This document shows positions 1-64,000 of a stretch of DNA of 64,000 nt, piece after piece. Both the position numbers and the translations under genes were made by a program. Numbering within the stretch: position 1 is the stretch's first letter; each line of letters opens with the position of its first letter. This DNA is from Mobula hypostoma. Its lineage: Eukaryota. The notes under the pieces are model-generated. The model made no database searches. It was not told where the DNA came from and saw only the letters and a program-made list of their open reading frames with translations. The DNA lies in contig NC_086097.1 of NCBI RefSeq assembly GCF_963921235.1, positions 11,036,001-11,100,000 on the forward strand, written 5' to 3'.

Positions 1-84
1 TCTCAGAGTGGAGGCCTGTGACTAGTGGTGTGCCACAGGGATAGAGCTGGGTCCATTGTTATTTATCATCTATATCAATGATCT

Positions 85-138
<54 letters not shown>

Positions 139-141
139 TAG

Positions 142-174
<33 letters not shown>

Positions 175-1200
175 TAACTATCTATCTATCTTTTTATCTA
201 TCTATCTATCATTGTTATTTGTCATCTATATCAGTGATTTGGATGATAATGTGGTAAGTCGGATCAGCAAATTTGCTGATGATACAAATATTGGAGGTGT
301 AGTGGACAGTGAGGAAGGTTTTCAAAGCTTGCAGAGGGATTTGGACCAGCTGGAAAAATAAGCTGAAAAATGGCAGATGGAGTTTAATACAGACAAGTGT
401 GAGGTATTGCACTTCGGAAGGACAAACCAAGGTAGAACATATAAGATAAATGGTAGGGCACTGAGGAGTGCAGTAGAACAGAGGGATCTGGGAATACAGA
501 TAGAAAATTCCCTAAATTTTGTTGTTCCCTAACCTGTGGCGTCACAGGTAGATAGGGTCATAAAGAGAGCTTTTGGTACATTGGCCTTTATAAATCAAAG
601 TATTGAGTATAAGAGTTGGAATGTTATGGTGAGGTTGTATAAGGCATTGTTGGGCCGAATTTGGAGTATTGTGTTCAGTTTTGGTCACCAAATTACAGGA
701 AGGATATTAATAAGGCAGAAAGTGGGCAGAGGATGTTGCCGGGACTTGAGAACTGAGTTACAGAGAAAGGTTGAATAAGTTAGGACTTTATTCCCTGGAG
801 CGTAGAAGAATGAGGGGAGATTTGATAGAGGTATATAAAATTATGATGGGTATAGATAGAGTAAATGAAAGCAGGCTTTTTCCACTGAGGCTAGCGGAGA
901 AAAAACCAGAGGACATGGGTTAAAGGTGAAGGGGGTAAAGTTTAAAGGGAACATTAGTGGGGTCTTCTTCACACAGAGAGTGGTGGGAGTGTGGAATGAG
1001 CTGCCAGATGAAGTGGTAAATGCGGACTCACTTTTAACATTTAAGAAAAACTTAGACAGGTACATGAATGAGAGGTGTATGGAAGTATATGGTCCAGGTG
1101 TAGGTCAGTGGGACTAGGCAGAAAAATGGTTCAGCACAGCCAAGACGGGCCAAAGGGCCTGTTTCTGTGCTGTAATGTTCTATGGTTCTATTGTTCTATC
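1..1200 (+). mobile_element. CR1-clade LINE, 3' fragment (RT C-terminus + 3' UTR), decayed
   Basis: Translates to TSGVPQG, SKFADDT, KCEVLHFG and FFTQRVVGVWNELP (ORF 926-1117); 3' UTR ends in TTCTATGG/TTCTATTG 8-mer tail at ~1178-1199. Confidence 0.9.
85..210. repeat. Compound (GATA/GACA)n followed by (TATC)n microsatellite inside the CR1
   Basis: Directly visible; orientation flips near 170. Confidence 0.95.
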
Positions 1201-2023
1201 AGTACTATGCTCGATAACACTGGCTTTATAGCGTCCAGGGTTGCTCAGTTCTTGATGTCCTGATCATAATATTAATTCAAAAATAGAACAAAGAGTGTAT
1301 TTCCTTGATGTCACGTAGCATTTACCCAAGTGTTGCAGCAAGGAACCCTGCAAAAACAAACTATAGCCAATGGTACCCAGATATCTTTGTGAATAATAAT
1401 GTATGATTCAAATGTAAAGAGACAGACCACTGTTATGAGCAAGAACCTTACCAATGTTGAGGAGCAGAGGGATCTTGGGGCCCAAGTTCATAGCTCCTGG
1501 AAAGTGACTACTCAAGTTGATAGGGCGGTTCAGAAGCCATATGACATGCTGTAATGTGAAGCCTTAGTTTACTTGCCGATTGAAAGCCACTTCCACCTTG
1601 CCAGTTGTTGATTGACCCTTTTGAGGGATGAAGCAGCTCTTTCCCATTGGTTGCCTTGGTCACCATGGCACCAGTGTCCAGTGAAGGGTGCTTCAGGTAT
1701 GTAAGGACAGCAGGTGCAAGAGACTGGCTGGTTTTCCTTTGTCTCCAGGGGCTCCCTCTACACACTGGGGTTGCGACCAGTGCTAAAGAACCATTAGAAA
1801 AATGACTGCAGATACAGGAGGCCTCCATGTGCACTCTTTGTGAAGTATCTGTTTGGGTGAATGTTTCTTTTTGTAGTTGTGCAACTTGGAGAGACCTAAT
1901 GAGGTACTTGTTGAATTTGAAGTGTTACTGAATGTCCAGTGTTGTAGTTTTTTGTGACATAGGGTGGCTTAGATGTTTGTTTGAATGTTTTACTGTTTGT
2001 AAATAAATGATTAATGTGCCTCG

Positions 2024-2238
2024 TAAACACGAGGAATTCTGCAGATGCTGGAAATTCAAGCAACACACATCAAATTTGCTGGTGAACGCAACAGGCCAGT
2101 CAGCATCTCTAGGAAGAGGTACAGTCAAAGTTTCGGGCCGAGTCCTGACGAAGGGTCTTGGCCTGAAACGTCGACTGTACCTCTTTCTAGAGATGCTGCC
2201 TGGCCTGCTGCGTTCACCAGCAAATTTGATGTGTGTTG
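2024..2238. mobile_element. Palindromic non-autonomous Penelope-like (Neptune-type, family A) element with hammerhead motif
   Basis: Two inverted copies of the family-A 3' end; flanked by 14-bp direct repeat TGATTAATGTGCCT (2008-2021, 2237-2250); CTGACGA..GAAACGTC at 2145-2172. Confidence 0.85.
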
Positions 2239-2309
2239 ATTAATGTGCCTATTTGTAGTCAGTGACTTCTGTCTCACTCACCAAACCTGTAAACCTGCTT
2301 CCTCATAAC

Positions 2310-2565
2310 ACACGTTGATGTAAAATTAGAGGAAAAGAATTTGAACAAAGATGAAGGTCTGGCTCTAAGTACGAACTGGAATTCAATTGTAAACCTGATT
2401 AGATGAGGACTAATTGATCAGGAGGGACGGACTGTGGGGGTTATAAATACCACCAGACTAACATGCCCAGGCATCATCCCTAGTGAAGGGGGCAGAGTTT
2501 ATCATCGAAACAGTTAAAATTGACACCTGTATCTGGCTGAAAGCCTGAGAAGAGTTTATTCCTGA
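2310..2565 (+). mobile_element. Penelope-like family B (Poseidon-type) 3' end, decayed
   Basis: Homologous to 19270-19530 and 21700-21895, which follow GIY-YIG coding sequence. Confidence 0.8.
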
Positions 2566-3674
2566 AGATTTTTGTTTTACCCCAGAGGAAGTTTACAATC
2601 TGTATTACATTGCCTGAGAAGGCAGATATTTCCAAAATATTTACAAGATATCTGGATGAGATTTTGAATCTCCTAGGCTATGGAACAAGTGGTAGTAATA
2701 TAGCTGGGTACCAGGGATGGTGAGCATAACATGATGGGCCAAATGGGCTGTCTGTGCTATACGTCCCTGTGACTGATGCAACAGTTAATAACTAGGCCAA
2801 ACTCGAAGCTGAATTCATTCCCTGCACACAGCAGAATTACTCATGTTTAATTCTAGTGCCCATTAGAAGTCATTATGTTGTTGCAGGATATTTTGCCCAT
2901 GTTTCATAAACCCTAGTGCTAATTCAGATCTATTAAAGGAATTATGCAGAATTAATAAAAGAGTTTCAGGTAAGTGATTACAATGATGAACTAGTTTATT
3001 TGCAGTAGCAGTTGAATGGTGCACAAAAAAGATCAGTGCAGTTGATTTTCAATCCTCTGTGAAGTAGTCATTTAGAAAAACTTGTTTTGCCTTCAGCATT
3101 GAAACACAGCTGTGGTTTCAGATCACTGCTGGTGTGTGTGGTCTCTTTAACACACACACGATGAAATTAATTATTTCTGACTGATAACTGCACGCGTAAC
3201 AGCTTTAATTGACAATGGATAAGAGAATCCATTATCCCTGGAGAGTTCAACACAGTCATTTTCAATTATGAGTTCAGGTGTCATTCTCCGAGAAATGATA
3301 AATAGCACAGCCTCTTAAAGCCGCATTCTTCCACAATTTAAATGTAATTATTGCATCCTGCCTGTGGAAATGGCGGGCACAGCTCATAATCATTATGGTG
3401 TAAAACAATAGTGTATTATTGAACAACACAATGCTGTTTGCCAATGCTTAAACACATAAAACCATCATTTATAACTTTCAACAATCGCTATATTTCAAAG
3501 TTGCTTCATTGGCCGTAAAGAACCAGAAGCTGTGAAAAATGCTATTGAATTCAAATCTCTACCTTTCCAGTTGCTAATATTTCTCCCTTGTCGTCATAGT
3601 GCCAGCACTTCAAGGCCATACATGAATCGCCAGACCTTGTGCCAGTGAATTGCGAGGATCTTTTGTCCCCACTT

Positions 3675-3920
3675 CCATTTTATTTTATTTAGAGATACAG
3701 CGCAGAACAGGCTCTTCCAGCCCAATCAACTGCACCACACAGAAACCCACCTATTTAACCTTAGCCTAATAACAGATCAATTTACAATGACCCAGTAACC
3801 TACTGTGGAATGTGGGAGCACCCAGAGGAAACCCACATGCTTATGGGAAGGACATGCAAATATGCTGTAGACAGCGCCGGAACTGAACTCTGAACTCTGA
3901 TGCCCTGAGTTGTGATAGTG
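3675..3920 (-). mobile_element. HE1-like V-SINE
   Basis: Reverse complement has the V-domain core GTGGGTTTCCTCTGGGTGCTCC; similar to copies at 47.5, 52.2, 57.3 and 63.4 kb. Confidence 0.75.
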
Positions 3921-4109
3921 TCTGTAGGAGCCAAGAATCTATATTCTGCCTGTATTGTAATTTGTGAGGCATTTATTATAGTAATCTCTCACCTGGGTTA
4001 GGGCTTGGTAGAAGCAGATGAGTATAGTTGTAAATTGATGCTTTGTCTTAGTGTAGTTTAGTCTAGTAGAGAGGAAGTGAGCCACGGGAAATGATATCTT
4101 TGCTGACCA

Positions 4110-4450
4110 TCGATTAGAACACTTAAATATATCGCTAACTTCACTAATTGGAACACTAACTTTGCTAATTAGAACACTTAGTTATCCTATTACACTGCTT
4201 AGTATCCTAATATCACTATTAGACTGTTACATAGCAAATTTAGTTTTTTTAGATTTTAATTGCTACAAGATCGTTTGTCTTTGCTGGTTTGCTGATAAAG
4301 GAAACATGCCTCTCTTGTTTTGGAAATTGGTTATTTGGAAGTGCGTCATACATTTTCGGGTACCCTGGCTTTGTCTCGCAGCAGTGTTTGGTTTGTTTGC
4401 GAGTCATCTCTACAGTGTAACTAGCTGCTAAATTACCATGGTGCCCATTA
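4110..4450. repeat. Unclassified dispersed repeat, copy 1 (copy 2 at 54762-55040)
   Basis: Shared blocks ATATCGCTAACTTC, CTACAAGAT, TTTGGAAG.G.GTCATA, GCTTTGTCTC.CAGC and TTTGGTTTGTTT in the same order. Confidence 0.7.
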
Positions 4451-4567
4451 TTATTTATAAATGATGCAGCAATATTATGGAAAGAGGAAATTAATAAATT
4501 GTTTTTTATTGTCGTCTGTAACAAATTAAGATATAATTTATATATATACATGCTCACTGTAATTGTT

Positions 4568-4882
4568 TTAGAAAAACATAGAAACATAGAAAACCCACAG
4601 CACAATACAGGCCCTTCGGCTCACAAAGCTGTGCCGAACATGTCCCTACCTTAGAAATTACCTAGGGTTACCTGTAGCCCTCTATTTTTCTAAGCTCCAT
4701 GCACCTATCCAGGGGTCTCTTAAAAGACCCTATCATATCTGCCTCCACCACCGTCACCAGCAGCCCATCCCATGCACTCACCACTCTCTGTGTAAAAAAA
4801 CTTACCCCTGACATCTCCTCCGTACCTACTTCCAAGCACCTTAAAACTGTGCCCTCTTGTGTTAGCCGTTTCAGCCCTGGGA
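4568..4882 (-). mobile_element. CR1 3' end
   Basis: Minus strand TRGHSFKVLGSRY..KFF; (AGAAACAT)n tail at ~4570-4592. Confidence 0.85.
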
Positions 4883-4949
4883 AGAAGAATAATAATGAAA
4901 ATCATTGTTTTGCAAATCATTGATACAGGTCATTCCATCTCATTGAGAA

Positions 4950-5875
4950 AGTCAAACAGAAAAGCCATAACAGAATGCAGAATATGGTGTTATAGTTATG
5001 GAGAAAGTGCAGTGCAGACAGACAATAAGGTTCAAACCCATAATGAAGTAGATTAAAAGAATTATCATAGTCCAATTTATCACAGTTGGTGGCCATTCAA
5101 AGGGCTTACAGCAGTGGTATAGAAGCTGTCTTTGAGCCTGGTGGTATGTGCTTTGTGGCTTTTGCATCTTCTGCCTGACTGGGGGGGGGGGCAGGGTAGA
5201 AGAAAGACTGTCCACAATGAGTGGGTTTAATTCTGTTGATTCTGTTGAGGCAGCGAGAAGCGTGGGCAGAGTGTATAGAGAGAAGCAACACACATCAAAG
5301 TTGCTGGTGAACACAGCAGGCCAGGCAGCATCTGTAGGAAGAAGTGCAGTCGACATTTCAGGCCGAGACCCTTCGTCAGGACTAACTGAAGGAAGAGTGA
5401 ATAAGGGATTTGAAAGTTGGAGGGGGAGGGGGAGATCCAAAATGATAGGAGAAGACAGGAGGGGAGGGATGGAGCCGAGAGCTGGACAGGTGATAGGCAA
5501 AAGGGGATACGAGAGGATCATGGGACAGGAGGTCCGAGAAGAAAGACAAGGAGGTGGGGGGACCCAGAGGATGGGCAAGAGGTATATTCAGAGGGACAGA
5601 GGGAGAAAAAGGAGAGTGAGAGAAAGAATGTGTGCATAAAAATAAGTAACAGATGGGGTACCAGGGGGAGGTGGGGCCTTAGCGGAAGTTAGAGAAGTCG
5701 ATGTTCATGCCATCAGGTTGGAGGCTACGCAGACGGAATATAAGGTGTTGTTCCTCCAACCTGAGTGTGGCTCCAACCTGAACGTATAGAGAGAAGACTG
5801 GTTTGTGCGATGTGCTGAGCTGTGCCCACAGCCCTCCGGCAAAGCAGTTGCTGCACCAAGCCATAATGTATCCAG
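4950..5875 (-). mobile_element. Rex1/Babar- or L2-group LINE 3' fragment, interrupted by a Penelope-like insertion
   Basis: 3' UTR similar to other copies (17.4, 48.3, 54.5 kb); host sequence resumes after the TSD at 5796. Confidence 0.55.
5286..5783 (-). mobile_element. Neptune-type Penelope-like element, 3' part (GIY-YIG tail + 3' UTR + hammerhead)
   Basis: ORF 5679-5864 ends LRLEEQHLIFRLRSLQPDGMNIDFSNFR; 13-bp TSD GTATAGAGAGAAG (5273-5285, 5784-5796). Confidence 0.88.
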
Positions 5876-6094
5876 CTTCAGAAAAATCTAATAATAAACC
5901 TCAGGTAGCAAGAGCAACACACAAATTGTGGAAGAACTCTACAGATCAGGCAGCATCTATGGTTGATGTTTTGAGTCAGGACCCTTCATTTGGACTGCTG
6001 TACCCAGGAAAAACACATGGCTGTAGTAGCAATTCTCGTTGAGAGTGTCATCGAAAAGCAAGGGATCAGTAGAAATCTTAAAGAGGAAGCAGTG

Positions 6095-9000
6095 GGAGAA
6101 GGTCTCTCAGACCTACCACCACAGAAAGTGCAAAACAATTGGTTGGGGGGTGGGAATCAAATTAAAGAGACGAGGAGAGAGGAGGTTATTTCACAACAGG
6201 GGGATGGGAACAAGTGCAGAGAGACAGAGGGGTGTAAAATGAGGGTAGAAGTAAAAAGCAGTAAGGTGAAAAGTAAAAGTGGCAGGCCGGCAAATCCAGG
6301 ACAAAAATCAAAAAGAGCCACTTTTCAACATAATTGTATAAGGGCTAAGAGTGTTGTAAAAGCAAGCCCGAAGGCTTTGTATGTCAATGCAAGGAGCATT
6401 CATAACAAGGTGGATGAATTAAAAGTGCAGATTATTATTAATGAATATGATATAGTTGGGATCACAGAGACATGGCTCCAGGGTGACCAAGGCTGGGAGC
6501 TCAACATTCAGGGATATTCAATATTCAGGAGGGATAGACATGAAAGAAAAGGAGGTGGGGTAGCATTGCTGGTTAGAGAGGAGATTAATGCAATAGAAAG
6601 GAAGGATGTTAGCCGGGAGGATGTGGAATCGATATGGGTAGAGCTGCATAACACTAAGGGGCAGAAAACGCTGGTGGGAGTTGTGTACAGGCCACCTAAC
6701 AGTAGCAGTGAGGTTGGGGATGGTATTAAACAGGAAATTAGAAATGTGTGCAATAAAAGAACAGCAGTTATAATGGATGACTTCAATCTACATATAGATT
6801 GGGTGAAGCAAATTGGTAAGGGTGCTGAGGAAGAGGATTTCTTGGAATGTATGCGGGATGGTTTTTTGAACCAACATGTCGAAGAACCAACAAGAGAGCA
6901 GGCTATTCTAGACTGGGTATTGAGCAATGAGGAAGGGTTAATTAGCAATCTTGTCATGAGAGGCCCCTTGGGTAAGAGTGACCATAATATGGTGGAATTC
7001 TTCATTAAGATGGAGCGTGACATAGTTAATTCAGAAACAAAGATTCTGAACTTAAAGAAGGGTAACTTTGAAGGTATAAGACGTGAATTAGCTAAGATAG
7101 ACTGGCAAATGACACTTAAAGGGTTGACGGTGGATATGCAATGGCAAGTATTTAAAGATCGCATGGATGAACTACAACAATTGTTCATCCCAGTTTGTCA
7201 AAAGAATAAATCAAGGAAGGTAGTGCACCCATGGCTGACAAGGGAAATTAGGGGTAGTATCAATTCCAGAGAAGAAGCATACAAATTAGCCAGAAAATGT
7301 GGCTCACCTGAGGACTGGGAGAAATTCAGAGTCCAGCAGAGGAGGGCAAAGGGTTTAATTAGGAAAGGGAAAAAAGATTATGAGAGAAAACTGGCAGGGA
7401 ACATAAAAACTGACTGTAAAATCTTTTATAGATATGTGAAAAGAAAAAGATTGGTTAAGGTCCCCTACAGACAGATACAGGTGAATTGATTATGGGGAGC
7501 AAGGACATGGCAGACCAATTGAATAACTACTTTGGTTCTGTCTTCACTAAGGAGGACATAAATAATCTTCCGGAAATAGTAGGGGACAGAGGGTCCAGTA
7601 AGATGGAGGAACTGAGGGAAATACATGTTAGTAGGGAAGTGGTGTTAGGTAAATTGAAGGGATTGAAGGCAGATAAATCCCCAGGGCCAGATGGTCTGCA
7701 TCCCAGAGTGCTTAAAGAAGTAGCCCAAGAAATAGTGGATGCATTAGTGATAATTTTTCAAAACTCTTTAGATTCTGGACTAGTTCCTGAGGATTGGAGG
7801 GTGGCTAATGTAACCCCACTTTTTAAAAAAGGTGGGGGAAAGAAACCGGGGAATTATAGACCGGTTAGCCTAATGTCGGTGGTGGGGAAACTGCTGGAGT
7901 CAGTTATCAAAGATGTAATAACAGCACATTTGGAAAGCGGTGAAATGATCGGACAAAGTCAGCATGGATTTGTGGAAGGAAAATCATGTCTGACGAATCT
8001 CATAGAATTTTTTGAGGATGTAACTGGTAGAGTGGATAGGGGAGAACCAGTGGATGTGGTATATTTGGATTTTCAAAAGGCTTTTGACAAGGTCCCACAC
8101 AGGAGATGAGTGTGCAAACTTAAAGCACATGGTATTGGGGGTAAGGTATTGATGTGGATAGAGAATTGGTTAGCAGACAGGAAGCAAAGAGTGGGAATAA
8201 ACGGGACCTTTTCAGAATGGCAGGCAGTGACTAGTGGGGTACCGCAAGGCTCAGTGCTGGGACCCCAGTTGTTTACAATATATATTAATGACTTGGATGA
8301 GGGAATTAAATGCAGCATCTCCAAGTTTGCGGATGACACAAAGCTGGGCGGCAGTGTTAGCTGTGAGGAGGATGCTAAGAGGATGCAGGGTGACTTGGAT
8401 AGGTTGGGTGAGTGGGCAAATTCATGGCAGATGCAATTTAATGTGGATAAATGTGAGGTTATCCACTTTGGTGGCAAGAACAGGAAAACAGATTATTATC
8501 TGAATGGTGGCCGATTAGGAAAAGGAGAAGTGCAACGAGACCTGGTGTCATTATACACCAGTCATTGAAAGTGGGCATGCAGGTACAGCAGGTGGTGAAA
8601 AAAGCGAATGTTATTCTGGCATTCATAGCAATAGGATTCGAGTACAGGAGCAGAGAGGTACTACTGCAGTTGTACAAGGCCTTGGTGAGACCACACCTGG
8701 AGTATTGTGTGCAGTTTTGGTCCCCTAATCTGAGGAAAGGCACCCTTGCCATAGAGGGAGTACAAAGAAAGTTCACCAGATTGATTCCTGGGATGGCAGG
8801 ACTTTCATATGATGAAAGACTGGATCGACTAGGCTTATACTCGTTAGAATTTAGAAGATTGAGGGGGGATCTTATTGAAACGTATAAAATCCTAAAGGGA
8901 TTGGACAGGCTAGATGCAGGAAGATTGTTCCCGATGTTGGGGAAGTCCAGAACGAGGGGTCACAGTTTGAGGATAAAGGGGAAGCCTTTTAGGACCGAGG

Positions 9001-9260
9001 TTAGGAAAAACTTCTTCACACAGAGAGTGGTGAATCTGTGGAATTCTCTGCCACAGGAAACAGTTGAGGCCAGTTCATTGGCTATATTTAAGAGGGAGTT
9101 GGATATGGCCCTTGTGGCTAAAGGGATCGGGGGTATGGAGGGAAGGCTGGTACAGGGTTCTGAGTTGGATGATCAGCCATGATCATACTGAATGGTGGTG
9201 CAGGCTTGAAGGGCCGAATGGCCTACTCCTGCACCTATTTTCTATGTTTCTATGTTTCTA
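6095..9260 (+). mobile_element. CR1 LINE with near-complete but disrupted ORF2 (APE endonuclease + reverse transcriptase)
   Basis: EN motifs YVNARS, GITETWL, GGGVALLV, VYRPP, SDHN; RT motifs KSPGPDG, YRPVSL, QHGF, YLDFQKAFDKVPH, GVPQGSVLGP, FADDTK; frameshift ~7460, stop 8107-8109, frameshift ~8545; (CTATGTTT)n tail. Confidence 0.96.
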
Positions 9261-9304
9261 ATTCTTCAAAGTGGGCATACCTTGGAGAGACCTTGAGGGA
9301 GATT

Positions 9305-9378
9305 TGGCGTAATGGTAATTACCGCTGTATCAGTAACCCAGAGACTGAGTTATAAGCTGGAGACATGAGTTCAAATCC
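9305..9378 (+). promoter_or_regulatory. tRNA-type RNA Pol III internal promoter (A and B boxes)
   Basis: A box TGGCGTAATGG 9305-9315; B box GTTCAAATCC 9369-9378. Confidence 0.65.
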
Positions 9379-10042
9379 CGCCATGGCAGATGGTGAATTT
9401 GAATTCAATAAAAGTATCTGATGACCATGAAACCATGTGGATTATCGTAAAAACCCATCTGGTTCACTAATGTCCTTTAGGGGAAGAATCCTACTGTCCT
9501 TATTTGGTCTGGCCTATATGTGACTCCAGACCCACAGCAATGTGGTTGACTCTTAAATGCCCTCTCAAAACGGCCGAGCAAGGCATTCAGTTGTATCCAA
9601 CCGCTAAAAAGAAAACAGTAACGAATGAACCTGGACCGTCTACCCAGCATTGACCTAGGCACTGGAAACAACAACAGCAAAACCAGCCTTGTCGAACCTG
9701 CAAAGTTCTCCTAACTAACATCTGGGGACTCATGCCAAAGTTGGGAGAGCTGTCTCACAGACTAGTCAAGCAACAGCCTGACATAGTTGTACTGAGAGAA
9801 TCAGACCTTACAGTTAACATTCTGGACTCCACTATCACCATTCCTGGGTACGTACTGTCTCATCGGCAGGACAGATCCAGCACAGTGGTATATAGTAGAG
9901 AGGGAGTTGCTCTGGCAACTCTCAACATTGACTCTGGACCCCATGAAGTCGCATGACACCAGTTAAACATGGGCAAGGAAACCTCCTGCTGATTACCACG
10001 TCCCGGCCTCCCTCAGCTGATGAATCAGTACTTCTCCATGTT

Positions 10043-10728
10043 GATTAGATTAGATTATGAGAACACTCAGCCCTCGTTTATTGTCATTTAGAAATGCATG
10101 CATGCATTAAGAAACGATACAATGTTCCTCCAGAGTGATATCACAGAAAAACAGGACAAACCAAAGACTAACACTGGCAGAACCACATAATTATAATGTA
10201 TAGTAACAGCAGTGCAAAGCAATACCATAATTTGATTAAGAACAGACGATGGGCACTGTAAAAAAGTCTCAAAGTCCCGAGTCGATCGACTCCCGAGTCC
10301 CCGATAGCAGGCAGCAAAGGGAGAAACTGCCTGCCATAAACCTCCAGGCACCGATGACTGCCGATGCATTGGAAGCACCCAACCATAGCCGACACTAAGT
10401 CCGTTCGTCCGAAAACTTCGAGCCTCCGACCAGCCCCTCCGATACAGCCTCCCGAGTGCCATCCTCTGACGAGCACCTTCGACGTCGCCCCGGCCACCGA
10501 AACACGCAAAGCCGAGGATTCGGGGCCTTCTCCTCCGGAGATTCCGGTTACCACACAGTAACAGTGGCAGCGAAGCGGGCATTTCAGAAGTTTCTCCAGA
10601 TGTTCCTCCGTACTCTCACGTCTGTCTCCATCAAATCAGAATTGTGCACGGTCCCCTACTTGACAAATAACAGACATCACCACCGAAGTGGCCGTGCGCA
10701 CTGCGTCGCGCCGCCATCTTCTCCTCCC
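10043..10728 (-). mobile_element. Non-coding SINE-like element (family S1), full length, CpG-rich
   Basis: 5' GGGAGGAGAAGATGGCGGC; 3' AATGACAATAAA..(TCTAA)n; homologues at 15345, 28999 and 32416. Confidence 0.85.
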
Positions 10729-11671
10729 CCCAGTGAGCAGCACTTGCAGGAGGTATTGAGGGTGACAAGGGCACAGAACATACTCTGGGCGGGGGACGTC
10801 AATGATCATCACCAAGAGTGCTTGTTAGCACCACCACGGACTGGGCTGATCAGGTCCTGCTGGGCAGAGCTGCTAGGCTGGGACTAGAGCGGGTGGTGAG
10901 GGAACCAACAAAAGAGAAAAACACAGTTGACTTCATTTTCACTAGCCTGCCTGCCGTGGAAGCATCTGTCCATGGCAATATTGGTAGAGGTGAGTACCAC
11001 ACAGTATCTGTTGAGGCTAAATCCCTTTTCCATAGCGATGAAACCCTCCACTGTATTGTATGGCACTACCACTGTGTTAAATGGGATAGACCGAACAGAT
11101 CTGGCAGCCCAAGACTGGACATCTATGAGGCACTGTGGGCCATGAACAGCAGCATTATTGCACTCAACTACAATATGTAACCCTATGGCCCAGCATATCC
11201 CCCACTCTACAATGGTCACCAGGCCAGGGAATCAACCATGGTTCAATGAAGAGTGCAGGAGGGCATACTGAGAACAACACCAGCCGTACCTCAATATGAG
11301 CCGTCACTCTGGTGAAGCCATAATACAGGACTACTTGCATGTCAGACACCATAAGCAGCAGGTAATAGACAGAGCAAAGTGGCCCCACAACTAACGGATC
11401 AGATCTAAGCTCTGTAGTCCTGCCACATCCAGCCGTGAATGGTGGTGGACAATCAAACAGCCCACTGGAAGAGGAGACTCCACTAATATTCTCATCCTCA
11501 ATGATAGAGGAGCCCAGCACACCTGTGGAAAAGATAAGGCTGAGGCATTTGCAACAATCTTCAGTCAGAGGTGTTGAGTAGAAGATCCAGCTCAGACTCC
11601 CTCAGAAGTCTCCAACATCCTAGATGTCAGAATGCAGCCAATCAGATTCACTCCACGTGAAAGCACTGGAT

Positions 11672-12273
11672 AGGAGCAGGGATGTGATGTTGAGGTGCTG
11701 GTGAGACCTCACTTGGAGTACTGTGGATAGTTTTAGTCTCCTTACTTAAGAAAGGATGTGCTGACATTGGAGAGGGTACAGAGAAGATTCACTAGAATGA
11801 TTCCGGGAATGAGAGGGTTAACATATGAGGAACGTTTGTCCGCTCTTGGACTGTATTCCTTGGAGTTTAGAAGAATGAGGGGAGACCTCATAGAAACATT
11901 TTGAATGTTAAAAGGCATGGACATAGTGGATGTGACAAAGTTTTTTCCCATGGTGTGGGAGTCTAGTACGAGAGGGCATGACTTAAGGATTGAAGGGCGC
12001 CCATTCAGAACAGAAATGCGAAGAAATTTTTTTAGTCAGAGGGTGGTGAATCTATGGAATTTGTTGCCATAGGCAGCAGTGGAGGCCAAGTCATTGGGTG
12101 TATTTAAGGCAGAGATTGATAGGTATCTGAGTAGCCAGGGCATCAAAGGTTATGGTGAGAAGGCAGGGGAGTGGGACTAAATAGGAGAAAATGGATTAGC
12201 CCATGATAAAATGGCGGAGCAGACTCGATGGGCCGAATGGCCTACTTTGGTTCCTTTGTCTTATGAATCTTAT
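11672..12273 (+). mobile_element. CR1 3' fragment inserted in the 9.3-kb LINE
   Basis: LVRPHLEYC and FFSQRVVNLWNLLP; TCTTATGA tail; host GCACTGGATA|CTGCAAAG is split with GATA repeated on both sides. Confidence 0.88.
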
Positions 12274-12592
12274 GATACTGCAAAGGCTATGAGCTCAGAC
12301 AAAATCCAGGCCATAGTCCTGAAGATTTGCGCCCCAGAACTTGCCGCACCACTAGCCAAGATATTCTAGTACAGCTACAACACTGGCATCTACCCAGCGA
12401 TGTGGACTATTGCTCAAGTATGTCCTGTACACTAGAAACAGGACAAGTCCAATCCAGCATATTCTCAATCATCAGCAAGGTAATGGAAGGGGTCATCAAC
12501 AGTGTTATCATGTAGCACCTACTCGGCAATAACCTGCTTACGGATGCCCAGTTTGGGTTCCATCAAGACCACTCAGCTCCTGACCTCATCAC

Positions 12593-13210
12593 TGTGGTAA
12601 CATCTACTTTGAGAAAGACACACTCGACAACTTCATGCCAAAGAAACAACTTTATCTTGAACTTCAAAATGTTACATATATACAGAGGGCTTCACAACCC
12701 GTACGGCATGGTGGGAACACTATGTACATGAGGGCCACCAGAAGAACAACAAACGGAAGTAGACCCACCCTCACCTCCGATATCCTAATTAGTATTAACT
12801 TACTTTTAATTACGTTCACATTACAAGACTTCTCCCCCTTTGAAATCCAACATCCCCAAATGTAAAAAACTAGGAAATAAAAAACAGTGGTGTTATTAAC
12901 TTGCATACCCCTGTAAACTTAAACTAGTACCTTAGCAACAGTTTACCAATACAAAACATCTGGAAAACGTGACAGATTCAACATTCAATCTAACAACACA
13001 AGATAAATTGTCCCACCAAAGATTCAGTCTGTCAGGAGGTTTACGCGTGCGCTGTGATCTGCGCACTACCCCCGGTGGCCCAGCAGGCACCGCTGGTGAG
13101 GGTGTTTTGGGTGGATCTGGTGTTGGGGGCATGAGAGGGGTCTGTGTGTCTGCGTGAGGATGTCCTTCCTCTTCAGGGGACTCTGACCCCTCTGCCAGCA
13201 TCTTGCCCTC
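12593..13210 (-). mobile_element. Gypsy LTR retrotransposon 3' end: integrase tail, PPT and 233-bp 3' LTR
   Basis: Minus strand VVRRSQRTRKPPDRLNL motif; PPT AAAGGGGGAGAAG 12829-12841; LTR TGTAATG...TACCACA 12825->12593. Confidence 0.88.
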
Positions 13211-13530
13211 TGTTAATACTAATTAGGATATCGGGGGGGGGGGGGTCGACTTCTGTTTGTTGTTCTTCCGGTAGCCCTCATGTACATAGTGTTCCCGCCA
13301 TGCCGTACGGGTTGTGAAACTCTCTGTATATACGTAACGTTTTGAAGTTCGAGATAAAGTTGTTTCTTTGGGATGAAGTCGTCAAGTGTGTCTTTCTCAA
13401 AGTAGAAGTTGCCACATATTTTTTGGCGACGAGGTGAACTGGTTTGTGAACGTATCTGCACATTTTTCGAACGGGAGTTTTCGCGTTCAGTATGGCTACA
13501 TTTGGAACTATCTGTGAATTCCTGGAAGAA
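13211..13530 (+). mobile_element. Gypsy 5' end: LTR, PBS and gag start
   Basis: LTR TG..CA 13211-13416 homologous to 12593-12800 in inverted orientation; PBS TGGCGACGAGG 13424-13434 (complementary to the 3' end of vertebrate tRNA-Ser GCU, from recall); ATG 13492 MATFGTICEF. Confidence 0.85.
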
Positions 13531-14840
13531 GCCTTCGACATCAAGGCAGCATTTGACTGAGTATGGCATCAAGATGCCCAGCTAAAATGGAGTCAATGGG
13601 AATTAGGGGAAAGCCCTCCACTGGTTGCAATCATACCTGACATAAAGGAAGATGGTTGTGGTGGTTGGAGGTCAATCATCTCATCCTCAGGACAGCACTG
13701 CAGAAGTTCCTCAGGGAAGTGTCCTTGGAACAACCATCTTCAGCTGCTTCATTAATGACCTTCCTTCCATCTTAAGGTTAGAAGTGGGAATTTTCGCAGA
13801 TGACTGCATAGTATTCTGCACCATTTATGACTTCTCAGATGGTGAAGCAGTTCATACCCAAATGCAGAAGGACTAGACAATATCCAGGCTTGGGCTGACA
13901 AGTGGCAAGTAATGTTTGAGCCACTCAAGTGCCAGGCAATGACCATCTCCAACAAAAGAGGCTCTAACCATCGTCCCTTGACATTCAGTGGCATCGTCAT
14001 CACCGAATCCACCATAGCTACCAGAGCAGGTCAAAGGCTAAGAATCCTGTGACGTGTAACTCACCCCATGACTCCCCAAAGCCTGTCCACCATCTACAAG
14101 GCTCAGGTCAGGAGTGTAATGGAATATTCACCACTCACCTGGATGAGTGCAGCTCCATCCACACTCAAAGCTTGACACCATCCAGTACCAGGCAGCCCAC
14201 TTTATTGGTACCCCTTCCACAAGCATCCAATCCCTCCACCATTGACGAACAGTTGCAGCAGTGTGTATTATCTACAAGATGCACCGCAGCAATACACCAA
14301 ACTTCCGATGCCAGTGCCTTCCAGACCCATGACCACTACCATCTAGGACGGGAACAGTAGATACCTTAGAAAACCACCATTTGGAAATTCCCCTCCAAGT
14401 CTCTCACCATCATTGACTTGGAAATATATTGACTTTCCTTTATTATCGCTGGGTCAAAATCATGGAATTCCCTCCCAAACAGCACTGTGGGTGTACCTAC
14501 ACTTCAGGGACTCCAGAGGTTCAAAAAGGCAGCTCATCACCACCTACTCAAGGGCAACTAGGGATAGGCAATAATTGTTGGCTTAGACGGCGATGCCTAC
14601 ATCCCATAAATGAATAAATAAATAATAAACAGGACAAAAAATTCCACTTCCCTTCATAGATGTTGCCTGATCTGCTGAGTTCCTCCAGCATCTTGAGTGT
14701 GTTGCTTCATGTATAGTCATTATCATTATGTGCCATGTTGTATGATGTGGGCGATCAAAGTCTCGTGACCATGTTTGTTTTTGGCTAAATTTTCTACAGA
14801 AGTGGTTTGCCATTGTCTTCTTCTGGGCAGTATCTTTACA

Positions 14841-15342
14841 AACAGTTTGAGTTGTGTCTATTTTAACACAAGGAGTATTGTGAACAAAGTGGATGAGCTT
14901 AGAGCGTGGATCAGTACTTGGAGCTATGATGTGATGGCCATTACAGAGTCTTGGATGGCTCAGGGACAGGAATGGTTACTTCAAGTGCCGGGTTTTAGAT
15001 GTTTCAGAAAGGACAGGGAGGGAGGCGAAAGAGGTGGGGGCGTGGCACTGTTGATCAGAGATAGTGTCACGGCTGCAGAAAAGGTGGACATCATGGAGGG
15101 ATTGTCTACGGAGTCTCTGTGGGTGGAGGTTAGGAACAGGGAGGGGTCAATAACTTTATTGGGTGTTTTTTTATAGGCCGCCCAGTAATAACAGGGATAT
15201 TGAGGTGCAGATAGGGAAACAGATCCTGGAAAGGTGTAATAATAACAGAGTTGTTGTGATGGGAGATTTTAATTTCCCAAATATTGATTGGCACCTCCCC
15301 AGAGCAAGGGGTTTAGATGGGGTGGAGTTTGTTAGGTGTGTT
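14841..15342 (+). mobile_element. CR1 endonuclease fragment
   Basis: YFNTRSIVNKVDEL, AITESW, GGGVALLI, FYRPP, MGDFNFP. Confidence 0.9.
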
Positions 15343-15344
15343 TT

Positions 15345-15441
15345 TTAGATTAGATTATGAGGACACTCAGTCCTCATTTATTGTCATTTAGTAATGCAGG
15401 CATTAAGAAATGTTACAATGTTCCTCCAGTATGACATCACA
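15345..15441 (-). mobile_element. Family S1 SINE, 5'-truncated (tail only)
   Basis: TTAGATTAGATTATGAGGACACTCAGTCCTC matches 10043-10140. Confidence 0.8.
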
Positions 15442-16515
15442 TAGGGTGGGAATAAAGGGATCCTATTCTGATTGGTTGCTGGTTACTAGTGGTGTTCCGC
15501 AGGGGTCGGTGTTGGGGCCGCTTCTTTTTACGCTGTATATCGATGATTTGGATTATGAATTAAATGGTTTTGTGGCCAAGTTTGTGGATGACACCAAGAT
15601 AGGTGGAGGAGCAGGAAATGTTGAAGAAACGGAAAGGTTGCAGAGAGACTTAGTCAGTTTAGGAGAGTGGGCAAAGAAATGGCAGATGAGATACAACGTT
15701 GACATATGTACGGTTGTACATTTCGGAAGAAGAAATAATTGGGCAGATTATTATTTAGATGGGGAGAAAATTCAAAAATCGGAAGCGCAAAGGGACTTGG
15801 GGGTCCTCGTGCAGGATACCCTAAAGGTTAACCACCAAGTTGGATTGGCGGTAAGGAAAGCGAATGCTATGTTGGCATTCATTTCAAGAGGAATAGTGTA
15901 TAAGAGTAAGGAGGTGTTGATGAGGCTCTATGGGGCATTAGTAAGACCTCATTTGGAATACTGTGTGCAGTTTTGGGCCCCCTATCTTAGAAAGGATATA
16001 CTGATGTTGGAGAGAGTTCAGAGAAGATTTACGAGGATGATTCCTGGAATGCAGGGGCTAACATATGAGGAGCGTCTGTCGGCTCTTGGATTGTATTCAT
16101 TAGAGTATAGAAGAATGAGAGGGGATCTCATAGAAATGTTTCTAATGTTGAAAGGGTTGGACAGAGTAGATGTGGAAAGGTTGGTTCCCTTGGTGGGTGA
16201 GTCCAGGACAAGAGGCCATAGTCTTAGAATTAGAGGGTACCCAGTTAAAACAGATGAGGAGAAATTTTTTTAGCCAGAGGGTCGTGGATTTGTGGAATTC
16301 GTTGCCACATATGGTTGTGGAGGCCCGATCATTGAGGGTGTTTAAGGAGGAGATTGACAGGTATCTAATTAGTCAGGGTATCAAGGGATATGGGGAAAAA
16401 GCCGGAAATTGGAACTAGATGGGTGAATAGTTTAGCTCATGGGGGAGCTGTGGAGCAGACTCGATGGGCCGAATGGCCTACTTCTGCTCCTTTGTCTTGT
16501 GATCTTGTCTTGTGA
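15442..16515 (+). mobile_element. CR1 RT C-terminal fragment + 3' UTR
   Basis: ORF 15410-16273: GVPQGSVLGP, KFVDDTK, RPHLEYCVQFW; TCTTGTGA tail. Confidence 0.92.
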
Positions 16516-17083
16516 TTAATCGTGGAACTGAATTTAGGAGCCGAGAGGTAATGTTACAGCTATATAGACCCAGGTCAGACCCCACTTTGCGTACTGTGCT
16601 CAGTTCTGATCACCTCAATATAGGAAATATGCGGAAACCATAGAAAGGGTGCAGAGGAGATTTACAAGGATGTTGCCTGGATTAGGGAGCATGCATTATG
16701 AAAACAGGTTGAGCGAATTTGGTCTTTTCTCCTTGGAGTGACGGAGGATGAGAGGTGACCTGACAGAGGTGTACAAGATGATGAGAGGCATTGATCATGT
16801 GGATAGACAGAGGCTTTTTCCCAGGGCTGGAATGGTTGCCACAAGAGGACACAGGTTTAAGGTGCTGGGGAGTAGGTACAGAAGAGATGTCAGGGGTAAG
16901 TTTTTTACTCAGAGAGTGGTGAGTGCGTGGAATGGGCTGCCAGCAACAGTGGTGGAGGCGGATACGATCGGGTCTTTTAAGAGGCTTTTGGATAGGTACA
17001 TGGAGCTTAGAAAAATAGAGGGTAACTTTGTGGGCCGAAGGGCCTGTATTGTGCTGTAGGTTTTCTATGTTTCTATGTTTCTA
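16516..17083 (+). mobile_element. CR1 3' fragment
   Basis: ORF 16748-17059 MRGDL..TRGH..FFTQRVVSAWNGLP; (CTATGTTT)n tail. Confidence 0.9.
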
Positions 17084-17694
17084 AGATGGGTGACCCCAGC
17101 CATTATCTATACTCCTCAGAGATTTTCTGCCTGGCATCTGTAGTCACATAATCAGGACTTCTGAAATGCACCATATGCATATATGACCATCCACCACCTT
17201 CTCCCATAGCTTCACGCGACTCTGATCGGAGGAGGAGGGTCTAAGCAGGCGCTACAACTTGCCCGCGGGTGACCTGCAGGCTAGATGAGGGAAGGAACGC
17301 CTTCCACCTCCTCTGGGAGAGACAAATCCCATCCCCGCTTCACAAATAGGATGTTTGAATGTTTGCATCCGCAAGAAGCAGTAAATGTTATTAAATTAAT
17401 AATTATCAGAATCAGAATCCGTTTTAATATCATTGGCATCAGTCTATCAAGAAATTTGTTGTCCTGCAACAGCAGTACAATGCAACACATAATAATAACT
17501 ATAAATTACAAAAAGAAATATACTTAAAAAATTAATTAAGTAGTGCAAAAAGAGGAAAGAATCTGATGCTAGAGGGGATGAAACTGTTCCTGAAACAGTA
17601 AGTGTATGTCTTCAGGTTCCTGTACCTCCTCCTTGATGGTAGCAATGAGAAGAGGGCATGTCCTGGGTTATAGGGATTTTAAAGATAAGGTTAC

Positions 17695-18715
17695 GAGGAA
17701 TCCTGTAAGCGCCAGCCATCCTGAATCCCAGGTCATCTTTGACCTCCATAAGCTGTGATTCGAGCTTCCTTACAGGTTTGTGATGGTATTAATCCAGTGT
17801 TTCTTCAGAATCCTGGTGACCCTTCTAGGAACCGTGGAAATATAGGGAAGACAGGTGGTAGCGACAGGTTCCTCCTCATTGTTAGGTTTCCTGGTATTTC
17901 CATCGACCCTTTTAAGAGCCTGATTGATTTCTTTCACCTTGTAGCCATTCTGTTGGAAAGTTGCATGGAAACATCTTATTTCTTCGTGGACAATCTCCGG
18001 GTCGGAATTAGTTTTCGCATGGTTAATTAAAATAGAAAGAACCGCTCTACTTTGGGAGGCATGATGTTGCTGTTATTGTTGAGATACATGTCCAAGTGAG
18101 TTGGTTTCCGGTAGATGCCACATCCGAAGACACTGTCCGGTTTCCATCGTGTTAGAATGTCCAGGAATGGGAGGCAACCATTCTTCTCCATCTCCATCCT
18201 AAATTGAATATTTGGATTTTCAGATGAGCATGGGACTGTTGAAGTGCCTGAAGTCCGTAATGCCACACTAAATAAGTGTCATTGATGTATCTGAAGAAGC
18301 ATTTGAGGCGTAAGGACGATGAACTCAGAGTCCTCTCCTCAAAGTCCTCCATGTAGAAATTAATAATTGCCAGTGACAAGGTGATCCCATGGTCACTCCC
18401 TATGTTTGTTCATAGTTGTTCTCCACATGGAGGAAGGGCATTGATGTAAGGGTGTGTTCAAACAGGTCAATGATATCCTTATCAAACCTAGACTGCTGGA
18501 GGATCAAGATCTCTTTAATGAGAACTCTCGTGAACAGGGTCACCCTGTTGAAACTGACCATTATGTCCTCCAGCATCTGCTAGATTTTGGTTATAGCTTT
18601 AACGAAGTTGGTCTAATTTGTGATATGATGCTCACAGCCCCCAAAAAAGGGAGACAGTATGATCATTAAATGCTTAGCGAGGTAGTAAGTCGGAGAATCT
18701 AACCCACTGACTAAA
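17695..18715 (-). mobile_element. Poseidon-type Penelope-like element, RT/thumb fragment (pseudogene)
   Basis: GVTMGSP, NFYMEDFEE, FFRYIND (RYVDD), LPFLDIL, IYRKPTH. Confidence 0.88.
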
Positions 18716-18719
18716 CATC

Positions 18720-19532
18720 CACCATCACACCTCCCAAGTAGAGTAGTTCTTTCCACTTTAATTAACTGTGTAAAAGCTATTTCGTACCCGGAGAGGAAAG
18801 AAGATGATTACACACTATGTTCCGACAGAATGACGACAAGGTGAAGGAAATCAATCAGTCTCTTAAAATGACCAACAGAAAAACCAGGACACTTAACAAG
18901 ATGAAACCCATTACTACTTCCCTATATTTCCATGGTTTCCGGAAGGATCGCCAGGGTCCTGAAGAAATACTGGATTAATGCCATCCACAAACCTGTAAGG
19001 AAGCTCAAATCACAGCTTATGCAGGTTAAAGGTGACCTGGGACTCAGGATAGCTGGCGTTTACAGGATTCTCTGTGAATGCAGAGCAGCCTATATCGGCA
19101 CAGTGGAAACCCGAGTCAAGGGCCACAGGAGGTGTATCTTTTTGCGTTTCCCAGAGAAATCGGTGGTAGCAGAACAGTGCATTTGCAATGGCCATAGGAT
19201 TGACTTTGACGGCACAAAACTACTGTGCCATGTCAATGGCTTTAGGGACTGCCTGGTGAAGGAAGCCATTGAATAAAACAAGAGAAAAAGAATTTTAACA
19301 AAGATGGTCTTGCTCTAAGTAAGAACTGGAATTCGATTGTAAACAAGGTGGAGCTGCAGAAACCTGATTGGATGAGGTCTAACCAATCAGGAGGGATGGA
19401 CTATGAGGATAAAAATATCACCTGACTAGACCTGCCCTGCATCAACCTTGATGAAGATGGCAGAGTTTATCATCGAAATGTCGATTATAATTGATAACTG
19501 TATCCAGCTTGAAGCCTGAGAAGATTTTATCT
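18720..19532 (+). mobile_element. Poseidon-type Penelope-like element, GIY-YIG + 3' end
   Basis: ORF 18932-19276 AGVYRILCEC..AYIG..RVKGH..KSVVAEQ..LVKEAIE; decayed hammerhead 19444-19486. Confidence 0.88.
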
Positions 19533-19689
19533 GGGGTGACCAAAGCTGTATGCTTTGATAATGTGAGACTCAGCGGTCTATCATTCCCAGGATTTTCCCT
19601 TGCTCCCTTCTTAAATAGAGGTACAACATTAGCCACTCGCCATTCCTCTGGGGCCTTGCCTGTGCCCGGAGGGGACACAGCGATACTGG

Positions 19690-20270
19690 TGCAAACAGAC
19701 AAGGAAGGGAAAAGGGAGGGTTGGTGGAAAGAAGAGTCAGCTGAGGCAAGAGAAGGGTGAAGAAGGAGACAAAGGATGGAAGATGATGAGTGGAATTACG
19801 AGAGATGAAAATTCTGGTCTCTGATAACTGAGGAGGTGATCATTAGTACCATACTTTATAAGAGAGGGATGGTCAGTAGATGGAACCAGATGGGAAGCAG
19901 CTAGGAGACCCTGTGGGAAAAGAATGTGGGTAAAGATGGGTGGCTGGAGGAGAGGGAAGAAAGCATGATGGAGGGGAGGTAATAGAGGTAAAGGGGGTGT
20001 AGGTAGAAGGAGAGTGGGAGGACATAACTGGATCACAAGTTGAAAGAGCGAGAGGGAGAAACTCAGAAGGCAAAGGTTACCTGAAGTTAGAAACTTCAAT
20101 GCTCATACAGTTGGATTGCAGGGCAGAATATGAGGCATAGTTCTTCAAGTTTGCATTTGGCCTCACTCTGGCAGTAGAGAATGCCGAGAAAGGACACAGT
20201 GGGAGTGGGAAAGGGAGTTGAAATGGTATGCAACTGGGAGTTTTGGATGTCCAGAGCGAACAGAGTGCAG
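19690..20270 (-). mobile_element. Old Neptune-type Penelope-like 3' fragment
   Basis: Minus strand GILYCQSEAKCKLEELCLIF; pyrimidine-rich UTR like the family-A copies. Confidence 0.65.
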
Positions 20271-20639
20271 GAAGGAGGAATTGAATTCAGGATAGGTTGA
20301 GCTATCATCATATTCAATGGTTAAAAAAGGCTTGAGGAGCCATATGATATATTTCAGCTTTTATTGTGTCATATTCTTCTGAAATTTACTGGAATTAGTG
20401 ATCAGCGTGACCATTCACTTGAGTGCCAGAAATCCATTTTATGGGTACTTCAAGACAGTATATGCCAAAGTAAAATAATGGCATGACTTTCAATCACATA
20501 GCCACTTCTCTTAAATGATCTCCTAATATCCTTGTGGCAGTTTTTTTTTCTTCACCATTAAAATCCATCCTCCCACAAATGACCCCAAATTCATCCTTTT
20601 CACAGATTTAAAAATTTATGGGATAAAAGGAGAATAGAA

Positions 20640-22348
20640 TTCAGTCTCTGTGTCCAATTAATTAGGCCATTGGTTAATCGGGCAGCTGTTTATTTAGGAC
20701 AACTACTAAAGAACAAAAACTCATTGAGGAAACAGACGGTATTTCCTTCATTTATTTGGGACATTATGCCTCTTGAAAAAAGTTCAAACGCTTTACCAGT
20801 ATATATGATGAATAAACTTTTCTCAGGCTTCCAGCCAGATACAGGCATCGATTATAACTGAGGTTTCAATGACAAACTCTGCCATCTTCGTCAGGGATGA
20901 TGCCTGGGGCATGTCTAGTTCGGTGGTATTTATTCCCCCTGTAGTCTGTCCATCCTGATTGGTTAGTCCTCATCAAATCAGTTTTCTGCTTTCTCACCTT
21001 GTTTACAGTCGAATTCCATTTCTTACTAGAGCGAGATCTTCGTCTTTGTTAAAATTATTTTCTTCTACTTTTATTTCAATGGCTTCCTTTACCAGGCAGT
21101 TCCAAAAGCCATTGGTGCGGCACAGAAACTCAGTATTTCTTCAGGATCCTAGCAATCCTTCCAGAAACTATAATCTATTTCTGACTCAGAGAGTCTCCCT
21201 GGGGAAATAAGACGATTATGCACAACATTCCTACAGAACGGCTACAAGGTGAAGGAAATAAATCTGACCCTTAAAAGGTCCAATGGATAAACCAGGAAAC
21301 CTAAAAATGAGGAGGAGCCCATTCATTGCTACCGCTTGTCTTCCAATATTTTCACAGTTTCTGGAAGGATTGCCAGGATCTTGAAAAAATACCAGATTAA
21401 TACCATCCATAAACCCATAAGGAAGCTCAAATCACAGCTAATGTGGGTTAAAGGTGATTTACGATTCTGGTCGGCTGGCATTTGCAGGATTCCCTATGAA
21501 TGCAGATCAGCATACGTAGGCCTGATGGGATGCACAGTGGAAACCTGCATCGAGGATCACAGGAGGTGTATCCATTTGGGTTACCTGGAGAAATTGGCAG
21601 TAGAACATTGCATTCGCCATGGCTATAGGATTGACTTTGACGGCACAAAACTACTGTGTCATGCCAATGGCTTTTGGGAACACTTGGTAAAGGAAGTAAA
21701 ACTAGAGGAAATTAATTTTTAAAAAGATGGAGGTCTTGCTCTATGTAAGAACTGGAATTTAATTGTAAACAAGGTGGGAGAGTGGAAACCTGATTAGACG
21801 AGGACTAATCAGGAGGGATGGGAAAAAGGGGGCATAAATACCACTGAACTAGACATGCCCAGGTATCATCCTTGATGAGGATGGCAGAGTTTGCAGTGGT
21901 TGTTAGACACTTACTGTGCTTAGAGCGAACTGTTTAAAATAGCGTCAGTTGGTTGCGTATGCTTCTATTATGTGATTAATTTGGGCCGATGAATGCTAAA
22001 TTAAAAAGCAGTGATTTTTGACACTACTTCATGCAGGAAGGCAATGAAGGCAATCCATTATCTGCACTTGTTGTCAGTGTTGGTTTGGTTCATTTACAGT
22101 CAATCAAATCAACACAACAGCGTACACTGTGTGAATTCCTCTGCCAATTACTGTTAGGAACTAATACACAGTTTTATAGTACTGTATTGGTAGGATTTGA
22201 TCTGTATTTCATTAAAATACATATTTTGTTACTCTGTTAAGTGGTAGTTTGTCTTTTTAAAACTATTTCCATGAAACTTCGGCTAATTAGGACAGCTGCT
22301 TAATTGGGCCAAAATGTACTGGTCCCAATGAACCGGAATCCGATGTAT
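20640..22348. mobile_element. pogo/Tigger-like MITE interrupted by family-B Penelope-like element
   Basis: Right end GTCCCAATGAACCGGAATCCGATG+TA; subterminal repeats TTAATCGGGCAGCTG / CTAATTAGGACAGCTGCTTAATTGGG at both ends. Confidence 0.5.
20808..21895. mobile_element. Poseidon-type Penelope-like element: inverted 3' end (20808-21160, -) joined to + copy (21165-21895)
   Basis: ORF 21336-21722 AGICRIPYEC..YVG..EDH; minus copy carries CTGACGA..GAAAC at 20856-20899. Confidence 0.86.
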
Positions 22349-23254
22349 TCCCTTAATCCAGCTCACTGTCCAGAGCCTTATCATTCTGGTCCTTTTGGAT
22401 TTCTATTTAAGGTGAAAAGTTAAAAGTTCAAAGTTCAAAGTAAATTTATTATCAAAATACATACCTCACCATAAACTAATCTGAGTTTCATTTTCCTGCA
22501 AGGATTCACATGAGAACAAAGAAATACTATAGAATCAATGTAAAACCACATTGACCAGAGATAGTGGTATGTTCCGTCTGTGAGATGTGGGAACTCCAGG
22601 TGACCTCCAGTCTCCCTGATACTGTAACTACATCTGCACAAAGTGCATCAAAGTCCTACTCCTTCGAGACCATGTTAAGGAACTGGAGTTGCAGCTGGAT
22701 GAGCTTCAGTTCATACGGGAAACTGAGGGGGTGATGGGTAGGAGCTACAGGGAAGTACTCACCTCTGAGTTGCAGGGGGCAGTTACCTGGGTGACTGTCA
22801 GGAGAGGGAGAGAGAATAGGTAGCCAGTGCAGAGTATCCTGTGGCTATTCCCCTCAACAATAAGTGTACTACTCGGGATACTGTTGGGAGGAACAACCTA
22901 CCGAGGGGGATCCACAGAGACCTGGTCTCTGACATTAAGTCTGGCTTTGTGGATCAGAAGGCCAAGAGGGAAAAGAGGGCTGCAATAGTGACAGTGGATT
23001 CCATAATTAGAGGAGCAGACACAAGGTTCTGTGGACATGAAAGAGACACCAAGAATATTCGTAGCCTCCCAGGTGCAACGGTCAGGGATATTTTGGATCA
23101 GATCTGCAGCATTCTAAGCAGGGAGGGTGAACAGCTGGAAGTCGTGGTACATATTGGGACCAACGACATTAGTAGGAAAAAGGAGGGGTTCCTGAGGAGA
23201 GAACATAGGGAGATTGGTAGTAAGCTGAAAAGTAAGACTTCCAGGGTAGTAATA

Positions 23255-23821
23255 CTTCCATAGTTCAATTGTTCCATTTAATATGAAAGAATATATGCGA
23301 TATATGACCTCCACAATAGACGACCTTCGCAGATATCCACAAAACAAAAAAAAACAAAGAATGAATGACAGAAAAACGTTAGAACCCCAAGCCCACAGCC
23401 CACTCCCACGCACAAGCAGCTCCAAGGCATCAACCCTCCCCCCTCCCCCTCCTCCCACTTGTCCCAGCAGGAGGCATCAACACTCACCACCCACCAAGTA
23501 AGCAGTAATAAAACCACCAAAGAGAGACCATGATCTGCAGTCCAACAAAAACCATTGTTCACCCAACATGCCACAGGCTCTCTCTCCAATAACAAGGGAC
23601 AGAGAGGTGCCCTTCAACAGCAGGAGGGGAGACTCTGGAGAGGAATTAAGTTCAGAGGGCCGTGCTAGGCCACACCCCGAGGCGCCCATCTTACAAGCTG
23701 CTCCTGGAGATATCGAAAAATGGCTGGATGGCAAGCTTTGGAAATGGAAACCCGCCACAGTAAGAACAATTATGGTCTCCAACAGAACCCCATCCACCTT
23801 GAAAAGGAAAAATAACATTAA
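23255..23821 (-). mobile_element. Non-coding LINE-derived SINE-like insertion in the CR1 esterase region
   Basis: Splits RVVI|SGLLPV; minus strand has AAGATGGGCGCC, a GT-rich body and an ATTAAATGGAAC end. Confidence 0.6.
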
Positions 23822-24574
23822 AATCTCTGGATTGCTGCCTGTGACATGTGCCAGTGAGGGTATGAATAGATGATCTGGCAGATGAATGAGTGGCTCAGGA
23901 ATTGGTACAGGGAGCAGCATTTCAGATTTTTGGATCATTGGAATCTCTTCTGAGGAAGGTATGAGCTGTACAAAAAGATTGAGTTACACCTGAACCCAAG
24001 GGAGACCAATATCTTCACTGACAGGTTTGCTAGAGGAGGAGGAGGAGGATTAAAGGGCTGAGGATGGGGCAGTTGGTGTACAGCTAGATACAGTATGTAG
24101 TAAGGCTGTGAGAAAAGACAGGCAAATGATAGGGCAAAATTACAGACAGAGGGATGTAACAGTGTCATAAGGGGGCACTGGTGGCGGACCCAAATCCAAG
24201 ACACAGTCACTGAAGTACTAGGAACAGGACTTGGCTAGAGAGCTGAGACAAGAACACAGACTTGGGCTAAGACATTGGCTAGGCAAGAGGGACTTGGACA
24301 AGGAACTGGGAACTAAGGGCCTGGGCTTGGATTCCGAGCTGGAGACTGGACATGGACCCAGAACCTGGGTCTTGACTTGGGCTCGGACCCCGGAACAAGG
24401 CGAGGACATGACGTGGCTACAGGACTGGACATGGGTTGGGTTCTTTGTGGCGAGGACATGATGAGGCTTGGGTTCTTCAAGGCAAGGACATGACGAGGGA
24501 ACTCCAGCACAGGATGAGCCTTGGACTGGGGACGACAGGAACCTCGGAACCTTGGACTTGAAACGACAGGAACG

Positions 24575-24746
24575 CAGAACACAGAGCCTTGGTCTTGGGG
24601 AGGACAGGAACACAGAGCCTTGGTCTAGAGCACGGGAACACAAATCCTTGGACTAGAGTATGGGAACACAGAGCCTTGGTCTAGAGCACAGGAACACAGA
24701 GCCTTGGCCTAGAGCACGGGAACACAGAGCTTTGGACTTGAGAGAC
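24575..24746. repeat. 28-bp minisatellite GGAACACAGAGCCTTGGTCTAGAGCAC(A/G)
   Basis: Units start at 24607, 24635, 24663, 24691 and 24719, plus a degenerate unit at ~24577. Confidence 0.9.
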
Positions 24747-24841
24747 AGGAATACAGGGACATGGAACACAGAGCCAGGACCCCTCCTTGGGAACAGGCTT
24801 AGGGCCAGGGCTCTACACAGAACGCTGAACACGACGCGATA

Positions 24842-25041
24842 GTTCCCAACACTAGGTAGTGGCAAATGGCTGGACCTACCTCGCGCAGGTATGGACACAG
24901 AGGCAGTTCCCAACACTAGCTAGTGGAAAATGGCCGGACCTACCTAGCGAAGGCGTGGACACAGAGATGGTTCCCAACACTAGGTAGCGGCAAACGGCCG
25001 GACTTACCTAGCAAAGGCATGGACACAGAGACGGTTCCAAC
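24842..25041. repeat. 64-bp tandem repeat x3 with internal hairpin
   Basis: GTTCCCAACACTAG at 24842, 24906 and 24970, partial at 25034. Confidence 0.9.
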
Positions 25042-25419
25042 TCAACGATAGACAGTTCCTTATCTTGACGGGGCAAGGCTGCAGTCTCAGTCTGGTGGTA
25101 GAACTTGACCAGGTTGTGGGGCAAGGCTCCCCAACACAGGTTGTGGTGATGAATACAGGACTGAAAGTGGTATATTTGAATGCATACAGTATACAGAATA
25201 AGGTAGATGATCTTGTGGCACAGTTAGAGATTGGCAGATATCACGTTGTAGTCATCACTGAGTTGAGGCTAAAAGAAGATCATAGTAGGGAGATTAACAT
25301 CCAAGGATACACAATTTATTGAAAGGACGGGCAGGTAGGCAGAACAGGTGCCATAGTTCTGTTTATAAAAAAAAGAAATCAAATCCTTAGAAAGAGGTGA
25401 CATAAGATCAGAAGCAAGA

Positions 25420-26745
25420 TTAGTGTATTATTTTTGTTTTGTACAATTTTAGAGTGGAAAAAAAAAGGAAAGGAGCACCATGCAAAGGTTTGGGCACCCC
25501 AAGAGATTTGAGCTCTCAGATAACTTTTACCAAGATCTCAGACCTTAAATAGTTTGTTAGGGTTATGGCTTGTTCACAGTCATCTTTGGGAAAGGCGAGG
25601 TGACGCAAATTTCAAAGCTTTATAAATACCCTGACTTCTCAAACCTTGTCCCAACAATCAGCAGCCATGGGCTCCTCTAAGCAGCTGCCTAGCACTCTGA
25701 AAATTAAAATAAATGATGCCCACAAAGCAGGAGAAGGCTATAAGAAGATAGCAAAGCATTTTCAGGTAGCCGTTTCTTCAGTTCGTAATGTAATTAAGAA
25801 GTGGCAGTTAACAGGAACGGTGGAGGTCAAGTTGAGGTCTGGAAGACCAAGAAAACTTTCCAAGAGAACTGCTCGTAGGATTGCTAGAAAGGCAAATCAA
25901 AACCCCTGTTTGACTGCAAAAGACCTTCAGGAAGATTTAGCAGACTTTGGAGTGGTGGTGCACTGTTCTACTGTGCAGCGACACCTGCACAAATATGACC
26001 TTCATGGAAGAGTCATCAGAAGAAAACCTGATGACCTCACCACAAAATTCAGGATCAGAAGTTTGCAAAGGAACATCTAAACAAGCCTGATGCATTTTGG
26101 AAACAAGTCATGTGGACTGATGAAGTTAAAATAGAACTTTTTGGCCGCAATGAGCAAAGGTATGTTTGGAGAAAAAAGCTTGCAGAATTTCATGAAAAGA
26201 ACACCTCTCCAACTGTTAAGCACCGGAGTGGATCGATCATGCTTTGGGCTTGTGTTGCAGCCAGTGGCATGGGGAACATTTCACTGGTAGAGTGAGGAAT
26301 GAATTCAATTAAATACCAGCAAATGCTGGAAGCAAACATCACATCGTCTGTAAAAAAGCCGAAGATGAAAAGAGGATCGCTTCTACAACAGGATAATGAT
26401 CCTAAACACACCACAAAATCCACAATGGACTACCTCAAGAGGCGCAAGCTGAAGGTTTTGCTGTGGCCCTCACAGTCTCCTGACCTAAACGTCATCGAGA
26501 GTCTGTGGATAGACCTCAAAAGAGCAGTGCATGCAAGAGGGCCCAAGAATCTCACAGAACTAGAAGCCTTTTGCAAGGAAGAATGGGAGAAAATCCCCCA
26601 AACAAGAATTGAAAGACTCTTATCTGACTACGGAAATCATTTACAAGCTGTGATACTTCGGGCTCTTTTCCTTTTTTGTTATTTTGAAATTATGAAAGAT
26701 GGAAATAAAAAAGTTTACTTGCTTAAAATATTAAAGAAATGTGTC
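25420..26745 (+). mobile_element. Tc1 (DD34E) transposon, transposase pseudogene
   Basis: TATAAATA 25621; ATG 25667 [36 protein letters not shown] with 34 residues between the second D and E; frameshift ~26030, stop 26293. Confidence 0.95.
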
Positions 26746-26819
26746 AAAATTTCTGTTACTGTGAATAGCTAAACGAGTAAAAGATGAACTAATTTCCAAA
26801 AGCCATAAAGTTAAAGCTG

Positions 26820-27232
26820 ACATATTTCTTTAATATTTTAAGCAATATTACTTTTTTTATTTCCATCTTTTACAATTTCAAAATAACAAAACGGAAAAGA
26901 GCCTGAAGCAAAAGTTTGGGCACCCTGCATGGTCAGTACTTAGTAACATCCCCTTTGGCAAGTATCACAGATTGTAAACGCTTTTTGTAGCCAGCTAAGA
27001 GTCCTTCAATTCTTGTTTGGAGGATATTCGCCCATTCTTCCTTGCAAAAAGCTTCTGGTTCTGTGAGATTCTTCGGTCGTCTTGCATGCACTGCTCTTTT
27101 GAGGTCTATCCACAGATTCTCGATAATGTTTAGGTTGGGGACTGTGACGGCCATGGCAAAACCTTCAGCTTGCGCCTCTTGAGGTAGTCCATTGTGGATT
27201 TTGAAGTGTGTTTAGGATCATTATCCTGTTGC
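26820..27232 (-). mobile_element. Inverted partial second copy of the same Tc1 (catalytic C-terminus + 3' end)
   Basis: Minus ORFs [32 protein letters not shown] and [24 protein letters not shown]. Confidence 0.92.
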
Positions 27233-27741
27233 AATTGAAATAATGGAAACATATGGCAAATAAAGGCACTTAGGAATGAGGTACATCTCCTGAGAAATCT
27301 GGAATGTGTAGGAGAAAACTTCAGAAGATCCATGAAATATCCTTAGCAAGTAAAATTAAGGAGAATGACAAGACATCTTATAAGCATATTTGGAACTAGA
27401 GGGTAGCCATGGAAACAGTGGTCCCCCTTAAGGATGAATGGGGTAATCTATGTGTGGAGACAGACGATGTGGGCAAGGACCAAAATTAATACTTATCAAC
27501 GATAATTACCAAGGAAGACAAGGCATATATTAAGCTCAAGGAGCATGTGGATAATCAAGAGTGAGACATTATTAAGAAGGAGGAAGTGTTAGAAGTCATG
27601 GGATACATAATGGTTATGAAATACAGATGCTGGAATGGCTTTTTATATGAAATTAGCCCCCAGTATTGAGACCAGGTGGTTGTAATATGTATGTATAAAA
27701 GGAAGACAGGATGTTTGTTCCTCCATCTTAAATTGATTATA

Positions 27742-28000
27742 AGGCCATAAAATATTGGAGCAGACAGGCCATTTGGCCCCTTGAGTCTTTTCCACCATTT
27801 TATCATGGCTGATCCATTTCCCTCTCAGTCTCAGTCTTCTGCCTTCCCCCATTCCCCCCCCCCACATCCCTTCATGCCCTGACTAATCAAGAATCTATCA
27901 ACCTTTGCCTTAGATATACCCAATGACCTGGCTTCCATAGCTGCCTGTGGCAATGAATTCCACAGATTCACCACTTTCTGGTTAAAGAAATTCCTCCTCA
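27742..28000 (-). mobile_element. CR1 3' end
   Basis: RRNFFNQKVVNLWNSLP on minus strand. Confidence 0.85.
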
Positions 28001-28998
28001 ATATGGATGAGATATTGAATTTATTAAGTGAATCAGAATCAGGTTTAATATCACTGGCATATGTCGTGGAATTCATTGTTTTGCAGCAGCTGTACATTGC
28101 AATAAATAATGATGATAAAATTATAATTACAAGCCTCTGCACCTCCCAGAGGAACAACTAGTTATTATCACAGCAGTAGATGCCCAGCAACAGGCAGCAA
28201 ATATGAAGAACTGGACATCACTAGGGCCTGACGTGACCACTCCTATTGGCTGGAGAAACTAACAGCATTACATACACGGCATGGCAGCTCAAATGAACCA
28301 ATTGCTTGAAGCAAGCTTCCATCTTGATTGAGTAACTCAAGGAAGGATAGTACTCATAATGAAGCATCCTCACAAAGGAGAAATACTATCAAACTAACAG
28401 CCCATCACCTGCCTGTCAACAACACGGAAGCTCCTGTCAGGCATCATAGCCACCAAGCTGAAGGAACATATGTGTAACTTCCTGAATCTTGCTCAGAGGG
28501 GAATTGATATTGGAACCAAAGGCTCCAAGTACCAAGTACTGGTAGACAAAGCAGTGAAGTGAGACTCCAAGACCCGGCAAACCAACTTAAGCACTGCCTG
28601 GATCAACTACCAGAAAGCATAAGACCCAATGCCCCACACATGGTTCTTGGAATACTTTTCTCTGTACAAGGTTAACAAGATACTGAGGACTTTCATCAAG
28701 AACTCAATGGGCCATTGGAGGACAATGCTAGAAGTTTATTCAAAGCCAATAGTGCCCATCAGATGTGGAATATACCAGGGTGATCCACGATCCCCACTGC
28801 CATTCTGCATAGACTTGAACCACCTCAGCCAGATCATCTCAAAGAGTGAATATAAGTACAGGTTCAAGAATGGAGTGACCATCAGCCATCTCCTGTACAT
28901 GGATGACATCAAGCTGTATGCCAGAATTGAAAGAGACATTGACTCACTAATCCACCTGTCAAGGGTGTACAGCAAAGACAATGGGATGTCATTTTTTT

Positions 28999-29618
28999 TT
29001 AGATTATGAAGACATGCAGTCCTCTCTTATTGTCATTTAGTAATGCATGCATTAAGAAATGATATAATATTTCCTCCGGTGTGATATCACAAAACACAGG
29101 ACAGACCAAGACTGAAAAAACTAACAAAACCACATAATTATAACATATAGTTACAACAGTGCAACAAGACCATAACTTGATGAAGAAGTCCATGAGCACA
29201 GTAAAAAGTTCAAAGTCTCTCAAATGTCCCACATCTCACGCAAACGGGAGAAGGAAGAAAAACTCTCCCTGCCATGCCCGACCACAATCCGAATCTGAGT
29301 CATCCGAAAACTTCGAGCCCCCGATCAGCTCTCCGACACTGAGTACTAAGCGCCATCTCTGCCGAACAACTCGACCTCAATCTTGGTTGCCAACAGCAGG
29401 CAAAGCCAGGGATTTTGAGGCCTTCCCTCCAGAAGATTCCCGACTGCACAGTAACAACAGCAGCGAACTGGCGTTTCAGAAATTTCTCCAGATGTTCCTC
29501 TGTGCTTTCACGTCTGTCTCCATCAAATCAGAATTGTCCACGGCCCCTATTTAACGGATACGTTATCATTTTTCACCAGAGGGCTGCGCACGCATGGCGT
29601 GCTGCTCTCTCTCCTCCC
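28999..29618 (-). mobile_element. Family S1 SINE-like element, full length
   Basis: Same GGGAGGAGA 5' end and AATGACAATAA..TAATCTA tail as 10043-10728. Confidence 0.85.
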
Positions 29619-29654
29619 GGAGATATTGACTGGAGGATTTTGACTGGAAAAGTA

Positions 29655-30748
29655 AATAGATAGATACTTTATTTATCCCAAAGGAAATTGCAGTGTCACA
29701 GTAGCATTGCACATGCACAGAAAAACAATATTAGAAAAGAAGTAAGAAAGAATATAAAGTAAGTTACTTTAAAAATATGATGTACAATTCAAATATTATA
29801 ATGTTTACAAGAATTCCAAGTTGACACTGAACAGATTGTAGTGCCAGAATTACCTTCATATTATATAGTAATGGGTGCACATTCATACCATCCAGTGAAG
29901 AAGTGATGGTAGTATTGCACAGGGTGTCTGCAATAACAGGGTGTGGTAAACAGAGCTGAACAGAGCTTAAATAAAGCTCTGGTAAACAGAGATTAGTAAC
30001 AGTCTAACAGGAGGGGGTCGTCACTACCCCGGCTACAGGATAACTCATTATAGAGCCTAATGGCTGAGGTTAAGAATGACTTTATATGGCACTCTTTGGA
30101 GCAGCACTGTTGTCTTAGTCTATTACTGGAAGTACTCCTCTGTTCAGCCAAGGTGGCATGCAGAGGGTGTGAAACATTGTCTAGAATTTCGAGGATTTTC
30201 CGGAGGGTCCAGCTTGATTTTTATAAGAGAGCCAGCCTTTCTAATCGGTTTATTGAATCTGTTGGCATCACCTATGTTGATGCCATTGCCCCAACACACC
30301 ACTGCATAGATGATTGTACTGACGACAACAGACTGGAAGAACATGCGAAGGAGAGACCTGCCTATTCCAAAAAACCTCAGTCTCCTCGAGAAGTAGAGGT
30401 GACTCTGGCTCTTGTACACAACTTCTGTGTTGGTGCTCCACTCAAGTCTGTCATCCAGATGCACCTCCAGGTTACTTGTAGGTCCTCACCAAGTCCATGT
30501 CCTCACCATCAATAGCAACATGGAGCAGTGCAGGCTTACTCTTTCTAAAGGCCATCACCATCTCCTTTGTCTTACTGATGTGGAGCTGCAGATGATTCAG
30601 TTTGTACCATTCAACAAAGTACTGTATTCTTCCTCCTGTCCTCCCTTGATAAACCCAACTATTGCTGAGTCATCAGAGAATTTCTGCCAATGACATGAGT
30701 CAGTGTCATATTTAAAATCTGAGGTATACACAGTAAACAGGAAGGGAG
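29655..30748 (-). mobile_element. Rex1/Babar LINE 3' portion
   Basis: KFSDDSAIVG; HLDDRLEWSTNT..RRLRFFG..YAVVCWG; tail AATTTCCTTTGGGATAAATAAAGTATCTATCTAT. Confidence 0.82.
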
Positions 30749-32054
30749 CCTGCTTAAGTACAGCCAAATGGTGGTGAAAAGAGGCAAACTTATCAAGACT
30801 GAGAGAGTCAAATTACCTGAAGGCCACATACCATAACCACAAAAACCTGGGGATCCTGTGGGCACATGGAAGCCACTATAAGGAAGGAAGGCTGTAACAT
30901 CCGGGTACCTCCAAGGAGAGAGACAGGTCCTAAAAAGTCAGCTGAGTGGGAAGAACGGGAAGAACAAGATCAGAGCCATCAATACGTTCACCCCACCAGT
31001 CATCAGATACCCAGCTGCAATAATGTGCTGGCCAAGGAATGAACTGAAAACTGCTGACATTAAGACCCGGAAACTACTAACAATACATAGAGGATTCCAT
31101 CCAAAGTCCAATGTCGAGCGACCGTACACCCGCTGGAATTAAGGAAGATGGGGTCTTGGAAATGTCAAAGCCGCCGTCCTGGAGGAAATGCAAAACATCC
31201 ATGAGTTTGTCAGGAAGGTGGCCCCTAAGGAGGACCTGCTAGGAGAATATCTCAGGCAGCAGGCAGGGGATATGGAAATGGAAGTGGGTGAAGCAGAGCC
31301 AGAGAACCAGACGCCATGGCAGGACAAGCCACTGCACGGGATGTACCATCACCAGATAGCAGAGGTGGCTGACATAAGGAAGTCCTACCAGTGGCTGGAA
31401 ATAGCAGGGCTGAGGGACAGCACTGAGGTGCTGCTCATGGCTGCACAAGAACAAACACTGAGCACAAGAGCATTAGGGGCAGGGCTCTATTACACCAGAC
31501 AAGATCCAAGATGCAGACTGTGCAAGGAATCTGATGAAATCCTTTAGCATGTAGTAGCAGGGTGCAAGGTGCAGGCAGGGACAGCATACACTGAATGGCA
31601 CAACTAAGTTGCAGGCACATCTGCACTGAGTATGAATTGGACACACTGAAGTCCAAATGGGAAACACCGCAGAAAGTAGTGGAGAATGACAGAGCTAAGA
31701 TCCTCAGGACTCCCAAATACAGACTGATAGGCAGGTACTGGCCAACCAACCAGACATAGTAATACTGGACAAGGAACAGAAGAAAGCGATAGTAAGAGAT
31801 GTGGCAATTCTGAATGTCAGTAACATCAGGAAAAAAAATATGAGAAGCCAGATAAATACCGGGGCTTGAAGAGAAGATAGAAGGGATCTAGAAGGTTGAG
31901 TAATCCTGGTGGTAATAGGAGCACTTGGAGCTGTGACAACTGGTGGCTCCAATAAATCCTGGAGAACAACATCTGAAATCTCGTCAAGAACAAGAAGAAC
32001 ACACTACTAGGGCTAGCAAGGACACTGCGCTGAATCGTCAAGCTCCCAGGACCC

Positions 32055-33445
32055 ATGAGTAGTTTAGTAAGTTTGCTGATGACGCAGAAGTTGGGCATGT
32101 TGTGGATAATCTGGAGGGCTGTCGGAGATTATAGCGGGACATTGATAGGTTGTGGAACTGGGCTAAGAAGTGGCAGGTGGAGTTCAATCCAGATGTGTAA
32201 AGTGGTTCATTTCAGTAGGTCAAATTAGAAGACAATTTGATATAAATGGTAAGACTCTTGGCAGTGTGGATGATCAGCAAGATCTTGGGGTCCATGTCCA
32301 TAGGGCACTAAAAGCTGCTGCATAGGTTGACAGTGTTATTAAGAAGGTGCATGGTGTGATTGCCTTTATCAACAGTGGGACTGAGTTCAAGAGCCATGAA
32401 GTAATGTTAAAGCTATAGATTATGAAGACACGCAGTCCTCTTTTATTGTCATTTAGTAATGCATGCATTAAGAAATGATACAATATTTCCTCCGGTGTGA
32501 TATCACAAAACACAGGACAGACCAAGACTGAAAAACTAACAAAACCACTTAATTATAACATATAGTTACAACAGTTCAACAATACCATAACTTGATGAAG
32601 AACAGTCCATGAGCCCAGTAAAAAGTTCAAAGTGTCTCAAATGTCCCACATCTCACGCAGATGGGAGAAGGAAGAAAAACTCTCCCTGCCATGCCCGACC
32701 ACAGTCCAACTCTGAGTCGTCCGAAAACTTTGAGCCTCTGATCAGCTCTGTGACAACGAGTACTGAACACCATCTCTATCCGAGCGATTCAACCTCAATC
32801 TCGGTTGCCAACAGCAGGCAAAGCCAAGGATTTTGAGGCCTTCCCTCCGGAGATTCACGATCGCGCAGTAATGAAAGCAGCGAACGGGCGTTTCAGAAAT
32901 TTCTCCAGATGTTCCTCTGTGCTTTCACGTCTGTTTCCACCAAATCAGAATTGTCCATGGCCCCTATTTAACAGATTCTATATCATTTTTTACTGGAGAG
33001 CTGCGCACACACAGTGCGCTGCACTCTCTCCTCCCGTCGTCAGAATTTACATAAGATGAGAGGTGACCTGATAGAGGTGTATAAGATGATGAGAGGCATT
33101 GATTGTGTGGATAGCCAGAGGCTTTTTCCCAGGGTTGAAATAGCTAACATGAAGGGCTATAGTTTAAAGGTGCTTAGAAGTAGGTACAAGGGAGATGTCA
33201 GAGCTAAGTTTTTCACACAGAGAGCGGTGGTGGGTGCATGGAATGTACTGCCAGTGATAGTGGTAGAGGTGGATACAATAGGGTCTTTTAAGAAACTCTT
33301 AGATAGGTACATGGAGCTTAGAAAATTAGAGAACTATGCTGTAGGGAAATTCTAGATGATTTCTAGAGTAGGTTACATGGTCAGCACAACATCGTGGGCT
33401 GAAGGGCCTGTAATGTGCTGTAGATTTCCATGTTCTATGTTCTAT
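32055..33445 (+). mobile_element. CR1 RT/3' fragment interrupted by an S1 SINE
   Basis: SKFADD at ~32067; MRGDLIEVYK..WNVLP ORF 33014-33355; TTCTATG tail. Confidence 0.85.
32416..33035 (-). mobile_element. Family S1 SINE-like element, full length
   Basis: Very similar to 28999-29618 throughout. Confidence 0.87.
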
Positions 33446-33665
33446 TATATTAAGCCTATTACCCCTACTGGGGCATACCAGAGTCCTCTGCCCTGAGTCA
33501 GTCTTTCAATTTATCCCCAGGTGTAGACCATCCATCTCCCAGGTATGAGGTCTTTGGAACATCTGTGTGTGATCCTGTAGATCTGGGTTTTTACAGGATG
33601 GGGTTGCTAGTCCCATGTGCAACCCTTCTCTTGCAGCCGAGCTTGAGAGCATCCACAGCAGAATT
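33445..33665 (-). mobile_element. RTE-derived short non-autonomous element (tentative)
   Basis: GGGTTTTTACAGGATGGGGTTGCTAG motif and TAA-type tail. Confidence 0.4.
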
Positions 33666-33696
33666 TAAAAAATACATTTCTAAGATGCCACTAAAT

Positions 33697-34353
33697 CAGG
33701 CCTCTTTAACCTGGGGTTTACAGACCCCTCGGGAATTCACGGATAGATTCCAGGGGTTCTGTGAACTTGGGTGGAAAAAAAATTAACATCTTTATTTTCA
33801 CTGACCTCTAACTGAAATTTTGCTATTCTTTCAGTTATGAATGTAGGCACAGTAGTATTAGCAGTAACTGTGACTTGATCACCAATAGGACTCACAGATA
33901 TTTTCATATCACATTACAGTTGTTACAAATATCTAAAAATGTCTTTTATGGCATGCTCATCACTATTTGAAGTTACGGTATTGATTCGACACACCACTAG
34001 ATTGATGTGATCGCTGTCTTCCCATCTGAAGACACTTGTGTGATGTAGCCGGCCAACTATTGGGTAGCTTTGCGCCTAGTAGTCGTTCAACCACCAAATG
34101 GGGAAGTCACATGTTCTCAAGTTTGTGACCCAGACATCTAAATTGATCTCCAATATTCCCTGTCTACAATTGCTTATAATTCAATGTGTAGAAGGAGGTG
34201 AGTCATTTTTATTGTTTGTTAAAGTTTTGCAACATATAATATACAATTGGCTTAATTTGTATCTTATATATTTAAATGCATAATTCTGAGGAGTCATAGG
34301 CTTCCCTGGACTGCCAAAGGGACCCATGGTACAAAAAAGGTTAAGAACCCCTG
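33697..34353. mobile_element. hAT-Charlie non-autonomous DNA transposon
   Basis: TIRs CAGG(CC)TCTTTAACC / GGTTAAGAACCCCTG; 8-bp TSD CACTAAAT (33689-33696) / TGCTAAAT (34354-34361). Confidence 0.82.
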
Positions 34354-36559
34354 TGCTAAATGATTCCATTCAGCAGCTCATACTATTTTCAAATAGAAAA
34401 CTCCTTCATCTCTACCCTGGCAATGATGTTAATGTTGGGGGAAATGGGAGCTGAAGAAGGTGTAGGAAGGCAGGCAAAGTAAAGCATAAGATAATAGAGC
34501 TATTTTAAAAAAAAGATCAAGCAGCATTGAGACTTAATTGTAAGCAATAGTTTCAAAACAAAACCCTTGAAACTGAGCTTTGATAAACGATTATGTTGAG
34601 CCATTAACCTGTCATTCCCTCCTTTATGGTATCATTAACCTGCTGTGCATTCGAAGCAATTTTTGTTTCAAAACGTTAAAAAGGATGATGCTAGAAATTA
34701 TTGCTGGTGAGTGAGAGGACCAAGCCTTAATAGGTTTCCATGACATTTCTGTGTCTGCTATTATAACAGAGGATTCAAACACTTTTAAGATGATCAGGCT
34801 AATGGCACGATTGAAACAGCAGACAGGAATGTTAAACCAGTGTGTTAAATTACTTGCCTGATCTTATTTTCAACAGTAATCTCCAATTTCTTTTGATCTG
34901 TCTTTTTTTGTTACTCCGTCATTATAAAATTACAAATGGTCAGCCAGCAATTTGTCTTATTCTTCTTGGGCCATTCGTCACGATCGAGGATGACTTTCTT
35001 CCACTTCATTTCTGAAGGTTTTGAGGTGACTACTGAGATCATTGTGAGTGCTCAGATTCTACCACGGTGGGGAAGAAGGTATACTTCGTTCGAAGGTTAA
35101 GGAGATTTGGCATGTCACCAAATATTTAAACAGACTTCTGCAGATGTGCTATTGAATGTATCCTGATCTGTTGCAACAAGGCCTAGTAGGGTAAACTGTA
35201 CAGACGAGAATGCTAGAAGCTGCAGTGAGTAATAGCCACAATCTGGTCTATCAGGAGCACAACTCTATCTGCCATCTTCAGGAGCTGCTGCCTCAAGAAA
35301 GTGGCATCTATCGTCAAGGACCTGCACCATCCAGGTCACACCATCTTCTTTAAGGCAGAAGAACAAAAAAGCCTGAAGCTCCAAGTCGTCAGGTGCAGGA
35401 AGAGCTACTTTGCTACATCCATTCAGTTCATGAACTAACCTGTGCAACCAGAATCGTACCTCACCTAGGGCACAATATGGACTACCTCTCGCACTACCGT
35501 GTACCTATACAAATCGATGGGCTAACAGGCCCCTGTATATTGGCTCAGGCAATTATCTTGGTGGGAGGGAGAAGCTAATGAAACTATGGGGAAATTACAA
35601 ATAGGATTAACATAGGATTAGTGCAAGCGTATGGTTGATGGTCAGCTTGGATCTAGTGGGTCAATGCACCTGTTTCTGTGCTGTTTCTCTCTATAACTCT
35701 CTAATCCTGATTTCTGGCACGTGAATAATGCAGGTTGTTCTTCATCTGAACTGTACTGGACTCCAAAATCTTTGCCTACTTCCATCATCAATAAGTTATA
35801 AATACTCTATGCATTTATTTCCGGTTTAAGTTATTATACTTATTTACTTCCAGTTTAGGATGGCACTACCGAACATGTGCGACAGCTGACTGGTAGTTCA
35901 AAAGGCAAGGAATTTGACTAATAACATTTCTAACAATAACTTTCTTCTGAAGTAAATTTTAGCAAATTATCACCTCCAGCAATGAAGAGGGGAGCGAAGG
36001 TGAAGTGAATTCGAGGGATGAACCATGCTGGTACATTGTAAAATCGATGCAGATGGAGTGACCCATTTGAAGAGGAGAAGTCAAGGCAGAGGAGTTCCAA
36101 TGCCCTTACAACTGGCCCGGGTGCAAGATTGGATCGCTCTGGGGGCCAAACCAATTTGGAGAAATCAAGAATATCTTTGGGCTGGGGTTGGTGGGGGTGG
36201 GGGGGGGTGCGAAATCTGGTCTGTAGTGAGTCACTGGGTGGCGTGTTCTAGGCCTGAAGCCTTTTTCTGCAGCTGTGCCCGGGTCATAGTGTGAGGTATA
36301 AGTCACTGTTTGGACAAGTTAAATGATAAACTGGAAAGACAGGGTGTTGGAATCAAAGGTAAGAGCCGATTTCGCTTGTTCTCCCGCATTGGTGACTCAC
36401 CTCTCCATAGCGGGGAAGCTATGAAAATTACCCCTGGCTGCTGTGCTCCAGGCCCGCTAACGTGATGGACTGAATTTGAAGCTTGTGTCTACTCTGGGCT
36501 GCTCCAGGGTTCAGATCTAAGAATTCATTTTGGTTCGGAATGTTGATTAATCGCTTCTA

Positions 36560-37260
36560 TTGTTTGATCATGACCAGACACTTCCTGACACTGTATTCCA
36601 CCTGCCATTTCTTTGCCCATTCTCCTCATCTATCTATACTGTCCGGGACTCTCGTTCTTGTCAACAGAACCTCCTGTCCGTTCCCCTATCTAACATGTCC
36701 CCTTTCACTCCAGCATGTCTCTTCTTCCCCCTTCCTGTATGAGTCACAGAGACAGACTCAGCGCTGGAGACCCAACCACATGTAGATTATCACCGCGATA
36801 GTATCCATAGTGATGGACCTGTTGTTGAGGGGATGTCCACGGGGGTATTCTGTATTGGCTTCTAGGCCCCTTTCTCCTCTGTGACTGTCACGAAGTTTCC
36901 TGTGTCCTGCACCTTGGGTGTAACTACCTCTTTATATGTCCTATCTATCAGCCCTTTCAGCCTCCTGAATGACACAAAGTTCATGCAGTTCCAGCTCCAA
37001 CTCCTTAACGCAGTTTGTTAGAAGCTGCAGCTGGATACACTTCTTGTAGTTGTAGTGGTCAGGGACATTGGGGTCTCCCTGCCTTCCCACATCTCGCAAG
37101 AGGAGCATTGCCCTATCCTGCCGGTTGTCTCTACCTAGCTAAGCAGGTATAAAGATGAGAAAGGAAAAAACTTGAGCTTTGCTTTCTCTGAGTGAAGCTT
37201 CTCTTTGCTGAAGCCTCAAAGTTATACCCCGAGCTCTAATAGTGTTGTGCTACCTAATCA
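36560..37260 (-). mobile_element. CR1 5' part (ORF1 Zn finger/coiled coil/esterase start), decayed
   Basis: Minus strand CSSCEMWE..KKCIQLQLL..KELELEL and RGTDRRFC. Confidence 0.75.
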
Positions 37261-37269
37261 TTGATCAGG

Positions 37270-37990
37270 GTAGCTGGACTTGTGTCATTGATGTAGCAGG
37301 ACGAGGTGTCGAAGGAGCTGGCCATCTTTTTGGAGAAGGAGCCAGCTGGCCTGTCAGAGGAGCCAGCCAGGATGTTGGAGGAGCTGGACTGGGTTCTGAG
37401 CAGCTGACCTAGGTGCAGATCATGTCGTTGCCTGCTACTCAAAGGCATCAGAGTATGTGCACGAAGGTGGAATGCAGTGTGACCATGCATGATTGTTTAG
37501 CACTTTTCTCTTGCAATCGCAAGACTCTGTTGGACATTGATAACGTAAGATGCTGCAGGCCAGTTTCCCATGTTCGGTGGTGGGACAGACAATGTGGGAA
37601 CTGTGTAACCTCAGCTGTAGCAAGGACTAGGCCTCAAGCCGCAGGCTCGCCTGCTGCTGCAGTCAAGATGAGGAGATGCCAGAGGTGTAGCACGGCATCC
37701 ATGCTCAACTAAGGGCTGGCTTCTCCTGTAGGTGCTGCCCTCCTATGTGCAATTGGTGGAATAACAGACTGGATTAAGTGCATCTGCGCACTGCCAGAAG
37801 ACTATACCATCAACTTGTGGGACGTGTTTCTCGGAGTTTTGGACTATATATGTTCTTTTTTTGTCTGAATATGGTTTTTTTTTGCTCGCTATTTTGAATT
37901 TGCTGTGTTTGTTTTGCAACTTTGCCCCAGAGAAATGCTCTTTTGTTTGGCTTTATCTATTAATTAAACTTGATCTGATTTAATTTGATT
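37270..37990 (+). mobile_element. Internally deleted Rex1/L2-group derivative (5' region fused to 3' UTR)
   Basis: Decayed RRC.R/EN-start-like sequence at ~37670-37790 runs directly into a T-rich 3' UTR ending TAAACTTGATCTGA. Confidence 0.45.
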
Positions 37991-37994
37991 TTGA

Positions 37995-38310
37995 TTTGCG
38001 ATAGGATAATTGCAAGCAGGCTTTTTCCGCTGAGGTTTGGTGTGAATAGAAATAGAGGTCATGGGTTTAGGATGAAAGGTGAAATATTTAAAGGGAAGCT
38101 GAGGGGGAACTTCTTCACTCAGAGGGTGGTGAGAGTATATAACGAGCTGCCAGTAGAAGTGGTGGGTGCAGGCTTGATTTCAACATTTAAGGGAAGTTTG
38201 GATAGATGTATGAGAGGGCATGGAGGGTTATGGTACAGGTATGGGTAGATACGCTTAGGCAGCAAAATGAGTCAGCGTAGACTAGATGGGCCAAAGGTCT
38301 GATTCTTTGC
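37995..38310 (+). mobile_element. CR1 3' end
   Basis: NRGHGF..NFFTQRVVRVYNELP. Confidence 0.85.
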
Positions 38311-38404
38311 AAAAAAAGGCATAGTGAAGGATGCATGGACAGAGAGATTTCTGAGCTCTCAGGTTGTCCTGAATATATTTTTCTTGCAAATATTTGAGTC
38401 AAGT

Positions 38405-39380
38405 AAGATGTTCTCCTCAAGGGTTGTCTATTTGTGGGTCTTTAAGTGGCTGTAGAGGCTGATCCACAATCCACATATTCTGGTGAAGAACAGACATGAG
38501 TAAGTGGTGCCTGTGGTCAGTGGTTGGGTCTTTCTGTTGTTCATTTTCTCCTTTTGCAGCTGCCACTTGTTCTCTGTGACACAGCGGAGGTCGTTCTCAT
38601 GCTTTGCAGCTCCCCCTAGAATGGATTTCCTCCAGGTTCATCTATTGAATGCAATGCCTTCCCAGTTTTTAGATGTAATCTTGTATTTCTTCAGGCTAAT
38701 TTCGATGTTACCTTTGAAGTGGTTCTTTTGCTCATCAGAGGCTCACTGACTTTCAGAGTAAAGGATCTGTCTGGGGAGAAGTGAGTTAAGTATCTGAATG
38801 ACAGTTCCTATCCATCGGAGTTAGTGTTGCTTTATCCTGGTGGAGATGCTGTTCATGTTGGCCTTCTCCAGTACGCTGGTGTTAGAGCTTCTGTCCATCC
38901 AACCGATCCTGAAAATCTTTCTTAAACATAAGAACATAAGAAATATCTTACGAGGGGTGATTGATAGGTTTGTGGCCTAAGGTAGAAGGAGATGAGTTAT
39001 TAACTTCAAACTTTCTGCATAATCACTCAAAGAGTTGACGTGCATGTGCATGTAACAAGAGCTGTATAACTCGTCTCCTTCTACCATAGGCCACAAACTT
39101 ATCAATCACCTGTCTGCGGACACTTTCTGAAGGTCCAAGATCTGTATGCTCCACAAGTGCTGGACTAAGTGTGTAAATATAGGAAGGGACTATGTTGAAA
39201 AATAAATGTGCTAGGTTTTCTAAAAATGACTCCTTCTATCTTAGGCCACAAACATATCAATCACCCCTCATATGAAACATAAAGAAACATAAAAATCTTT
39301 GATAGCATTTTCCGGGCTTTCAGGTATCTGTTGTGGGTAGACCATGATTCAGCTCCATACAGTAATGTAGGAAGTGTTTC
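38405..39380 (-). mobile_element. Old RTE LINE 3' fragment interrupted by a mariner MITE
   Basis: Minus strand PTLLYGAESWS and RKIFRIGWMD..NTSVLEKAN..SIST. Confidence 0.6.
38951..39270 (+). mobile_element. mariner-family MITE with three TIR copies
   Basis: TA TSD; TIR CGAGGGGTGATTGATA.GTTTGTGGCCTAAG.TAGAAGGAG; internal TIR 39066-39110; transposase tail WTKCVNIGRDYVEK*. Confidence 0.88.
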
Positions 39381-40014
39381 CTGAATGTGTTCCCGCAATC
39401 TAACTGATTCTGTATATATTACAAATGCTATACGAACATAGGAAGAACAGATCAGTCAACTGGTCAAGGCCATTTCCTTGTTCATTGGAATCAAGTCCTA
39501 TTGTCAAGTCAAATCATTGGAATACATTTTGTTAATGAATTTCTATCAGCATTAAGTTTAAAATTAATTACCTTTAACCATCATTAAGAAAATTAATAAT
39601 CATCTAAACATTGCCATTCATAGAAGAAGGGTGCAAACTTCAAACAACCTTTGCATATAGAACCATTTATTAATTCATTCCTGTTAGCCCTGGTTCTACT
39701 GTTAGACTGTCTGTGAACCTTGAGAACCCTAATGGATATAAGATAAATGAACTTCTGCCTACCTACCCAATCAGGTATTCTTAAAGTCCTGGAAATAAAG
39801 TCCTTTTTGTCTTTTCCCAATGTTCAATGTCTTGGATTCCCTATAGTTATAAACACGAGAAGGTTTGCAGATGCTGGAAATCCAAAGTAACACACAGTGC
39901 TGGAGGAACTCACCAGGTCAAAGAATTTCCAAAGTTGACATTTGGGCTGAGACCCTTCTTCAGGACCCTATAATTTATAACCCCTGGATTTTAGCCTGAT
40001 AAGAACACACATGT

Positions 40015-40390
40015 GGTGGGGTGGAGATACAGTATATCTCTACCGAGGGAGGTGTAAGGTGCTCCTTCTCCCCCACTAGCCCACAAGTCACCCGCTTAAC
40101 CCTCTCATCCCTCCCTGATCAGGGTCACATGAAGCCATGAGAGCAGGTGGTGGATGGTCGTATGAGCAGCTGGTGCTTGCCAGAAGTCCTGGTTGATTGA
40201 TCACTAATGCCAGGCAGACAATATCTGAGGAGAATTGATAATGGCTGGGCTCACCTGTCTTGTAAAGACACTGCCCAGAAGAAGGCAATGGCAAACCACC
40301 TGGGTAGAAAAATTTGCCAAGAATGATCATGGTCATGGAAAGACTATGCTTGTCCACGTCATACAACGTGGCACCTAATGATGATGATCT
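40015..40390 (+). mobile_element. RTE-related SINE (family S2)
   Basis: GAAGGCAATGGCAAACCAC (Bov-A/RTE UTR-like motif); tail GGCACCTAATGATGATGA. Confidence 0.8.
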
Positions 40391-40409
40391 TGGCCTTGAA
40401 CTCTTGTTA

Positions 40410-40792
40410 CTTCTCAGAAAGGACAGGGAGGGAGGCAAAAGAGGTAGGGGCATGGCATTGTTGATCAGAGATAGTGTCACGGCTGCAGAAAAGGAGAAAG
40501 ATATGGAGGTATTGTCTACAGAGTCTCTGGGTGGAAGTTAGAAACAGGAAGGGATCAATAACTCTACTGGGTGTTTTTTAAAGACCACCCAATAATAACA
40601 GGGACATCGAGGTGCAAATAGGGAGACATATTCTGGAAAAGTGTAATAATAACAGGGTTGTCATGGTAGAAGATTTTAATTTCCCAAATATCCATTGGCG
40701 TGTCCCTAGGGCGAAGGGATTAGATGGGGTGGAGTTTGTTAGGTGTATTCAAGAAGGTTTCGTGACACAATATGTAGATACACCTACAAGAG
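40410..40792 (+). mobile_element. CR1 endonuclease fragment
   Basis: RKDREGGKRG, RPP, EDFNFP; homologous to 15000-15340. Confidence 0.85.
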
Positions 40793-41323
40793 GAGATGGG
40801 GTACGAGGGGGAGGTGGGGCATTGGCGGAAGTTAGAGAAGTCAATGTTCATGCCATCAGGTTGGAGGCTACCCAGACAGAATATAAGGTGTTGTTACTCC
40901 AACCTGAGTGTGGTTTACAGTAGAGGAGGCAGTGGACCCCACCTCCCCCTCGTACCCCATCCGTTAATTATTTATATGCATACATTCTTTCTCTCTCTCT
41001 CCTTTTTCTCCCTCTGTCCCTCTCACTATACCCCTTTCCCATCCTCTGGGTTTTTCCCCCCTCCCCCTTTTCTTTCTCCCTGGGCCTCCTAACCCATGAT
41101 CCTCTCATATCCCTTTTGCCAATCACCTGTCCAGCTCTTGGCTCCATCCCTCCCCCTCCTGTCTTCTCCTATCATTTCGGATCTCCCCCTCCCCCTCCCA
41201 CTTTCAAGTCTCTTACTAGCTTTTCCTTCAGTTAGTCCTGACGAAGGGTCTCGGCCCGAAACGTCGACTGTACCTCTTCCTAGAGATGCTGCCTGGCCTG
41301 CTGCGTTCACCAGCAATTTTGAT
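40793..41323 (+). mobile_element. Neptune-type Penelope-like element: short inverted piece (40793-40935) + 3' end with intact hammerhead
   Basis: Homology to 52520-53510; hammerhead 41231-41269. Confidence 0.88.
41231..41269 (+). ncRNA. Minimal type-I hammerhead ribozyme motif
   Basis: Stem I AGUC/GACU; CUGACGA 41238-41244; stem II GGGU-CUCG-GCCC; GAAA 41258-41261; palindromic stem III ACGU; GUC cleavage triplet ending 41265. Confidence 0.8.
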
Positions 41324-41324
41324 G

Positions 41325-42210
41325 AGATCTCAAAATGGAGTTAGACCAAAGCATCGTTATCGCTTCAGCAATCTCTTTCAGGATTCTGGGATGTAGTCCG
41401 ACTGGTCCAGGTGACTTATCCAGCTTAAGATCTTTGAGTTAACTGTCACTTTTTCCAATTTCACTCATTCCAGCTCTCGGACACTGATGACACACTGCTG
41501 GTGTCTTCCATGCTGAAGACAGATGCAAAGTACCCATTAAGTTCATCTTTATCCCCCATTACTACCTCACCAGCATCATTTTCCAGTGGTTCAACATCAA
41601 CTCCCACCTCTCCTTTACTCTTTATATAACTGAAAAATCTTTTGGTGTCCTGCTTCATTTTATTGGCTAGTGTGCCCTCATATTTTATCTTTTCCTTTCT
41701 TATTATTTTTTCAGTTGCCTTTTGTTGAATTTTTAAAACTTCCCAATCATCCAACTTCCCACTCACTTTTACTACCTTATATGCCCTTTCCTTGGTTTTT
41801 ATGCCATCCTTAACTTCTCTTGCCAGCCATGGTTGCCTGCCCCTGCCATTTGAGAACTTCTTCCTCTGTGGACATATCTGTTCTGCTCTTTATGAACTAT
41901 TCCCAGAAACTCCGGCCAGCTCTGCTCTGCTGTCACACTCGGCAGTGTCCTTCTCTAATCCACTTGGACAAGTTCCTCTGTCATGCCTCTGTAATTCCCT
42001 TTATTCCATTCTAACACTGATTGATGTGAGTTATGCTTCTCCCTCTCACACTGCAGTGTGAATTCAATCATATCATGAACACTGCCTCCTAAACATTCCT
42101 TCTGAGTAAGCTCCCTAATAAGATCTGGGTAATTACACAACACCAATCTAAGATAGCCTTTCCCTACGTAGGCTCATGCACAGGCTGCTCTAAAAAGCCA
42201 TCTTGTAGGT
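41325..42210 (-). mobile_element. CR1 ORF2 mid fragment (EN end to RT start)
   Basis: Minus strand LGGSVHDMIEF, FFSYIKSK, ELNGYFASVF, KSPGP. Confidence 0.85.
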
Positions 42211-42613
42211 TCCTCCCCTTCTTACTCTATCCCTTATTTATTTATTTACTATTTTTTATTTTTTCCCCTTTTTTCTCTCCCTCTGTCCCTCTCACTATAA
42301 CTCCTTGCTTGATCTCCATCTTCGTCTGGGCTCCCCTCCCCCTTTCTTTCCCCCTTGGCCTCCCGTCCCATGATCCTCTCCCTTCTACAGCACTGTATCC
42401 CTTTTGCCAATCACCTGTCCAGCTCTTAGCTCCATCCCTCCCCCTCCTGTCTTCTCCTATCATTTCGGATCTCCCCCTCCCCCTCCCACTTTCAAGTCTC
42501 TTACTAGCTTTTCCTTCAGTTAGTCCTGACGAAGGGTCTCGGCCCGAAACGTCGACTGTACCTAGAGATGCTGCCTGGCCTGCTGTGTTCACCAACAACT
42601 TTGATGTGTGTTG
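42211..42613 (+). mobile_element. Neptune-type Penelope-like 3' end with intact hammerhead (42519-42557)
   Basis: CTGACGA 42526-42532, GAAACGTC 42546-42553. Confidence 0.88.
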
Positions 42614-43124
42614 GGGGAGAGATGAACCTCAGGTTTCACCTAGCACCCGGTGTTTCTCTCTCCCCTCCCCCACCTTTTAAATCTACTCCTCTGTATTTTT
42701 CGCCAGTCCTGCCGAAGGCTCTGGGCTCAAAATGTTGACTGTACTCTTTTCCATAGATGTTGCCCGGCCTGCTGAGTTCCTCCAGCATTTTGTGTGTGTT
42801 GCTTGGATTTCCAGCATCTGCAGATTTTCTTTCATTTGTGAGCATAATCAAAGGCCCACCCACCTGGGTACTCTCTCTTCTCCCATCTCCCACTGGGCAG
42901 AAGATCCAAAATCCTGAAAACATCTATGATCAGGCTCAAAGACAGCGTCTATCCTGCTGTTTTACGACGAGTGAACCATTTCCTATTATGTCAAAATGGA
43001 CTCTTAACCTCACAATCTATCTCGTTATGATCTTGCACCTTACTGCTTACCTGCAGTGCACTTTCTCTGTAGCTGTTACACTTCACTCTGCATTGTTTTA
43101 CGTTGCATGGCCTCAATGTCCTAT

Positions 43125-43640
43125 GAGGTGGAGATATGCCTCTGCCAAAGAAGGTGTAAGACGCTCTTTCCCTCCACTAGCCTGCAGGTCACTCTCGGGC
43201 AAGGCGTAGCACCAGCTTAATGTCCCCCCCCCCACCCCACCAATCAGGGTCATGTGAAACCACGGGAGCAGGTGGTGGATGCTCATATGAGTAGCTGCTG
43301 TCTCACCACAAGTCCTGGTTATGCGACCACTGACACCAGGCAGACAATCTGCGAAGAGTATTGATAATGGCTGGGATCACCTGTCTTGTAAACACACTGC
43401 CCAGAAGAAGGCAATAGCAAACCATTTCTGTCGAGAAATTTGCCAAGAACAATCATGGTCATGGAAAGACCATGATCATCTATGTCAAGGAATCATAAAA
43501 ATCTACAGCATATTACAGGCTCTTTGGCCCACAATGTTGTGCCAACCATATAACCTACTCTAGAAACAGCCTCGATTACCCTACCGCATAGTCCTCTATT
43601 TTTCTAAGCTTCATTACGACATGGCACATCATGATGGTGT
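43125..43640 (+). mobile_element. Family S2 SINE interrupted by a CR1 tail (43490-43610, -)
   Basis: Homology to 40015-40390; tail GACATGGCACATCATGATG resumes at ~43615. Confidence 0.78.
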
Positions 43641-44034
43641 ATGATTTGATTTGTAAGAGAAGTATGGAAGACAAGTATCACTGTATCTCAGTACATGTGA
43701 CAAAAACAAACCAATCCCAATTCCAATCAACTCAGTTATTCTTAGGAAGAAGGGTACAAGATATCTAACATAGAAGTCATTCTTCATATGTCAGTTTCCT
43801 GGATTTTCAGACTTCATCATCTCTCCTTAATATCTCATTTAAAGCTTATGTGAAACCACAGTGGAGTAAAGTAACATCTGACCGATCAAAAATGACAAGT
43901 TCTAGATTCACTTTCTAGTGATCTCATTTATTGATTACGTGACAGAAAATAAACACCATTACTTTGTTGATGACTCCTCGATGGGTCCTTTAAATTTGTC
44001 ACGCTGCACAGGTCAAAGCATAACTCCTGTTATA

Positions 44035-44865
44035 GAAGTCATAGAGTCATGAAGCACTAGGTATAGAAACAGGCCTTTAAGCTCAGGTAGTCCATGCTGA
44101 ACTATTATTCTGCCAACACGCGGAAATCTGCAGATGCTGGAATTTGAAATGACACATACAAAAGTTGCAGGTGAATGCAGCAGGCCAGGCAGCATCTCCA
44201 GGAAGAGGTGCAGTCAACGTTTCGTCTGGGTAGCCTCCAACCTGATGGCATGAACATTGACTTCTCTAACTTCCGCTAATGCCCCACCTCCTCCTTGTAC
44301 CCCATCCGTTATTTATTTATATGCACACATTCTTTTTCTCTCTCTCCTTTTTCTCCCTCTGTCCCTCTGACTATACCCCTTGCCCATCCTCTGGGATTTC
44401 CCCCCCCTCCCCCTTTTCCTTCTCCCTGGGCCTCCTGTCCCATGATCCTCTCACATCCCTTTTGCCAATCACCTGTCCAGCTCTTGGCTCCATCCCTCCC
44501 CCTCCTGTCTTCTCCCATCATTTCGGATCTCTCCCTCCCCCTTCCCACTTCCAAATCTCTTACTAGCTCTTCCTTCAGTTAGTCCTGACGAAGGGTCTCG
44601 GCCGGAAACATCAACTGTACCTCCTCCTAGAGATGCTGCCTGGCCTGCTGCGTTCACCAGCAACTTTTGTGTGTGTTGCTATTATTCTGCCAATTCGCAT
44701 CTACCCACACCTTCACCGCATCCCTTCATACCCCTCCCATCCATGTACTTATCCAAATTTCTCCTAAATATTGAACTCGAATCTGCATCCACCATTTCCA
44801 TTGGCAGGTCATTCCACAGTCTCACCACTTTCTGAGTGAAGAAGTTCCCCCTCATGTTCCCCTTA
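44035..44865 (-). mobile_element. CR1 3' end hosting a Penelope-like insertion
   Basis: ORF 44682-44912 NFFTQKVVRLWNDLP; UTR resumes left of the TSD. Confidence 0.8.
44117..44678 (+). mobile_element. Neptune-type Penelope-like insertion (inverted 3' end 44117-44225 + forward 3' part)
   Basis: 15-bp TSD CTATTATTCTGCCAA (44102-44116, 44679-44693); RLGSLQPDGMNIDFSNFR*. Confidence 0.9.
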
Positions 44866-45719
44866 AGTTGTGTTCTGGTAGGACTGAATCCATCATTGCA
44901 ACAAATCTCCATTCATCACTGAGAGGAGCAAAGAACTGACATCCAAGCATGCAGTATGTTTTATTATGAAGAGAGATTGATTGTGCAAAAGGATATAGCT
45001 ATTTGTATTCTGATTGCTTCCTCTGAGCCAATGAAAGTAGGTGGTACTTCAAAAAAGGAGGCAGCTGACCTATAATGTTCAAAGTACTTCAGCTTGAACT
45101 CATTAAATCTGGGCTAGATATTTACAAAACCAGCTTGGAAAAAATACAGGGTAAATTCAGAAACGGGGTAAGTCCATGAAGACGAAAAGAACTCACTTTG
45201 CAGTGTGATATCAACCACAGACTGCACTTGAATCCAGAGATTTGGTGTTAATATACAGATTATGGCCAATAATCACCCACAGCCTGAGTATTAATGACTA
45301 AAATGAAACTTTTATCTCAGTTCTAATTACCATTAAAACATTATCTGGGATGTACTGAGTCCATAAAAGTAGAGTTAGACCATTCAGCTCATCATTTGAG
45401 CCCCTGTTCTAAAATGTTGGCTGAATATTTCCCTTCCAGAGCTACTGCCTGATTGGCTGAGTATTTCTTACTTTTTGACTTCTACTACTATTACGGGATA
45501 TATAGGGCTGGAATTCACCTCAAATTTTGGTCCAAAGCGCAAAGCACAAAATACTGGGATCAAAATAAGCAAGGACTCCCAAGGAATGTACGGCGGTAAA
45601 GGATGGACGGCAAGACCTTGTGCTCCTGGCGACTAAGATTGACTCCATGGTATACATGGTAATAAAGCTGGTTTAAAGCCAGATAGCCAGATTTGTAGAG
45701 CCAGGTACATTACTGACTT

Positions 45720-46185
45720 AGAACTAGAAGAGCCCAGCACAGGAACAGGCCGTTTGGTCCAAAACATTGTACAAAATGAATCAAGTCGGTAACTAAATAG
45801 CCAATAAAACTAATCCCTTCTGCCTACACAATGTCCATACCCTTCCATTTTCCTCGCATTCATGTGTCAACCTAAATGACTCTTAAAAACCTCTAATGTA
45901 TTTGCCTCTACCATGATACCAGACGGTGCATCCCAGGCATCCATGACTCTCTGAGTAAAAAACTTACCCCTCACATCCCCCTTGAACCTACCCCCTCTCA
46001 CCTTCAATGCATACTCTTTGATATGAGATATTTCAACCCTGTGAGACAGATACTTTCTGTCCACTCTATCCATGCTTCTCATAATCTTATAACCCTCTAT
46101 TAGATCTCCCCTCAGTCTCCGACGCTCCAGAGAAATTAACCCAAGTTCATCCAGCATCTCATGATAGCACACGGCCTCTAAACAT
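45720..46185 (-). mobile_element. CR1 3' fragment
   Basis: ORF 45867-46172 LGLISLERRRLRGDLI..FFTQRV. Confidence 0.87.
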
Positions 46186-47544
46186 CTTTTAAGAGTTTTT
46201 TAGGTAGGCACATGAATGTGAGGAAATTAAAAGATATGGATATTGGGTAGGCAGAAAGGATTAGGTCAAAGGTCCAAAAGGTTATTTATCATCATAATAT
46301 ACAACTCCGAAATTCTCCTTCTTCAGATAACTATGAGAGACAGCTTTTTGATCACTGGTAAGATCACACTGCTACCAGGGAGTGGACACTGCCTTTTGAA
46401 TGCTGGTGGTATTGTTCACTGACGGAGAGGGGAGACTGCCTTTTAATCACTGGTAGGATCATTCACTGCCAGAGAGGGAAAGGCCTGCCACTGGGCCCGG
46501 AGAGTCTTACCCAGGTTTTTTGCATTTTGGATATGGACTTGGACTATAGACTTTTTTTCAGACTTAGAGTTTTTTATATTCGGTGCTTTTCACTCAATCT
46601 TTCTTGTTTTTTTGTGTGTGCACGGGAGGAGGATTCGGGGATCAAAATGCCTGTTCCATTCTTGTTCATTTTTTTGTGTGGAGAGAAGGGATTTGGGGGT
46701 TGATGATGGTAATGCTGTTCTTTTCTTTCTTGGTTGACCGTATAATTACTGATTTATTTGATTTGGCACAACATTGTGGGCTGAGGGGCCTGCTTCTGTG
46801 CTGTACTCTTCTATGTTCTAAATCCTGGCGCCTGCCATCCAAACGCATGGCTTCTTCCTAGTTGGTGACAGAGATACGATGGGCAGGAATGAATCACAGA
46901 CCGTCAGAGCACTGATGCTTCGGGGTTTGAAGAGACTATACAGGGATGTTCCTACATCTCTGAATTATCGCTGGCCCCTTATGACTTTGCACCTGCTTCT
47001 TTGAAAATAAATGTGTGAATAAACAACGTCATGAGATTGATTTCTGACTTACTTGCAAATCGCAAATGGTCTCATGGCATGAGATTCTTTAAATATTACA
47101 CCCTTGAGGATCGTAACTTTTCAGATAATACTATATATCACTTAATTTATAGCCCTCTAATTTGCAAGCTAGAGTCCGGGTTCTCAGTAAATTGGACAGA
47201 GAGCTACAACTATTACGATCTGATCCAGATGTGCAGAAGCCATTCAAAAGAGTCAAAGCTGCAATAGAGCCTGGAACAGGACGGGTCAGGAACAGGTCAT
47301 TTGCCCCACAAAGTTGTGCCAAACCAGCTAAAAAGCAAATCAAATACACCCAAACACCAACCCCTCCTACCTACACCATGTCCTTATCCCTCCATCTTCC
47401 TTACATCCATGTGTCTATCCAAACATCTCTTGAAAGCCTCTAACATAATTGCCTCCACCACCATACTAGACATCCACCACTTTCTGAGTAAAAAATCTTA
47501 CCCCTCACATCCCCCTATGATAGATCTGATATTAAACAAGTCTA

Positions 47545-47800
47545 GGGACAGCACTGTAGTGCAAGTGGTTAGCGTCACGCTATTAAAGCACCAGCAACTG
47601 GGGTTAAATTCCGCCACTGGCTGTGAGGAGTATGAACGTTCACTTCATGACTGCATGGGTTTCCTTTGGGAGCTCCAGTTTCCTTCCACAGTCCAAAGAC
47701 ATACAGATTAATAGGTTAATTAGTCGCACGTGTGTAATTAGGCAGCAGGGGCTCAAAGTGCCTTTTGCCGTGTTGCATCTCTAAATAAAATAAAATAAAA
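47545..47800 (+). mobile_element. HE1-like V-SINE
   Basis: tRNA-like head, V-domain GGGTTTCCTTTGGGAGCTCCAGTTTCCTTCCACAGTCCAAAGAC, (TAAAA)n tail. Confidence 0.8.
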
Positions 47801-47802
47801 CC

Positions 47803-48298
47803 TTATAGCTAGGGTGCCGAGGAGTTTTGTACAGTACTGTACCTGTCAACGTGGAGTGACGGATGAGTTTATAAATCTGGTGGGAGCAAACGGTGTTGGG
47901 AATGGCGAGGGTGGAGTGCCGTGGGAGGGTTATGGGACAGGTAGCAGAAAGGGAATGTCAGCGGTGGGGGGTGGTGCGGATGCAGACACATCCAACCCTG
48001 AGACAGCAGGGAGGTCACTTGGTTCCGAACAATTAGCTTATTGATCGTTACAGATTATTTCTCTGGTGCTTCCTGCTCCTTCCCCTCTCCCTTCTCCTTT
48101 CCCAACCATGATTTCTACTCTCAGTCCACAAGACGGACCCATATCAGAATCAGATTTATCATCTCTCACATGAATCATGACACTTTTTTGTTTTGTGACA
48201 GCAGTGCAGTGCAATACATAAAATTTCTACAGTACTATGTAAAAGTCTTAGACACTCTAGCTATACATATGTGACCGAGACTTTTACACAGTGCTGTA
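47803..48298. mobile_element. Composite Tc1-type MITE bounded by TIR mini-palindromes; second copy at 59906-60240
   Basis: TACAGTACTATGTAAAAGTCTTAGACAC..GTGACCGAGACTTTTACACAGTGCTGTA palindrome at 48228-48298; half-palindrome at 47803-47841; internal sequence shared with 59945-60240. Confidence 0.7.
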
Positions 48299-48968
48299 TA
48301 TGTTACCATATACTGCCTTAAGATGAAATTTCTCAGAGGCATTTACAGAAAAAAATGAAATACAATAGCATTTGTGAAAAACTATATATAAACAGAGAAA
48401 GACTGACAAACAACCAATGTGCAAAAGAAGACAAACTGTGCAAATAAGAAAATACCGAGAACATAATTTGTCAAGATTCCTTGAAAGTGAACCTGTAGGT
48501 TGTTGAATCAGTTCAGACTAGTGGCAGATGACGCAGGTTCAGGAACCTGCTGACTGTCGGATAAAAACGATTTCTAAGCCTGCTGGTGTGGGACCTAATG
48601 CTTCTGTCCATCCTGTTGCTGGTAGCAAGATGAGGACATGGCCTGGATGGTGGGAATCTTTGATGATGGATGCTGTATTTTTGTAGGAATGCTCTACGTA
48701 GATATATTCAATACTGGGGAGGGCTTTGCCATCGATGGGCTGTGCTGTGTCCATCACTTTCTGTTGCCTTTTGACTAATTTTGATGAATTTCTCTCATTC
48801 CATTTTGATATCTGCATGCTAGATACCACTGCAAACATTAGAGTCATAAAGTTTTGCAGACACTGGAACATGGAGCAAAGGGACTGTTTGAGGAACTCAG
48901 TGAGTATCAATGGAGGGAAATGAAGAATCAGGAGCCTACATCTGGATTGAAAGATAGAGGGGAGGTAA

Positions 48969-49480
48969 CAGTGGACAACAAAGATTTTGATTCCTGAATA
49001 CTTTTGGATGTACCTTATGGATCTTAGGCTACAGATCATGAAAATCACTATGAAGTTTCCCTATCACACACCATTTTTTTGAAATCACATGTATTTGTTA
49101 TTTCAATTCGTAATTCAAGTCCCTTAAAATGTTGCCAGATGTAAGCTGAAAAGTTTTCTATCTTGTCCAGGCATTCTTGGGCAGGTTTAGGCAGTGCAGA
49201 TGCTGTGTGGCCGGAAAGGTTTTAGAAAGACTATAAATTTCCATGATGGATTTCGATATTGGAGACAGATGTTACCCAGAATAGCTGATGCCAAGATTAA
49301 AGAAGGGACTTTTATTTGTCCAGAAATCAAACAGGTTATCAATGACAGGCAACTCTAAGGACGTCTAGTGGGAGCAAAGAAAATCGCATGGAAGGCATTC
49401 GAGAATGTTGTTGATAACTTCCTTGGCGACTACAGAGCAGCAAACTACATGCAGCTGGTTGACAACATGCTTCAAATCTG
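48969..49480 (+). mobile_element. Chapaev3-like DNA transposon fragment
   Basis: Terminus CA(G)TGGACAACAAAGATTTTG; 49245-49476 encodes GFRYWRQMLPRIADAKIKEG/FICPEIKQV..KIAWKAFENVVDNFLGDYRAANYMQLVDNML. Confidence 0.72.
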
Positions 49481-49687
49481 TTGTGGAATCTGCCAGTGTG
49501 ATTTAACGACCCAGTGATGGGCTTGCTCAGTTATAGATTCATCTCACAGCCTTCTCTTTTCTCATACCAAACCGCAAAGATAGGAGCCAACCATTTCTAT
49601 TTTTCTTATTCATCCTCAGAATGCAGATGTTACTGGAACTATTACATATCCCTCATTTAGGCCAAAAGGAGAAGACAGGTAATAATC

Positions 49688-50347
49688 ACACACACAAAGT
49701 GCTGGAGGATCTCAGCAGCTCAGGCAGTGTCTATGGAGAGGAATAAATTGTCAAGGTTTCAAGCCGAGGCTCTTCATCAGTTCTCAGCCCAAAGTCCTGA
49801 TGAAGTGTCTCAACACAATCTGATGACTATTCATTCATTTCCATGGCTGCTTCCTGACCTGCTGAGTTCCTCCAGCATTTTGTATGTGTTGTTCTGAATT
49901 TTCAGCATTTGCAGAATCGCTTGTGTTTATCGCAATTATTTTGTTCTTCCTTACACTTGCGTACTGCAAGCAACATTAAATTATCTTGAATTTTGAATCA
50001 AACATGAGAAAATCTGCTGATGCTGGAAATACAAGTGATGCACACAAAATACTGGTGGAACTCAGCAGGCCAGGCAGCATCGATGGAAAAGAGTAAACAG
50101 TTGGCATTTCAGGCCAAGACCCATGGAACCAAATAAGGAAGGTGGGTGGGCAGCTGGGAACAGTTGGGGGACAGGACCCAATAGGAATAGAGTGAAGGTA
50201 ACGGGCAAATGGAACAGGTGGTCAACTGCTGGAAGGACAAATCTTTCAGTCCTGGTGAAGGGTCTCGGCCCAAAACATCAACTGTCTACTCTTTTCCATA
50301 GACACCTGGCCTGCTGACTTCCTCCAGCATTTTGTGTGCATTACTTG
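49688..50347. mobile_element. Two older palindromic family-A Penelope-like hairpin elements (49688-49930, 50000-50347)
   Basis: ACACAAA.TGCTGGAGGA.CTCAGCAG.. and its reverse complement in each; decayed hammerhead cores. Confidence 0.75.
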
Positions 50348-50989
50348 AATTTTGAATGTTAAGTACAGCAGAAATTTTTCTTCCCCGAAGAACATTGGTG
50401 AACAGGTTGGAACTTAACTATAATCAGACAGTTTCATTTTAGGTTGATTGAATCCCTTGAAGTTAGAATCTCCCACTGACAGGATTGGATTCAAACATAT
50501 GTCACTGACAGCTAGTTCAGTAACTTAATCATTATATTCCATACCACTTTTCACAGTCTATCATTAATTTAAAATCATAACAGAAGAAACACCCCATATG
50601 TAATGGATAAAAAAAAACTAGTTGTGTTACTGTTGGTACATGGGACAGATGCCTCAGTCCTTTCTCACAGCTGCTAGGCTCTATATTAGGAGTGGGGTGC
50701 GTATCATTAGAACATAGATTTCACAGATTGTTCAGACATCTGGCAACTTAACAGGTACAACTGAGTGGTGTGTCCACAAAACAGCGGTGGATTCACAATA
50801 ACCCTAATTCATTGGCTCCAAGGTTCTTTAGTACAAAGAAAAGAATTTAAGAAGTGCTTAATAAATATAATTTGTTGCTGTTAAATGGTTGCATGATGGG
50901 GAAAGTCTTTGGGGGGGGGGAAGGACTTGCTTGTACTTGACACCTTTCAAGCTCCAGTTCAAATTTATTGTAAAAGGCATATAGAGTAT

Positions 50990-51370
50990 ATCATCATCAT
51001 CATTACGTGCTGTGTCATCTGATGTGGCCGATCATGGTCTTTCCATGACCATAATTGTTCTTGGCAAATTTTTCTACAGAAGTGGTTTGCCATTGCCTTC
51101 TTCTGGGCAGTGTCTTTACAAGACAGGTGGCCCCAGCCATTATCAATACTCTTCAGAGATTGTATGCCTGGTATCAGTGGTGGCATAACCAGGGCTTGTG
51201 ATATGTTCCAACTGCTCGTACGACCATCCACCACCTGCTCCCATGGCTTCACATGACCCTGATCAGTGGACTAAGCAAGTGTTACACCTTGCTCAAGGAT
51301 GATCTGCAGACTAGCGGAGGCAAGGAACGCCTTACACTTCCTTTGGTAGAGACTGATCTCCACCCAGTCG
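50990..51370 (-). mobile_element. RTE-related SINE (family S2)
   Basis: Reverse complement of 40015-40390; (TCA)n tail 50991-51003. Confidence 0.82.
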
Positions 51371-51459
51371 CCCATACGGTATATACTGAAAATTAGACTT
51401 TGCAGCAACAACGCAATCATGATGAATGTAAGCTAACATAAATTTAACTTACTATGAAT

Positions 51460-51818
51460 TATGCAGGGGAGGGTAGCCGACAGGCCTCATACCCTGGTGA
51501 GATAGGGACATGCCTGTCCAAGCACGTGAAGCCAGCTCTGGCAGACTGGGTGGAAGAGATCAACGGTGAAAGTCAACAGCCAGGAAAGTGGTTCTGCAAC
51601 ACTTTGTGGAGAGTGAAGGGCATAACGAGGCACAGAAGAAACTATGGTCGTCCACTGCAACCAAGGAAACTCCTGGCTGTGACGACTAATCGTACCACTG
51701 GTCCCAGACTTCCAAGGTTGAGACAGAGGGTCTGCCCCAATGCAGCATCTTTTCCATTTTAAATAGTCCCCCACACAGGCTTCCTGTCATTGTTAGATAC
51801 AATGGACAACCACCACTG
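51460..51818 (+). mobile_element. Probable RTE 5'-UTR-derived non-autonomous element
   Basis: GTCGTCCACTGCAACCAAGGAA..CGTACCACTGG motif recalled from RTE UTRs; CAACCACCAC tail. Confidence 0.4.
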
Positions 51819-52204
51819 CACAAAAAAAACATAATGCTATTTGTGCCAGTTGAGAGAGATAAAAAGAAAGATAATTTGAAGTAGATTTAAGGGTTTTTGA
51901 AAAAGCTGTTATAATATGAAAATGTAATATAATCTCTAAAATCTGTTACAGCATCAAAATATAACTATTTTAAAATATTTGTTCACAGTTCCAATAGGTT
52001 GGCTGTGTGTGGTTTAAAAGTGAAGAGGAACAATCGGCCAAATTTTAATAAAACTGAATCCAATTTTCGGTACAAATCAGAGAATTAAGCATTTTTGCAA
52101 GTGAACAATTTTCTGTGAGCGAGCTTGCTTGTCTTTTTCGCTGGATACGTGAAGCAGTTCTCTGATCCAGTCCACTGTGTGTTTCTCATATTGAGGTATA
52201 TATT

Positions 52205-52470
52205 ATTCAGAGACGGAATGTGGAACAGGCCCTTCCGGCCTAACGAGCTACATGCCCAGCAACCCACCTAGGTGACCAAAGCCTAATCACAGTTTACAAT
52301 GACCAGTTAACCTACTAACCAGAATGTGGGAGGAAACCAGAGCACCCAAAGTAAACCCACACATTCACAGGGAGGAACGTACAAAGTCTATACAGACAGC
52401 GTAAGATTGAACACTGAACTCTGGCACCCAGAGCAGTAATAGCATCATGCTAACTGCTACACTACCATGC
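52205..52470 (-). mobile_element. HE1-like V-SINE
   Basis: GTGGGAGGAAACCAGAGCACCC..AAACCCAC is the reverse V-domain. Confidence 0.78.
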
Positions 52471-52519
52471 GTATCTTTGCCCAAGTTCCTAATCGGTAGA
52501 GCCTCGCAGCACACAGGGT

Positions 52520-53510
52520 GATCATTTCTCTGTAACTTCCGCCACCTCCAATGGGATCCAACCACTAAGCACATCTTTCCCTCCCCCCCCCCCGCTTTCC
52601 ACAGGGATCGCTCCCTACGCGACTCCCTTGTCCATTCGTCACCCCCATCCCTCCCCACTGATCTCCCTCCTGGCACTTATCCTTGTAAACGGAACAAGTG
52701 CTACACATGCCCTTACACTTCCTCCCTTACCACCATTCAGGGCCCCAGACAGTCCTCCCAGGTGAGGTGACACTTCACCTGTGAGTCGGCTGGGGTGATA
52801 TATTGCGTCCGGTGCTCCCAATGTGGCCTTCTATATATTGGTGAGACCTGACGCAGACTGGGAGACCGCTTTACTGAACACCTACACTCTGTCCGCCAGA
52901 GAAAGCAGGATCTCCCAGTGGCCACACATTTTAATTCCACATCCCATTCCCATTCTGACATGTCTATCCACGGCCTCCTCTACTGTAAAGATGAAGCCAC
53001 ACTCAGGTTGGAGGAACAACACCTTATATTCCGTCTGGGTAGCCTCCAACCTGATGGCATGAACATTGACTTCTCTAACTTCCGCTAATGCCCCACCTCC
53101 CCCTCGTACCCCATCCGTTACTTATTTATATACACACATTCTTTCTCTCTCTCTCTCTCCCTTTTCTCCCTCTGTCCCTCTGACTATACCCCTTGCCCAT
53201 CCTCTGGGTTCCCCCCCCCTTGTCATTCTCCCCAGGCCTCCTGTCCCATGATCCTCTCATATCCCCTTTGCCAATCACCTGTCCAGCTCTTGGCTCCATC
53301 CCTCCCCCTCCTGTCTTCTCCTATTATTTTGGATCTCCCCCTCCCACTTTCAAATCTCTTACTAACTCTTCCTTCAGTTAGTCCTGACGAAGGGTCTCGG
53401 CCTGAAACGTCGACTGTACCTCTTCCTAGAGATGCTGCCTGGCCTGCTGCGTTCACCAGCAACTTTGATGTGTGTTGCTTGAATTTCCAGCATCTGAAGA
53501 ATTCCTGTTG
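52520..53510 (+). mobile_element. Neptune-type Penelope-like element: Zn-finger linker, GIY-YIG endonuclease (two stops), 3' UTR, intact hammerhead 53377-53415
   Basis: PGTYPCKRNKCYTC..FTCESAGVIYCVRCSQCGLLYIGET*RRLGDRFTEH..PVATHFN..LGSLQPDGMNIDFSNFR*. Confidence 0.93.
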
Positions 53511-53685
53511 TTAGGGTGATCATTTGGTGTGTTGCATCAATGCCAGTTCATTTGGACTCGCTCTCCTAGTACGTGCTTTCTCAAAGACCTACAGATTTTC
53601 CTCTTACTCAGGTGGTTATCCATGTCTATCATTGATCCTCCAAAGAAACATATATGACATGAGGTAATGCACATATGCAAACAAA

Positions 53686-54258
53686 CTCTCAGTGGCCACT
53701 TAATTAAGTATCTCTTGTACATTATAAAGTAGCCACTGAGTGTACTCATGTGGTCTTCCACAGCTGTAGCCCATCCAGTTCAAGGTTTGACGTGTTGTGC
53801 ATTCAGAGATGCTCTTCTGCACACCACTATTGTAACACGTGATTATTTAAGGTATAGTTACCTTCCTGTCAGCTTGAATCAGTCTGGCTATTCTCCTCAG
53901 ACCTCTTTCATTAACAGGGTCTTTTCGTCCACAGAACTGCCGCTCACTGGATTTTTTTTTTGTTTCTCACACCATTCTCTGTAAACTCTAGAGGCCATTG
54001 TGTATGAAAATTCCAGGAGATCAGCAGTTTCTGAGATACTCAAGCCATCCTGTCAGGCACCAACAATCATTCCACGGTCAAAGTCACTTGGATCTCATTT
54101 CTTCCCCATTCTGATGTTTGGGCTGAAAAACAGCTGAATCCCTAGACCACGTCTGCATGCTTTTATGCGTTGAGTTGCTGCCACATGATTGTTTGATTAG
54201 ATATTTGCATTAATAAGTAGGTGTACAGGTGCACCTAATAATGTGGCTATTGAGTGTA
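53686..54258 (-). mobile_element. Tc1-like deletion derivative (second family) with three TIR copies
   Basis: TIR CACTCAGTGGCCACTTTATTAGGTAC; minus strand MGKK*DPSDFDRGMIVGA..SISETADLL HTH region; mini-palindrome 53686-53742. Confidence 0.85.
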
Positions 54259-54761
54259 GTGGATGCTGGTTATGTGTATCAGTGGTAGCATTAAAAATGG
54301 TAAATTTGGTAGCATGCTATTGGAGCATGTATTTATTTTCTACCTGCATTGGGATTTGCATTGTGCATTTATTATGGGTACTTTGTTACGTGGGTTGGGA
54401 TGTGGTAGAAGTATAGTCATATATTCACACATAGTCTTGGGTCAGTTAGAGTCAGGGTGAGCCACGAGGTGGTATGATTTTGATAACCGCTATTCAGAAT
54501 CAGAATCAGGTTTATTATCATCATGAAATGTGTTAACTTAGCAGCAGCAGTTCAATGCAATATATAATATAGAAGAAAAATAAATAAATAAATCGATTAC
54601 AGTATACGTATATTGAATAGATTAAAAATCATGCAAAAATAGAAATAATGTATATTAAAAAGTGAGGTAGTGTTCATCTGTTTAATGTCTATTTAGAAAT
54701 TGGATGGCAGAGGGGAAGAAGCTATTCCTGAATCGCTGAGTGTGTGCCTTCAGACTCCTGT

Positions 54762-55040
54762 ACTTAGTTATGCTAATTGAAATGCTATTATACTGCTTCA
54801 TATCGCTAACTTCGCTATTTCGTTATATCGCTAATTTTAGCTTTGTTAGTTTTTTATCACTACAAGATTGTTCATCTGTGTTGGCCTCATAATAAGGGAT
54901 CAAGTGTACCCTCTTTGACTTGGTGTAATTATTTTGGAAGCGTGTCATATTGTGTCAACGCCCATGCTTTGTCTCACAGCGATTTTGGTTTGTTTTCAAG
55001 TAACCGCTGCAGCATACAGATATCATAGCAATTTTTAAAA
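54762..55040. repeat. Unclassified dispersed repeat, copy 2
   Basis: Colinear with 4110-4450. Confidence 0.7.
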
Positions 55041-56415
55041 ATTTCCACAGTGAAATAGTTTTTTTTGGTCTAAAATTAAACAGTAATACTTGAATTTTAG
55101 AACAGTACATGTTAAAACAGATTAAATCAACTTCTCCACTTGTGTGAAATGTGCACTTGACTTCAGTTTTTATGTATTCATTTGCCCCTTAAATTAAATC
55201 AAATATAGTGCAATCAATCTGCCAGAATGCTCGGAAATAATTTCTGTTTGAAAAAAGCTGTCTTTATTTCTAATGAATAGTAGAGTTTAGCCACTTACAT
55301 GAAAACTGATCTCTCTTTGCATCAAGGACCATTTATGTGCACTTACTGTGGCATTATATCAAAAAGACCCTTGAAGGGTAACCTTTTAAAAAATCACGAA
55401 AGTTACAATTAATATGTGGTAGTAGGCCATGCTCTCTTCTCGTTGCTGCCATCAGGAAGAAGCTGCAGGAGCCTCAGGTCCCACACCACCAGGTTCAGGA
55501 ACAATTATTATCCCTCAACTATCAGGCTCCTGAATCACTCAACTTCACTCAGCCTATCACTGAAATGTTCCCACAACCTATGAGCTCACTCTCAATGACT
55601 CTTCGTCTTATGTTCTCGAGAAAATTAACCTCAGGCTAGTATATGGTGACATATATCCAGTTTGATAATAAATTTACTTGGAACTTTAAACTTCTGTTTT
55701 TCTCTTTGGAGCAAAGGAAGATGAGAGGCAACTTGACAGATGCACAAGGTTATAAGAGAAAAAATTAGAGGGGACCACCAACCCCTTTTTCCCAGTGCAG
55801 CAATGGCTAGTATCAGAAGACATCCATTTAAGGTGAGTTGCTTATTTATTAATTAATTTATTATTATTTCTTTTTTCTATTTTGTATTTACTCAGTTCGC
55901 TGCCTTTTGCACATTGGTCATTTTGTCTACCCTGTTGGGTGTGGTCTTTCATTGATTCTATTATGATTCTTGGATTTACTGAACATGCCCTCAAGAGAGT
56001 GAATCTCAGAGTTGTATACAGTGACATATATGTACTTTGATAATAAATTTATTTTGAACTTTGAAGTTTGAAGGCTAAGTGTTTTGTGATCCAAGGTGAG
56101 GTTGGAACGTTCCTTTGAAAATCCAGATTTTTTTGAAAACTATGCTGTTTGTTCCCTCTGTGGAGTTTATTAGCCAGGCCTGTTAATGAATGTTTACAAC
56201 TTTGAAATGTCCAGCAAGTTTGAGTTCAGAGGTGAGTTCTCTCTGAAGCTCTCCTCATAGCAGTTAACCCTCTTCCTAAAGAAAATGACCAGTCTCTGGT
56301 AATGCAGAGAACTGTGATGGCTGAGACATTTAAAGAGAAGTTGCATCAAAATCTGAAAGGCCAAAGAATTGAGGGCTAAGTTGAAAAGGAGTTGAGACAT
56401 GGGACCACTCAAATG

Positions 56416-56690
56416 CACTCAGTGGCCACTTTATTAGGTACAAGCGGCCACTGAGTGTACTTGATTGCTCCCACGTCTCAGCAACTTTTCTATTTAGCCC
56501 TCAATTCCTTGACCCTTCAGATTATTATGTAACTTCCCTGGTACCTAATAAAATGGCGGCTGAGTGCGTGTTCATGGTCTTCTGCTGTTGTAGTCTGTCC
56601 ACTTCAAAGATTGATGTGCTGTTTGTTCAGGGATGCTCTTCCACACACCACTGGTTTAACGTGGTTATTTGAGTTACCGTTCCCCTCCTG
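56416..56690 (-). mobile_element. Same Tc1-like family as 53686, truncated, containing an inverted copy of its flank
   Basis: TIRs at 56416-56442, 56443-56457 (partial) and 56541-56566; internal sequence matches 53745-53870. Confidence 0.82.
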
Positions 56691-57304
56691 TTCATATGTT
56701 TGTTTTGAGTGTCAGGCAGGCTTGAGGGGCCACATGACCTATTCTTGCTCCTACTTTCTTGTGTTCTTATGTTCCTTTGAAGTATTTAATGTTTCACCCA
56801 AAGGAAAATTAAAAACATATTAATCATTTCAAAAGCAGAACATTAGTTAGCACAAAGATGAGGAAATCTGCAGATGCTGGAAATCCAAGCAATGCATACG
56901 AAATGCTGGAGGAACTGAGTAGGCCAGACAGCACCTAGGGATCCTTCATCTCAGCCTGAAACATCAGCTGTTTACTCTTATCCATAGACGCTTTCCCATA
57001 GTTGCATCAATTAGCAATAAAACATTCTAGGATTTGTCAAAGATGTTTCCTTTTATTGATCTTTCCATCTGTTTCAGCTGGAATGAGGCCACATTATAAA
57101 TATAGTCAATGAAATTAAATTAACTCTGAGCTTGTTGAAGAAAAAATATGGACTTGCTTCTGTTTAAGAATCTGGAGCTTTCAGAAGACCTGCTGAAGAG
57201 ATCTGAATGAAATGAAGTTCTAACTAGAACGTGAGTGAGAAATATTCACAGTTCTGGTTAAAGGGTACAGTGATGCACAACTTCGTTCAATTTTGTTTTT
57301 ATGT

Positions 57305-57550
57305 TTATTTTATTTAGAGATACAGTGCAGAACAGGAACTTCTGACTCAACAAGCCGACCCAGCCAATAACCCACCCATTTAACCCTGGCCTAATCACTG
57401 GACAAGTTGCAATCACCAGTTAACCTACTAACCAGCTTGGCTTTGGACTGTCAGTGGAAACCAAAGCATCTGGAGGAAACACAGGCACTCAGGGGGAGAA
57501 TGTACAATCTTCTTACAGATGGAGCTGGAATTGAACTCTGAGCTCTGAAA
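57305..57550 (-). mobile_element. HE1-like V-SINE
   Basis: CTTTGGACTGT..GGAAACC..GGAGGAAAC reverse V-domain; (TTTA)n tail. Confidence 0.75.
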
Positions 57551-57555
57551 CCCGG

Positions 57556-57850
57556 AGCAACATGCACAAAATGTTGATGGAATGCAGCAGATCAGGCAGC
57601 ATCTATGGAGGGGATTCAGCAGCTGACGTTTCAGGCTGAAACCCTTCGTCAGGATTGGGAAGGAAGGGGGAAGAATCCAGAACAAAGCAGAGAGGTGAGG
57701 GGGGAGGTGGGTGATGAAGTAAAGGATGGAAGGGGACAGATAGAAGAAATAAAGGGCCAAGGAAGAAGGAGTTGGATAGGAGAGGTCAGTAGACCATGAG
57801 ATAAAGGGAAGGTGGGGAACCAGAGGAAGGTAAATGGGGAGTCGAAGAAA
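57556..57850 (-). mobile_element. Older family-A Penelope-like 3' end, hammerhead core intact (57621-57658)
   Basis: Reverse complement CTGACGAAGGGTTTCAGCCTGAAACGTC. Confidence 0.72.
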
Positions 57851-58569
57851 CAAGAAATTCTGCAGCCTGATTCTCTTACGCTCACTCACTGTTATGCTGT
57901 TTTACCTTGGAATATTAGATTCCGGAACTGAATCACTGAATCACCCGAGTGAATGAGACCTCACTCGTCTTTCCTTGGAGCTTAAAGGATAAAGTCCAAA
58001 GCCTCCCCTCTCAGGGAGGGGGCTACTTAGTTACCATGATGTAGTCTCCTAATAAATACTAAATCAAATGCAGATTGGGTGACCTCTCTTCAGGATGTTA
58101 GGGAGATCCTGAGCTTCTAGTCACTTCTCACTGTGATTTTGACCCATTACATTACTCCAGATTAGTTAGACACGACCTCACAATCTACCTCATTATGACC
58201 TTGCGCCTTAAATTTTGCTGCACTGCTCTCTTTTCCTGTAGTTGTTACACTTCATTCTGTAAACTCTCATTGTTTTATCTTGTTGTATGTCAATACATTG
58301 TGTAATGATTTGATCTGTATGAAGTACAAGCTTTTCACAATAATAAACCAATACCTAGTCTAGTGAACCCCAATGTAAATTTGAGGAATGACTTCCCATT
58401 TTCTCTCCAGAATGTTGCAGCTTTAAGGATGCAATACTGAATTTACAATGTCAGGTAGTCACTCCTATCTTCCCCTCTCTCCATGGATGTGAATATATAT
58501 TTTAGTTTCAAATGGTGCCTTTTTTTCCCCTCCTCAATCACTTACTGCTGGTTTTTGAAATTATTTTCT

Positions 58570-59114
58570 ACTTGACAACACTGATCTGCATTCTGACATA
58601 TTCTGGCCTTTCAAAGCAATCTGTTGACAAACTTCAACTTAATCAAACTTTTAACTAAAACTAGGATGAGGGAATATATCACTCCCATACTGGTTACTCT
58701 GGGTTTACTTCCTATATCTTTTAGGATTGATTTTAAGGTTATTTTGCTTGTTTTTAAAGCCCTTAATGATTTGGGACTGGAGTATATCACAGAATTTCTG
58801 TTGCTTTATAATTCTGCTCGAGCTCTCAGGTCTTCTTCTACCAGTCTCTTAAATTTAAACAAACTCCCTCAAAAGATAATTGTCAAGTCAGCTTTTCTGA
58901 ACTACAGCTCTAACCTGCAGAACTCAATGCTTAAAACAATAAGGAATGCAGTCTCAGTTGACACTTTTAAGTGCCAGCTCAACACCTATTATTTTCAAGT
59001 TTGTTTTTATTTTTATTTTTTATTTTAATTTCATGTTTTCACTTTATCTCATTGTAAAGCACTTTGAACTGCATTGTCTGTATGATAGGCGGTCTATAAA
59101 TAAAGTTATTATTA
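58570..59114 (+). mobile_element. L2-clade LINE 3' end
   Basis: ORF 58624-59028 EYITPIL..LPISFRIDFKVILLVFKAL..RALRSS; tail TAAATAAAG(TTA)n. Confidence 0.85.
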
Positions 59115-59428
59115 TTTATTTTTCTCTGCTCAAACTGGTAAACCTGAGGTATAGGCATATCGAAGAACACTCATTTCTCAATCGCTCAGAACTTTTGGAC
59201 TATTCTAGTGATGTTTAGTATTGTGGCTTTCTGAAGATTTATGTAGATACTACTGTGTAGCTCTAATTGTTTAATGTTATTGTGTAGTGACTTTGGGATG
59301 ATACCAGTTGTTGATATTACTGTCGGGACAATGTCTACCCCATTTATATTCAAAAGTCTTTTAATTTACTCTTTTATTTCAGCATATTTCTCGTCTTTAT
59401 CACTTACTGATTTCTGTAAGTTACGTGT
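59115..59428 (-). mobile_element. R4/Dong-type LINE 3' end (RLE C-terminus) embedded in (TTA)n
   Basis: Minus strand NLQKSVSDKDEKYAEIKE*IKRL..IVPTVISTTGIIPKSL..LQKATILNITRIVQKF. Confidence 0.78.
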
Positions 59429-59440
59429 TTATTATTATTG

Positions 59441-59470
<30 letters not shown>
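59429..59470. repeat. (TTA)n/(TTG)n microsatellite
   Basis: Directly visible. Confidence 0.95.
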
Positions 59471-59471
<1 letters not shown>

Positions 59472-59484
59472 CCCCAACATCGAG

Positions 59485-59875
59485 GATGTCTCCAAAGGTG
59501 ATGCTTCAAAATGGCAGAATCCGTCATTAAGGATCCTCATCACCCAGAACGTGCCCTCTTCTCAATGCAACCATCATGGAGGAGGTACAGGAGCCTGAAG
59601 ACGCACACTCACTGTTTTAGGAACAGATTCTTCCCCTCTGCCATCAGATTTTGGAAAGGAAAGTGAACCCATGAACACTAATTGATTACATTTGTTCACT
59701 TCTTGCATTCCTTTTTTTATATATATTTCTCATTGTAATTTATAGTATACTTTATGTATTGCCCTGTACTGTTGCTGAAAAACAACTAATTTAACTAATT
59801 TCTCAAAGTAACAATTATCTTGTTCTGCTCTACACTCATGTATCGGAAATGACATTAAATAATCTTGAATCTTGA
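59485..59875 (+). mobile_element. Rex1/Babar-L2 group LINE 3' end (similar pieces at 17405-17670, 35070-35450, 48300-48780, 54495-54760, 55425-55690)
   Basis: IKDPHHP..LFS..RRYRSL..FRNRFFPSAIR; tail ATGACATTAAA..TCTTGAATCTTGA. Confidence 0.7.
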
Positions 59876-60261
59876 AAGTGTGTGTAGATCAAGTCTTTAA
59901 TCACTTACAGTACTGTGCAAATGTCATTGGCACACATATATATGCTCAACGTGGAGCAGAGACTGAGCTTTTAAATCTGGTGGGAGCAAAGAATAATGGG
60001 AATGGTGAGGGTGCAGCACTGCGGGAAGGGTGTGGGACAGGCAGCGGAGAGTGAGTACCATAGGGGCAGACACAGCCAGCCCTGAGACACCAGGCAAGGT
60101 TGCTTGATTCCATGCAACTGGTTTATTGATCATTACAGAATGTCTCTCGTCTTTCCCGCTCCCTCCCCTCTCCCTTCCCATTTTTCTACCCATGATTCCC
60201 GTTTCCCTGCCTGCTTCCCACTTTCAGTCCCCCATAGAGATTTAGAGTCATAGAGTAGACA

Positions 60262-60600
60262 GCCAGTATCTTTCTCCTGGGGTTGAAATGTCTAACACCA
60301 GAAGGCATGCGTTTAAGGTGAGAGGGGTAATTTTAAAAGAGATGAGAGAGGCAAGCTCTTTAAAGAGAATGGTGGTGCCTGGAATGTATTGTGCGGGGTC
60401 CTGGTACAGGAAGAAACATTAAGGAATTTTAAGAGATGTGTTGATAAGCACAGTAATAAGGAAAATGGAAGGATAGGGACATTGTATTGGTAGAAGAAAT
60501 TAATTTAGTTGGAGCAATTGACTACTAAATTATTTGGTTCGACACAACACTGTGGACCAAAGTACCTGTTCCTGTGCTGTACTGTTCTATGTTCTATTGT
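60262..60600 (+). mobile_element. CR1 3' end, decayed
   Basis: TRRHAFKVRG; TTCTATG tail. Confidence 0.75.
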
Positions 60601-61734
60601 CCATAAAACTTGGCATAGGAATCCAGAGATTATTTCTCTCAGGAAGAGATTAGCCTGCCATTAGATTCAGGATCTGTCAAACAGCTCCAGATCTCTACAT
60701 CTGGTAGTGGAATTCCAGAACAATTTGCTATTTAAATCCTCCTGTTTAGAGTACCTGGCCATTGACTTCAGACGCTTTGTGCTTGCTTCAAGTCACCACC
60801 TCTGACTATTGAGACCTGACAAGCATTTGCAACATTCCTACAAAAACCTCTCCCAGGAATGTTTCTATCGGAATCTCAACATAAGGTAAGCAATTGTGTT
60901 CCCTGGACATAATTTGTCTCCATCCCATCACAGACAATCCATCACCCTTCCTCATCTCGACAACGTAAAGTACATTTGATTTCCCCTGATGATGAAAGGT
61001 CGTGAGGTGAGGCAAGTAGAGTCGAGTCAGAATTAATGCGGAGCCCAGGCCTGAGGGTGAGGAAAGACCCGAGGTTTAATCCATTTAATTGCCAAGCTGA
61101 ATTGGAAAGTTTAGGTACGGGCTGAATCAGTGCAGTGGGGTTCAGGCCTGAAAATGTGACAAATCGGCAAGTGTGTGAAGGGTCCAAGAGTGGTGGATGA
61201 CCCGAGGTTTGAGTGATTCAGATTAAAAAGATCTGGGTGTTGGAGCTAAAGACAAGGGACGGGCCAGTTCAGCTTGGTGCTCCAAGAAGTTTACTCATCT
61301 CTGCGCTGAACTAAGGCTGTGGCCTGCAACTAATGGGCTTTTGAATTGGCTGTGGACTCACTCTCATGAACTTCAGTTCTGGAGCTATTTGCTTACTTCT
61401 ATTGTTTGCACAATTTGTTGTTTTTTTCTGCACATTGGGTGTTTAAATGGGTTCTGCTGGGTTTCGTTGTTTTGTGGCTCCCTGTAAGGAGACAAATCTC
61501 AAGGTTGTATAAAGTATTCATATTGCGATAAAGAATGTACTTTGAACTTTGAACATTGACCTGAACATTAAACATTCACTCTGATATTTTCTATCCACGG
61601 ATGCCATCTGATTTGTAACCCTCTTCACGAGAACCATGTCTGTTCCTCATGGCCCATTTACAGAGGAAGAAGGAGTATTATTTTTATGCCCAAACATACT
61701 CCAGTCCAGGGCTATCTTTTGTCTGCTTCTTCAT

Positions 61735-62125
61735 TGTGGAGGGGTTTTCAATGTTCAATTCCATTCACAACCCTTCAGCAGCTGAACTAGCCCATGCCTG
61801 CATGCAACCGGACCTAGACAGCATTCAGGCATGGACTGAAAAGATCAAATAACTTTTATGGCAGGCAATGATCATCTACAATAGGAGACGGCCTAACCAC
61901 CTACAATTAACATTCAATGACATTTCCAATGTCAGGTTCCTCGCCATCAACATTTTATTAACCAGGAGCCAAATGGACTAGCCACGTGACTACAAGAACG
62001 GATCCGAGGCTGGGGATCATGTGGTAGGTGGCTCTTCGTGGCACTCCATTCTTTCTGTATTCCACAGGTGCAAGACATAGGCATCTTGGGATATCTTCCA
62101 ATTGCCCAAATGCAAAGCATCAACT
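61735..62125 (+). mobile_element. Decayed fragment of the 9.3-kb LINE family
   Basis: GACCTAGACAGCATTCAGGCATGG..GGCAATGATCATCT..CATTCAATG colinear with 13870-14150; matching 3' UTR remnant at ~63740-63865. Confidence 0.6.
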
Positions 62126-62130
62126 ATGGG

Positions 62131-63140
62131 TCATCATCATCATCAGGTGCCGTGCCCAGTTTGAGCTTTGACTGCCATGGCCCACACACTCCTGTTTCGG
62201 GTCAAGTGGATCAAATCATTGATATTCATTTCCAGTTCTCTGGCTGCTGTCTCCATCATCATTTGTCTTTGTCTTCCTTTTGCTTTCTTCCCTTCAATCT
62301 TTCCCATAATTACCGTGCATTCTAACTTCTCGTTCCTAATCACATGTCCAATGAAGTTACGTTGCCTTTTCATGATCTCATACATTATTTCTCTCTTTGT
62401 GCTTGCTCTGTTCATGACATCCTCGTTAGATATTCATTTCGTCCATGATATTCTTTACGTCTTCCTCAAAAACCACATCTCTGCTGCTTCGATGTGTATC
62501 CTCATGTTACTAGATATTGTCCAACATTCTGATCCATATAACATAACTGGATAAACGTAACATTTCAGTACTCTGAGGTCAGTTGTCATGCCTAGCTTAG
62601 TATTGGTCAGTATACTCTCCATATAACCATATAACCATATAACTATTACAGCACGGAAACAGGCCATCTCAGCCCTTCTAGTCCATTCCGAACTGTTACT
62701 CTCACCTAGTCCCACCGACCTGCACTCGGCCCATAACCCTCCATTCCTTTCCTGTCCATATATCTATCCAATTTAACTTTAAATGACAACATCAACACCT
62801 CGTAAAGGTGTCTTTTGCCATCCCTATTCTTTTGATGCCCATGTCGCACCTGCCATCTGATGTCACCCAGCTTCCTAAGTAGCAAAAGTTCTGTACTTGT
62901 TTTATGTCTTCCCTATTTATTTTCAAACTGCAGATAGGATTCTCCTTCTTTTTGGATATCACCATACATTCTGTCTTTTTGCAATTGATAGATAGACCCA
63001 TTTTTGCACTTTCTTCAACAACTGTATCAATTAAGTTTTGTAGTTCTTCCTCCGTACTTGCAATTAACACAGTGTCATCCGCATAGCTGAAATTATTGAT
63101 GTTTTCACTGCCAACTTTGATTCCCAAGATGTCTCTTATT
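62131..63140 (-). mobile_element. RTE (BovB-like clade) LINE 3' portion, interrupted by a CR1 tail (62619-62798)
   Basis: SYADDTVLIA, FCYLGS, LYGSECWT, EMWFLR, FIGHVIR..GKIEGK..GRQR; (TGA)n tail. Confidence 0.9.
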
Positions 63141-63389
63141 TTATTTTGGGTGCATCTCCAAACTTCACTGCAGTTACTAGTTATAGAATCATAGTGCACT
63201 ACTCTACAGCCCATCTAGTCCATGCTGAACTGTTATTCTGCCTAGTTTTTATTTGACTCATTCCTGGACCATAGATGTCCATGCCCTTCCTTTCCATGTA
63301 CTTGCCCAAATTTCTCTTCAGTGCTCCAATCAATGCAGATTAATTCTGACAGTACATCCCAAGTACATAACCTCCACCACCAAGATGTT

Positions 63390-63682
63390 CGGGCACCACG
63401 GTCGCGTAGCAGTTAGCCCGACGCCATTACAGCTTAGGGTGCCAGAGTCTGGAGTTCAATTCCTGCGCTCTCTGTAAGGAGTTAGTATGTCCTACCCGTG
63501 GAATGCATGGGTTTTCCCCGGATGCTCCGGTTTCCTCCCGCAGTCCAGAGACTGGATAGGTTAATTTGTCATTGTAAATTGTCCCATGATGGGATTAATG
63601 TTAAATCAGGGTTGTCGAGGATTACTGAGCAGTGTGGGTCGAAGGGCCAGAGGGCCTGTTCCACGCTGTAGTGATAAATAAG
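63390..63682 (+). mobile_element. HE1-like V-SINE, full length
   Basis: tRNA-like head with GAGTTCAATTCC B box, V-domain, CR1-type tail GGGCCAGAGGGCCTGTTCCACGCTGTA. Confidence 0.82.
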
Positions 63683-64000
63683 ATGGACAAAGGGTATTGG
63701 ACACTAGAGGGCACTGTCATTTTCAGGTTCTTCTGGAACTGGAAGCAATCCTGACCTGGAATTACATTGCTGGTTCTATATCCACCAGAAGAGGACCTTT
63801 AGCAGGCACACAAAGGTTTCAGAATGAGGTTCACCACCACTAAATAGGGATGGACAATAAATAGAATTTAAAAGTGAACATATCTCTGTCCCCTGTGAAT
63901 GTACAGCTAGACACCTAACTCATTGACCTCTGAGACTTGCGGATTTTATGAGATTGGAGATCATTTGAATTATTTAGAAATTGCATTGATTTAGTTCTTT

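Follow-up and report, generated by a model that had tools for sequence, protein, structure and literature searches.

Penelope-like elements (PLEs) carry minimal hammerhead ribozymes, for which the portion of PMC4209133 used here describes no cleavage as monomers and low cleavage as dimers or trimers in vitro, with activity in vivo left open. For an Anolis PLE, the part of PMC11167929 drawn on describes a hammerhead whose cleavage depended on protein and which was dispensable for insertion in vitro, and in the accessible part of 10.64898/2026.07.22.740005 one of nine Xenopus hammerhead dimers was cleaved. Related motifs define the animal retrozymes, whose monomers span 150-450 bp in one report (PMC7229834, excerpt) and 51-972 bp in another (10.64898/2026.07.22.740005, excerpt). 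As worded in these excerpts, the 2020 definition requires canonical type I hammerheads, whereas the 2026 screen admits minimal ones too. The retrozyme families in the supplement of the latter, where a chondrichthyan genome is represented, may be relevant to the novelty of the locus described below. The literature searched, mostly outside subscription journals, gave no precedent for a LINE fragment mobilised with a PLE hammerhead on either side.

Two PLE copies, A and B, which flank a fragment of a CR1-type LINE, were analyzed in 64,000 nt of the Mobula hypostoma contig NC_086097.1 (positions 11,036,001 to 11,100,000, hereafter the window). An initial annotation had proposed that their hammerheads delimit a retrozyme-like unit or a block mobilised as a whole. 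The reading favored here, and considered probable, is one of separate insertions, rearrangement, and local gene conversion between neighboring repeats.

Two hammerheads around a CR1 fragment

The locus comprises the following features, in window positions:

40414..40796, + strand: CR1-type LINE fragment, endonuclease region, left flank of A (tblastn E 3e-17; 85.5% to 15004-15342)
40795..40936, - strand: inverted 5' piece of A, with the end of the PLE GIY-YIG ORF and the first UTR bases (92.6% to 53115-52967)
40937..41324, + strand: copy A, PLE 3' UTR/pLTR of the main subfamily with a shortened tail (89-94% to the copies at 44.3, 53.1, and 5.3 kb)
41108..41275, + strand: putatively homogenised tract in A, 168 nt, with perfect A/B identity over 41141-41275 (135 nt)
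41234..41269, + strand: minimal type I hammerhead A, identified by sequence, with features matching those in the part of PMC4209133 used; predicted cut after 41265
41325..42210, - strand: antisense CR1-type fragment with stops and frameshifts, both element ends missing (tblastn)
42212..42613, + strand: copy B, PLE 3' UTR/pLTR; its upstream half, with insertions of 11 and 14 nt, is of a second subfamily, and its tail lacks 6 nt
42396..42563, + strand: putatively homogenised tract in B
42522..42557, + strand: minimal type I hammerhead B, identical to A by sequence; predicted cut after 42553
42704..42830, + strand: decayed tail from a related PLE family, its hammerhead core disrupted by 7 mismatches in 33 (sequence comparison)

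Both hammerheads are encoded on the + strand with cores of the form CUGACGA-A-(stem II)-GAAA-CGUC at 41238-41265 and 42526-42553, and the identical 33-nt cores start at 41236 and 42524. In A, stem I pairs 41234-41237 with 41266-41269 (B being the same at +1288), stem II pairs 41246-41249 with 41254-41257 over 4 bp and is followed by GAA, and stem III is a loop-less ACGU palindrome at 41261-41264, next to C17 at C41265. The CUGACGA motif of A occupies 41238-41244, and an extra unpaired A at 41245 precedes the pair G41246-C41257. The conserved core (CUGANGA/GAAA/NUH) and helices I and II were present in A and B with valid pairs throughout, as were the unpaired base 9/10.1, the G10.1-C11.1 pair, and the palindromic 15.2-16.2 without a loop. 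The predicted NUH cuts, after C41265 and C42553, are exactly 1288 nt apart, and the two intact same-strand motifs of the initial annotation were thus recovered from the sequence. An Rfam scan of the 64-kb window at E values up to 1 returned eight matches, with no hammerhead among them. A and B are a pair of PLE minimal hammerheads, a motif and a host element that have already been described.

The family copy at 53 kb continues upstream into a broken ORF with a Pfam GIY-YIG match (E 1.2e-4, 22.7 bits at a cut-off of 22.6); through this copy, the hammerhead is placed in the terminal repeat of a GIY-YIG-bearing PLE. The GIY-YIG domain of the same ORF is preceded by CX4CxxC, given as the linker motif of Neptune and Nematis PLEs in the part of PMC8557442 used. 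The host PLE would accordingly be Neptune/Nematis-like, with CX4CxxC as the sole mark of the clade and the PLE reverse transcriptase (RT) located outside the window.

The family tail gave 13 blastn matches in the window. In simulations (5000 each) with densities of 5, 6, 7, and 10 copies in 64 kb, chance alone put two same-strand copies no more than 1.3 kb apart in 18, 26, 36, and 61% of cases, and hence the spacing of A and B needs no explanation. An exact 30-nt family pattern had 0 matches in metagenome contigs. A Pfam search of 111 frames of the window (110 of the 140 frames of at least 85 aa, and the PLE ORF end) yielded transposon-type matches as well as three weak ones below the cut-off, and identified no host exon.

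Other repeats in the window included four degenerate PLE tail relics, clustered on both strands within 700 nt (49688-50352), a CR1-type ORF2 that is nearly complete, is spread over four frames, and includes the endonuclease and RT domains (5975-9182), and a Tc1/mariner (Sleeping Beauty-like) transposase remnant whose 3' part has undergone an inverted rearrangement (25604-27231). A direct duplication (28988-29619 and 32404-33036) has copies 3416-3417 nt apart with 87-98% identity. Two short palindromic elements with matching arms and sub-threshold miRNA matches (56411-56462 and 53681-53747) are probably MITE-like, and a 28-nt minisatellite of at least four units was found at 24600-24742.

The inverted 5' piece of A, its shortened tail at 41324, the bounded 168-nt tract, and the degenerate third tail had been overlooked in the first reading. 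The inverted piece (40795-40936) has a 25-nt overlap with the forward part of A and the same translated C-terminus as the 53-kb copy. A ends at 41324, and family contigs go on beyond this position with letters absent from A. Relative to the family, the starting points of B and of the forward part of A are no more than about 8 nt apart, and the upstream half of B is a repeat family in its own right in the sequencing runs.

The left CR1 fragment (40414-40796) belongs to another subfamily than the inner one, and family contigs depart from it at 40414 and 40796. The inner fragment, previously annotated as antisense CR1, was confirmed by tblastn on the minus strand at 41325-42210, where it spans the end of the endonuclease domain to the RT start; the window's CR1 ORFs used as the reference (E 1e-26 and 1.5e-14) bear Pfam Exo_endo_phos and RVT_1. 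Ordinary target-primed insertion does not leave LINE pieces that lack their 3' end. Since the inner fragment lacks this end, a deletion or a repair-type capture is implied. LINE (L1) insertions without signs of endonuclease activity and with target deletions are described in the part of PMC1920257 used.

Several smaller observations concern the junctions. The breaks of the two CR1 fragments fall in one shared region of the endonuclease domain. Positions 40783-40792, in the left flank of A's inversion, form a 10-nt inverted match with 42201-42210 at the CR1/B junction; such a match, found here in 16 comparisons, occurs in 0.1% of random pairs and represents chance or microhomology. Adjoining the 3' end of B, 42614-42626 is an inverted match, at 11 of 13 positions, to 42654-42666 in the pyrimidine-rich stretch that precedes the degenerate tail, and it may be a very small inversion at the 5' end of this older copy. 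The right flank of B was discarded as a continuation of the left CR1 fragment because the family continuation after 40796 has different letters, and a 19-nt filler at 41325 was dropped because a weak CR1 alignment extends to the junction.

A tract of near-identity between A and B

In the upstream segment (40945-41107), A and B differ at 36 of 156 sites (23%) and by four indel events, which bears out the earlier remark that their UTR segments are unlike; A is 7-13% from three other family copies in this segment. Within 41108-41271, A and B differ at one of 164 sites, compared with 7-17 differences in nine other copy pairs. Pooled over the nine pairs (98/1448), the contrast gave a Fisher p of 4e-4 for pairs that are not independent, and a Poisson P of 0.007 was obtained even against the lowest count of 7. 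The tails differ at 3 of 47 sites and by the 6-nt deletion in B (4 of 48 in the tract-versus-tail comparison, Fisher p 0.01). The near-identity of the tract, unlike the spacing of the copies, exceeds chance. Its start adjoins the 14-nt insertion of B and its end is the deletion of B. All six CpGs of the tract are intact, compared with 10 of 23 changed in four other copies; selection on these CpGs was considered and dropped, as P was 0.03 for one copy and 0.15 for the best of five.

A and B have in common a G at 41208/42496 and a T at 41222/42510, neither of which occurs in the 44.5-, 53.3-, and 5.4-kb copies, as first noted in the initial annotation. Their frequency was estimated from contigs of four runs aligned to 40400-42395 at 90% likeness, a stretch that ends before the tract and right flank of B. 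X1 is DNA of the same species, X5 and X6 come from one sample of a second organism, and X21 is a run guessed to be RNA. The depths are summed contig means rather than copy numbers, with differences incompletely counted and figures taken from the listed rows; the contigs carry no information on strand, ends, or level and, within this repeat, are too short for phasing. At 41208, the family letter A accounted for 99.1, 97.8, 99.2, and 94.8% of the depth in X1, X5, X6, and X21 (non-family letters 0.91, 2.17, 0.82, and 5.15%). At 41222, the family letter C accounted for 95.4, 92.1, 96.6, and 99.8% (non-family letters 4.64, 7.86, 3.39, and 0.16%). With non-family letters at no more than 0.9% and 4.6% of the depth in X1, the shared variants are infrequent in the family and do not mark a common subfamily, from which it follows that A and B share history. 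Five variants of A that are not in B had other letters at 0.85-3.55% in X1, the same range as the shared positions.

The B-type upstream subfamily contributes a few percent of the family depth (175,000-492,000 versus 6.4-8.5 million in X1 bins), and the run-depth contrast agrees with a high abundance of the PLE family. T41222 may be a trait of this B-type subfamily, and G41208 may mark a minor branch. If T41222 is a B-type trait, the tract in A, a member of the main subfamily upstream, would have come from a B-type donor, for which the neighboring B is the simplest candidate. If both letters are subfamily marks, the donor might instead be a distant copy, and an exchange with A would still be required.

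A tract that differs at 1/164 sites between flanks that differ at 36/156 and 4/48, and that is bounded by indels, fits gene conversion. The locus shows what conversion between close repeats is expected to leave, namely a bounded tract of excess identity with shared rare variants, and Alus within about 10 kb of each other are described as undergoing conversion in the portion of a review used here (PMC8230782). A and B would accordingly be 5'-truncated ends of an abundant PLE, from two subfamilies, each with the family's ordinary minimal hammerhead. Separate insertions may have been brought into the present layout by deletion or break repair, with the CR1 piece between them as a remnant or repair patch. 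A later non-allelic conversion would then have copied about 130-170 nt, hammerhead included, between the copies, more likely from B to A. Several points weigh against the conversion reading: the sequences compared include no unconverted ancestral state, the loss of both target site duplications (TSDs) demands extra events, and the 10-nt inverted match and the intact CpGs of the tract also run counter to it.

The identity of the tract would have a trivial cause if reads of one copy had corrected the other during assembly or polishing, so that A and B were plain independent neighbors. The family is of very high copy number, the 168-nt tract is about one short read long, and complex PLE insertions are described as troublesome for assemblies in the part of PMC8557442 used. 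Such an artefact is nevertheless distinctly improbable, as one difference remains inside the tract, the tails and upstream parts stay distinct, and mis-polishing in a large family should presumably pull a copy to the consensus rather than to rare letters.

Insertion history of the block

In all three control copies of the family, TSDs of 15, 14, and 13 nt were found, and two of these copies have inverted 5' pieces. The 13-15 nt duplications of the control copies (44104-44693, 2013-2252, and 5272-5792) begin directly after the same 3' end. In the 44-kb and 2-kb copies, an inverted tail at the 5' end starts 8-15 nt upstream of the hammerhead cut site. For A, B, or the whole block, no TSD was found in the eight junction pairings tested, where the longest direct match was 4-6 nt. 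The 6-nt match, the best for the block, was reached by 20% of random window pairs, and none of about 3000 such pairs reached 11 nt.

In X1, zero-difference contigs of the interior had depths of 22.8 and 24.9, against a range of 4.9-28.6 for the remaining six records listed; in X5 the depth was 41.6, against 40.5-103.4 for the remaining seven. This depth fits one locus, or at most two, with the interior present in the second organism too. No zero-difference interior piece was among the listed records of X21, and no listed contig bridged either CR1 junction by 31 letters; one X6 record (42125-42225, three differences, depth 8.4) extends over the CR1/B junction with no more than 14 aligned letters and was left uncounted. 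No RNA run was among those listed as containing 41290-42250; the word share of this interval was 0.03-0.04 in three same-species runs guessed to be RNA, a figure with no bearing on expression, and 14 further runs with word shares of 0.09-0.16 were excluded from the results. The claim that Penelope machinery had mobilised the block was not supported: the block has no TSD, its interior has single-locus-like depth, and its ends belong to different subfamilies, 23% apart upstream.

A single compound integration was weighed against separate insertions. Here, the PLE RT would have started at the 3' end of B and changed templates twice, first to CR1 sequence and next to another PLE RNA (A), with the inverted piece primed by the other target strand; the product would have been dead on arrival, with loss of target DNA. 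The order of inverted piece, pLTR, insert, and pLTR, with a tail at one end, resembles a single PLE insertion, and it counts against separate insertions that the forward part of A and B begin at most about 8 nt apart on the family. An inverted 5' piece does adjoin the upstream pLTR (40795-40936), the layout is like that of tandem/inverted PLE insertions in the part of PMC8557442 used, and a PLE protein cleaves and extends both strands in vitro in the part of PMC11167929 used. One event would also account for the missing TSD at both inner junctions, and the 10-nt inverted match described above is compatible with it. Against these points, the two pLTRs do not belong to one element with a PLE body, given the 23% upstream divergence and the CR1 interior, and the outer duplication, empirically 13-15 nt in this window, is at best 6 nt, although all three controls have one, including the two with inverted 5' pieces. 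The family continuation of the left CR1 past 40796 is unlike the right flank of B, three templates from two subfamilies are required, and the halt of the identity at both tract ends is left unexplained. Compound integration is thus considered unlikely. Explanations of other kinds were given a very slight chance.

Cis cleavage and comparison with known systems

A double hammerhead with stems I and III formed between the copies and a local stem II can be drawn in cis without mismatch; it is nested and uses valid pairs only, with no pseudoknot. To this extent the retrozyme-like reading stood. The structure was 21-25 kcal/mol above the ensemble in three transcript lengths and still 18.6 kcal/mol above the best fold in two isolated 47-mers. 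Most of the penalty in long transcripts therefore comes from the motif itself or from the energy model, which is a poor guide here, and carries little weight. In A, B, and two of the three other copies folded, the 5' strand of stem I can instead pair within an upstream hairpin. The circular 1288-nt unit, with a GC content of 44.6%, folded no better than 12 shuffles (z -0.23).

As a non-LTR retrozyme, however, the unit falls short in tandem repetition, size, and copy family. It is not a head-to-tail tandem repeat, as 168 of its 1288 nt recur near-identically and the interior occurs once in the window, and it exceeds the monomer sizes given above. Interior depths in X1 and X5, which describe listed records and contigs rather than the genome, gave no dispersed family of units. 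The hammerheads are minimal, a motif that the two retrozyme definitions given above treat differently. Plant LTR retrozymes, characterized by type III hammerheads in LTRs, PBS/PPT, and a 4-bp TSD, do not correspond, as the motif is type I and the repeats are not a matching pair of LTRs. The tail of B differs from that of A and consists of family sequence even beyond the point where A meets CR1. Since a copy made from a circle of the unit would terminate in the first part of the unit itself, this tail has another origin. All three DNA runs contained joints that go back 1288 nt (depth 221, 50, and 86); the back-junction search proposed in the initial annotation would therefore mislead, and short reads of this kind cannot prove a circle. 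B itself, whose tract lies outside the aligned stretch, must yield such a joint, and rows with other letters between and a higher depth point to further family copies.

A working unit would require a + strand transcript that forms the A/B double hammerhead and releases a 1288-nt RNA, maybe circular, to be copied by PLE proteins. The perfect motifs with their nested, mismatch-free double hammerhead, the six intact CpGs (at the P values given above), the GC content, and the weak in vitro cleavage of minimal-hammerhead dimers in the part of PMC4209133 used are all in keeping with this. Still, such a unit is very improbable in light of the missing tandem array, the oversized monomer, the single-locus-like depth, the tail of B, the unremarkable circle fold, and the hairpin that occupies the stem I 5' strand in A and B. 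The published record adds, in the portions used, an Anolis hammerhead that needed protein and was dispensable for insertion in vitro, and eight of nine Xenopus dimers uncleaved. Amplification of the 1288-nt unit is unlikely. As a model, the pair might be a retrozyme at birth, in which minimal hammerheads matched by conversion would cut in cis across 1.25 kb and yield a 1288-nt linear or circular RNA, mostly antisense CR1; this is very improbable. If true, minimal PLE hammerheads would work in vivo over a long foreign spacer, and host or LINE DNA would become ribozyme-processed RNA.

Under the favored reading of separate insertions and conversion, the locus would have no mobile or coding function as a unit, and weak cis-dimer cleavage would be possible and incidental, if a + strand transcript ever crosses it. 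The locus as it stands matters little, as its motif and host element are known and copies this dense will often lie close together. A and B do supply a ready-made cis dimer with which cleavage by PLE minimal hammerheads could be examined. The locus also carries a warning for genomes with many PLE tails, where matched ribozymes and back-junction reads, the signatures of retrozymes, can be imitated by local conversion and by reads from the family.

Compared with the PLE minimal hammerheads in the portion of PMC4209133 used, A and B share the core, the unpaired base 9/10.1, the G10.1-C11.1 pair, the loop-less palindromic helix III, and a helix I of 4-5 bp, as well as the terminal repeat behind a GIY-YIG ORF and the prevalence of solo truncated copies. 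In contrast, helix II has 4 bp here and 7-8 bp in Schistosoma, and the direct pair described there brackets a PLE ORF (about 3 kb) rather than a CR1 fragment. The animal non-LTR retrozymes, as described in parts of PMC7229834 and 10.64898/2026.07.22.740005, likewise have two same-strand type I hammerheads from PLE terminal sequence and a GC content just below 45%. They differ from this locus, known from DNA alone, which has no tandem unit, a minimal motif, a length of 1288 nt, a foreign LINE interior, and nothing to indicate a family of copies. The tandem/inverted PLE insertions, in the parts of PMC8557442 and PMC11167929 used, resemble the locus in an inverted 5'-truncated piece beside a pLTR and a second direct pLTR downstream, whereas here no PLE ORF lies between the repeats, two subfamilies are involved, and a TSD is missing. 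As in the non-allelic gene conversion of Alus, described in the part of PMC8230782 used, neighbors within 10 kb share non-diagnostic variants; the Alu pattern is genome-wide, whereas the present case is one PLE pair without an outgroup state.
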